In this document: piece after piece, positions 1 through 64,000 of the stretch | Layout: each line of letters starts with the position of its first letter | Numbering within the stretch: the stretch's first letter is position 1 | Source: Eledone cirrhosa | Taxonomy: Eukaryota | Length of the DNA: 64,000 nt | Reading direction: 5' to 3' | Assembly: GCA_964016885.1 (NCBI GenBank) | Contig: CAXHJY010001472.1 | Coordinates: 1,036,176 to 1,100,175, forward strand | The notes under the pieces: model-generated | Told to the model about the DNA's origin: nothing | The model's input: the letters and a program-made list of their open reading frames with translations, nothing else | Databases searched by the model: none | Program-made: the position numbers and the translations under genes

Positions 1-2189
1 TGATTTTTTTTTACAAATTATCTCCCCCTGATTTTTTTTTACAAATTATCTCCCCCTGATTTTTTTTTTACAAATTATCTCCCCCTGATTTTTTTACAAA
101 TTATCTCCCCCTGATTTTTTTTACAATCTCCGCCTGATTTTTTAAAAAATGATCTCCCCTTGGACGGCTGGAAATGATCTCCCCTTGGCTGGTTGGAAAT
201 TATCTCCCCTTGGACCGCTAGAAATTATCTCTCCTTGGACGGCTGGAAATTATCTCCCCTTGATTTTTTTACAAATTATCTCCCCCTGATTTTTTTTACA
301 AATCTCCCAGTGATTTTTAAAAAAAAATTATCTCCCCTTCGCTGGCTGGAAATTATCTCCCCTTGGACGCTGGAAATTATAGCCCCCTTGGAGGGCTGGA
401 AATTATCTTCCCTTGGACGGCTGGAAATTATCTCCCCTTGATTTTTTTTACAAATTATCTCCCCCTGATTTTTTTTTACAAATTATCTCCGCCTGATTTT
501 TAAAAAAAAATTATCTCCCCTTGGACGGCTGGAATTATCTCCCCTTGGACGGCTGGAAATTATCTCCCCTTGGACGGCTAGAAATTACCTCTCCTTGGAC
601 GGCTGAAAATTATCTCCCCTTGGACGGCTGCAAATTATCTCCCCTTGATTTTTTTTACAAATTATCTCCCCCTGATTTTTTTTTACAAATTATCTACCCC
701 TGATTTTTTTTACAAATTATCTCCCCCTGATTTTTTTTTACAAATTATCTCCCCCTGATTTTTTTTTACAAATTATCTCCCCCTGATTTTTTTACAAATT
801 ATCTCCCCCTGATTTTTTTTACAATCTCCGCCTGATTTTTTAAAAAATAATCTTCCCTTGGCTGGCGGGAAATTATCTCCCCTTGGACGGCTGGAAATTA
901 TCTCCCCTTGGAAGGATAGAAATTATCTCCCCTTGGACGGCTGGAAATTATCTCCCCTTGCACGGCTGGAAATTATCTCCCCTTGGACAGCTGGAAATTA
1001 TCTGCCCTTGATTTTGTTTTTACAAATTATCTCCCCCTGATTTTTTTTACAAATTATCTCCACCTGATTTTTTAAAAAATTATCTCCCCTTGGACGGCTG
1101 GAAATTATCTCCCCTTGGCTGGAAATTATCTCCCCTTGGACGGCTAGAAATTATCTCTCTTTGGACGGCTGGAAATTATCTCCCTTTGATTTTTTTTACA
1201 AATTATCTCCCTCTGATTTTTTTTACAAATCTCCCCCTGATTTTTAAAAAAAAATTATCTCCCCTTCGCTGGCTGGAAATTATCTCCCCTTGGACACTGG
1301 AAATTATAGCCCCTTGGAGGGCTGGAAATTATCTTCCCTTGGACGGCTGGAAATTATCTCCCCTTGATTTTTTTTACAAATTATCTCCCCCTGATATTTT
1401 TTTTACAAATTATCTCCCCCTGATTTTTTTACAAATTATCTCCCCCTGATTTTTTTTACAAATTATCTCCGCCTGATTTTTTTAAATATTATCTTCCCTT
1501 GGCTGGCGGGAAATTATCTCCCCTTGGACGGTTGGAAATTATCTCCCCTTGCACTGCTGGAAATTATCTCCCCTTGGACGGCTGGAAATTATCTCCCCTT
1601 GCACGGCTGGAAATTATCATCCCCTTGGACGGCTGAAAATTATCTCCCCTTGATTTTTTTTACAAATTATCTGCCCCTGATTTTTTTTTACAAATTATCT
1701 CCCCCTGATTTTTTTTACAAATTATCTCCGCCTGATTTTTAAAAAAAAATTATCTCCCCTTAGACGGCTGGAAATTATCTCCCCTTGGACGGCTGGAAAT
1801 TATCTCCCCTTGGACGGCTAGAAATTGGACGGCTGAAAATTATCTCCCCTTGGACGGCTGCAAATTATCTCCCCTTGATTTTTTTTACAAATTATCTCCC
1901 CCTGATTTTTTTTTACAAATTATCTCCCCCTGATTTTTTTTTTACAAATTATCTCCCCCTGATTTTTTTACAAATTATCTCCCCCTGATTTTTTTTACAA
2001 TCTCCGCCTGATTTTTTAAAAAATTATCTTCCCTTGGCTGGCGGGAAATTATCTCCCCTTGGACGGCTGGAAATTATCTCCCCTTGGCTGGAAATTATCT
2101 CCCCTTTGACACTGGAAATTATGGCCCCTTGGAGGGCTGGAAATTATCTTCCCTTGAACGGCTGGAAATTATCTCCCCTTGATTTTTTT

Positions 2190-5100
2190 ACAAATTATCT
2201 GCCCCTGATTTTTTTTTACAAATTATCTCCCCCTGATTTTTTTTTACAAATTATCTACCCCTGATTTTTTTTACAAATTATCTCCCCCTGATTTTTTTTT
2301 TACAAATTATCTCCCCCTGATTTTTTTAAAAATGATCTCCCCTTGGACGGCTGGAAATGATCTCCCCTTGGCTGGTTGGAAATTATCTCCCCTTGGACCG
2401 CTAGAAATTATCTCTCCTTGGACGGCTGGAAATTATTTCCCCTTGATTTTTTTTACAAATCTCCCCCTAATTTAAAAAAAAATTATCTCCCCTTCGCTGG
2501 CTGGAAATTATCTCCCTTTGGACGGCTGGAAATTATAGCCCCTTGTAGGGCTGGAAATTATCTCCCCTTGGACGGCTGGAAATTATCTCCCCTTGATTTT
2601 TTTTACAAATTATCTCCCCCTGATTTTTTTAAAAATGATCTCCCCTTGGACGGCTGGAAATGATCTCCCCTTGGCTGGTTGGAAATTATCTCCCCTTGGA
2701 CCGCTAGAAATTATCTTTCCTTGGATGGCTGGAAATTATCTCCCCTTGATTTTTCTACAAATTATCTCCCCCTGATTTTTTTTACAAATCTCCCAGTGAT
2801 TTTTAAAAAAAATTTTCTCCCCTTCGCTGGCTGGAAATTATCTCCCCTTGGACGCTGGAAATTATAGCCCCTTGGAAGGCTGGAAATTATCTTCCCTTGG
2901 ACGGCTGGAAATTATCTCCCCTTGATTTTTTTTACAAATTATCTCCCCCTGATTTTTTTTTTTACAAATTATCTCCCCCTGATTTTTTTTAACAAATTAT
3001 CTCCGCCTGATTTTTTTAAAAAAATTATCTCCCCTTGGACGGCTGGAAATTATCTCCCCTTGGACGGCTAGAAATTACCTCTCCTTGGACGGCTGAAAAT
3101 TATCTCCCCTTGGACGGCTGCAAATTATCTCCCCTTGATTTTTTTTACAAATTATCTCCCCTTGATTTTTTTTTATAAATTATCTCCCCCTGATTTTTTT
3201 TACAAATTATCTTCCCTTGGACGGCTGGAAATTATCTCCCCTTGGAAGGATGGAAATTATCTCCCCTTGGACGGCTGGAAATTATCTCCCCTTGCACGGC
3301 TGGAAATTATCTCCCCTTGGACAGCTGGAAATTATCTGCCCTTGATTTTTTTTTACAAATTATCTCCCCCTGATTTTTTTTTACAAATTATCTCCCCCTG
3401 ATTTTTTTTTTACAAATTATCTCCGCCTGATTTTTTTTTTAAATTATCTCCCCTTGGACGGCTGGAAATTATCTCCCCTTGGACGGCTGGAAATTATCTT
3501 CCCTTGGACGGCTAGAAATTACCTCTCCTTGGACGGCTGAAAATTATCTCCCCTTGGACGGCTGGAAATTATCTCCCCTTGATTTTTTTACAAATTATCT
3601 GCCCCTGATTTTTTTTTACAAATTATCTCCCCCTGATTTTTTTTTACAAATTATCTCCCCCTGATTTTTTTTTACTAATTATCTCCCCCTGATTTTTTTT
3701 TTACAAATTATCTCCCCCTGATTTTTTTACAAATTATCTCCCCCTGATTTTTTTTACAATCTCCGCCTGATTTTTTAAAAAATTATCTTCCCTTGGCTGG
3801 CGGGAAATTATCTCCCCTTGGACGGCTGGAAATTATCTCCCCTTGGCTGGAAATTATCTCCCCTTGGACACTGGAAATTATAGCCCCTTGGAGGGCTGGA
3901 AATTATCTTCCCTTGGACGGCTGGAAATTATCTCCCCTTGATTTTTTTACAAATTATCTGCCCCTGATTTTTTTTTTACAAATTATCTCCCCCTGATTTT
4001 TTTTTACAAATTATCTACCCCTGATTTTTTTTACAAATTATCTCCCCCTGATTTTTTTTTTACAAATTATCTCCCCCTGATTTTTTAAAAAATGATCTCC
4101 CCTTGGACGGCTGGAAATGATCTCCCCTTGGCTGGCTGGAAATTATCTCCCCTTGGACCGCTAGAAATTATCTCTCCTTGGACGGCTGGAAATTATTTCC
4201 CCTTGATTTTTTTTACAAATCTCCCCCTAATTTAAAAAAAAATTATCTCCCCTTCGCTGGCTGGAAATTATCTCCCTTTGGACGGCTGGAAATTATAGCC
4301 CCTTGTATGGCTGGAAATTATCTCCCCTTGGACGGCTGGAAATTATCTCCCCTTGATTTATTTTACAAATTATCTCCCCCTGATTTTTTTAAAAATGATC
4401 TCCCCTTGGACGGCTGGAAATGATCTCCCCTTGGCTGGTTGGAAATTATCTCCCCTTGGACCGCTAGAAATTATCTCTCCTTGGATGGCTGGAAATTATC
4501 TCCCCTTGATTTTTTTACAAATTATCTCCCCCTGATTTTTTTACAAATCTCCCAGTGATTTTTAAAAAAAATTTTCTCCCCTTCGCTGGCTGGAAATTAT
4601 CTCCCCTTGGACGCCGGAAATTATAGCCCCTTGGAAGGCTGGAAATTATCTTCCCTTGGACGGCTGGAAATTATCTCCCCTTGATTTTTTTTACAAATTA
4701 TCTCCCCCTGATTTTTTTTTTACAAATTATCTCCCCCTGATTTTTTTTAACAAATTATCTCCGCCTGATTTTTTTAAAAAAATTATCTCCCCTTGGACGG
4801 CTGGAAATTATCTCCCCTTGGACGGCTGGAAATTATCTCCCCTTGGACGGCTAGAAATTACCTCTCCTTGGACGGCTGAAAATTATCTCCCCTTGGACGG
4901 CTGCAAATTATCTCCCCTTGATTTTTTTTACAAATTATCTCCCCTTGATTTTTTTTTACAAATTATCTCCCCCTGATTTTTTTTACAAATTATCTTCCCT
5001 TGGACGGCTGGAAATTATCTCCCCTTGGAAGGATGGAAATTATCTCCCCTTGGACGGCTGGAAATTATCTCCCCTTGCACGGCTGGAAATTATCTCCCCT

Positions 5101-8100
5101 TGGACAGCTGGAAATTATCTGCCCTTGATTTTGTTTTTACAAATTATCTCCCCCTGATTTTTTTTACAAATTATCTCCACCTGATTTTTTTAAAAATTAT
5201 CTCCCCTTGGATGGCTGGAAATTATCTCCCCTTAGCTGGAAATTATCTCCCCTTGGACGGCTAGAAATTATCTCTCTTTGGACGGCTGGAAATTATCTCC
5301 CTTTGATTTTTTTAACAAATTATCTCCCTCTGATTTTTTTTACAAATCTCCCCCTGATTTTTTTAAAAAAATTATCTCCCCTTCGCTGGCTGGAAATTAT
5401 CTCCCCTTGGACACTGGAAATTATAGCCCCCTGGAGGGCTGGAAATTATCTTCCCTTGGACGGTTGGAAATTATCTCCCCTTGATTTTTTTTACAAATTA
5501 TCTCCCCCTGATTTTTTTTTACAAATTATCTCCCCCTGATATTTTTTACAAATTATCTCCCCCTGATTTTTTTTTACAAATTATCTCCCCCTGATATTTT
5601 TTTTACAAATTATCTCCGCCTGATTTTTTTAAAAAAATTATCTCCCCTTGGACGGCTGGAAATTATCTCCCCTTGGACGGCTGGAAATTATCTCCCCTTG
5701 GACGGCTAGAAATTACCTCTCCTTGGACGGCTGAAAATTATCTCCCCTTGGACGGCTGCAAATTATCTCCCCTTGATTTTTTTTACAAATTATCTCCCCC
5801 TGATTTTTTTTTTACAAACTCCGCCTGATTTTCAAAAAAAATTATCTCCCCTTGGACGGCTGGAAATTATCTCCCCTTGGACGGCTGGAAATTATCTTCC
5901 CTTGGACGGCTAGAAATTACCTCTCCTTGGACGGCTGAAAATTATCTCCCCTTGGACGGCTGGAAATTATCTCCCCTTGATTTTTTTACAAATTATCTGC
6001 CCCTGATTTTTTTTTTACAAATTATCTCCCCCTGATTTTTTTAAAAATGATCTCCCCTTGGACGGCTGGAAATGATCTCCCCTTGGCTGGTTGGAAATTA
6101 TCTCCCATTGGACCGCTAGAAATAATCTCTCCTTGGACGGCTGGAAATTATCTCCCCTTGATTTTTTTTACAAATCTCCCCCTAATTTTAAAAAAAATTA
6201 TCTCCCCTTCGCTGGCTGGAAATTATCTCCCTTTGGACGGCTGGAAATTATAGCCCCTTGTAGGGCTGGAAATTATCTCCCCTTGGACGGCTGGAAATTA
6301 TCTCCCCTTGATTTTCTTTACAAATTATCTCCCCCTGACTTTTTTAAAAATGATCTCCCCTTGGCCGGCTGGAAATGATCTCCCCTTGGCTGGTTGGAAA
6401 TTTTCTCCCCTTGGACGGCTGAAAATTATCTCCCCTTGGACGGCTGCAAATTATCTCCCCTTGATTTTTTTTACAAATTATCTCCCCTTGATTTTTTTTT
6501 ACAAATTATCTCCCCCTGATTTTTTTTACAAATTATCTTCCCTTGGACGGCTGGAAATTATCTCCCCTTGGAAGGATGGAAATTATCTCCCCTTGGACGG
6601 CTGGAAATTATCTCCCCTTGCACGGCTGGAAATTATCTCCCCTTGGACAGCTGGAAATTATCTGCCCTTGATTTTGTTTTTACAAATTATCTCCCCCTGA
6701 TTTTTTTTACAAATTATCTCCACCTGATTTTTTTAAAAATTATCTCCCCTTGGACGGCTGGAAATTATCTCCCCTTGGCTGGAAATTATCTCCCCTTGGA
6801 CGGCTAGAAATTATCTCTCTTTGGACGGCTGGAAATTATCTCCCTTTGATTTTTTTAACAAATTATCTCCCTCTGATTTTTTTTTACAAATCTCCCCCTG
6901 ATTTTTTTAAAAAAATTATCTCCCCTTCGCTGGCTGGAAATTATCTCCCCTTGGACACTGGAAATTATAGCCCCCTGGAGGGCTGGAAATTATCTTCCCT
7001 AGGACGGCTGGAAATTATCTCCCCTTGATTTTTTTTACAAATTATCTCCCCCTGATTTTTTTTTACAAATTATCTCCCCCTGATATTTTTTTACAAATTA
7101 TCTCCGCCTGATTTTTTTAAAAAAATTATCTCCCCTTGGACGGCTGGAAATTATCTCCCCTTGGACGGCTGGAAATTATCTCCCCTTGGACGGCTAGAAA
7201 TTACCTCTCCTTGGACGGCTGAAAATTATCTCCCCTTGGACGGCTGCAAATTATCTCCCCTTGATTTTTTTTACAAATTATCTCCCCCTGATTTTTTTTT
7301 TACAAATTGTCCCCCTGATTTTTTTTTTACAAATCTCCGCCTGATTTTTAAAAAAAATTATCTCCCCTTGGACGGCTGGAAATTATCTCCCCTTGGACGG
7401 CTGGAAATTATCTTCCCTTGGACGGCTAGAAATTACCTCTCCTTGGACGGCTGAAAATTATCTCCCCTTGGACGGCTGGAAATTATCTCCCCTTGATTTT
7501 TTTACAAATTATCTGCCCCTGATTTTTTTTTTACAAATTATCTCCCCCTGATTTTTTTAAAAATGATCTCCCCTTGGACGGCTGGAAATGATCTCCCCTT
7601 GGCTGGTTGGAAATTATCTCCCCTTGGACCGCTAGAAATAATCTCTCCTTGGACGGCTGGAAATTATCTCCCCTTGATTTTTTTTACAAATCTCCCCCTA
7701 ATTTAAAAAAAAATTATCTCCCCTTCGCTGGCTGGAAATTATCTCCCTTTGGACGGCTGGAAATTATAGCCCCTTGTAGGGCTGGAAATTATCTCCCCTT
7801 GGACGGCTGGAAATTATCTCCCCTTGATTTTTTTTACAAATTATCTCCCCCTGACTTTTTTAAAAATGATCTCCCCTTGGACGGCTGGAAATGATCTCCC
7901 CTTGGCTGGTTGGAAATTTTCTCCCCTTGGACTGCTAGAAATTATCTCTCCTTGGACGGCTGGAAATTATCTCCCCTTGATTTTTTTACAAATTATCTCC
8001 CCCTGATTTTTTTTACAAATCTCCCAGTGATTTTTTAAAAAAATTATCTCCCCTTCGCTGGCTGGAAATTATCTCCCCTTGGACGCTGGAAATTATAGCC

Positions 8101-11100
8101 CCTTGGAGGGCTGGAAATTATCTTCCCTTGGACGGCTGGAAATTATCTCCCCTTGATTTTTTTTACAAATTATCTCCCCCTGATTTTTTTTTACAAATTA
8201 TCTCCCCCTGATTTTTTTTACAAATTATCTCCCCCTGATTTTTTTAAACAAATTATCTCCCCTTGGACGGCTGGAAATTATCTCCCCTTGGACGGCTGGA
8301 AATTATCTCCCCTTGGACGGCTAGAAATTACCTCTCCTTGGACAGCTGAAAATTATCTCCCCTTCGACGGCTGCAAATTATCTCCCCTTGATTTTTTTTA
8401 CAAATTATCTCCCCTTGATTTTTTTTACAAATTATCTCCCCCTGATTTTTTTTACAAATTATCTCCCCCTGATTTTTTTTACAAATTATCTCCCCCTGAT
8501 TTTTTTTACAAAATATCTCCCCCTGATTTTTTTACAAATTATCTCCCCCTGATTTTTTTTACAATCTCCGCCTGATTTTTTTAAAAATTATCTTGCCTTG
8601 GCTGGCTGGAAATTATCTCCCCTTGGACGGCTGGAAATTATCTCCCCTAGGAAGGATGGAAATTATCTCCCCTTGGACGGCTGGAAATTATCTCCCCTTG
8701 CACGGCTGGAAATTATCTCCCCTTGGACAGCTGGAAATTATCTGCCCTTGATTTTGTTTTTACAAATTATGTTCCCCTGATTTTTTTTACAAATTATCTC
8801 CACCTGATTTTTTAAAAAATTATCTCCCCTTGGACGGCTGGAAATTATCTCCCCTTGGTTGGAAATTATCTCCCCTTGGACGGCTAGAAATTATCTCTGT
8901 TTGGACGGCTGGAAATTATCTCCCTTTGATTTTTTTAACAAATTATCTCCCTCTGATTTTTTTTACAAATCTCCCCCTGATTTTTTAAAAAAAATTATCT
9001 CCCCTTCGCTGGCTGGAAATTATCTCCCCTTGGACACTGGAAATTATAGCCCCCTGGAGGGCTGGAAATTATCTTCCCTTGGACGGCTGGAAATTATCTC
9101 CCCTTGATTTTTTTTACAAATTATCTCCCCCTGATTTTTTTTTTACAAATTATCTCCCCCTGATTTTTTTTACAAATTATCTCCCCCTGATTTTTTTACA
9201 AATTATCTCCGCCTGATTTTTTTAAAAATTATCTTCCCTTGGCTGGCGGGAAATTATCTCCCCTTGGACGGCTGGAAATTATCTCCCCTTGGAAGGATGG
9301 AAATTATCTCCCCTTGGACAGCTGGAAATTATCTCCCCTTGGACGGCTGAAAATTATCTCCCCTTGATTTTTTTTTTACAAATTATCTCCCCCTGATTTT
9401 TTTTTACAAATTAACTCCCCCTGATTTTTTTTTTACAAATTATCTCTCCCTGATTTTTTTTTACAAATATCTCCCCTTGGCTGGCTGGAAATTATCTCCC
9501 CTTGGACGGTTGGAAATTATCTCCCCTTGGACGGCTGGAAATTATCTCCCCTTGGACGGCTGGAAATTATCTCCTCTTGGACGGCTGGAAATTATCTCCC
9601 CTTGGACGGCTGGAAATTATCTGCCCTTGATTTTTTTTTACAAATTATCTCCCCCTGATTTTTTTAAAAATGATCTCGCCTTGGACGGCTGGAAATGATC
9701 TCCCCTTGGCTGGTTGGAAATTATCTCCCCTTGGACCGCTAGAAATTATCTCTCCTTGGACGGCTGGAAATTATCTCCCCTTGATTTTTTTACAAATTAT
9801 CTCGTCCTGATTTTTTTTACAAATCTCCCAGTGATTTTTAAAAAAAAATTATCACCCCTTCGCTGGCTGGAAATTATCTCACCTTGGACGCTGGAAATTA
9901 TAGCCCCTTGGAGGGCTGGAAATTATCTTCACTTGGACGGCTGGAAATTATCTCCCCTTGATTTTTTTTACAAATTATCTCCCCCTGATTTTTTTTTACA
10001 AATTATCTCCCCCGGATTTTTTTTTATAAATTATCTCCCCCTGATTTTTTTTAACAAATTATCTCCGCCTGATTTTTAAAAAAAAATTATCTCCCCTTAG
10101 ACGGCTGGAAATTATCTCCCCTTGGACGGCTGGAAATTATCTCCCCTTGGAGGGCTAGAAATTGGACGGCTGAAAATTATCTCCCCTTGGACGGCTGCAA
10201 ATTATCTCCCCTTGATTTTTTTTACAAATTATCTCCCCCTGATTTTTTTTTACAAATTATCTCCCCCTGATTTTTTTTTACAAATTATCTCCCCCTGATT
10301 TTTTTTTACAAATTATCTACCCCTGATTTTTTTTTACAAATTATCTGCCCCTGATTTTTTTTTACAAATTATCTCCCCCTGATTTTTTTTTACAAATTAT
10401 CTACCCCTGATTTTTTTTACAAATTATCTCCCCCTGATTTTTTTTTTACAAATTATCTCCCCCTGATTTTTTTAAAAATGATCTCCCCTTGGACGGCTGG
10501 AAATGATCTCCCCTTGGCTGGTTGGAAATTATCTCCCCTTGGACCGCTAGAAATTATCTCTCCTTGGACGGCTGGAAATTATTTCCCCTTGATTTTTTTT
10601 ACAAATCTCCCCCTAATTTAAAAAAAAATTATCTCCCCTTCGCTGGCTGGAAATTATCTCCCTTTGGACGGCTGGAAATTATAGCCCCTTGTAGGGCTGG
10701 AAATTATCTCCCCTTGGACGGCTGGAAATTATCTCCCCTTGATTTTTTTTACAAATTATCTCCCCCTGATTTTTTTAAAAATGATCTCCCCTTGGACGGC
10801 TGGAAATGATCTCCCCTTGGCTGGTTGGAAATTATCTCCCCTTGGACCGCTAGAAATTATCTCTCCTTGGATGGCTGGAAATTATCTCCCCTTGATTTTT
10901 CTACAAATTATCTCCCCCTGATTTTTTTTACAAATCTCCCAGTGATTTTTAAAAAAAATTTTCTCCCCTTCGCTGGCTGGAAATTATCTCCCCTTGGACG
11001 CTGGAAATTATAGCCCCTTGGAAGGCTGGAAATTATCTTCCCTTGGACGGCTGGAAATTATCTCCCCTTGATTTTTTTTTACAAATTATCTCCCCCTGAT

Positions 11101-14100
11101 TTTTTTTTTACAAATTATCTCCCCCTGATTTTTTTTTAACAAATTATCTCCGCCTGATTTTTTTAAAAAAATTATCTCCCCTTGGACGGCTGGAAATTAT
11201 CTCCCCTTGGACGGCTGGAAATTATCTCCCCTTGGACGGCTAGAAATTACCTCTCCTTGGACGGCTGAAAATTATCTCCCCTTGGACGGCTGCAAATTAT
11301 CTCCCCTTGATTTTTTTTACAAATTATCTCCCCTTGATTTTTTTTTATAAATTATCTCCCCCTGATTTTTTTTACAAATTATCTTCCCTTGGACGGCTGG
11401 AAATTATCTCCCCTTGGAAGGATGGAAATTATCTCCCCTTGGACGGCTGGAAATTATCTCCCCTTGCACGGCTGGAAATTATCTCCCCTTGGACAGCTGG
11501 AAATTATCTGCCCTTGATTTTTTTTTACAAATTATCTCCCCCTGATTTTTTTTTACAAATTATCTCCCCCTGATTTTTTTTTTACAAATTATCTCCGCCT
11601 GATTTTTTTTTTAAATTATCTCCCCTTGGACGGCTGGAAATTATCTCCCTTTGGACGGCTTGAAATTATCTTCCCTTGGACGGCTAGAAATTACCTCTCC
11701 TTGGACGGCTGAAAATTATCTCCCCTTGGACGGCTGGAAATTATCTCCCCTTGATTTTTTTACAAATTATCTGCCCCTGATTTTTTTTTACAAATTATCT
11801 CCCCCTGATTTTTTTTTACAAATTATCTCCCCCTGATTTTTTTTTACAAATTATCTCCCCCTGATTTTTTTTTTACAAATTATCTCCCCCTGATTTTTTT
11901 ACAAATTATCTCCCCCTGATTTTTTTTACAATCTCCGCCTGATTTTTTAAAAAATTATCTTCCCTTGGCTGGCGGGAAATTATCTCCCCTTGGACGGCTG
12001 GAAATTATCTCCCCTTGGCTGGAAATTATCTCCCCTTGGACACTGGAAATTATAGCCCCTTGGAGGGCTGGAAATTATCTTCCCTTGGACGGCTGGAAAT
12101 TATCTCCCCTTGATTTTTTTACAAATTATCTGCCCCTGATTTTTTTTTTACAAATTATCTCCCCCTGATTTTTTTTTACAAATTATCTACCCCTGATTTT
12201 TTTTACAAATTATCTCCCCCTGATTTTTTTTTTACAAATTATCTCCCCCTGATTTTTTAAAAAATGATCTCCCCTTGGACGGCTGGAAATGATCTCCCCT
12301 TGGCTGGTTGGAAATTATCTCCCCTTGGACCGCTAGAAATTATCTCTCCTTGGACGGCTGGAAATTATTTCCCCTTGATTTTTTTTACAAATCTCCCCCT
12401 AATTTAAAAAAAAATTATCTCCCCTTCGCTGGCTGGAAATTATCTCCCTTTGGACGGCTGGAAATTATAGCCCCTTGTAGGGCTGGAAATTATCTCCCCT
12501 TGGACGGCTGGAAATTATCTCCCCTTGATTTTTTTTACAAATTATCTCCCCCTGATTTTTTTAAAAATGATCTCCCCTTGGACGGCTGGAAATGATCTCC
12601 CCTTGGCTGGTTGGAAATTATCTCCCCTTGGACCGCTAGAAATTATCTCTCCTTGGATGGCTGGAAATTATCTCCCCTTGATTTTTTTACAAATTATCTC
12701 CCCCTGATTTTTGTTACAAATCTCCCAGTGATTTTTAAAAAAAATTTTCTCCCCTTCGCTGGCTGGAAATTATCTCCCCTTGGACGCTGGAAATTATAGC
12801 CCCTTGGAAGGCTGGAAATTATCTTCCCTTGGACGGCTGGAAATTATCTCCCCTTGATTTTTTTTTACAAATTATCTCCCCCTGATTTTTTTTTTACAAA
12901 TTATCTCCCCCTGATTTTTTTTAACAAATTATCTCCGCCTGATTTTTTTAAAAAAATTATCTCCCCTTGGACGGCTGGAAATTATCTCCACTTGGACGGC
13001 TGGAAATTATCTCCCCTTGGACGGCTAGAAATTACCTCTCCTTGGACGGCTGAAAATTATCTCCCCTTGGACGGCTGCAAATTATCTCCCCTTGATTTTT
13101 TTTACAAATTATCTCCCCTTGATTTTTTTTTACAAATTATCTCCCCCTGATTTTTTTTACAAATTATCTTCCCTTGGACGGCTGGAAATTATCTCCCCTT
13201 GGAAGGATGGAAATTATCTCCCCTTGGACGGCTGGAAATTATCTCCCCTTGCACGGCTGGAAATTATCTCCCCTTGGACAGCTGGAAATTATCTGCCCTT
13301 GATTTTGTTTTTACAAATTATCTCCCCCTGATTTTTTTTACAAATTATCTCCACCTGATTTTTTTAAAAATTATCTCCCCTTGGACGGCTGGAAATTATC
13401 TCCCCTTGGCTGGAAATTATCTCCCCTTGGACGGCTAGAAATTATCTCTCTTTGGACGGCTGGAAATTATCTCCCTTTGATTTTTTTAACAAATTATCTC
13501 CCTCTGATTTTTTTTACAAATCTCCCCCTGATTTTTTTAAAAAAATTATCTCCCCTTCGCTGGCTGGAAATTATCTCCCCTTGGACACTGGAAATTATAG
13601 CCCCCTGGAGGGCTGGAAATTATCTTCCCTTGGACGGCTGGAAATTATCTCCCCTTGATTTTTTTTACAAATTATCTCCCCCTGATTTTTTTTACAAATT
13701 ATCTCCCCCTGATTTTTTTTTACAAATTATCTCCCCCTGATATTTTTTTTAGAAATTATCTCCGCCTGATTTTTTTAAAAAAATTATCTCCCCTTGGACG
13801 GCTGGAAATTATCTCCCCTTGGACGGCTGGAAATTATCTCCCCTTGGACGGCTAGAAATTACCTCTCCTTGGACGGCTGAAAATTATCTCCCCTTGGACG
13901 GCTGCAAATTATCTCCCCTTGATTTTTTTACAAATTATCTCCCCCTGATTTTTTTTTTACAAATTATCTCCCCCTGATTTTTTTTTTACAAATCTCCGCC
14001 TGATTTTAAAAAAAAATTATCTCCCCTTGGACGGCTGGAAATTATCTCCCCTTGGACGGCTGGAAATTATCTTCCCTTGGACGGCTAGAAATTACCTCTC

Positions 14101-17100
14101 CTTGGACGGCTGAAAATTATCTCCCCTTGGACGGCTGGAAATTATCTCCCCTTGATTTTTTTACAAATTATCTGCCCCTGATTTTTTTTTTACAAATTAT
14201 CTCCCCCTGATTTTTTTAAAAATGATCTCCCCTTGGACGGCTGGAAATGATCTCCCCTTGGCTGGTTGGAAATTATCTCCCCTTGGACCGCTAGAAATAA
14301 TCTCTCCTTGGACGGCTGGAAATTATCTCCCCTTGATTTTTTTTACAAATCTCCCCCTAATTTAAAAAAAAATTATCTCCCCTTCGCTGGCTGGAAATTA
14401 TCTCCCTTTGGACGGCTGGAAATTATAGCCCCTTGTAGGGCTGGAAATTATCTCCCCTTGGACGGCTGGAAATTATCTCCCCTTGATTTTCTTTACAAAT
14501 TATCTCCCCCTGACTTTTTTAAAAATGATCTCCCCTTGGACGGCTGGAAATGATCTCCCCTTGGCTGGTTGGAAATTTTCTCCCCTTGGACGGCTGAAAA
14601 TTATCTCCCCTTGGACGGCTGCAAATTATCTCCCCTTGATTTTTTTTACAAATTATCTCCCCTTGATTTTTTTTTACAAATTATCTCCCCCTGATTTTTT
14701 TTACAAATTATCTTCCCTTGGACGGCTGGAAATTATCTCCCCTTGGAAGGATGGAAATTATCTCCCCTTGGACGGCTGGAAATTATCTCCCCTTGCACGG
14801 CTGGAAATTATCTCCCCTTGGACAGCTGGAAATTATCTGCCCTTGATTTTGTTTTTACAAATTATCTCCCCCTGATTTTTTTTACAAATTATCTCCGCCT
14901 GATTTTTTTAAAAATTATCTCCCCTTGGACGGCTGGAAATTATCTCCCCTTGGCTGGAAATTATCTCCCCTTGGACGGCTAGAAATTATCTCTCTTTGGA
15001 CGGCTGGAAATTATCTCCCTTTGATTTTTTTAACAAATTATCTCCCTCTGATTTTTTTTACAAATCTCCCCCTGATTTTTTAAAAAAAATTATCTCCCCT
15101 TCGCTGGCTGGAAATTATCTCCCCTTGGACACTGGAAATTATAGCCCCCTGGAGGGCTGGAAATTATCTTCCCTTGGACGGCTGGAAATTATCTCCCCTT
15201 GATTTTTTTTACAAATTATCTCCCCCTGATTTTTTTTTACAAATTATCTCCCCCTGATTTTTTTTACAAATTATCTCCCCCTGATTTTTTTTTACAAATT
15301 ATCTTCCCCTGATATTTTTTTTACAAATTATCTCCGCCTGATTTTTTTAAAAAAATTATCTCCCCTTGGACGGCTGGAAATTATCTCCCCTTGGACGGCT
15401 GGAAATTATCTCCCCTTGGACGGCTAGAAATTACCTCTCCTTGGACGGCTGAAAATTATCTCCCCTTGGACGGCTGCAAATTATCTCCCCTTGATTTTTT
15501 TTACAAATTATCTCCCCCTGATTTTTTTTTTACAAATTATCTCCCCCTGATTTTTTTTTTACAAATCTCCGCCTGATTTTTAAAAAAAATTATCTCCCCT
15601 TGGACGGCTGGAAATTATCTCCCCTTGGACGGCTGGAAATTATCTTCCCTTGGACGGCTAGAAATTACCTCTCCTTGGACGGCTGAAAATTATCTCCCCT
15701 TGGACGGCTGGAAATTATCTCCCCTTGATTTTTTTACAAATTATCTGCCCCTGATTTTTTTTTTACAAATTATCTCCCCCTGATTTTTTTAAAAATGATC
15801 TCCCCTTGGACGGCTGGAAATGATCTCCCCTTGGCTGGTTGGAAATTATCTCCCCTTGGACCGCTAGAAATAATCTCTCCTTGGACGGCTGGAAATTATC
15901 TCCCCTTGATTTTTTTTACAAATCTCCCCCTAATTTAAAAAAAAATTATCTCCCCTTCGCTGGCTGGAAATTATCTCCCTTTGGACGGCTGGAAATTATA
16001 GCCCCTTGTAGGGCTGGAAATTATCTCCCCTTGGACGGCTGGAAATTATCTCCCCTTGATTTTTTTTACAAATTATCTCCCCCTGACTTTTTTAAAAATG
16101 ATCTCCCCTTGGACGGCTGGAAATGATCTCCCCTTGGCTGGTTGGAAATTTTCTCCCCTTGGACCGCTAGAAATTATCTCTCCTTGGACGGCTGGAAATT
16201 ATCTCCCCTTGATTTTTTTACAAATTATCTCCCCCTGATTTTTTTTACAAATCTCCCAGTGATTTTTTAAAAAAATTATCTCCCCTTCGCTGGCTGGAAA
16301 TTATCTCCCCTTGGACGCTGGAAATTATAGCCCCTTGGAGGGCTGGAAATTATCTTCCCTTGGACGGCTGGAAATTATCTCCCCTTGATTTTTTTTACAA
16401 ATTATCTCCCCCTGATTTTTTTTTACAAATTATCTCCCCCTGATTTTTTTTACAAATTATCTCCCCCTGATTTTTTTAAACAAATTATCTCCCCTTGGAC
16501 GGCTGGAAATTATCTCCCCTTGGACGGCTGGAAATTATCTCCCCTTGGACGGCTAGAAATTACCTCTCCTTGGACAGCTGAAAATTATCTCCCCTTGGAC
16601 GGCTGCAAATTATCTCCCCTTGATTTTTTTTACAAATTATCTCCCCTTGATTTTTTTTTACAAATTATCTCCCCCTGATTTTTTTTACAAATTATCTCCC
16701 CCTGATTTTTTTTTACAAATTATCTCCCCCTGATTTTTTTTACAAAATATCTCCCCCTGATTTTTTTACAAATTATCTCCCCCTGATTTTTTTTACAATC
16801 TCCGCCTGATTTTTTTAAAAATTATCTTGCCTTGGCTGGCTGGAAATTATCTCCCCTTGGACGGCTGGAAATTATCTCCCCTTGGAAGGATGGAAATTAT
16901 CTCCCCTTGGACGGCTGGAAATTATCTCCCCTTGCACGGCTGGAAATTATCTCCCCTTGGACAGCTGGAAATTATCTGCCCTTGATTTTGTTTTTACAAA
17001 TTATGTTCCCCTGATTTTTTTTACAAATTATCTCCACCTGATTTTTTAAAAAATTATCTCCCCTTGGACGGCTGGAAATTATCTCCCCTTGGTTGGAAAT

Positions 17101-18600
17101 TATCTCCCCTTGGACGGCTAGAAATTATCTCTGTTTGGACGGCTGGAAATTATCTCCCTTTGATTTTTTTAACAAATTATCTCCCTCTGATTTTTTTTAC
17201 AAATCTCCCCCTGATTTTTTTAAAAAAATTATCTCCCCTTCGCTGGCTGGAAATTATCTCCCCTTGGACACTGGAAATTATAGCCCCCTGGAGGGCTGGA
17301 AATTATCTCCCCTTGGACACTGGAAATTATAGCCCCCTGGAGGGCTGGAAATTATCTTCCCTTGGACGGCTGGAAATTATCTCCCCTTGATTTTTTTTAC
17401 AAATTATCTCCCCCTGATTTTTTTTTTACAAATTATCTCCCCCTGATTTTTTTTACAAATTATCTCCCCCTGATTTTTTTACAAATTATCTCCGCCTGAT
17501 TTTTTTAAAAATTATCTTCCCTTGGCTGGCGGGAAATTATCTCCCCTTGGACGGCTGGAAATTATCTCCCCTTGGAAGGATGGAAATTATCTCCCCTTGG
17601 ACAGCTGGAAATTATCTCCCCTTGGACGGCTGAAAATTATCTCCCCTTGATTTTTTTTTTACAAATTATCTCCCCCTGATTTTTTTTTACAAATTATCTC
17701 CCCCTGATTTTTTTTTTACAAATTATCTCTCCCTGATTTTTTTTTACAAATATCTCCCCTTGGCTGGCTGGAAATTATCTCCCCTTGGAAGGTTGGAAAT
17801 TATCTCCCCTTGGACGGCTGGAAATTATCTCCCCTTGAACGGCTGGAAATTATCTCCTCTTGGACGGCTGGAAATTATCTCCCCTTGGACGGCTGGAAAT
17901 TATCTGCCCTTGATTTTTTTTTACAAATTATCTCCCCCTGATTTTTTTAAAAATGATCTCCCCTTGGACGGCTGGAAATGATCTCCCCTTGGCTGGTTGG
18001 AAATTATCTCCCCTTGGACCGCTAGAAATTATCTCTCCTTGGACGGCTGGAAATTATCTCCCCTTGATTTTTTTACAAATTATCTCGTCCTGATTTTTTT
18101 TACAAATCTCCCAGTGATTTTTAAAAAAAAATTATCTCCCCTTCGCTGGCTGGAAATTATCTCACCTTGGACGCTGGAAATTATAGCCCCTTGGAGGGCT
18201 GGAAATTATCTTCACTTGGACGGCTGGAAATTATCTCCCCTTGATTTTTTTTACAAATTATCTCCCACTGATTTTTTTTTACAAATTATCTCCCCCGGAT
18301 TTTTTTTTATAAATTATCTCCCCCTGATTTTTTTTAACAAATTATCTCCGCCTGATTTTTAAAAAAAAATTATCTCCCCTTAGACGGCTGGAAATTATCT
18401 CCCCTTGGACGGCTGGAAATTATCTCCCCTTGGACGGCTAGAAATTGGACGGCTGAAAATTATCTCCCCTTGGACGGCTGCAAATTATCTCCCCTTGATT
18501 TTTTTTACAAATTATCTCCCCCTGATTTTTTTTTACAAATTATCTCCCCCTGATTTTTTTTTACAAATTATCTCCCCCTGATTTTTTTTTACGAATTATC
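2190..18600. repeat. ~8.2-kb higher-order tandem duplication within the satellite (2 copies, junction ~10335)
   Basis: Rare variants recur at an 8.15-8.28 kb offset: ctcgtcc 9801/18084, ttatgttcccc 8771/17005. Matching pseudo-ORFs occur at 3135/11307, 6308/14483 and 9714/17997. Confidence 0.85.
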
Positions 18601-21600
18601 TACCCCTGATTTTTTTTTACAAATTATCTCCCCCTGATTTTTTTTTACAAATTATCTCCCCCTGATTTTTTTTAAAAATTATCTCCCCCTGATTTTTTTT
18701 TTACAAATTATCTCCCCCTGATTTTTTTACAAATTATCTCCCCCTGATTTTTTTTACAATCTCCGCCTGATTTTTTAAAAAATGATCTCCCCTTGGACGG
18801 CTGGAAATGATCTCCCCTTGGCTGGTTGGAAATTATCTCCCCTTGGACCGCTAGAAATTATCTCTCCTTGGACGGCTGGAAATTATCTCCCCTTGATTTT
18901 TTTACAAATTATCTCCCCCTGATTTTTTTTACAAATCTCCCAGTGATTTTTAAAAAAAAATTATCTCCCCTTCGCTGGCTGGAAATTATCTCCCCTTGGA
19001 CGCTGGAAATTATAGCCCCCTTGGAGGGCTGGAAATTATCTTCCCTTGGACGGCTGGAAATTATCTCCCCTTGATTTTTTTTACAAATTATCTCCCCCTG
19101 ATTTTTTTTTACAAATTATCTCCGCCTGATTTTTAAAAAAAAATTATCTCCCCTTGGACGGCTGGAATTATCTCCCCTTGGACGGCTGGAAATTATCTCC
19201 CCTTGGACGGCTAGAAATTACCTCTCCTTGGACGGCTGAAAATTATCTCCCCTTGGACGGCTGCAAATTATCTCCCCTTGATTTTTTTTACAAATTATCT
19301 CCCCCTGATTTTTTTTTACAAATAATCTACCCCTGATTTTTTTTACAAATTATCTCCCCCTGATTTTTTTTTACAAATTATCTCCCCCTGATTTTTTTTT
19401 ACAAATTATCTCCCCCTGATTTTTTTACAAATTATCTCCCCCTGATTTTTTTTACAATCTCCGCCTGATTTTTTAAAAAATAATCTTCCCTTGGCTGGCG
19501 GGAAATTATCTCCCCTTGGACGGCTGGAAATTATCTCCCCTTGGAAGGATAGAAATTATCTCCCCTTGGACGGCTGGAAATTATCTCCCCTTGCACGGCT
19601 GGAAATTATCTCCCCTTGGACAGCTGGAAATTATCTGCCCTTGATTTTGTTTTTACAAATTATCTCCCCCTGATTTTTTTTACAAATTATCTCCACCTGA
19701 TTTTTTAAAAAATTATCTCCCCTTGGACGGCTGGAAATTATCTCCCCTTGGCTGGAAATTATCTCCCCTTGGACGGCTAGAAATTATCTCTCTTTGGACG
19801 GCTGGAAATGATCTCCCTTTGATTTTTTTTACAAATTATCTCCCTCTGATTTTTTTTACAAATCTCCCCCTGATTTTTAAAAAAATATTATCTCCCCTTC
19901 GCTGGCTGGAAATTATCTCCCCTTGGACACTGGAAATTATAGCCCCTTGGAGGGCTGGAAATTATCTTCCCTTGGACGGCTGGAAATTATCTCCCCTTGA
20001 TTTTTTTTACAAATTATCTCCCCCTGATTTTTTTTTACAAATTATCTCCCCCTGATTTTTTTACAAATTATCTCCCCCTGATTTTTTTTACAAATTATCT
20101 CCGCCTGATTTTTTTAAATATTATCTTCCCTTGGCTGGCGGGAAATTATCTCCCCTTGGACGGTTGGAAATTATCTCCCCTTGCACTGCTGGAAATTATC
20201 TCCCCTTGGACGGCTGGAAATCATCTCCCCTTGCACGGCTGGAAATTATCATCCCCTTGGACGGCTGAAAATTATCTACCCTTGATTATTTTTTACAAAT
20301 TATCTGCCCCTGATTTTTTTTTACAAATTATCTCCCCCTGATTTTTTTTTACAAATTATCTCCGCCTGATTTTTAAAAAAAAATTATCTCCCCTTAGACG
20401 GCTGGAAATTATCTCCCCTTGGACGGCTGAAAATTATCTCCCCTTGGACGGCTGCAAATTATCTCCCCTTGATTTTTTTTACAAATTATCTCCCCCTGAT
20501 TTTTTTTTACAAATTATCTCCCCCTGATTTTTTTTTACAAATTATCTCCCCCTGATTTTTTTTTACAAATTATCTACCCCTGATTTTTTTTTACAAATTA
20601 TCTCCCCCTGATTTTTTTTTACAAATTATCTACCCCTGATTTTTTTTTACAAATTATCTCCCCCTGATTTTTTTTTTACAAATTATCTCCCCCTGATTTT
20701 TTTACAAATTATCTCCCCCTGATTTTTTTTACAATCTCCGCCTGATTTTTTTAAAAATGATCTCCCCTTGGACGGCTGGAAATGATCTCCCCTTGGCTGG
20801 TTGGAAATTATCTCCCCTTGGACCGCTAGAAATTATCTCTCCTTGGACGGCTGGAAATTATCTCCCCTTGATTTTTTTACAAATTATCTCCCCCTGATTT
20901 TTTACAAATCTCCCAGTGATTTTTTAAAAAAAATTATCTCCCCTTCGCTGGCTGGAAATTATCTCCCCTTGGACGCTGGAAATTATAGCCTCCTTGGAGG
21001 GCTGGAAATTATCTTCCCTTGGACGGCTGGAAATTATCTCCCCTTGATTTTTTTTACAAATTATCTCCCCCTGATTTTTTTTTACAAATTATCTCCGCCT
21101 GATTTTTAAAAAAAATTATCTCCCCTTGGACGGCTGCAAATTATCTTCCCTTGATTTTTTTTACAAATTATCTCCCCCTGATTTTTTTTTTACAAATTAT
21201 CTCCCCCTGATTTTTTTTTACAAATTATCTCCCCCTGATTTTGTTTTACAAATTATCTACCCCTGATTTTTTTTTACAAATTATCTCCCTCTGATTTTTT
21301 TTTACAAATTATCTCCCCCTGATTTTTTTTTACAAATTATCTCCCCCTGATTTTTTTTTTACAAATTATCTCCCCCTGATTTTTTTACAAATTATCTGCC
21401 CCTGATTTTTTTTTTACAAATTATCTCCCCCTGATTTTTTAAAAATGATCTCCCCTTGGACGGCTGGAAATGATCTCCTCTTGGCTGGTTGGAAATTATC
21501 TCCCCTTGGACCGCTAGAAATAATCTCCCCTTCGCTGGCTGGAAATTATCTCCCTTTGGACGGCTGGAAATTATAGCCCCTTGTAGGGCTGGAAATTATC

Positions 21601-24600
21601 TCCCCTTGGACGGCTGGAAATTATCTCCCCTTGATTTTTTTTACAAATTATCTCCCCCTGACTTTTTTAAAAATGATCTCCCCTTGGACGGCTGGAAATG
21701 ATCTCCCCTTGGCTGGTTGGAAATTTTCTCCCCTTGGACCGCTAGAAATTATCTCTCCTTGGACGGCTGGAAATTATCTCCCCTTGATTTTTTTACAAAT
21801 TATCTCCCCCTGATTTTTTTTACAAATCTCCCAGTGATTTTTTAAAAAAATTATCTCCCCTTCGCTGGCTGGAAATTATCTCCCCTTGGACGCTGGAAAT
21901 TATAGCCCCTTGGAGGGCTGGAAATTATCTTCCCTTGGACGGCTGGAAATTATCTCCCCTTGATTTTTTTTACAAATTATCTCCCCCTGATTTTTTTTTA
22001 CAAATTATCTCCCCCTGATTTTTTTTACAAATTATCTCCCCCTGATTTTTTTTAACAAATTATCTCCCCTTGGACGGCTGGAAATTATCTCCCCTTGGAC
22101 GGCTGGAAATTATCTCCCCTTGGACGGCTAGAAATTACCTCTCCTTGGACAGCTGAAAATTATCTCCCCTTGGACGGCTGCAAATTATCTCCCCTTGATT
22201 TTTTTTACAAATTATCTCCCCTTGATTTTTTTTTACAAATTATCTCCCCCTGATTTTTTTTACAAATTATCTCCCCCTGATTTTTTTTTACAAATTATCT
22301 CCCCCTGATTTTTTTTACAAAATATCTCCCCCTGATTTTTTTACAAATTATCTCCCCCTGATTTTTTTTACAATCTCCGCCTGATTTTTTTAAAAATTAT
22401 CTTGCCTTGGCTGGCTGGAAATTATCTCCCCTTGGACGGCTGGAAATTATCTCCCCTTGGAAGGATGGAAATTATCTCCCCTTGGACGGCTGGAAATTAT
22501 CTCCCCTTGCACGGCTGGAAATTATCTCCCCTTGGACAGCTGGAAATTATCTGCCCTTGATTTTGTTTTTACAAATTATGTTCCCCTGATTTTTTTTACA
22601 AATTATCTCCACCTGATTTTTTAAAAAATTATCTCCCCTTGGACGGCTGGAAATTATCTCCCCTTGGTTGGAAATTATCTCCCCTTGGACGGCTAGAAAT
22701 TATCTCTGTTTGGACGGCTGGAAATTATCTCCCTTTGATTTTTTTAACAAATTATCTCCCTCTGATTTTTTTTACAAATCTCCCCCTGATTTTTTAAAAA
22801 AAATTATCTCCCCTTCGCTGGCTGGAAATTATCTCCCCTTGGACACTGGAAATTATAGCCCCCTGGAGGGCTGGAAATTATCTTCCCTTGGACGGTTGGA
22901 AATTATCTCCCCTTGATTTTTTTTACAAATTATCTCCCCCTGATTTTTTTTTTACAAATTATCTCCCCCTGATTTTTTTTACAAATTATCTCCCCCTGAT
23001 TTTTTTACAAATTATCTCCGCCTGATTTTTTTAAAAATTATCTTCCCTTGGCTGGCGGGAAATTATCTCCCCTTGGACGGCTGGAAATTATCTCCCCTTG
23101 GAAGGATGGAAATTATCTCCCCTTGGACAGCTGGAAATTATCTCCCCTTGGACGGCTGAAAATTATCTCCCCTTGATTTTTTTTTTACAAATTATCTACC
23201 CCTGATTTTTTTTTACAAATTATCTCCCCCTGATTTTTTTTTTACAAATTATCTCTCCCTGATTTTTTTTTACAAATATCTCCCCTTGGCTGGCTGGAAA
23301 TTATCTCCCCTTGGACGGTTGGAAATTATCTCCCCTTGGACGGCTGGAAATTATCTCCCCTTGAACGGCTGGAAATTATCTCCTCTTGGACGGCTGGAAA
23401 TTATCTCCCCTTGGACGGCTGGAAATTATCTGCCCTTGATTTTTTTTTACAAATTATCTCCCCCTGATTTTTTTAAAAATGATCTCCCCTTGGACGGCTG
23501 GAAATGATCTCCCCTTGGCTGGTTGGAAATTATCTCCCCTTGGACCGCTAGAAATTATCTCTCCTTGGACGGCTGGAAATTATCTCCCCTTGATTTTTTT
23601 ACAAATTATCTCGTCCTGATTTTTTTTACAAATCTCCCAGTGATTTTTAAAAAAAAATTATCTCCCCTTCGCTGGCTGGAAATTATCTCACCTTGGACGC
23701 TGGAAATTATAGCCCCTTGGAGGGCTGGAAATTATCTTCACTTGGACGGCTGGAAATTATCTCCCCTTGATTTTTTTTACAAATTATCTCCCCCTGATTT
23801 TTTTTACAAATTATCTCCCCCGGATTTTTTTTTATAAATTATCTCCCCCTGATTTTTTTTAACAAATTATCTCCGCCTGATTTTTAAAAAAAAATTATCT
23901 CCCCTTAGACGGCTGGAAATTATCTCCCCTTGGACGGCTGGAAATTATCTCCCCTTGGACGGCTAGAAATTGGACGGCTGAAAATTATCTCCCCTTGGAC
24001 GGCTGCAAATTATCTCCCCTTGATTTTTTTTACAAATTATCTCCCCCTGATTTTTTTTTACAAATTATCTCCCCCTGATTTTTTTTTACAAATTATCTCC
24101 CCCTGATTTTTTTTTACAAATTATCTACCCCTGATTTTTTTTTACAAATTATCTCCCCCTGATTTTTTTTTACAAATTATCTCCCCCTGATTTTTTTTTA
24201 CAAATTATCTCCCCCTGATTTTTTTTTTACAAATTATCTCCCCCTGATTTTTTTACAAATTATCTCCCCCTGATTTTTTTTACAATCTCCGCCTGATTTT
24301 TTAAAAAATGATCTCCCCTTGGACGGCTGGAAATGATCTCCCCTTGGCTGGTTGGAAATTATCTCCCCTTGGACCGCTAGAAATTATCTCTCCTTGGACG
24401 GCTGGAAATTATCTCCCCTTGATTTTTTTACAAATTATCTCCCCCTGATTTTTTTTACAAATCTCCCAGTGATTTTTTAAAAAAAATTATCTCCCCTTCG
24501 CTGGCTGGAAATTATCTCCCCTTGGACGCTGGAAATTATAGCCCCCTTGGAGGGCTGGAAATTATCTTCCCTTGGACGGCTGGAAATTATCTCCCCTTGA

Positions 24601-26800
24601 TTTTTTTTACAAATTATCTCCCCCTGATTTTTTTTTACAAATTATCTCCGCCTGATTTTTTTAAAAAAAATTATCTCCCCTTGGACGGCTGGAATTATCT
24701 CCCCTTGGACGGCTGGAAATTATCTCCCCTTGGACGGCTAGAAATTACCTCTCCTTGGACGGCTGAAAATTATCTCCCCTTGGACGGCTGCAAATTATCT
24801 CCCCTTGATTTTTTTTACAAATTATCTCCCCCTGATTTTTTTTTACAAATTATCTACCCCTGATTTTTTTTACAAATTATCTCCCCCTGATTTTTTTTTA
24901 CAAATTATCTCCCCCTGATTTTTTTTTACAAATTATCTCCCCCTGATTTTTTTACAAATTATCTCCCCCTGATTTTTTTTACAATCTCCGCCTGATTTTT
25001 TAAAAAATAATCTTCCCTTGGCTGGCGGGAAATTATCTCCCCTTGGACGGCTGGAAATTATCTCCCCTTGGAAGGATAGAAATTATCTCCCCTTGGACGG
25101 CTGGAAATTATCTCCCCTTGCACGGCTGGAAATTATCTCCCCTTGGACGGCTAGAAATTATCTCTCTTTGGACGGCTGGAAATGATCTCCCTTTGATTTT
25201 TTTTACAAATTATCTCCCTCTGATTTTTTTTACAAATCTCCCCCTGATTTTTAAAAAAAAATTATCTCCCCTTCGCTGGCTGGAAATTATCTCCCCTTGG
25301 ACACTGGAAATTATAGCCCCTTGGAGGGCTGGAAATTATCTTCCCTTGGACGGCTGGAAATTATCTCCCCTTGATTTTTTTTACAAATTATCTCCCCCTG
25401 ATTTTTTTTTTACAAATTATCTCCCCCTGATTTTTTTACAAATTATCTCCCCCTGATTTTTTTTACAAATTATCTCCGCCTGATTTTTTTAAATATTATC
25501 TTCCCTTGGCTGGCGGGAAATTATCTCCCCTTGGACGGTTGGAAATTATCTCCCCTTGCACTGCTGGAAATTATCTCCCCTTGGACGGCTGGAAATTATC
25601 TCCCCTTGCACGGCTGGAAATTATCATCCCCTTGGACGGCTGAAAATTATCTACCCTTGATTTTTTTTTACAAATTATCTGCCCCTGATTTTTTTTTACA
25701 AATTATCTCCCCCTGATTTTTTTTTACAAATTATCTCCGCCTGATTTTTAAAAAAAAATTATCTCCCCTTAGACGGCTGGAAATTATCTCCCCTTGGACG
25801 GCTGAAAATTATCTCCCCTTGGACGGCTGCAAATTATCTCCCCTTGATTTTTTTTACAAATTATCTCCCCCTGATTTTTTTTTACAAATTATCTCCCCCT
25901 GATTTTTTTTTACAAATTATCTCCCCCTGATTTTTTTTTACAAATTATCTACCCCTGATTTTTTTTTACAAATTATCTCCCCCTGATTTTTTTTTACAAA
26001 TTATCTACCCCTGATTTTTTTTTACAAATTATCTCCCCCTGATTTTTTTTTTACAAATTATCTCCCCCTGATTTTTTTACAAATTATCTCCCCATGATTT
26101 TTTTTACAAACTCCGCCTGATTTTTTTAAAAATGATCTCCCCTTGGACGGCTGGAAATGATCTCCCATTGGCTGGTTGGAAATTATCTCCCCTTGGACCG
26201 CTAGAAATTATCTCTCCTTGGACGGCTGGAAATTATCTCCCCTTGATTTTTTTACAAATTATCTCCCCCTGATTTTTTTTACAAATCTCCCAGTGATTTT
26301 TAAAAAAAAATTATCTCCCCTTCGCTGGCTGGAAATTATCTCCCCTTGGACGCTGGAAATTATAGCCCCCTTGGAGGGCTGGAAATTATCTTCCCTTGGA
26401 CGGCTGGAAATTATCTCCCCTTGATTTTTTTTACAAATTATCTCCCCCTGATTTTTTTTTACAAATTATCTCCGCCTGATTTTTTAAAAAAAATTATCTC
26501 CCCTTGGACGGCTGCAAATTATCTCCCCTTGATTTTTTTTACAAATTATCTCCCCCTGATTTTTTTTTACAAATTATCTCCCCCTGATTTTTTTTTACAA
26601 ATTATCTCCCCCTGATTTTGTTTTACAAATTATCTACCCCTGATTTTTTTTTACAAATTATCTCCCTCTGATTTTTTTTTTACAAATTATCTCCCCCTGA
26701 TTTTTTTTTACAAATTATCTCCCCCTGATTTTTTTTTTACAAATTATCTCCCCCTGATTTTTTTACAAATTATCTCCCCCTGATTTTTTTTACAATCTCC
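15740..26800. repeat. ~5.5-kb higher-order tandem duplication within the satellite (junction ~21400-21520)
   Basis: Variants recur at a 5.5-5.6 kb offset: ctcgtcc 18084/23610, ttatgttcccc 17005/22580. Pseudo-ORFs match at 16056/21631 and 17760/23286. Confidence 0.75.
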
Positions 26801-29800
26801 GCCTGATTTTTTAAAAAATGATCTCCCCTTGGACGGCTGGAAATGATCTCCCCTTGGCTGGTTGGAAATTATCTCCCCTTGGACCGCTAGAAATTATCTC
26901 TCCTTGGACGGCTGGAAATTATCTCCCCTTGATTTTTTTACAAATTATCTCCCCCTGATTTTTTTTTACAAATTATCTCCGCCTGATTTTTAAAAAAAAA
27001 TTATCTCCCCTTGGACGGCTGGAAATTATCTCCCCTTGGACGGCTGGAAATTATCTCCCCTTGGAGGGCTGGAAATAACCTCTCCTTGGACGGCTGAAAA
27101 TTATCTCCCCTTGGACGGCTGCAAATTATCTCCCCTTGATTTTTTTTACAAATTATCTCCCCCTGATTTTTTTTTACAAATTATTTACCCCTGATTTTTT
27201 TTACAAATTATCTCCCCCTGATTTTTTTTTACAAATTATCTCCCCCTGATTTTTTTTTACAAATTATCTCCGCCTGATTTTTTTACAAATTATCTCCCCC
27301 TGATTTTTTTTACAATCTCCGCCTGATTTTTTAAAAAATAATCTTCCCTTGGCTGGCGGGAAATTATCTCCCCTTGGACGGCTGGAAATTATCTCCCCTT
27401 GGAAGGATAGAAATTATCTCCCCTTGGACGGCTGGAAATTATCTCCCCTTGGCTGGAAATTATCTCCCCTTGGACGGCTAGAAATTATCTCTCTTTGGAC
27501 GGCTGGAAATTATCTCCCTTTGATTTTTTTTACAAATTATCTCCCTCTGATTTTTTTTACAAATCTCCCCCTGATTTTTAAAAAAAAATTATCTCCCCTT
27601 CGCTGGCTGGAAATTATCTCCCCTTGGACACTGGAAATTATAGCCCCTTGGAGGGCTCGAAATTATCTTCCCTTGGACGGCTGGAAATTATCTCCCCTTG
27701 ATTTTTTTTACAAATTATCTCCCCCTGATTTTTTTTTACAAATTATCTCCCCCTGATTTTTTTTTTTACAAATTATCTCCCCCTGATTTTTTTTACAAAT
27801 TATCTCCCCCTGATTTTTTTTTTACAAATCTCCGCCTGATTTTTTTAAAAAAGTATCTAGCCTTGGACGGCTGGAAATTATCTCCCCTTGGACGGCTGGA
27901 AATTATCTCCCCTTGGACGGCTAGAAATTACCTCTCTTTGGACGGCTGAAAATTATCTCCCCTTGGACGGCTGGAAATTATCTCCCCTTGATTTTTTTAC
28001 AAATTATCTGCCCCTGATTTTTTTTTTACAAATTATCTCCCCCTGATTTTTTTTACAATCTCCGCCTGATTTTTTTAAAAATTATCTTCCCTTGGCTGGC
28101 GGGAAATTATCTCCCCTTGGACGGCTGGAAATTATCTCCCTTTGGAAGGATGGAAATTATCTCCCCTTGGACGGCTAGAAATTATCTCTCTTTGGACGGC
28201 TGGAAATTATCTCCCTTTGATTTTTTTAACAAATTATCTCCCTCTGATTTTTTTTACAAATCTCCCCCTGATTTTTTAAAAAAAATTATCTCCCCTTCGC
28301 TGGCTGGAAATTATCTCCCCTTGGACACTGGAAATTATAGCCCCTTGGAGGGCTGGAAATTATCTTCCCTTGGACGGCTGGAAATTATCTCCCCTTGATT
28401 TTTTTTACAAATTATCTCCCCCTGATTTTTTTTACAAATTATCTCCCCCTGATTTTTTTACAAATTATCTCCGCCTGATTTTTTTAAAAATTATCTTCCC
28501 TTGGCTGGCGGGAAATTATCTCCCCTTGGACGGCTGGAAATTATCTCCCCTTGGAAGGATGGAAATTATCTCCCCTTGGACGGCTGGAAATTATCTCCAT
28601 TTGGACGGCTGAAAATTATCTCCCCTTGATTTTTATTTATAAATTATCTCCCCCTGATTTTTTTTTACAAATTATCTCCCCCTGATTTTTTTTTTACAAA
28701 TTATCTCTCCCTGATTTTTTTTTACAAATATCTCCCCTTGGCTGGCTTGAAATTATCTCATCTTGGCTGGCTGGAAATTATCTCCCCTTGGACGGTTGGA
28801 AATTATCTCCCCTTGGGCGGCTGGAAATTATCTCCCCTTGGACGGCTGGAAATTATCTCCTCTTGGACGGCTGGAAATTATCTCCCCTTGGACGGCTGGA
28901 AATTATCTGCCCTTGATTTTTTTTACAAATTATCTCCCCCTGATTTTTTTAAAAATGATCTCCCCTTGGACGGCTGGAAATGATCTCCCCTTGGCTGGTT
29001 GGAAATTATCTCCCCTTGGACCGCTAGAAATTATCTCTCCTTGGACGGCTAGAAATTATCTCCCCTTGATTTTTTTACAAATTATCTCCCCCTGATTTTT
29101 TTTACAAATCTCCCAGTGATTTTTAAAAAAAAATTATCTCCCCTTCGCTGGCTGGAAATTATCTCCCCTTGGACGGCTAGAAATTACCTCTCCTTGGACG
29201 GCTGAAAATTATCTCCCCTTGGACAGCTGCAAATTATATCCCCTTGATTTTTTTTACAAATTATCTCCCCCTGATTTTTTTTTACAAATTATCTACCCCT
29301 GATTTTTTTTACAAATTATCTCCCCCTGATTTTTTTTTACAAATTATCTCCCCCTGATTTTTCTTTACAAATTATCTCCCCCTGATTTTTTTTTTACAAA
29401 TTATCTCCCACTGATTTTTTTACAAATTATCTCCCCCTTTTTTTTTTACAATCTCCGCCCGATTTTTTTAAAAATTATCTTCCCTTGGCTGGCGGGAAAT
29501 TATCTCCCCTTGGACGGCTGGAAATTATCTCCCCTTGGAAGGATGGAAATTATCTCCCCTTGGACGGCTGGAAATTATCTCCCCTTGCTCGGCTGGAAAT
29601 TATCTCCCCTTGGACAGCTGGAAATTATCTGCCCTTGATTTTGTTTTTACAAATTATCTCCCCCTGATTTTTTTTACAAATTATCTCCACCTGATTTTTT
29701 AAAAAATTATTTCCCTTTGGACGGCTGGAAATTATCTCCCCTTGGCTGGAAATTATCTCCCCTTGGACGGCTAGAAATTATCTCTCTTTGGACGGCTGGA

Positions 29801-32748
29801 AATTATCTCCTTTTGATTTTTTTTACAAATTAACTCCCTCTGATTTTTTTTACAAATCTCCCCCTGATTTTTAAAAAAAAATTATCTCCTCTTCGCCGGC
29901 TGGAAATTATCTCCCCTTGGACACTGGAAATTATAGCCCCTTGAAGGGCTGGAAATTATCTTCCCTTGGACGGCTGGAAATTATCTCCCCTTGATTTTTT
30001 TTACAAATTATCTCCCCCTGATTTTTTTAAAAATGATCTCCCCTTTGGACGGCTGGAAATGATCTCCCCTTGGCTGGTTGGAAATTATCTCCCCTTGGAC
30101 CGCTAGAAATTATCTCTCCTTGGACGGCTGGAAATTATCTCCCCTTGATTTTTTTACAAATTATCTCCACCTGATTTTTTTTACAAATCTCCCAGTGATT
30201 TTTTAAAAAAATTATCTCCCCTTCGCTGGCTGGAAATTATCTCCCCTTGGACGCTGGAAATTATAGCCCCTTGGAGGGCTGGAAATTATCTTCCCTTGGA
30301 CGGCTGGAAATTATCTCCCCTTGATTTTTTTACAAATTATCTCCCCAGGATTTTTTTTTACAAATTATCTCCCCCTGATTTTTTTTTACAAATTATCTCC
30401 CCCTGATTTTTTTTACAAATTATCTCCGCCTGATTTTTTTAAAAAAATTATCTCCCCTTGGACGGCTGGAAATTATCTCCCCTTGGACGGCTGGAAATTA
30501 TCTCCCCTTGGACGGCTAGAAATTACCTCTCCTTGGACGGCTGAAAATTATCTCCCCTTGGACGGCTGCAAATTATCTCCCCTTGATTTTATTTACAAAT
30601 TATCTCCCCCTGATTTTTTTTTACAAATTATCTCCCCCTGATTTTTTTTTACAAATTATCTACCCCTGATTTTTTTACAAATTATCTCCCCTGATTTTTT
30701 TGTACAAATTATCTCCCCCTGATTTTTTTTACAATCTCCGCCTGATTTTTTTAAAAATTATCTTCCCTTGGCTGGCGGGAAATTATCTCCCCTTGGACGG
30801 CTGGAAATTATCTCCCCTTGGAAGGATGGAAATTATCTCCCCTTGGACGGCTGGAAATTATCTCCCCTTGCACGGCTGGAAATTATCTCCCCTTGGACAG
30901 CTGGAAATTATCTGCCCTTGATTTTGTTTTTACAAATTATCTCCCCCTGATTTTTTTTACAAATTATCTCCACCTGATTTTTTAAAAAATTATCTCCACT
31001 TGGACGGCTGGAAATTATCTCCCCTTGGCTGGAAATTATCTCCCCTTGGACGGCTAGATATTATCTCTTTGGACGGCTGGAAATTATCTCCCTTTTATTT
31101 TTTTTACAAATTATCTCCCTCTAATTTTTTTACAAATCTCCCCCTGATTTTTTAAAAAAAATTATCTCCCCTTCGCTGGCTGGAAATTATCTCCCCTTGG
31201 ACACTGGAAATTATAGCCCCTTGGAGGGCTGCAAATTACCTTCCCTTGGACGGCTGGAAATTATCTCCCCTTGATTTTTTTTTACAAATTATCTCCCCCT
31301 GATTTTTTTTTACAAATTATCTCCCCCTGATTTTTTTTTTACAAATTATCTCCCCCTGATTTTTTTACAAATTATCTCCCCCTGATTTTTTTACAAATTA
31401 CCTCCGCCTGATTTTTTAAAAAATTATCTTCCATTGGCTGGCGGGAAATTATCTCCCCTTGGACGGCTGGAAATTATCTCCCCTTGCACGGCTGGAAATT
31501 ATCTCCCCCTTGGACGGCTGAAAATTATCTCCCCTTGATTTTTTTTTACAAATTATCTCCCCCTGATTTTTTTTACAAATTATCTCCCCTTGATTTTTTT
31601 TTTACAAATTATCTCCGCCTGATTTTTTTTAAAAATTATCTCCCCTTGGACGGCTGGAAATTATCTCCCCTTGCACTGCTGGAAATTATCTCCCCTTGGA
31701 CGGCTGGAAATTATCTGCCCTTGATTTTGTTTTTACAAATTATCTTCCCCTGATTTTTTTTACAAATTATCTCCACCTGATTTTTTAAAAAATTATCTCC
31801 CCTCGGACGGCTGGAAATTATCTCCCCTTGGCTGGAAATTATCTCCCCTTGGACGGCTAGAAATTATCTCTCTTTTGACGGCTGGAAATTATCTCCCCTT
31901 GATTTTTTTTACAAATTATCTCCCCCTGATTTTTTTTACAAATCTCCCAGTGATTTTAAAAAAAAAATTATCTCCCCTTCGCTGGCTGGAAATTATCTGC
32001 CCTTGGACGCTGGAAATTATAGCCCATTGGAGGGCTGGAAATTATCTTCCCTTGGACGGCTGGAAATTATCTCCCCTTGATTTTTTTACAAATTATCTCC
32101 CCAGGATTTTTTTTTACAAATTATCTCCCCCTGATTTTTTTTACAAATTATCTCCCCCTGATTTTTTTTACAAATTATCTCCCCCTGATTTTTTAAAAAA
32201 AATTATCTCCCCTTGGACGGCTGGAAATTATCTCCCCTTGGACGGCTGGAAATTATCTCCCCTTGGACGGCTAGAAATTACCTCTCCTTGGACGGCTGAA
32301 AATTATCTCCCCTTGGACGGCTGCAAATTATCTCCCCTTGATTTTTTTTACAAATTATCTCCCCCTGATTTTTTTACAAATTATCTCCCCCTGATTTTTT
32401 TTTACAAATTATCTCCCCCTGATTTTTTTTACAAATTATCTCCCCCTGATTTTTTTTTACAAATTATCTCCCCCTGATTTTTTTACAAATTATCTCCCCC
32501 TGATTTTTTTTACAATCTCCGCCTGATTTTTTTAAAAATTATCTTCCCTTGGCTGTAATCCATCTGTCATTGTTGGCTAATAAAGACTTTTGATGTATTG
32601 AAGGCTTCTTTGTTTTATTTTCATAATTCTTCGGCTCTGTTTAATTACATTGAGCTATACCTTTTACTGTCATTTCTATAATACGAAGAGGGTGTTTAAA
32701 TCCAACACGCTCCAGTATTTTAATCCTTATATATATATATATATATAT

Positions 32749-32783
<35 letters not shown>

Positions 32784-32784
<1 letters not shown>

Positions 32785-32917
32785 CGTTTGAATATGTGTA
32801 ATAAGGCCAAGACAATGCAGGTATGGACATAGAAAAAAGAATGCAATAGTGAAAGATATTGATGTGAATTCGTCTTTCACCTGCATTGTCTTGGCCTTAT
32901 TACACATATTCAAACGT
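32784..32917. repeat. Inverted repeat, 39-bp perfect arms, between (TA)n tracts
   Basis: acgtttgaatatgtgtaataaggccaagacaatgcaggt (32784-32822) is the reverse complement of 32879-32917. Confidence 0.9.
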
Positions 32918-32969
32918 TTATACCTCATTACCTCATTACACAATGCTTCAAGTGAACTATAACCTCCTC

Positions 32970-33007
<38 letters not shown>

Positions 33008-33428
33008 CAATGGCTGTAAGACTGGTGTCTACAGGATGGGTGGGGTTCAATGGTTTAAAGAAAAGGGAAATTCTTTAGAAGCTAATTCTTTAAGGCTGAA
33101 ATAAGGGTGACAAAGGCAGAAAGGGTTCCATCAACAGATTCAAATGTTGGGGTGAGCCCCCCCCCTATTGATATATATTCTTAATATATATTCCAGGTGT
33201 CGAGAAACACATTCACACTCGCCCACTTACACACGTACACACACACAACAAACATACTTAATGCTACATACACACATACATATATACAAATATATACACA
33301 TATATATACACATACATACAAATATGTGTACACACACATATATATATATACATATAACATATATAAATATGTATATATATACATATATACATATAACGTA
33401 TATATATATATACATATATATATATGTA

Positions 33429-33527
33429 GGAGGTTGGTGTTAGGAAGGGCATTCAACTGTAGAAATCAAGTTCCCGTCCCACCCTTTCAAGCAGGGAAAA
33501 GCGGACGTAAAATGATGATGATGATGA
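33429..33527 (+). mobile_element. Short RTE-LINE/SINE-type 3' end with (GAT)n tail
   Basis: ggttggtgttaggaagggcattcaactgtagaaa...gacgtaaaatgatgatgatg is shared with the 3' UTR of the RTE fragment at 39121-39950. Confidence 0.7.
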
Positions 33528-33529
33528 TA

Positions 33530-33530
33530 C

Positions 33531-33564
<34 letters not shown>

Positions 33565-34210
33565 TCTCATGCAAACACACGTATACACACATTCATATAT
33601 ATATATTTATATAGTAAAGCACTTTACTATTAGGATTATATATATCCATATATGTTGTTCTTGGCTGCTATTTCTAGCGCTAAAATTAAAACCTGAAGTG
33701 GACAAGATGAAAAAGTTAGCTAAAATTCAGTCTCAACTTTTTAAACAATAGATTTTTTTATGTCAACAAACGGAGAATATTTGGCAAGAAAGATAACTCT
33801 TGTCTTACTTAAAGCCGGAAATTGAGTTAAAAATTTTGCGGGTCTGCAGTTTATATAAACCTTCTTATTTGGTCTTGTTAACTGGCATTTGACTGCTATT
33901 TCTAGCATATATTAATAGACACTTTAGAAATAGCAGCCAAAAGTCAGCTAACAACACTATAGGAAACACCAGAAAGAAGGACTCATGCACACACACACAT
34001 ATATATATATATATGTACATGAGTGTGTGTGTATATATATATACATGTACACACACTCAGACATCTGTGTGTGCGTTTATATATATATATATACACAGAC
34101 ACGCACAAATATATTAATATATGTGAGTATATATATATAATATATGTATGTATGCATGTGTGTGTATATATGTGTATGTGTACGTATTCATACATACATA
34201 TATATGTGTA

Positions 34211-34241
<31 letters not shown>

Positions 34242-34252
34242 GCATATATATG

Positions 34253-34307
<55 letters not shown>

Positions 34308-34419
34308 GTGTGTGGGGGGAGGGGGTTGTATATAAATATTCACACACACATACACATAGATATACATATACTGTATATATATATACATATACATATATAT
34401 CATATACACACATATACTG

Positions 34420-34452
<33 letters not shown>

Positions 34453-34478
34453 ACATATATATATGTATATGTATATAC

Positions 34479-34517
<39 letters not shown>

Positions 34518-34645
34518 CATATATATGCATATATATATATATATATACACACATATATGTATGTATGAATACGTACACATACACATATATACACACATGC
34601 ATATATTATATATATATATACGCACATATATTAATATATTTGTGC

Positions 34646-34679
<34 letters not shown>

Positions 34680-34997
34680 ACACACACACAGATGTCTGTG
34701 TGTGTGTACATGTATATATATATACACACACACACACTTATGTACATATATATATATATGTGTGTGTGTGCATGAGTCCTTCTTTCTGGTGTTTCCTATA
34801 GTGTTGTTAGCTGACTTTTGGCTGCTATTTCTAAAGTGTCTATTAATATATGCTAGAAACAGCAGCCAAGGCAACATATATAGATATATATAATCCTAAT
34901 AGTAAAGTGCTTTACTATATAAATATATATATGTGAATGTGAGTATCTGTGTGTATGCATGAGAGTGTATGTGTGTGTGTATATATATATATATATA
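33530..34997. repeat. ~1.5-kb imperfect fold-back (inverted duplication) rich in (TA)n/(CA)n
   Basis: 33889-34300 pairs with 34480-34869 (e.g. ctataggaaacaccagaaagaaggactcatgcac vs gtgcatgagtccttctttctggtgtttcctatag). 33530-33678 pairs with 34851-34997. The left arm has a ~210-bp extra segment at 33679-33888. Confidence 0.85.
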
Positions 34998-35386
34998 TTG
35001 GTAAACGGAATAGAAAATGCTGACAAATTATTCACAGTTGAAAAATGGTTTAATTAGGAATAAAAGAGTATTAGTGATTGTATGGGTTAGTATTCAGTTG
35101 TGGTTTTAAGTTTTTAAGTTTTTACCGGTTGCGCATTCCTAAATGCTTTTCAAAAATAATTTTGAGATAGCGTGTCCGTGTTGTTTGCTCTGATCAACAC
35201 GGACACTCTATCTCAAAATTATTTTTGAAAAGCATTTAGAAATGCGCAACCGGTAAAAACTTAAAAACTTAAAACCACAACTGAATACTAACCCATACAA
35301 TCACTAATACTCTTTTATTCCTAATTAAACCATTTTTCAACTGTGAACAATTTGTCAGCATTTTCTATTCCGTTTACCAATATATA
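34992..35386. repeat. Near-perfect palindrome, 192-bp arms, 11-nt loop; each arm carries a degenerate hammerhead-like motif
   Basis: 34992-35183 is the reverse complement of 35195-35386 with few mismatches; loop tttgctctgat. Motif TTGAAAA-GCATT-TAGA-AATGC-GCAA-CCGG-TA at 35225-35255. Confidence 0.92.
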
Positions 35387-35701
35387 ATAACTTGTGTGTT
35401 ACACCTCTATTCTTTTAACTATATATATATATATATAATATATAAGATCAAAAGATGGTTAAAAGAGTTCCATGTATTTTATTATGTGCATTTCAAAAAC
35501 AAACATCATCATGCAATAATATTTGTGTTTTCATAAGATAAAATAGGAAGACATGATATGAAGGTTAAAAAACACTTGTGGATAGTGCAGTTTTAAATCA
35601 ACATATCTTATATATTATGTATACTCCAGTCCTACAAACTGTAGAGTGCTTCTTATCCGATATCTGCATTGCTTTATTGTACTACAATAAAACTCACCTC
35701 C

Positions 35702-35738
<37 letters not shown>

Positions 35739-35869
35739 GTGAGGTTTTTTTTACAAAATGAAAAATAACCGAGGTGTCCTACACGAGTGAAAGTATAAAG
35801 AAAAAAAGATGAAATCGAAAATGCAACTGGAGTCTTATTTAAAAAAATATATATATATTTATTTGGTTC

Positions 35870-35905
35870 CTTTACCGGTTTCGCAGTTCTTCTGCTTTTC
35901 AAAAG
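35870..35905 (-). ncRNA. Putative minimal hammerhead ribozyme, U3-A8 variant (left-arm copy in the 35803-36078 palindrome)
   Basis: Reverse complement reads ctt TTGAAAA GCAG aagaa CTGC GAAA CCGG TA aag; stem I ctt/aag is 3 bp. Confidence 0.5.
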
Positions 35906-35976
35906 TAGAGTTGAGATGGAGGGTCTGTGGTTTTTCTCTTGTGAGGAAAACCACAGAACCTCCATCTCAACTCTAA

Positions 35977-36011
35977 TTTTGAAAAGCAGAAGAACTGCGA
36001 AACCGGTAAAG
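35977..36011 (+). ncRNA. Putative minimal type-I hammerhead ribozyme, U3-A8 core variant (Penelope pLTR-like)
   Basis: TTGAAAA (U3 U4 G5 A6 N7 A8 A9), stem II GCAG/aagaa/CTGC, GAAA, palindromic CCGG, TA (GUA triplet). Stem I is only 2 bp; AATAAA follows downstream. Confidence 0.45.
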
Positions 36012-36073
36012 GAACCAAATAAATATATATATTTTTTTAAAAATAAGACTCCAGTTGCATTTTTGATTTCATC

Positions 36074-36120
<47 letters not shown>

Positions 36121-36122
<2 letters not shown>

Positions 36123-36228
36123 CATCATCATCATCCTTTTACGTCCGTTTTTCCCTGTTTGCAGGGGTAGGACAGGAACTGATTCTGGCTTGATTTCTAC
36201 AGCCGGATGCCCTTCCTAACACCAACCT
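36121..36228 (-). mobile_element. Short RTE/SINE-type 3' end with (GAT)n tail
   Basis: atcatcatcatc...tttctacagccggatgcccttcctaacaccaacc is the reverse complement of the shared 3' UTR motif. Confidence 0.7.
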
Positions 36229-36317
36229 CATACATATATATATATGTATATATATATATTATATGTATATTTGTATATATACATATGTTATATGTATATA
36301 TATATGTATATATATCC

Positions 36318-36625
36318 AAAATTAAAATTAAGGGTTGTCATGTCTGAGAGACATGCGCCATATCCACCGTAGAATAAGCTCAAAGATTAGATCCGAGCAT
36401 TACATATCAACTAGAAATAGATTGACATATATATATATATAATAAATACATGAAACAATCACAGAGTATAATTTGTAAAGAATGTAGGCACACATAGCTA
36501 GGTAGGTAACTAATTAAAGTTTAACTAGAACTTCAAATATAGATACCTTTTAAAATGATTAATCTCCTTTGTATATATTTCTTTAAGTAAGAAATATATT
36601 TCACCTATTAATCCGTAAATCACAG
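36318..36625 (+). pseudogene. Possible highly decayed Penelope-like element C-terminus (Zn-knuckle linker + GIY-YIG endonuclease)
   Basis: Manual translation gives IKGCHV*ETCAI (36327-) and ICKECRHT*LG (36471-36503; C..C...YxG-like), then IPFK and EIYF fragments. Many stops and indels. Confidence 0.3.
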
Positions 36626-36819
36626 CAGTTAAATTCTTGGATGTTCACCAAAGGAGAAGAAGATAACCATCTGCGTTTACACAGCAAATGCAAAACTGCG
36701 AATGATTTGGACCACGTGTTTTCCATGGGGATGACGTGGTTCAACGAGTGTATTTTTAAAAACGGAATGAGGGGTACACACACACACATATATATATATA
36801 TATATGTGTATATATATAT

Positions 36820-36859
<40 letters not shown>

Positions 36860-36864
<5 letters not shown>

Positions 36865-37023
36865 ATATTAATAAATGGAAACTATATTTATAAAACCATA
36901 TATATTTTATTATACATATTTCAAGGGCCACATTCTTTAGGATCTCTTCTTCTCTAAAAGACATTGTGGCCCTTGAAATATGTATAATAAAATAAATATA
37001 GTTTCCATTTATTAATATATTGT
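36860..37023. repeat. Imperfect palindrome (~65-80-bp arms) next to (TA)n
   Basis: acaatatattaataaatggaaactatattta...tttcaagggccaca vs tgtggcccttgaaa...taaatatagtttccatttattaatatattgt. Confidence 0.85.
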
Positions 37024-37110
37024 GTAGTTACACCACTAAGTGTTGAGTGCTTTATATCAGTTATAAAAATGTTTAAGCTTGTTGAATCCCAACAAATTAA
37101 ATATAACCTC

Positions 37111-37177
<67 letters not shown>

Positions 37178-37345
37178 TAAAATAACAGATTAAAGTTTAA
37201 GCAAAGAATCGCTGCTTTCACCCTTAAAGGGATCTTCTGAAAAAATTTTAATAAATATTTGCTCTACGGTTCTTATATATTTAATATATATTTATCCTTA
37301 TCGAGCTCTCTTTGGATTTTAGTCTTCAAATTTATTATTATTACT

Positions 37346-37600
37346 ATCATCATCATCGTTTAACGTCCATATTCCACGGTTGCATGGGTTTGGACGGGAG
37401 TTTTCCCACTTGAGGCAAGAGTGGTTGTCTTGCTCGCATAGGACTGTCTGGCGGGTTTTCTACGGCTGGATGCCCTTCCTAACACCAACCACATTTACAG
37501 TGTGGAACTGGGAGGTTTTTACTGTGTTACCTACACGGCCACATTACAGCGTGGACTGTGTGTTTATTTTGTCGTGACACCTACACGACCTCATTTGTAC
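37346..37600 (-). mobile_element. RTE-type 3' UTR fragment with (GAT)n tail
   Basis: atcatcatcatcgtttaacgtcc...ctacggctggatgcccttcctaacaccaaccacatttacagtgtgg matches the reverse complement of 39770-39950. Confidence 0.7.
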
Positions 37601-37719
37601 TATATATATATATATATATGATAATAATAATAATTGTTATAAAATAAAAAGGACGATTTGTTGTCTTAAGTGGTCCCCAACATTTTCTGCTTCAAATTAA
37701 CCCCTATTATATACAAATT

Positions 37720-37831
37720 GCAACGTATACCTTCCTGCCAGATGGTTGAACGTCCGAAAGTATATAATTTCCTTATGCATATTAACGGCTGAGTAGCCCA
37801 TTTTGCATATCGGCAGGAAGGTATACGTTGC
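37720..37831. repeat. 20-bp perfect inverted repeat overlapping the 5' strand of the hammerhead
   Basis: gcaacgtataccttcctgcc (37720-37739) / ggcaggaaggtatacgttgc (37812-37831). Confidence 0.85.
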
Positions 37832-37867
37832 TGATGATAGCTAACAAGCTTGAAACTAGTACAGCGT
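37825..37867 (+). ncRNA. Minimal type-I hammerhead ribozyme (Penelope-like element type)
   Basis: ACGTTG-CTGATGA-T AGCT aaca AGCT T-GAAA-CTAG-TA-CAGCGT. Canonical CUGAUGA and GAAA boxes, 6-bp stem I (one GU), 4-bp stem II, palindromic ACTAGT helix III, GUA cleavage triplet. Confidence 0.75.
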
Positions 37868-38254
37868 TCCTTTGTCACTGTTGAACAAACGAGCAACGAT
37901 GGTTGCTGGACACTACGGCTTAATTCGGGATGTTTGTTTACAAACACACCGAGCATTGTAATGAATGCTTGGTGAATCCATACGTACATATATATATGTG
38001 TGCATGTATGTATATATATATACATACTACTGTACGTCTGTATACATATATGTATGTACGTATACATACTTATATTTAAGTAACAACCGTACTAAGGGTG
38101 GGAAATGAAATTTCGTTTCATTTTTTTCGTTTATATATATATATATATATATATGTGAAGTAATTCCGTCGGAAAAGTCCAGGAAAAAAGAGTGCTCTAT
38201 GTAGGTAACAGAGCTTAATAGTTATGTAATAAACAACATAAGGCAATTATTTCA

Positions 38255-39120
38255 TTTACCAGTGGTTTCTTAAAAGCAAACAAATTTTAGAGAGTGAGGT
38301 ACCACAGACATCACAGTGATATGGTTCCTCTCCTGTATATGTTAGTGTGTAGTGAAGCAACAAAATTTAGAGAGTGAGGTACCACAGACATCATAGTAAT
38401 ATGGTTCCTCTCCTGTATATGTTAGTGTGTAGTGAAGCCACAGAATTTAGAGAGTGAGGTACCACAGACATCACAGTGATATGGTTCCTCTCCTGTATAT
38501 GTTAGTGTGTAGTGAAGTCACAACATTTAGAGAGTGAGGTACCACAGTCATCACAGTGATATGGTTCCTCACCTGTATATGTTAGTGTGTAGTAAAGTCA
38601 CAGAATTTAGAGAGTGAGGTACCACAGACATCACAGTGATATGGTTCCTCTCCTGTATATGTTAGTGTGTAGTGAAGTCACAACATTTAGAGAGTGAGGT
38701 ACCACAGTCATCACAGTGATATGGTTCCTCACCTGTATATGTTAGTGTGTAGTGAAGCCACAAAATTTAGAGAGTGAGGTACCACAGACATCACAGTGAT
38801 ATGGTTCCTCTCCTGTATATGTTAGTATGTAGTGAAGCCACAACATTTAGAGAGTGAGGTACCACAGACATCACAGTGATATAGTTCCTCTCCTGTATAT
38901 GTTAGTGTGTAGTAAAGTCACAGAATTTAGAGAAGCATTTACCACAGACATCATAGTGATATAGTTCCTCTCCTGTATATGTTAGTGTGTAGTAAAGTCA
39001 CAGAATTTAGAGAAGCATTTACCACAGACATCATAGTGATATAGTTCCTCTCCTGTATATGTTAGTGTGTAGTTAATGTAACATTCAAAGAGAATGGTTT
39101 CTCTCACATGTCACAATGAG
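38255..39120 (-). pseudogene. C2H2 zinc-finger-derived 80-bp minisatellite (~10 copies) / ZNF pseudogene
   Basis: Exact 80-bp period (agagtgaggt at 38291, 38371, 38451 ... 38851). The minus strand of each unit translates YTGEEPYHCDVCGTSLSK..FTTH*, a ZF unit lacking 4 bp. Degenerate fingers flank it (HCDM*EKPFS..LTTH). Confidence 0.85.
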
Positions 39121-39950
39121 CTAATACCACTGCTGGACACAAAAAGTTTCTCTAAAAATGAAAGGCAGGTTGTATGATGCCTGCATATGAACATCAATGT
39201 TCCATGGCAGTGAAACACAGGCGTTGTGTGCAGAGGACCTGCGCAGATTGGAAAGGAACGAAGCATGCATGCTCTGTTGGATGTGTAATTGTAAGATACA
39301 TGAACAGCAAAACATAAACAAACTAAGTGAGAATTAGGAATAAGAGGGATCAGATGCTGTTTACTTGAGAGAAGATTACGTTGGTATGGTCATGTGATGC
39401 ACATGCAAGACGACAGCTTTATAAAAAAGTGCAGGGTGATCAAAATTGATGGAAGTTATGGAGTAGGTAGACCCAGAAAAACCTGGGACGACATAAAATC
39501 CAACCTTGCACACTTACACCTCTCTTAGACAATGTCACTGGATTGAGATTTATGGTGCCACACAGTAACAGAGAAGACCTGCCTTCCATACGTGCAAAGT
39601 TAACCTACAGTCAGTAGGCCCCTCCTAACCAAATATACACCCAACCCACACACCCTACTGCATCCTCCCACTCCCACCAACACCACCCTGTCTCTGTAAA
39701 GTTATGTTGGTGCCACAACATCCAGTCAAAACTAAAGAGGTAGTGTAGAAGTCATCACGAAAAGACTCCCAGTCCACACTGGAAATGTGGTTGGTGTTAG
39801 GAAGGGCATCCAGCTGTAGAAAACCTGCCATATACAGTTCTATACGAGCGAGACACGGTCACCCGATCAATCTTGCCTCAAGTGGGACAATTCCCGTCTA
39901 ACCCATGCTAGCGTGGAAGATAGACATTAAATGATAATGATGATGATGAT
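39121..39950 (+). mobile_element. 5'-truncated RTE-clade LINE (ORF C-terminus + 3' UTR + (GAT)n tail)
   Basis: Manual translation: KGRLYDACI..HGSET..DLRRLERNEACMLCWMCN and RRLRWYGHVMHM..GRPRKTW; ends gataatgatgatgatgat. Confidence 0.85.
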
Positions 39951-40729
39951 ATATAGTGTATATAATAGTTGTAATGTCACTGGTGCTGATCTATATCAGC
40001 CTTTCCCTTGGACAACATGACATATAGTCTATATATATTGGACAATATTATATATAGTGTATATGTGGTGTATATAGTAGTTGTGACAATATTCTATATA
40101 CATATGTACACACACACTGACAAACATGTATATACATATAGAAGGGTCAGATGAGGAGTTCATAGGCTGACCAAGTTACTCTCATGGAATGAGACAATGT
40201 ATACACACAAATATATACTATATATATGTATACAAACACATATATATTTTATAGTGAAGTCATACAACATATGGTAATATCATGTTTTCTATTGTCAGTT
40301 AGGGAGGTACATTGTGACCTTAAGCAAGACACATCATTCCACATGTCTCTAATCTCCACAGCTGAAAAAGACAAGTATCAGCTTTAGTTGGAGGTTTAGC
40401 ATGGGTTGTATCATTCTCTGCCTCCAACATTTTCCCTGCAGCCACAAACCCAGGCTTTACTACCTGCAATAGAGAGAAGAGGGAGATAGTTAAATACCGG
40501 GGCCTGACTCACCACTTCCTATTTGTCCCCACACTGCTGATTTCCTTCTCAAAATTAGAAGCACAGCAGCCCCCTTGAGGAAGTAGTCTCATGAGGTGGG
40601 GTGTATGTTGTAGTGGGTGACTCTGGCTATTCTCTGTAGTAACACCTTTGTCATTTTGTCTGTAGGGTGGGGCTGAATCACAGCTCAGACTGAAATATAA
40701 AGTCTGTCCCTCTCCCGTTAATTTCGTTG

Positions 40730-40910
40730 GATTGGCAGTGTCGGTAGAGCGTCGGACGCCAAGCTTTGTAGCATAGAGTTACCTCCCTTTATGATCTGAG
40801 TTCAAATCCCGCCGAGGTTAACTTTGCCTTTCATCCTTACGAGGTCGATAAAATAAAGTACCAGTAATACACTGGAATAATTGCTGGCCTTGTGCCAAAA
40901 GTAGAAACAA
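40730..40910 (+). mobile_element. tRNA-derived SINE
   Basis: A-box-like TGGCAGTGTCGGTAG and B-box GAGTTCAAATCC. ~12-bp TSD ttaatttcgttg/ttattttcgttg. Empty site in the paralog at ~54335. Confidence 0.85.
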
Positions 40911-41438
40911 TTATTTTCGTTGTTTGATTCGTTTTTTTTTTTTCATTACTTAAATATTTTATTACCTTTAATAATGTGTTTTGGTTTAATATGAACAGTT
41001 ATATAAAATTAATAACGTTATTTATTCAAATCTGAATAAAGTACTAGCATATCTATTGAACGTATGAATCTAAACTATAATAAAAGAAGGAGCGCGGGAC
41101 TGCGTACAGTTTCTAATTGTTTATCCCATTAGTAAAATAAGTTGCATTACTTTGAATAAATAATGAATGACTATTACATAATTTATCTACTAAATTTCGG
41201 GGCTGTTGATTAAATATATTTTGTTTGTTTAAAAATTCACTTCTTTAAAATTTCTGAAATGCCAACACTTCCGGTTGGCCATCACTTCAATAAACTATTA
41301 ATTTTCTGTCACTAATTTTCTCCTAATGCAGTTTATATATAATATCGTCCTTTTTAATGTATCATGGATTACGTTACTGATTACATAAGACAGTGTAACA
41401 CAGTCTTTGTTCAATTTCTGTGTATTATATATTGTCAA

Positions 41439-41623
41439 GGCGGTGGATTGGCAGTATTGGTAGAGGGTCGGACGCCATGCTTTGACGCATAGAGTTACGG
41501 CCCTTGCCATTCTGAGTTCAAATCCCGCCGAAGTTAACTTTGCCTTTCATCCTTACGGGGTCGATAAAATAAAGTACCAGTAATACACTGTTATTTGCTT
41601 GCCTTGTGCCTAACGTAGAAACA
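41439..41623 (+). mobile_element. tRNA-derived SINE
   Basis: GGCGGTGGATTGGCAG head and B-box GAGTTCAAATCC. Perfect 15-bp TSD attatatattgtcaa at 41424-41438 and 41624-41638. Confidence 0.9.
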
Positions 41624-41653
41624 ATTATATATTGTCAATTATGATTTTATTTG

Positions 41654-41860
41654 ATGTATCATATCTACATGTATATATATATACTTGCGTATAATATCAA
41701 TATACACACTACACATGCTATCAGAAAACCACCCAAAGGTAGCATGTGTAGTGTGTATATTGATATTATACGCAGGTATATATATACATGTATCATATAT
41801 ACTTGCGTATAATATCAATATACATACTACACATGCTACCTTCGGGTGGTTTTCTGGTAG
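41654..41860. repeat. Three-armed fold-back (X-Y-X'-c-X-Y')
   Basis: The 43-bp arm tatacttgcgtataatatcaatatacacactacacatgcta occurs as +, -, +. The spacer cagaaaaccacccaaagg reappears inverted after the third arm. Confidence 0.85.
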
Positions 41861-42831
41861 TTCATATAACGGAAGTTGTTTCTGAATGTATTAAATTATG
41901 TGGGGGACTTTTAAGTGATGACACCGGTGTCAACTAGACGGTGAAATATTACTATTTATATTAGCTCCATTGTTACAACTTAAACCTCATCTAATTTTAT
42001 CTTTTATGGTGATTATTTCATATTAAGGTGGACGTTAATGTTTGTAAATAACATAAGGTGACTTATTTACATTATAGTTGTTGTTTTATCACCTGTATTA
42101 TTAAATATTGAAGGGGTTGTTCAACATTTTACAGGACAGGAAAATATTATTTTAATCAGAAATCAGTGAACATTTAGTTTTTACTAACTTTTCTTGACTT
42201 TATATTTGGTCTTGACAACTAAAGTACGTATTATTTCGTTTTCCACCACAACACAAACAGTGTGAACTTTTCTATCTGAAGTGAAATATCTTGATTTATT
42301 ACAACACCTACACACATATTTCTACACACACGTCTATTTATTTATTTCTCTCTCATACCTACACACTGTATGTCTGTATATATATATATATATATATATT
42401 AACCTTCATCTTTTGAAATTCTGGATATTAATCCTCTTGTCACCTGAACTGTCCCCAATAACAAGAACCTTAACTATAGAAGTCTTATTCGTCTGTTTTA
42501 TGAGCTGAGTATTTTATTGTGAATAGAGCTTCTCTCACCTTAACAATAATAATAGTGATATATTCCACAATAATCACACACACACACACATATATATATA
42601 TAAGCACTTGCCTTTTCTTCATCCAAGATCAGTCTTACACTGACATATGTCTTATTACTTTACCAATTAAATGCTACATTACAACTTGTAGAAGAAGAAA
42701 GCAGACTTCTGCAGTCTTTTATGGACCCTTTGTATATTAGAATACATGGCATCTATTAACGATATCTACATTTCTTAATGTATCAATAAAAGTAGTGAGA
42801 ATCCTTTATGTAAATATCACTAGCTAGAAAT

Positions 42832-43929
<1,098 letters not shown>

Positions 43930-44025
43930 ACCCCATCACTGTGAAATGTGAAACACACATATACAGACACACTCTGGAAGGAAGAATATAAAATGTGAAG
44001 CTTGAAAAATCCTTATCTTATACTT

Positions 44026-44468
44026 ATTATCACCGTTTTACGTCATGAGACCTCGTCTTGCTCGTACGGGAACTGATTTTGGCTTGATTTCTACAGCTTG
44101 ATGTCCTTCTTAACACAAAACCTCATTTACTGTGTGTGCTAGGTGCCTTTTTTACCATGGTGCCTACACAGCCACTTTAATCTGGGGGCTGGGGGCTTTT
44201 TTGTTGACCACTTTGCAGTGGGTGGGGATGGGGACATATTTGTCTATATGCTTCAGCTTCGGCTTGTAGCCGTGTGAAGTCAGGTCTTCTGTATTACTGC
44301 ATGATGCCAGAGGGCACCGTCCTGCGTCATCACTTTTGAGAGGTGCAATTGGGCAAGGTCAGCTTTTATCACCTCATCCCGGGTCTTCCTGGATCTCCCC
44401 ACTCCAAGGCTTCCAGCGACATTTAGTGCTCTGCACCTTTTAATGCAGCTGTCATCCTTCATATGCAT
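44026..44468 (-). mobile_element. RTE LINE 3' fragment
   Basis: ORF MHMKDDSCIKRCR...GRSRKTRDEVIKADL is homologous to the RTE C-terminus at 39400, followed by the shared 3' UTR. Confidence 0.8.
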
Positions 44469-44867
44469 CTATATATATATACTCTATCAAATGGAAGAAG
44501 TATACTGCCATATATTGAAGATTACTACAATAACTAGGGAGCGAAGGACAAGATATGCCAGACATTCCTACCAATGAAGGGATGACCTGATGAGCTGGCT
44601 CCTGTGGTGGATACCTAAACATAGTAAAACCCTAGTGAGATGACTGGAAATGACCTACATAGATCAGATGTCTAGGGATGTTCAGGTAGGGATTAATGAT
44701 CTCAAGAATGCCACGAAATAATATATATTAATGAACATTTATTATGGTGAAATATGTTGGAAATTATTCTCAGGTTTTGTATTGTAATCCACAAATACAC
44801 TCTGTAGAATGTTCTACTTCATATTTGTCATTAAGGTTTCTTATAGAGACACAATCTTATTTTATTG

Positions 44868-45140
44868 CTGAGGGTGGTGGATTGGCAGAATCTGTAGAGC
44901 ATCAGACAACATTCTTTGTGTCATATAGTTACAGCCCTTTATGTTCTGGGTTTAAAAAAGTACCAGTAATGCACTGGGGTTGATTTAAAAGTAGAAACAT
45001 TTATTTAAAGTCTATAAAACAATGGATGGAATGCTTTCTGCCATATTTGTTCTGGTTCTCTGCTCTGAGTTTAAATCCTGCTGAGGTCAACTTTGCCTTT
45101 CATCCATTCAAGGTTGATAACAAAAAAGTACCAGTCTACC
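44868..45140 (+). mobile_element. Two degenerate SINE fragments in a segment present only in unit A
   Basis: gggtggtggattggcagaatc...aaagtaccagtaatgcactggg and ctgagtttaaatcctgctgaggtcaactttgcctttcatcc. Confidence 0.6.
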
Positions 45141-45871
45141 ACAGGGGTCTGTTCTTCCTCCCTATATTTCTTTCTCACTTCCTCTCTCTCATTCTCTGGA
45201 AGAAATCACCTGTCCCAACCTGGAGAGTGAAGGGCTCCACCAAGCTTCAGATGTCCACAGTGACACCCCTATGACTCCATCAGTGCAAGAAAAACAAAAC
45301 AAGATTGATGTGTTTATATGTGTTTATTTTACAAACACTAACTGGTTTATGTTTATATTTATGACAAAATATCCACATTTATGTGTAAATAAAAACAATT
45401 TTATAACTTTAATATTTGTTGATGGTACTTTCATGACAGTTGAAATTATGACTCTTTTTAGAAATAATTCACATTTGAAAATACTTTACAACTTTCTTCT
45501 CTTGCCAAACAAAGGTTTGGTAGGACCCTTCAGTTCTGTCAAAGACATGACAACCTCTTTAGTACTGGTGCCACAATAAAATACAGTCAGTAGAATGTAG
45601 AATAACCACTGCCCCCTGGTTTGTAAAGACCTGTCCCACCCTTGCTAGCAGGGAAAGTTGACATTAAATGATGATCTATGATGTCATTGGTACCAAGCTG
45701 TTTCAGCTATTCCCTTGGACAACATTATATATAATGTGTATGTAGTATATTTATAGTTTATATGTAGCATATACTCTATATATGCAGTATTTATATATAG
45801 TGTATATATTGTGTATATGTAGCACATACACTCTATACATAGTATTTATATATATAGCGTATATTTTGTGT

Positions 45872-46460
45872 ATCATCATTACATCTGATATCCATGCTTG
45901 CATGGGTTGTACAGGTCCTTCTTAGCACGACATCTCTCCACTAGATGCGTTCCAGTCTTCACGATTTGAGTTAAGCTCTCACAACATTTGCCCCTGATTT
46001 TCTTGGTCATCCTCTCCTGCAGCTTCCTTCCACTAGGATTTCCTCAGCTTGTTCAAGCTCTGTATTTCTCTAACATATACGTTGCAGATCCAACAAAACA
46101 TGGCTGCTTCATTTTTCTCCAGCATAATAGTATCATCTGCAGTCACAGCCCATGTTTCTCTACCATGCAGTATTGTGCACTTCACACAGGCTTTATATAC
46201 CCTTTCTTTTGTGTGTAGGGAGAAACCTTATGTTATCAGCAGTAGTAGTTCACTAAACTTCCATCCTATCCTTATTCAAGCCATCATACTCTTGGCACAC
46301 CCTCCTCTGCTGCTGATTAGGTCACCTAGATAGCAGAAGCTATCAACCACATCTATAGATCCTTCCTGTGACTGGAAACGGTTTATAACAGTAGCACTCT
46401 TCCTCTCAATTTCTGCTGTGCCTCGTCTACATGCAAAGTTCTCCCTTCCTGTTAGACTAC
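45872..46460 (-). mobile_element. Internally deleted RTE LINE fragment
   Basis: Minus-strand VVDSFCYLGDLIS (RT end motif) and EGSCRRG*PRK, with a (GAT)-type tail at 45872. Confidence 0.75.
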
Positions 46461-46866
46461 TCATTACATCTTTTGCGTACTATATATACTGTATATATAC
46501 ATATGTGTGTATATATATGTATATGTGTAGCGAAATCTATCTACACGTTGATACCTGGGTCAGATTTAACGGTCAATTTCTGGGTTATCTCGTTTTGGCC
46601 ATCAACAGGTCTGAGATTGGGCGACCTCAAAAGGTCAGCCCTTATTTTTCAAGCCTTGGAGACAGAGGACGTGACAGATAAATAGTCTGCCTTAGATCAG
46701 GTCAAGCAGTTTAGAGCATTTCTTGATAGAGTAAACATGTAAACTATTGCTTTCCACAGACTCCTTTGGTCTCAGTGACTCTTACTCTCTCTCTTTCACC
46801 CAATCTCTCTCAACCCAGCCAGTGAAGTTCAGGAAGTTTTCTTGATAAATATATATATATATATGT

Positions 46867-47282
46867 AAAGACCTTCCTTCCCTACGTACAAAGCTAACCT
46901 ACACTCAGTAGGCACCTCTTAACCAAATATACACCCCAACCCACTACCCCTACTCCATTCTCCCACTCCCACCAACACCACCCTTTCTCTGTAAAGCTAT
47001 GTTGGTACCAGAACATCCCATCCAAACTAAAGTGGTCATGCAGGTGTCATGACTAAAATAACACCCAGTCCACACTGTAAAGTGGTCGTGTAGGATACAC
47101 GGTAAAAAGGTTCCCAGTCTATACTGTAAATGTGGTTGGTGTAAGGAAGGGCATCCAGCCATAGAAAACCTACCAGATACAGTCCTATACAAGAGAGACA
47201 GGGTCACCCAATCAATCTTGCCACAAGTGGGACAATTCCCGTCTAACCCTTCCTAGCGTGGAAGATAGACGTTGAACGATGA

Positions 47283-47286
<4 letters not shown>
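46867..47286 (+). mobile_element. RTE 3' UTR with (GAT)n tail
   Basis: Homologous to 39575-39950. Confidence 0.75.
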
Positions 47287-47321
<35 letters not shown>

Positions 47322-47609
47322 TATGTACTCACACACATATTTATAAATGTGTATACAAACGCATATATATATATATAGGGAAGTCATACATCCTATTATG
47401 TGTTCAATCCTCAGTTAGGGAGGTACATTGTATCCTTAAGCAAGACACATCATTCCACATGTCTCTAATCTCCACAGCTGAAAAAGACAAGTATCAGCTT
47501 TAGTTGAAGGTTTAGCATGGGTCATTCCCTGTCTTCAACATTTTCCCTGCAGCCACAATCCCAGGTTTTACTACCTGCAATAGAGAGAAGAGGAAGATAG
47601 TTAAATAAT

Positions 47610-47799
47610 TATTTCTACTTTTTGCGCAAGGCCAGCAATTATCCCAGTGCATTACTGGTACGTTATTTTATCGACCTCGTAAGGATGAAAGGCAAAGTTA
47701 ACCTCGGCGGGATTTGAACTCAGATCATAAAGGGCCATAACTCTATGCTGCAAAGCATGGCCTCCGACCCTCTACTGACACTGCCAATCCACCGCCCTC
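47610..47799 (-). mobile_element. tRNA-derived SINE inserted after the A/B duplication
   Basis: Reverse-complement SINE head and B-box (ggatttgaactc). 12-bp TSD tagttaaataat at 47598-47609 and 47800-47811. Empty site at ~40487 in unit A. Confidence 0.9.
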
Positions 47800-48022
47800 T
47801 AGTTAAATAATGGGGCCTGACTAACCAGTTCCCCTTTGTCCCCACACTGCTGATTTCCTTCTCAAAATTAGAAAGACAACAGCCCATTTGTGGAAGGATG
47901 TTGCAGTTGGGGTCTCTGGATGCTCTCTGTGGTAACACCTTTGCCATTTTGTCTGTAGGGTGGGGCTGAATCACAGCTCAGACTGAAATATAAAGTCTGT
48001 CATTTTCCCATTATTTCCGTTG

Positions 48023-48203
48023 GATTGGCAGTGTCGGTAGAGCGTCGGACGCCATGATTTGTAGCAGAGAGTTACCTCCCTTTATGATCTGAGTTCAAAT
48101 CCCGCCAGGGTTAACTTTGCCTTTCATCCTTGCGAGGTCAATAAAATAAAGTACCAGTAATGCACTGGGATAATTGCTGGCCTTGTGCCTAACACAGAAA
48201 CAA
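48023..48203 (+). mobile_element. tRNA-derived SINE (paralog of 40730)
   Basis: Same sequence, position and TSD as the unit A copy. Confidence 0.85.
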
Positions 48204-48715
48204 TTATTTTCGTTGTTTGATTCGTTTTTTTTTCCATGACTTAAATATTTTATTACCTTTAATAATGTGTTTTGGTTTAATATGAACAGTTATATAACAT
48301 TAATAACGTTATTTATTTAAATCTGAATAAAGTACTAGCATATCTATTGAACGTATGAATCTAAACTATAATAAAAGGAGGAGCGTGGGACTGAGTACGG
48401 TTTATAATTGTTTATCCCATTAGTAAAATAAGTTGGATTACTTTGAATAAATAATGAATGAATATTACATAATTTATCTACTAAATTTCGTGGCTGTTAA
48501 TTAAATATATTTTGTTTGTTTAAAAATTCAATTCTTTAAAATTTCTGTAATGTCAGCACTTCCGGTTGGCCATTACTTCAATAAACTATTAATTTTCTCC
48601 TAATGCAGTTTATATATAATATCGTCTTTTTTAATGTATCATGGATTACGTTACTGATTACATAAGACAGTGTAACACAGTCTTCGTTCAATTTCTGTGT
48701 ATTATATATTGTCAA

Positions 48716-48900
48716 GGCGGTGGATTGGCAGTATTGGTAGAGGGTCGGACGCCATGCTTTGACGCATAGAGTTACGGCCCTTGCCATTCTGAGTTCAAAT
48801 CCCGCCGAGGTTAACTTATCCTTTCATCCTTACGGGGTCGATAAAATAACGTACCATTAATACACTGTTATTTGCTGGCCTTGTGCCTAACGTAGAAACA
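48716..48900 (+). mobile_element. tRNA-derived SINE (paralog of 41439)
   Basis: Same head and B-box; TSD attatatattgt(c/a)aa. Confidence 0.88.
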
Positions 48901-48930
48901 ATTATATATTGTAAATTATGATTATATTTG

Positions 48931-49141
48931 ATGTATCATATCTACATGTATATATATATATACTTGTGTATAATATCAATATACACACTACACATGCTAG
49001 CAGAAAACCACCCGAAGGTAGCATGTGTAGTGTGTATATTGATATTACACGCAGGTATATATATATATATGTATCATATATACCTGCGTATAATATCAAT
49101 ATACATACTACACATGCTACCTTCGGGTGGTTTTCTGCTAG
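48931..49141. repeat. Three-armed fold-back (paralog of 41654-41860)
   Basis: Same X-Y-X'-c-X-Y' arrangement. Confidence 0.85.
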
Positions 49142-49655
49142 TTCATATAACGGAAGTTGTTTCTAAATGTATTAAATCATGTGGGGGACTTTTAAGTGAT
49201 GACACCGGTATCAACTGGACGGTGAAATATTACTATTTATATCAGCTCCATTGTTACAACTTAAACATCATCTAATTTTATCTTTTATGGTGATTATTTC
49301 ATATTAAGGTGGACGTTAATGTTTGTAAATAACATAAGGTGACTTATTTACCTTATAGTTGTTGTTTTATCACCTGTATTATTAAATATTGAAGGGGTTG
49401 TTCAACATTTTACAGGACAGGAAAATATTATTTTAATCAGAAATCAGTGAACATTTAGTTTTTACTAACTTTTCTTGACTTTATATTTGGTCTTGACAAC
49501 TAAAGTACGTATTATTTCATTTTCCACCACAACACAATCATTGTGAACTTTTCTATCTGAGGTGAAATATCTTGATTTATTACAACACCTACACACATAT
49601 TTCTACACACACACACACACATCTATTTCTCTCTCTCATACCTACACACTGTATG

Positions 49656-49696
<41 letters not shown>

Positions 49697-50099
49697 TAAC
49701 CTTCATCTTTTGAAATTATTGATATTAATCCTCTTGTCACCTGAACTGTCCTCAATAACAAGAACCTTAACTATAGAAGTCTTATTCGTCTGTTTTATGA
49801 GCTGAGGATTTTATTGTGAATAGAGCTTCTCTCACCTTAACAATAATAATAGTGGAATATTCCACAATAATCAGACACATATATATAAGCACTTGCCTTT
49901 TCTTCATCCAAGATCAGTCTTACACTGACATATGTCTTATTACTTTACCAACTAAATGCTACATTACAACTTTGTAGAAGAAGAAAGCGGACTTATGCAG
50001 TCTTTTATGGATCCTTTGCATATTAGAATACATGGCATCTATTAACGATACCTACATTTCTTAATATATAAGTAAAAGTAGTGAGAATCCTTTATGTAA

Positions 50100-51790
<1,691 letters not shown>

Positions 51791-51889
51791 ACCCCATCAC
51801 TGTGAAATGTGAAACACACAACTATACAGACACACTCTGGAAGGAAGAATATACAATGTGAAGCTTGAAAAATCCTTATCTTATACTTC

Positions 51890-52401
51890 TCATCATCATC
51901 ATCATCACCGTTTTACGTCCATTCTTCCATGCTAGCATAAGGTAGACGGGTTATCCTGTTGTGGGCAATGCCAGGTCCAGTTACCTTGTCTTGCTCATAT
52001 CGGAACTGATTTTGGTTTGATTTCTACAGCTTGATGTCCTTCCTAACACAAAACCTCATTTACTGTGAGGGCTAGGTGCTTTTTTTACAATGGTGCCTAC
52101 ACAGTCACTTTACAATGTGGGCTGGGTGATATTTTGTCAACCACTTTGCAGTGGGTGGGGATGGGGACATATTTGTCTATATGCTTCAGCTTCGGCTTGT
52201 AGCCGTGTGAAGTCAGGTCTTCTGTATTACTGCATGATGCCAGAGGGCACCGTCTTGTGTCATCACTTTTGAGAGGTGCAATTGGGCAAGGTCAGCTTTT
52301 ATCACCTCATCCCGCGCCTTCCTGGATCTCCCCACTCCATGGCTTCCAGCGACATTTAGTGCTCTGCACCTTTTAATGCAGCTGTCATCCTTCATATGCA
52401 T
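51890..52401 (-). mobile_element. RTE LINE 3' fragment (paralog of 44026)
   Basis: ORF 52213-52401 and a catcatcatc tail. Confidence 0.8.
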
Positions 52402-53221
52402 CTATATATATATATACTCTATCAAATGGAAGAAGTATACTGCCATATATTGAAGATTACTACAATAACTAGGGAGCGAAGGAAAAGATATGCCAGACAT
52501 TCCTACCGATGAATGGATGACCTGATGATCTGGCTCCTGTGGTGGATACCTAAACATAGTAAGACCCTAGTGAGATGACTGAAAATGTCCTACATAGATC
52601 AGATGTCTAGGGATGTTCAGGCAGGGACTAATGATTTCAAGAATGCCACGAAACAATAATATATATTAATGAACATTTATTATTCTCCTTCTCTGGAAGA
52701 AATAACCTGTTCCAACCTGGTGAGTGAAGGGTTCCACCAAGCTTCAAATGCCCTCAGTGACACCCCTATGACTCCATCAGTGCAAGAAAAACAAAACAAG
52801 ATTGATGTGTTTATATGTGTTATTTTACAAACACTAACTGGTTTATGTTTATATTTATGACAAAATATCCACATTTATGTGTAAATAAAAACAATTTTAT
52901 AACTTTAATATTTGTTGATGGGACTTTCATGACAGTTGAAATTATGACTTTTTTTAGAAATAATTCACATTTGAAAATACTTTACAACTTTCTTCTCTTG
53001 CCAAACAAAGGTTTGGTAGGACCCTTCAGTTGTGTCAAAGACATGACAACCTCTTTAGTACTGGTGCCACAATAAAATACAGTCAGTAGAATGTAGAATA
53101 ACCACTGCCCCCTGGTTTGTAAAGACCTGTCCCACCCTTGCTAGCAGGGAAAGTAGACATTAAATGATGATCTATGATGTCATTGGTGCCAAGTTGTTTC
53201 AGCTATTCCCTTGGACAACGT

Positions 53222-53553
53222 TATATATAATGTGTATGTAGTATATATATAGTTTATATATTGTCTATATGTTGCATATACTCTATATATGCAGTATATA
53301 TATATATATAGTGTATATTTTGTGTATATGTAGCACCTACACTATATACATAGTATTTATATGTTTATATATAGTGTATATATTGTGTATATGCAGCACT
53401 TACACTATATACATAGTATTTATATATATATAGTGTATATTCTGAGTATATGTAGCACATACACTATATACATAGTATTTATATATATAGTGTATATATT
53501 GTGTATATGTAGTACATAGTATTTATATATATATATATAGTGTATATTTTGTG
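53222..53553. repeat. AT-rich degenerate ~55-60-bp minisatellite (shorter version at 45725-45870)
   Basis: Repeated tagtgtatat..tgtgtatatgtagcac..acactatatacatagtattt units. Confidence 0.65.
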
Positions 53554-54107
53554 TATCATCATTACATCTACTATTCCATGCTTGCATGGGTTGGACGGGT
53601 CCTTCTTAGCATGACATCTCTCCACTAGATGCATTCCTTCGTCATCTCCTCTTCCAGTCTTCACGATTTGAGTTAAGCTCTCACAACATTTGCCCTTGAC
53701 TTTCTTGGTCATCCTCTACTGCAGCTTCCTTCCACTAGGATTTCCTCAGCTTGTCCAAGCTCTGTATTTCTCTCACATATACGTTGCAGATCCAACAAAA
53801 CATGGTTGCTTCATTTTTCTCCAGCCTAATCGCATCATCTGCAGTCACAGCCCATGTTTCTCTAGCATGCAGTATTGTGCACTTCACACAGGCTTTATAT
53901 ACCCTTCCTTTTATAAGTAGAGAGAAACCTTATGTTATCAGCAGTAGTAGTTCACTAAACTTCCATCCTATCCTTATTCAAGCCATCATACTCTTGGCAC
54001 ACCCTCCTCTGCTGTTGATTAGGTCACCTAGATAGCAGAAGCTATCAACCACATCTGTGACTGGAAACGGTTTATAACAGTAGCACTCTTCCTCTCAATT
54101 TCTGCTG
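53554..54107 (-). mobile_element. RTE LINE fragment (paralog of 45872)
   Basis: Near-identical to 45872-46420. Confidence 0.75.
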
Positions 54108-54111
54108 TACT

Positions 54112-54705
54112 GCCTAACCAACCACTTCCTCTCTGTCCCCACACTGCTGATTTCCTACTCAAAATTAGAAAGACAACAGCTCACTTGAGGAAGGAGTCCC
54201 ATGAGGTGGAATGGTTGTTGCAGTGGGTGTCTCTGGCTATTCTTTGTGGTAACACCTTTGCCATTTTGTCTGTAGGGTGGGGCTGAATCACCACTCAGAC
54301 TGGAATATAGTGTCTGTCCCTCACCCTCCCACATTGTTTTCGTTGCTTGATTCGTTTTCGTTTTCCTTCTTTTCATTTCCATTTCTTAAATATTTTATTA
54401 CCTTTAATAATGTATTTTGGTTTAATATGAACAGTTATATAAAATTCCGAATGTTATTTACACAAATCTGAATAAAGATTAGCTTATTGATTGAATGTGT
54501 GAATTGATATAACTGAAGTTGTTTCTGAATGTATTAAATTATTTAGGGGACTTTTAAGTCATGTCACCATCCGGAAAAGGAAACACAGTCAACGACACCA
54601 CGTACCTGCCATCTTAAGTATAACTTTAATTAATCTAATTATATTTTATGTAGTAATTATTTCATGTTAAAGTGAAAGTTAATATTGTGTAGATAACATA
54701 GAGTG
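54112..54705 (+). repeat. Third, older partial copy of the ZNF upstream region (unit C), lacking both SINEs
   Basis: tgtccccacactgctgatttcc...gggtggggctgaatcac...aaatattttattacctttaataatg...gaagttgtttctgaatgtattaaatt is colinear with 40510-42060 minus the insertions. Confidence 0.8.
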
Positions 54706-54774
54706 AGCTACATGTTTCAAGGTAGGTGTTGCTACATGATTAAATATTTCATTTCATGTGAGAAATAAACATAT

Positions 54775-55030
54775 ATGCCTTCAGACTGGAGGAAAGGAAC
54801 TTCCAGTGTGAAACATGTTGGACATCTTTTATTCTGAATTCTACTCATGTTGGCCACATAGTCAGACTGCAGAAAAAGGACCTTCCCCAGTGAAACATGT
54901 GGGAAATATTTTGTGACTAACAGTAACTTAGAAACACACACTGGTGATAAAACTATTTAACTGTGAACCCTGAGATACCCTTCCTTTTCCCAGTCTAAAC
55001 TTATTGTCCACCAACATCAAAAATGTAACC
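54775..55030 (+). pseudogene. Highly degenerate C2H2 zinc-finger relic (~3 units)
   Basis: Fragments FQCETCWTSF and ETCGKYFVTNSNLETHTGDK, in the position expected for the ZNF of unit C. Confidence 0.7.
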
Positions 55031-55170
55031 ATAACACTTCTACAGACTCCATTTCTTAAATATGTTTTTAACTAGAAACAAAATTCTTTGCATGTCTAAC
55101 TTTTGGCTTCCTAAATTCATTTTTAATGATAGAAATGTAAAATTTCTTTTTTTTTCGGTAATACCTAAAA

Positions 55171-56883
55171 TTCCCTGTTGTATTGTATTAGTGAGAGACT
55201 CTCTATCACCTGAGGTAATGCTGTGTCTCAGAAATACTAGAGGTCAACACCAACATTCCCTGTTGTATTGCATTAGTGAGAGACCCTCTATCACCTGAGG
55301 TAATGCTGTGTCTCAGAAATACTAGAGGTCAACACCAACATTCCCTGTTGTATTGCATTAGTGAGAGACCCTCTATCACCTGAGGTAATGCTGTGTCTCA
55401 GAAATACTAGAGGTCAACACCAACATTTCCTGTTGTATTGCATTAGTGGGAGACTCTCTATCACCTGAGGTAATGCTGTGTCTCAGAAATACTAGAGGTC
55501 AACACCAACATTCCCTGTTTTATTGCATTAGTGAGAGACTCTCTATCATCTGAGGTAATGCTGTGTCTCAGAAATACTAGAGGTCAACACCAACATTCCC
55601 TGTTGTATTGCATTAGTGAGAGACCCTCTATCACCTGAGGTAATGCTGTGTCTCAGAAATACTAGAGGTCAACACCAACATTCCCTGTTGTATTGCATTA
55701 GTGGGAGACTCTCTATCACCTGAGGTAATGCTGTGTCTCAGAAATACTAGAGGTCAACACCAACATTCCCTGTTGTATTGCATTAGTGGAGGACCCTCTA
55801 TCACCTGAGGTAATGCTGTGTCTCAGAAATACTAAAGGTCAACACCAACATTCCCTGTTGTATTGCATTAGTGAGAGACCCTCTATCACCTGAGGTAATG
55901 CTGTGTCTCAGAAATACTAGAGGTCAACACCAACATTCCCTGTTGTATTGCATTAGTGGGAGACTCTCTATCACCTGAGGTAATGCTGTGTCTCAGAAAT
56001 ACTAGAGGTCAACACCAACATTCCCTGTTTTATTGCATTAGTGAGAGACTCTCTATCATCTGAGGTAATGCTGTGTCTCAGAAATAGTAGAGGTCAACAC
56101 CAACATTCCCTGTTGTATTGCATTAGTGAGAGACTCTCTATCATCTGAGGTAATGCTGTGTCTCAGAAATACTAGAGGTCAACACCAACATTCCCTGTTG
56201 TATTGCATTAGTGTGAGACCCTCTATCACCTGAGGTAATGCTGTGTCTCAGAAATACTAGAGGTCAACACCAACATTCCCTGTTGTATTGCATTAGTGTG
56301 AGACCCTCTATCACCTGAGGTAATGCTGTGTCTCAGAAATACTAGAGGTCAACACCAACATTCCCTCTTGTATTGCATTAGTGAGAGACCCTCTATCACC
56401 TGAGGTAATGCTGTGTCTCAGAAATACTAGAGGTCAACACCAACATTCCCTGTTGTATTGCATTAGTGGGAGACTCTCTATCACCTGAGGTAATGCTGTG
56501 TCTCAGAAATAGTAGAGGTCAACACCAACATTCCCTGTTTTATTGCATTAGTGAGAGACTCTCTATCATCTGAGGTAATGCTGTGTCTCAGAAATACTAG
56601 AGGTCAACACCAACATTCCCTCTTGTATTGCATTAGTGAGAGACCCTCTATCACCTGAGGTAATGCTGTGTCTCAGAAATACTAGAGGTCAGCACCAACA
56701 TTCCCTGTTGTATTGCATTAGTGGGAGACTCTCTATCACCTGAGGTAATGCTGTGTCTCAGAAATACTAGAGGTCAACACCAACATTCCCTGTTGTATTG
56801 CATTAGTTGAGGACACTCTATCATCTGAGGTAATGCTGTCTTATCTCTGATATGTTAGAGGGCAACACCAACATTCCCTCTTG
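55171..56883. repeat. 85-bp minisatellite, ~20 near-identical copies
   Basis: tgaggtaatg at 55211, 55296, 55381 ... 56826 (constant 85-bp period). Confidence 0.97.
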
Positions 56884-56969
56884 TGGTGTGCAATTGATGC
56901 AGTGTATATGTCTTTTCCTAGTTTTATTCTTCTTTTTTTTTTGAGTAAATTATTTTCATAATATATAAT

Positions 56970-57045
56970 AAAGCCAGAATCAGTTCCTGTCCCAACCTTG
57001 CAAGCAGGGTAAAGCAGACGTAAAATGATGATGATAATAATGATA
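56970..57045 (+). mobile_element. Short RTE/SINE-type 3' end
   Basis: aagccagaatcagttcctgtccc...gcagacgtaaaatgatgatgataataatgat. Confidence 0.6.
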
Positions 57046-57489
57046 AATAAATTATATTTATCTCCTGAAATTCAATCTATTTTTGTTAAGTAAAGAGTTA
57101 CATTTGAGGAATTTGTCCAGTCTGTGATTCCATATTTTTGTTAATTTCCCATCTAAATATCTGTTATGAACACCATATGTAATGATATCTTGAAAGTAGT
57201 TAGAAGAAATCAAACACAAACACTTCATTGGTATTTGAAATGTTTAAAATTCTATTGAACTTTGTTGTTTTTAAAACTTGTAAGGCCCCAGAGGTTTTAA
57301 TGGCTACTTCAACACATCTCCCTCACTAACTTCAAGGTTAACCCTTTCTCCATTCTGTCCTTAGCCAGGAGTATGAGGCAACTGGTACCTGGGTTTCTGC
57401 AGGCCAGAGAGAATTTTGAGATACTGTCTTGGCTGGTATCATTGGGGTAGTGATAGTATAGGTTACTGAGTGTTGTTAGACACAGTAAA

Positions 57490-57955
57490 TAATGGTATTT
57501 GATGTAGGCACAGGCCCAATAATATTGGGGGTGGGGAAAGTTGATTAAATCAACCTCAGTGCATTACTGGTACTTTATTTTATCAACACCCACATGATTT
57601 GAACTCAGAATGTAACAGGACATAACTATATGATGCAAAGCTTGTTGTCTGGCGCTCTACCGATTAACGTCAATTTACTGCACTACTCACACTAAATAAA
57701 AGTGTTTTGAGAAATTTGAAGCAACAAACATGTTAAATCTCTATTTATTTGTAAATTAGGCTCAAGACCAGCAATTATGGGGGAAGGGCAAAGTTTATTA
57801 AATCAACCGTAGTACATATAATATATTTTATCTAGCCTAGAAGAATGAAATATAAAATTTACCTCAGTGGGATTTGAACTCAGAATATTAAAAACCAGGA
57901 CAAATACTGCAATGGTAGGTTATCTGACACTCTACCAATTCTGTCATTCTACCAT
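57490..57955 (-). mobile_element. Two old, degenerate tRNA-SINE copies
   Basis: Reverse B-box gatttgaactcagaa at ~57597 and ~57871, with actggtactttattttatc and ctctacc(g/a)att head remnants. Confidence 0.65.
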
Positions 57956-58448
57956 CTTTGTTTAAATCTATATTAAAGTAAATGTAGAATATATTTGTCC
58001 TTCTACCATTTGAAATTCTACTGAAATCATCTCAGAACAACACAGTAGTGTTTCAATAGAGCTGTTATTTATTAAATCATTTATTTAAACCGTCCGTATC
58101 TGGCCAGAATTCTCTTACATTTTCTGTTCTAACTGGCCCCAACAAGCCGCTCATGCTGATGTTAAGGTATTGTTCCCAAAATAAATAACATCAAAATCTC
58201 ATAGATACAATATTTTGTGAGATAATTATGTTTACTGCGAAAATATAATAGTAAATATAGAGTAACGTTAATGATAAAGGCTTAACTAAACCTAGAAGAA
58301 AAGCAGACGTTACTGGATATTAATTCAGTGATTAGTGCTAAGGGAGACAACACCGTCTGGCTTAAATTAAGTCCCAGGTTAGTATGGTCAGGTAAACTTA
58401 TAATTAAAGGTTTTCCTGTCGTTACAATAAACTACAATGGCATATATA

Positions 58449-58479
<31 letters not shown>

Positions 58480-58724
58480 TAGTAATAAACGGACGATATA
58501 TACTTTATAGCATCTCTATTTATTTCATTATATATATTTCGAAGATCAAAGTTTTATGTATAACAGGAAGCAACACATGTTCTCCTTAGAGAAAATACAG
58601 AGAAAATGTATAATTTTTTACTGATATGTTGGTAGACAAACGAACTGGACAGATCGATGACCACCAGGTATGTATATATGTATATATATATATATATATA
58701 TATACATATATATACTCAAATAAT

Positions 58725-58888
58725 TGATTCTACTTTTGGCCATAAATTAACTGGTTCTTTATTTTATTGACCCCGTAAGGATGAAAGGCAAAGTTGACCT
58801 CGGCGGGATTTGAACTCAGAATGGAAAGGGCCGTAACTCTATGCGTCAAAGCATGGCGTCCGACCATCTACCGATACTGCCAATCTAC
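58725..58888 (-). mobile_element. tRNA-derived SINE
   Basis: ggatgaaaggcaaagttgacctcggcgggatttgaactcagaatg...gatactgccaatc is the reverse complement of the 41439 SINE. Confidence 0.85.
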
Positions 58889-58976
58889 ATTTGATGTGTT
58901 TTGATTCATTATTTGAGTATATAACACATCAGATATGTTTGTGTTTCTCAATAAGGAGGCTCAATAGACTTTATCT

Positions 58977-59001
58977 AGAGCCATAACAACCAAATACAAA
59001 G

Positions 59002-59038
<37 letters not shown>

Positions 59039-59058
59039 CATAACAACCATACACAAAG

Positions 59059-59096
<38 letters not shown>

Positions 59097-59212
59097 CCAT
59101 AATAACCAAATATAAAGATATATATATATATATAGAGAGAGAGAGATAGAGCGAGAGACATAACAACCAAATACAAAGATATATATATATAGAGAGAGAG
59201 AAAGACCCATAT
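58977..59212. repeat. Compound tandem repeat: [cataacaaccaaatacaaaga (TA)n (GA)n] x4
   Basis: Four ~58-62-bp units read directly. Confidence 0.85.
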
Positions 59213-59251
59213 ATCATATATCTTACACGATATTTGGCTCTTTCTCTCTCT

Positions 59252-59308
59252 GTATATATAACCAAGTGAAAAGATATATATATATATATTTCCACTTGGT
59301 TATATACA
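59252..59308. repeat. Small inverted repeat around (TA)n
   Basis: tataaccaagtg(a)aaa / ttt(c)cacttggttata. Confidence 0.7.
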
Positions 59309-59356
59309 TATTATAAGAACAGATTAAAGTTTAAGCAAAGAATCACTGCTTTCACC

Positions 59357-59471
59357 TCTGGAGAGGTTGTGGGGAGTATGTGTGTGTTTTGTAGGATGTT
59401 AGTTTTAACTGTGAGAGTTTATTCTCGAGATCCTACAAAAACACACCCATACTCACCACAACCTCTCCAGA
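59357..59471. repeat. Inverted repeat (~41-bp arms) at the 5' end of the Penelope RT fragment
   Basis: tctggagaggttgtggggagtatgtgtgtgttttgtaggat / atcctacaaaaacacacccatactcaccacaacctctccaga. Confidence 0.85.
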
Positions 59472-59490
59472 CCACAACTCGCTACCCTAA

Positions 59491-59755
59491 GTTAACCTCA
59501 GATCTAAGAACCTTGTATACCTCTCATCGGACAAGGGAAAATAGTTTTGTGTTATTACCAGAGAGGCCTACAACAACCGAGCCCACCAACATCTCAACTA
59601 TGACAGTCTCTACTCGGACGTCACTGGAATTACACCCACACTGATAGAGAACCAGATCAACACTGCCTGGACCAACATCTCGAAGGCTCCCGAAGAGATT
59701 CTGGTAGAATTACATAACAAGAAACACCAGACTGCCCAACTTCTGCCATCTGATC
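59491..59755 (+). mobile_element. Penelope-like element reverse transcriptase fragment (decayed)
   Basis: Manual translation: VNLRSKNLVYLSSDKGK*FCVITREAYNNRAHQHLNYDSLY...IENQINTAW and, after a frameshift, ITRNTRLPNFCHLI. These match the PLE N-terminal DKG motif and the PxFYxLxKxHK motif. Confidence 0.72.
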
Positions 59756-60217
59756 ATTTTACAGGACAGGAAAATGTTTTTTTAATCAGAAATCAGTGAA
59801 TAATTAGTTTTTACTAAATTTTCTTGACTTTATTTGACAACTAAAGTACGTATTATTTCATTTTCCATCACAACACAAACATTGTGAACTTTTCTAGTAT
59901 CTGAAGTGAAATATCTTGACTTATTACAACACGTACACACATATTTCTATACACACGTCTATTTCTCTCTCTCATACGTACACACTGTATGTCTGTATAT
60001 ATATATATGTGTATATATATTAACCTTCATCTTTTGAAATTATGGATATTAATTTTCTTCTGACCTGAACTGTCCTCAATAACAAGAACCTTAACTATAG
60101 AAGTTTTATTCATCTGTTTTATGAGCTGAGGATGTTATTGTGAATAGAGCTTCTCTCACCTAAGCAAATAAAATAGTGGTATACTCCACAATAATCACTT
60201 ATATATATATATAAAGC

Positions 60218-60398
60218 ACCCAGCACTCACTGTAAATGAGGTTGGTGCTAGGAAGGGCATCCAGCTGTAGAAATCAAGCCAGAATCAGTTCCCGTATGAG
60301 CAAGACAAGGTCAGCTGACCAGACACTGCCCACGACAGGACAACACATCTAACCCATGCTAGCGTGGAAGAACGGACCTAAAACAGTGATGATGATGA
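60218..60398 (+). mobile_element. RTE/SINE-type 3' end inserted into the (TA)n of unit D only
   Basis: ggttggtgctaggaagggcatccagctgtagaaatc...gatgatgatg, flanked by duplicated tatatatataa(a)gcac. Absent at 42600 and 49885. Confidence 0.75.
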
Positions 60399-60645
60399 TA
60401 TATATATATATATAAGCACTTGCTTTTTCTTCATCCAAGATCAGTCTTACGCTGTCATATGTCTTATTACTTGTACCAACTAAATGCTACATTACAACTT
60501 TGTAGAAGAAGAAAGCGGAGTTCTGCAGTCTTTTATGGACCCTGTGTATATTAGACTACATGGCATCTATTAACCATATCTACATATCTTAATGTATCAG
60601 TAGAAGTGGTGAGAATCCTTTATGTAAAGATCTCTAGCTAGAAAT

Positions 60646-60891
60646 ATGTCTGAATATAGCTGTGAGATTTGTAGGAAAACTTTCTCTTCAAAACTGAAAC
60701 TATCCTCACACGAGAAAATACACAGTAGAGAAAAACCCTTCCACTGTGAAATATGTGAGAAATCTTTCACTTATAATTCTAATCTTGTCATCCACATACG
60801 GAGTCACACTGAAGAAAAACCCTTCCATTGTGAAATATGTGAGAAATCCTTCCCATGGATTACTTCGCTGGTTGTTCACAAATGTAGTTAA
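60646..60891 (+). pseudogene. Short C2H2 zinc-finger gene (3 units; third truncated by CAA>TAA before its last His)
   Basis: 81-aa ORF with the same first finger and terminus as genes A and B; linkers degenerate (SREKP, TEEKP). Confidence 0.75.
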
Positions 60892-60988
60892 CACTAGTGA
60901 TAAACCCCATCACTGTGAAATGTGAAACACACAAATATACAGACACACTCTGGAAAGAAGAAAATAAATATACATATGTGTGTCTGTC

Positions 60989-61033
<45 letters not shown>

Positions 61034-61040
61034 AGGGTAG

Positions 61041-61634
61041 TTGTCCTTAAATGCTTGCAGTTTATGCAACAAGATACATCTGTTTAACTCCTACGTCAGA
61101 AGCATCGACCCTGACTTCATCACAGTCACTGAAACATGGGCACATTCCTTACTCTGTGATGGGGTTTTCAGCATTACTGGGTACAACCTTTTCTGCAAGG
61201 ACCGCATTAATCGCCGTGGTGGTGGTGTGATGGTCTACGTTCGTTCAATCTTTTTGGTAATTCCTTGCGTTGATTTGAACGAATTACAAGAAGAAGTTTT
61301 TTTTTGTGACCTACGTATGACCATGTCAATACTTCTGCTTGGTATTGTTTATCGCCCCCCAAACTACCATCAGGACACACAGCTTTGCGATATCCTCAGA
61401 GTTGCTGCCAAGAAAACAGCCACTTATGTGTTTATTGCAGGTGACTTCAATCATCGTGAGATCGATTGGAAAACCTTTCGTTGGCCACAAAGTGCAAACG
61501 ATATCCTTGAACTAGTGCTGGACTCAAACTGGTCACAAGTAGTCACCTCTCCAATAAGAGGTGACAACACTTTGGACCTGATCTTCAACACTCTCCTGAA
61601 GTGGTTATCAGTTGTTCTACTGAGGAACCTCTAG
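61041..61634 (+). CDS. LINE APE endonuclease domain (frameshifted at ~61590)
   Basis: ORF track 197 aa with APE motifs. The true continuation PEVV...EPLGESDH lies in another frame. Confidence 0.8.
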   Translation: MSLNACSLCNKIHLFNSYVRSIDPDFITVTETWAHSLLCDGVFSITGYNLFCKDRINRRGGGVMVYVRSIFLVIPCVDLNELQEEVFFCDLRMTMSILLLGIVYRPPNYHQDTQLCDILRVAAKKTATYVFIAGDFNHREIDWKTFRWPQSANDILELVLDSNWSQVVTSPIRGDNTLDLIFNTLLKWLSVVLLRNL

Positions 61635-61658
61635 GCGAATCTGATCATGCTATGATCA

Positions 61659-63797
61659 TTGCCAATCTGGCACTTGAGGGCAGCAAACCAGAGCCATCTC
61701 CAATCTGCTTGCTTTGATTGGAATAAAGCAGATTGGAACTTGTACTGCACTGAGCTACAGCGCCCAAACTGGCATGAGATGTATAACTCTGGAGATGTGA
61801 ACACTATACTCCAGAGCATCCTGGACTCAATATGGATAGCATGTGCAGCATCGGTGCCACGTAAGCAGAAAAAAACCACCCCAAAAGTGCAATTTGGGAA
61901 ACTTCAGCAGTCCGACTTGCCAGGAAAGAATGTTGGGATGCTGAACGGGAATATAAACTGCATAAATCAGATGCCAACAGAAAAAAAGCAGAATAAATCT
62001 TCTAACCATCTCAAGCAAGGGACAAAGAAGGCAGTGCTTGAATTTGAACAGTGCATAGCAACCATTCCTGACAGTAAGGTGTTCTGGAAATATGTTCATT
62101 CAAAGCAGCGACCTCACTCCCCAGTTGGTCCTCTTCACAATCCCCACACAAGCCAGATCACTGACGATCCCAAAGAATGCGCAGAACTCATTGCTGAGTG
62201 CTATGCAAGGATTTTTACTGTTGAAAACCAGAACGTACCATCTCCACCATCTCTAACATCAAATTCCATAACAACTATGGAATTTACACCTGCAATGTTG
62301 CGACGTCACCTTAAGAATAAGTGCAACTCTGCCTCCCCTGGTCTTGATGGTGTTACATACCTGCTTCTCAAACGTGGCGGGTATTTCCTTTTGCGCCAGC
62401 TTTCTTTCTTCTTTCAATACTGTCTCAAAAATGGTGCTACTCCGGAGCAGTGGAAAACTGCCAGTGTCATTCCCCTGTTCAAAAAGGGCAACCGCATGTC
62501 ACCTGTCAACTATCGTCCAGTCAGTCTTACTAGCTGTATGGCCAAACTGATGGAATCCTGTGTCAGAGAAACACTTTGGAACTTCTGGAGCTCTCACAGC
62601 CTCATCCGGCCCTCACAGTTTGGATTTATCCCTAACTCCAGCTGCTGTGATCAGCTTATCGAGTTCCTTGAAGACATTACCCGGATCACTGACAGCGGCT
62701 CATGGGTGGATGTTGTTTACCTTGACTTCACTAAGGCTTTTAATTCTGTGCCACATAAAAGACTTATGGCAAAACTCTCTGCAATGGGTGTGAGGGATGA
62801 TCTTTTCAACTGGTTGAAATCCTTCATTCTCAGCCGAAAAGAGGTAGTCACGGTTCTAGGACAGCATTCTTCACCATATGAGATGTCATCTGGTGTACCA
62901 CAGGGATCTGTTCTTGGTCCCCTTTTGTTTGTGGCATATATTAATGACATATATGCCAACTTAAAGAATGCCACGGTACTGAAATATGCAGATGACATCA
63001 AGCTGTACCTTGAAATCAAAAGGACTGATCCTGAAATCTACAACTCTTTCCTACAATCAGACCTGGACACAATGCAGCAATGGATCACAGACTGGCAACT
63101 GAAGCTGGCTGTGGACAAGTGTACCACCATGCATTTTGGGAGGAAAAATCCAGCGTCCACATACTCCCTCCACAACACTGATATCAAAAAGTCCTCTTGT
63201 GAACGTGACCTGGGCATTACTGTCAGCAACGATGTGCGTTGGACAAAGCATGTCTCTAAGATTGTCAAGAAGGCCGAGGGTGTCTTGGCATCACTCAGCA
63301 AGACCTTTGTTAGCCGCTCTCCAGCCATCTATTTAAAACTGTATACAGCTATGGTACGACCACACTTGGAATTCGCATCATCAGTCTGGAATCCCTATCT
63401 TGCTCAGAACATTGACCTCCTGGAAACTGTTCAGAGACGTGCAACCAAGCGCATACCCTCCATCAGACACCTACCATACTCTGAACGCCTTGCTTCCCTG
63501 GGCATGGATCCATTGAAGCTCCGACGTCTGGCAATGGACTTGGTGAATACCCACAAAGTTTTTAACCATCTCGCCAATTGCAACCCTGAGCGCCTCTTTG
63601 ATCTCCAGGTGTCTAACACACGTGGACATGCCTACAAGATCAGAAAACAGCACAGCTCCCATGACTTTCGTAGACATTTTTTCACGCTCAGAGTTGCTGA
63701 AGCATGGAACAAACTGCCTGCGTCAATTGTTAGCTGCCGAGACACTGCATCCTTTAAGACACTCATGCTTCCCGAAATACGCCAAAACTACACTTGA
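61659..63797 (+). CDS. LINE reverse transcriptase (712-aa open frame)
   Basis: RT subdomain motifs are present, including YADD; KAFD appears as KAFN. Confidence 0.88.
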   Translation: MPIWHLRAANQSHLQSACFDWNKADWNLYCTELQRPNWHEMYNSGDVNTILQSILDSIWIACAASVPRKQKKTTPKVQFGKLQQSDLPGKNVGMLNGNINCINQMPTEKKQNKSSNHLKQGTKKAVLEFEQCIATIPDSKVFWKYVHSKQRPHSPVGPLHNPHTSQITDDPKECAELIAECYARIFTVENQNVPSPPSLTSNSITTMEFTPAMLRRHLKNKCNSASPGLDGVTYLLLKRGGYFLLRQLSFFFQYCLKNGATPEQWKTASVIPLFKKGNRMSPVNYRPVSLTSCMAKLMESCVRETLWNFWSSHSLIRPSQFGFIPNSSCCDQLIEFLEDITRITDSGSWVDVVYLDFTKAFNSVPHKRLMAKLSAMGVRDDLFNWLKSFILSRKEVVTVLGQHSSPYEMSSGVPQGSVLGPLLFVAYINDIYANLKNATVLKYADDIKLYLEIKRTDPEIYNSFLQSDLDTMQQWITDWQLKLAVDKCTTMHFGRKNPASTYSLHNTDIKKSSCERDLGITVSNDVRWTKHVSKIVKKAEGVLASLSKTFVSRSPAIYLKLYTAMVRPHLEFASSVWNPYLAQNIDLLETVQRRATKRIPSIRHLPYSERLASLGMDPLKLRRLAMDLVNTHKVFNHLANCNPERLFDLQVSNTRGHAYKIRKQHSSHDFRRHFFTLRVAEAWNKLPASIVSCRDTASFKTLMLPEIRQNYT

Positions 63798-63830
63798 TGT
63801 GCCCCTTCCATACACATGCACACATGTGTG

Positions 63831-63995
63831 TATCATGACTCGTGCACTGTTCATTTTACTGATGTTTGTGCATTGCCCTATGTACTGTACATGCAGTTTT
63901 TTGATGAGTTGTGGTGCACCTGGGCACTGTACACAATATTTCATTATTGTTATTATTATTATATCATGACTCATACACTGTTCATTTTCCTGACA
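63831..63995 (+). repeat. Direct repeat in the LINE 3' UTR (~33 bp; may continue beyond the window)
   Basis: tatcatgactcgtgcactgttcattttactga (63831) vs tatcatgactcatacactgttcattttcctga (63962). Confidence 0.7.
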
Positions 63996-64000
63996 TCTGT

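Follow-up and report, generated by a model that had tools for sequence, protein, structure and literature searches.

What kind of element fills part of this window (a 64,000-nucleotide stretch of Eledone cirrhosa DNA) with inverted repeats, and how do such palindromes come to lie in (TA)n tracts? The initial annotation had described six fold-backs, most of them adjoining (TA)n and often with one arm longer than the other, and all six are present: P1 (arms 32784–32822/32879–32917), P2 (about 33528–34311/34437–34998, with a TA-rich centre), P3 (34992–35183/35195–35386, 98%), P4 (35794–35938/35943–36087, 93%), P5 (36857–36938/36957–37026) and P6 (37720–37743/37809–37831). Every one is TA-adjoining and has a longer arm, and the one-sided tails in this field measure ~39–90 nt. 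In our view it is highly probable that five of them are head-to-head, 5′-shortened ends of five Penelope-type families in (TA)n; P2 is likely a local inverted duplication. The original reading as head-to-head insertions of Penelope-like elements (PLEs) or their pLTRs accumulating in (TA)n is thus borne out for five of six; P2 is not a PLE-type end. The head-to-head geometry, the tail, the (TA)n targets and the U3–A8 hammerheads are already published Penelope features. An inverted 5′-truncated copy, a one-sided tail and a (TA)n bias are described in PMC8557442, head-to-head palindromes in PMC3846280, and U3–A8 hammerheads, paired on opposite strands 100–700 bp apart, in PMC4209133.

Families, parents and the exceptional P2

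P1 (32784–32971) belongs to an autonomous PLE family, two 3′ ends of which are joined here head to head, with a tail-less arm on the minus strand (32784–32883) and a tailed arm on the plus strand (32879–32971). Compared with a paralogue, its centre has lost ~80 bp through a deletion between ACCT repeats. Arm length in this family ranges from 9 bp to more than 2 kb. Elsewhere an intact 903-aa ORF (RVT_1, E 2e-15; GIY-YIG, E 0.007, below the cut-off) is bordered by P1 ends, which also form a 5-kb head-to-head palindrome and occur with 344-bp tandem derivatives. P3 (34998–35419; tail-less arm on the minus strand, tailed arm on the plus strand, tail at 35381–35419) comprises head-to-head pLTR ends of a Neptune/Nematis-type PLE with a CX4CxxC linker. 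A broken RT and GIY-YIG ORF lies upstream of P3 ends in three loci, and the fetched loci held no intact parent ORF. In P4 (35733–36077), the tailed arm (35733–35938) is on the minus and the tail-less arm (35943–36077) on the plus strand; these are head-to-head pLTR ends of a 775-aa RT and GIY-YIG family, and all ten fetched loci with intact ORFs of 775–791 aa (GIY-YIG, E 9e-6; RVT_1, E 1e-6) have such ends beside them. P3 and P4 are related, with 73% identity over 143 nt around the ribozyme and parent proteins 55–59% identical, so that the earlier description of the fold-backs as unrelated fails for this pair.

P5 (36861–37113, with a ~90-nt tail on the plus arm) joins, head to head, ends from a PLE-type family that bears a hammerhead. 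Just the 3′ half of the ribozyme remains, around an unrelated centre of 18–25 nt, and the hammerhead motif of the family was seen in other copies. In P6 (37720–38135), a 428-bp tandem hammerhead unit is present as one partial copy (37809–38135, plus strand), preceded by an inverted, 5′-truncated piece (37720–37808). In two other loci (L091 and L092) this unit is repeated at 428-bp spacing, is non-coding and carries one type I hammerhead per copy; from its sequence, P6 is classed as a retrozyme-like tandem hammerhead unit. No coding parent ORF was linked to P5 or P6 in the fetched loci. RT together with a C-terminal GIY-YIG domain was encountered in the parents of P1 (903 aa), P4 (775 aa) and P3 (in pieces). 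Partial pLTR tandems, in which the 3′ end is repeated before the ORF, were found for P1 (L159) and P4 (L229, L236 and L237). The translations of the P4 and P3 parents showed a CX2-5CxxC linker before GIY-YIG, and the cysteine spacing of the P1 parent is unlike it. Judged by sequence, P1, P3 and P4 are pLTR ends of protein-coding PLEs.

MITE or Foldback DNA transposons with terminal inverted repeats would likewise give short, non-coding, inverted, TA-flanked elements in high copy number. We consider them extremely improbable as the source, given the many solo arms, variable centres, ends made unequal by the tail and arms that continue into RT and GIY-YIG ORFs; for P1, P3 and P4 this reading is refuted, and no element of fixed form bounded by matching terminal inverted repeats was encountered. 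Perfect palindromes can also arise during library preparation. An origin as library or assembly fold-back artefacts would agree with the presence of the P1 junction in none of the 18 paralogous regions and with the fact that no contig from other samples spanned the whole 34996–36080 stretch. Reads and contigs on that stretch contain the families and TA-joined ends in other samples, without isolating the junctions of the field. Junction 40-mers of P3, P4, P5 and P6 recur, with at most three substitutions, in 9, 12, 10 and 8 of the 18 regions (which include two overlapping pairs), and the arms differ by 2–7% and by the family-specific tail, making an artefact hardly credible.

P2 (33528–34998), ~1.8 kb in paralogues, is a decayed inverted duplication of local DNA. 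In two paralogues a small fold-back, E8, lies at its exact centre; this is lost in the window copy, whose right arm lacks ~200 bp. P2 is likely an in-place inverted duplication seeded by the small hairpin, which was later deleted. A break or stalled fork would have folded back at the E8 hairpin, ~0.8 kb of flank would have been copied up to the TA tract and the central hairpin deleted afterwards, a course of events that we judge on balance probable. Retrotransposed 3′ transduction was ranked lower, as an appreciable but lesser probability, because one side retains ancestral flank. Fold-back inverted duplications are seeded by short inverted repeats, and P2 resembles them in the short hairpin at the exact centre of two paralogues, in one side running into ancestral flank and in the deletion of the centre in others; it differs in that its arms are only 0.8 kb and end in a TA tract, and in that the seed is a TA-flanked repeat.

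Two supposed PLE protein remnants had been put forward as support. One holds: a broken PLE reverse transcriptase remnant lies at 59494–59755 (plus strand; 48% and 60% identity to the RT of the P1 family, E 2e-16), unlinked to the field. The other, near 36318, gave no tblastn match with two PLE proteins and was rejected; it belongs instead to a 536-bp tandem non-coding repeat unit (36316–36760, tentatively minus strand), which has a longest stop-free frame of 69 aa, shows no hammerhead core and also forms head-to-head copies elsewhere.

Hammerhead motifs within the arms

A minimal-hammerhead descriptor gave five matches in the 64-kb window, all within three palindromes and all pointing outward, as had been noticed beforehand; in two shuffles of 400 kb it gave none. 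P3 carries two U3–A8 variants with GCAA for GAAA in the core (35123–35153, minus; 35225–35255, plus), P4 two U3–A8 variants with a palindromic stem III (35873–35902, minus; 35979–36008, plus) and P6 one motif with a canonical C3–G8 core and a palindromic stem III (37831–37861, plus). A complete ribozyme is lacking from both P1 and P5 in the field. The GAAA-to-GCAA change occurs in 58 of 59 P3-family motifs, and 24 of 25 motifs of the P1 parent are a C4 variant. Among the 150 of 182 matches listed, an Rfam scan returned no hammerhead, just sub-threshold microRNA-type hits. Folded on their own, the three motifs did not exceed shuffles in stability (z 0.0 to −1.1), a result expected of minimal motifs that we therefore do not count as evidence.

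The first idea was of a single non-autonomous family, mobilised in palindromic form, with hairpin transcripts that self-cleave at the two ends. Five outward hammerheads in 5 kb fit such a system, as do the non-coding P6 unit, tandem elsewhere, and the tandem derivatives of P1. It is, however, very improbable: there are five families, three of which have parents encoding RT and an endonuclease, P6 alone is a tandem non-coding unit, and fold centres differ from copy to copy among the dispersed members of a family, which by itself largely refutes the proposal. On either strand, moreover, a ribozyme can be read in the downstream arm alone, and folding predicts that the hairpin ties up the helices of that arm. 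Predicted stem II pairing falls from 0.95 alone to 0.00 in the hairpin for P4 and from 0.14 to 0.00 for P3, and stem I pairing of P6 from 0.99 to 0.00; according to these models, the ribozymes would likely be closed off and inactive in a hairpin RNA. The P3 core change also speaks against self-cutting hairpins, as do the blind sample described below, in which just two of nine hammerheads lie inside fold-backs, and the inactivity of minimal hammerheads as monomers in vitro (PMC4209133). Inheritance of the motifs from pLTRs, as first proposed, is supported; self-cleavage of the hairpin ends is not.

Arm asymmetry and a proposed insertion mechanism

Exactly one arm is tailed in all 42 scored pairs, a set that lies apart from three loci without a simple one-tail pattern (L110, L146 and L235). 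In 37 of the 42 the two arms resemble one another more than they resemble other copies, sharing 95 non-majority bases; in the remaining five, four of them P4, they are no closer mutually than to other copies. Family membership, TA at the outer ends, variable centres, tailed and tail-less arms and private variants common to both arms are read directly from the copies, and a target-site duplication is unreadable within (TA)n. The 5′ ends cluster at −142 to −150 in P4 and −190 to −210 in P3, partly through bias, since the searches for P3 and P4 copies favour those reaching the 5′ edge of the query. These clusters, which include the bystander copies L292 and L231, surround a site 32–33 nt below a TATA-like box, and we regard the two as a probable start site and TATA box.

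We lean towards a mechanism of two-strand cutting, reverse transcription from two start sites and 5′-to-5′ joining. The enzyme would cut both strands of a TA-rich target, and reverse transcription would begin at two internal RNA sites, one for the tail-less and one for the tailed end; for the P4 family, both sites would fall in the 5′ leader, immediately ahead of ORF1. Both copies would run towards the RNA 5′ end, often as far as the probable start ~30 nt below the TATA-like box, and be joined 5′-to-5′ across a few common bases, with later deletions shortening the centres. The hammerhead would ride along because it lies 80–160 nt from the end, and is probably dispensable. According to PMC11167929, cutting and extension affect both strands, the tail is accounted for by a pair of internal start sites and the ribozyme is dispensable. 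Pairing with TA at the priming site would not be general, since no TATA directly follows the tailed end of the P1 parent. The ends were probably inserted into the (TA)n tracts in succession, before being copied along with the duplicated segment around them.

The same elements might instead form palindromes when one copy folds back and primes itself, as proposed in PMC3846280, or uses an antisense template, as proposed for rotifer PLEs. Private variants shared by the arms and junctions that overlap by a few bases would suit self-priming, and in P3 the tailed arm is the long one in 6 of 8 unequal pairs. Fold-back of one strand is, however, unable to add a tail missing from the first strand, and of 30 unequal pairs 16 have the tail-less arm as the one extending further 5′ (P1: 10 of 12), a count weakened by later deletions, as in the P1 of the window, and by alignment noise of 1–2 nt. 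We therefore hold self-priming to be possible but doubtful. The one-tail rule, the private variants and the 5′ ends give genome-scale support to insertion by two-strand cutting from two start sites, a step of the Penelope cycle regarded as unsettled in the papers cited, and one that can be studied with young, intact parents.

Genome-wide abundance and comparison with known systems

Sampled blind, 390 kb contained 41 gap-free fold-backs, a coverage of 2.8%, after exclusion of a satellite locus (L283) that held 70 of 140 matches. TA lies within 90 nt of 27 of 34 of these, versus 27% of control intervals, a count that omits the seven fold-backs with 21–33 matched bases per arm. The same script found eight in the field, three of them parts of P2, versus 0–5 in 78 blind 5-kb windows; the density of the field is high, not unique. 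Extrapolation from the 2.8% in 390 kb gives ~260,000 fold-back sites genome-wide, and first-look searches returned 84–2,786 candidates per family. Paralogous regions differ, with single elements present in some and absent in others. The field is ordinary Penelope debris, merely a dense example within a duplicated, repeat-rich segment, because blind sampling finds such fold-backs throughout the genome.

Beyond such debris, one lead from the field is the idea of palindromes as a large source of dsRNA for editing. Tentatively, head-to-head Penelope ends, most with the TA-plus-tail signature, might be a dominant source of near-perfect hairpin DNA in this genome, a possible substrate for dsRNA formation and hyper-editing and a seed of inverted duplications. 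In this animal, taken to be an octopus, they could be the substrate that underlies an exceptional dsRNA load and A-to-I hyper-editing, and P2 hints that they may also give rise to larger inverted duplications within zinc-finger gene clusters. The highest dsRNA potential has been reported in octopus, without repeat annotation, along with heavy Penelope editing in lizard (PMC5625713), and the genome-wide palindrome load makes a direct test of a role in hyper-editing possible.

Among known systems, EN+ PLEs of the Neptune/Nematis type (PMC8557442; PMC3846280), a clade assignment that rests on motif, share with the present families a C-terminal GIY-YIG after the RT, the CX4CxxC linker seen in the parents of P3 and P4, partial pLTR tandems, an inverted 5′-truncated head-to-head copy, a tail at one end, (TA)n targets and TATA- and initiator-like motifs in the pLTR. 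Here, however, tails measure 39–90 nt versus 30–40, the 775-aa frame of the P4 parent is preceded by another frame, and short ORF-free palindromes are very numerous. The P3 GCAA core, the C4 variant of the P1 parent and a stem II of just 4–5 bp set our motifs apart from the Schistosoma Cercyon hammerheads (PMC4209133), which they resemble in the U3–A8 core, the extra base after position 9 (P6), the palindromic stem III and opposite-strand motif pairs 100–700 bp apart. Finally, P6 is unlike non-LTR retrozymes (PMC7229834; bioRxiv 10.64898/2026.07.22.740005) in its minimal hammerhead, PLE-style inverted 5′ piece, TA ends and partial monomer in the window, but it matches them in having a non-coding tandem unit that bears a single type I hammerhead and, at 428 bp, falls within their 150–450 bp range.

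Fold-backs in the field and across the genome

The window, part of a 3.0-Gb animal genome, opens with a 25-bp satellite (first 32.5 kb), followed by the palindrome-rich field (32784..37870). Beyond the field lie arrays with units of 80 and 85 bp, SINEs and genes for C2H2 zinc-finger proteins. The SINE and the zinc-finger arrays suggest that the animal is an octopus. All six fold-backs of the initial annotation are present: P1 (32784..32971), P2 (33528..34998), P3 (34998..35419), P4 (35733..36077), P5 (36861..37113) and P6 (37720..38135). Each of them adjoins (TA)n and has one longer arm. Outward-pointing hammerheads had been suggested in three palindromes, and a minimal-hammerhead descriptor, which gave 0 matches in shuffled DNA, detected five motifs in the window, two in P3, two in P4 and one in P6, every one outward and none elsewhere. 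The sequences had also been called largely unrelated, which does not hold for P3 and P4 (73% alike around the hammerhead motif). A presumed protein remnant of a Penelope-like element (PLE) at 59491 was substantiated by a match of 59494-59755 to PLE RT. A second possible remnant, at 36318, matched neither of the two PLE proteins tried and was rejected, this sequence being a member of a 536-bp non-coding tandem unit.

The satellite (1-32551; at least 32.5 kb, 25-28-bp unit) shows a marked strand skew and interrupts, at ~32566, a hammerhead-bearing repeat end whose ribozyme motif is intact in the paralogous locus L117. Further TA-flanked repeat ends, E7 (37177-37330), U2 (38156-38275) and E8 (35445-35704), are arranged as fold-backs in other loci. 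C2H2 zinc-finger genes occur as tandemly duplicated units at 40725-44150, 48018-52140 and 59750-60950, with frameshifts seen in the arrays. Located 5' of two of these gene copies, and co-duplicated with them, are nested fold-backs (41660-41860 and 48935-49141) in which a 70-bp unit occurs three times in alternating orientation. A LINE with an endonuclease and a 713-aa RT frame (61041-63797) is, judging from its translation, presumably of the CR1/L2 type.

A blind sample of forty 10-kb stretches, reduced to 390 kb by removal of one satellite locus, contained 70 fold-backs, with 0-5 per five-kb window in 78 blind windows versus 8 in the field. The 34 longest of 41 gap-free fold-backs cover 2.8% of the sampled DNA; TA was found within 90 nt on one side of 27 of these 34 (27% of control intervals) and on both sides of 14 (control 7%). 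The sample included the P1, P3, P4, P5 and P6 families, 14 matches to E7, and nine hammerheads, two of them within fold-backs. Not all fold-backs are PLE-derived; SINE-like ends mark a few of them. The field represents the dense extreme of a pattern seen throughout the genome. The satellite locus removed from the sample, L283 (G000:C7:30000001-30010000), has a ~277-bp unit with a palindrome of ~135 bp in every unit.

Families behind the arms and history of the field

Genome searches revealed that P1, P3, P4, P5 and P6 each represent a dispersed family, with 1,056, 84, 1,420, 345 and 2,786 first-look candidates, respectively, of which 40 were scored per search, so that these totals are not copy numbers. 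An intact 903-aa ORF (RT + GIY-YIG) is flanked by P1 ends, and elsewhere this family forms a 5-kb head-to-head palindrome as well as 344-bp tandems. In the P1 parent (L158, L159), 24 of 25 hammerhead-like motifs have C at position 4, a variant not described in the literature passages covered. All 10 loci fetched for a 775-aa RT+GIY-YIG family have P4 ends beside them. The RT query for this family returned 13,394 candidates, relatives counted in; in full elements the P4 sequence stops ~30 nt upstream of the first ATG. P3 ends follow a broken ORF that is 55-59% identical to the 775-aa protein. In other copies of P5 the canonical-core hammerhead is complete; the window's P5 retains its 3' half. 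The short P5 centre (36939-36956) is foreign to the P5 terminal repeat (pLTR), yet recurs at P5-copy junctions (L146, L152), and may be a templated insert. P6 corresponds to an incomplete copy of a tandemly repeated 428-bp hammerhead unit, preceded by an inverted piece.

Most of the field was found again at ~10 other places, on contigs C18, C28 and three small contigs, some of which are possibly haplotype copies. Single elements are present or absent among these paralogues. Of 18 regions, among which two pairs overlap, 8-12 share the P3-P6 junctions and 0 the P1 junction. In five paralogues P2 is a 1.8-kb palindrome (90-92%). A small E8 fold-back lies at the exact centre of P2 in L198 and L207, and in L170 and L171 it has P2 sequence on one side only. 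The simplest order starts with a hairpin, whose flank was then copied in inverted orientation as far as a TA tract, before the centre was lost. The unit within the P2 arms (33640-33985; L205, L212, L213) is dispersed and older, and contains short direct repeats as well as CCGGAAG motifs, which resemble sequence 5' of the zinc-finger genes.

Geometry and proposed assembly of head-to-head pairs

Of 292 loci, 108 were excluded as field paralogues, and a few that escaped this filter were skipped by hand. The remaining copies are solo arms, tandems or head-to-head pairs, whose centres differ. Loci with a partner, two longer pairs and the window provided 44 pairs, of which 42 were resolved; L110 (a tandem array), L146 and L235 (no simple fit) and the P5 pairs were left unscored. 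Exactly one arm carried a tail, an extra 3' stretch at its outer end, in 42/42 resolved pairs. The two arms were nearer to each other than to other copies in 37 of these, and 95 non-majority bases were common to both arms. In short copies of P4 and P3, bystander copies included, the 5' ends concentrate 32-33 nt downstream of a TATA-like box, although the queries favour copies reaching that far.

A purified PLE protein is reported to cleave both strands of AT-rich DNA, to extend them and to start at two internal RNA sites, which delimit the tail, the ribozyme being dispensable (PMC11167929). We infer a joining step in which one product per start site would be linked 5'-to-5'. Such joining of the products of two start sites would explain the one-tail rule and the outward TA ends, and the cluster of centres would follow if copying does reach the RNA 5' end. 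Alternatively, the second arm could be made by single-strand fold-back, with which the variants shared between arms agree. However, the tail-less arm is the longer one in 16 of 30 unequal pairs, which misfits a fold-back unless sequence was deleted later; a later deletion is seen in the window's P1 relative to L117.

Ribozyme motifs and comparison with known systems

In a head-to-head transcript the antisense arm comes first and the ribozyme is read once, at the downstream end. In the full palindrome, predicted stem II pairing drops from 0.95 to 0.00 in P4 and from 0.14 to 0.00 in P3; in P6 the pairing falls to 0.00 for stem I (from ~0.99) and to 0.5 for stem II (from ~0.96). Both the single reading per transcript and the predicted loss of stem pairing argue against the self-cleaving hairpin ends originally proposed. 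According to PMC4209133, minimal motifs need a dimer partner, which in head-to-head pairs sits on the opposite strand. The core is altered in 58 of 59 P3 motifs even though many P3 copies are 96-99% alike. The hammerhead motifs here appear to be pLTR passengers.

Inverted 5'-truncated copies, one-sided tails, head-to-head palindromes and a (TA)n bias have been described for PLEs (PMC8557442, PMC3846280), as have the U3-A8 variant and opposite-strand motif pairs (PMC4209133), and retrozymes are treated as PLE derivatives (PMC7229834; bioRxiv 10.64898/2026.07.22.740005). Searches covering part of the literature yielded neither a published count of the one-tail rule nor a link of PLE palindromes to cephalopod editing. 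In Octopus vulgaris, 31 Penelope-like families with recent activity have been reported (PMC13282606), and an exceptional double-stranded RNA potential in octopus as well as heavy editing of lizard Penelope are on record (PMC5625713). It is a tentative and rather doubtful idea that PLE palindromes are a principal origin both of hairpin RNA that undergoes editing and of local inverted duplications.
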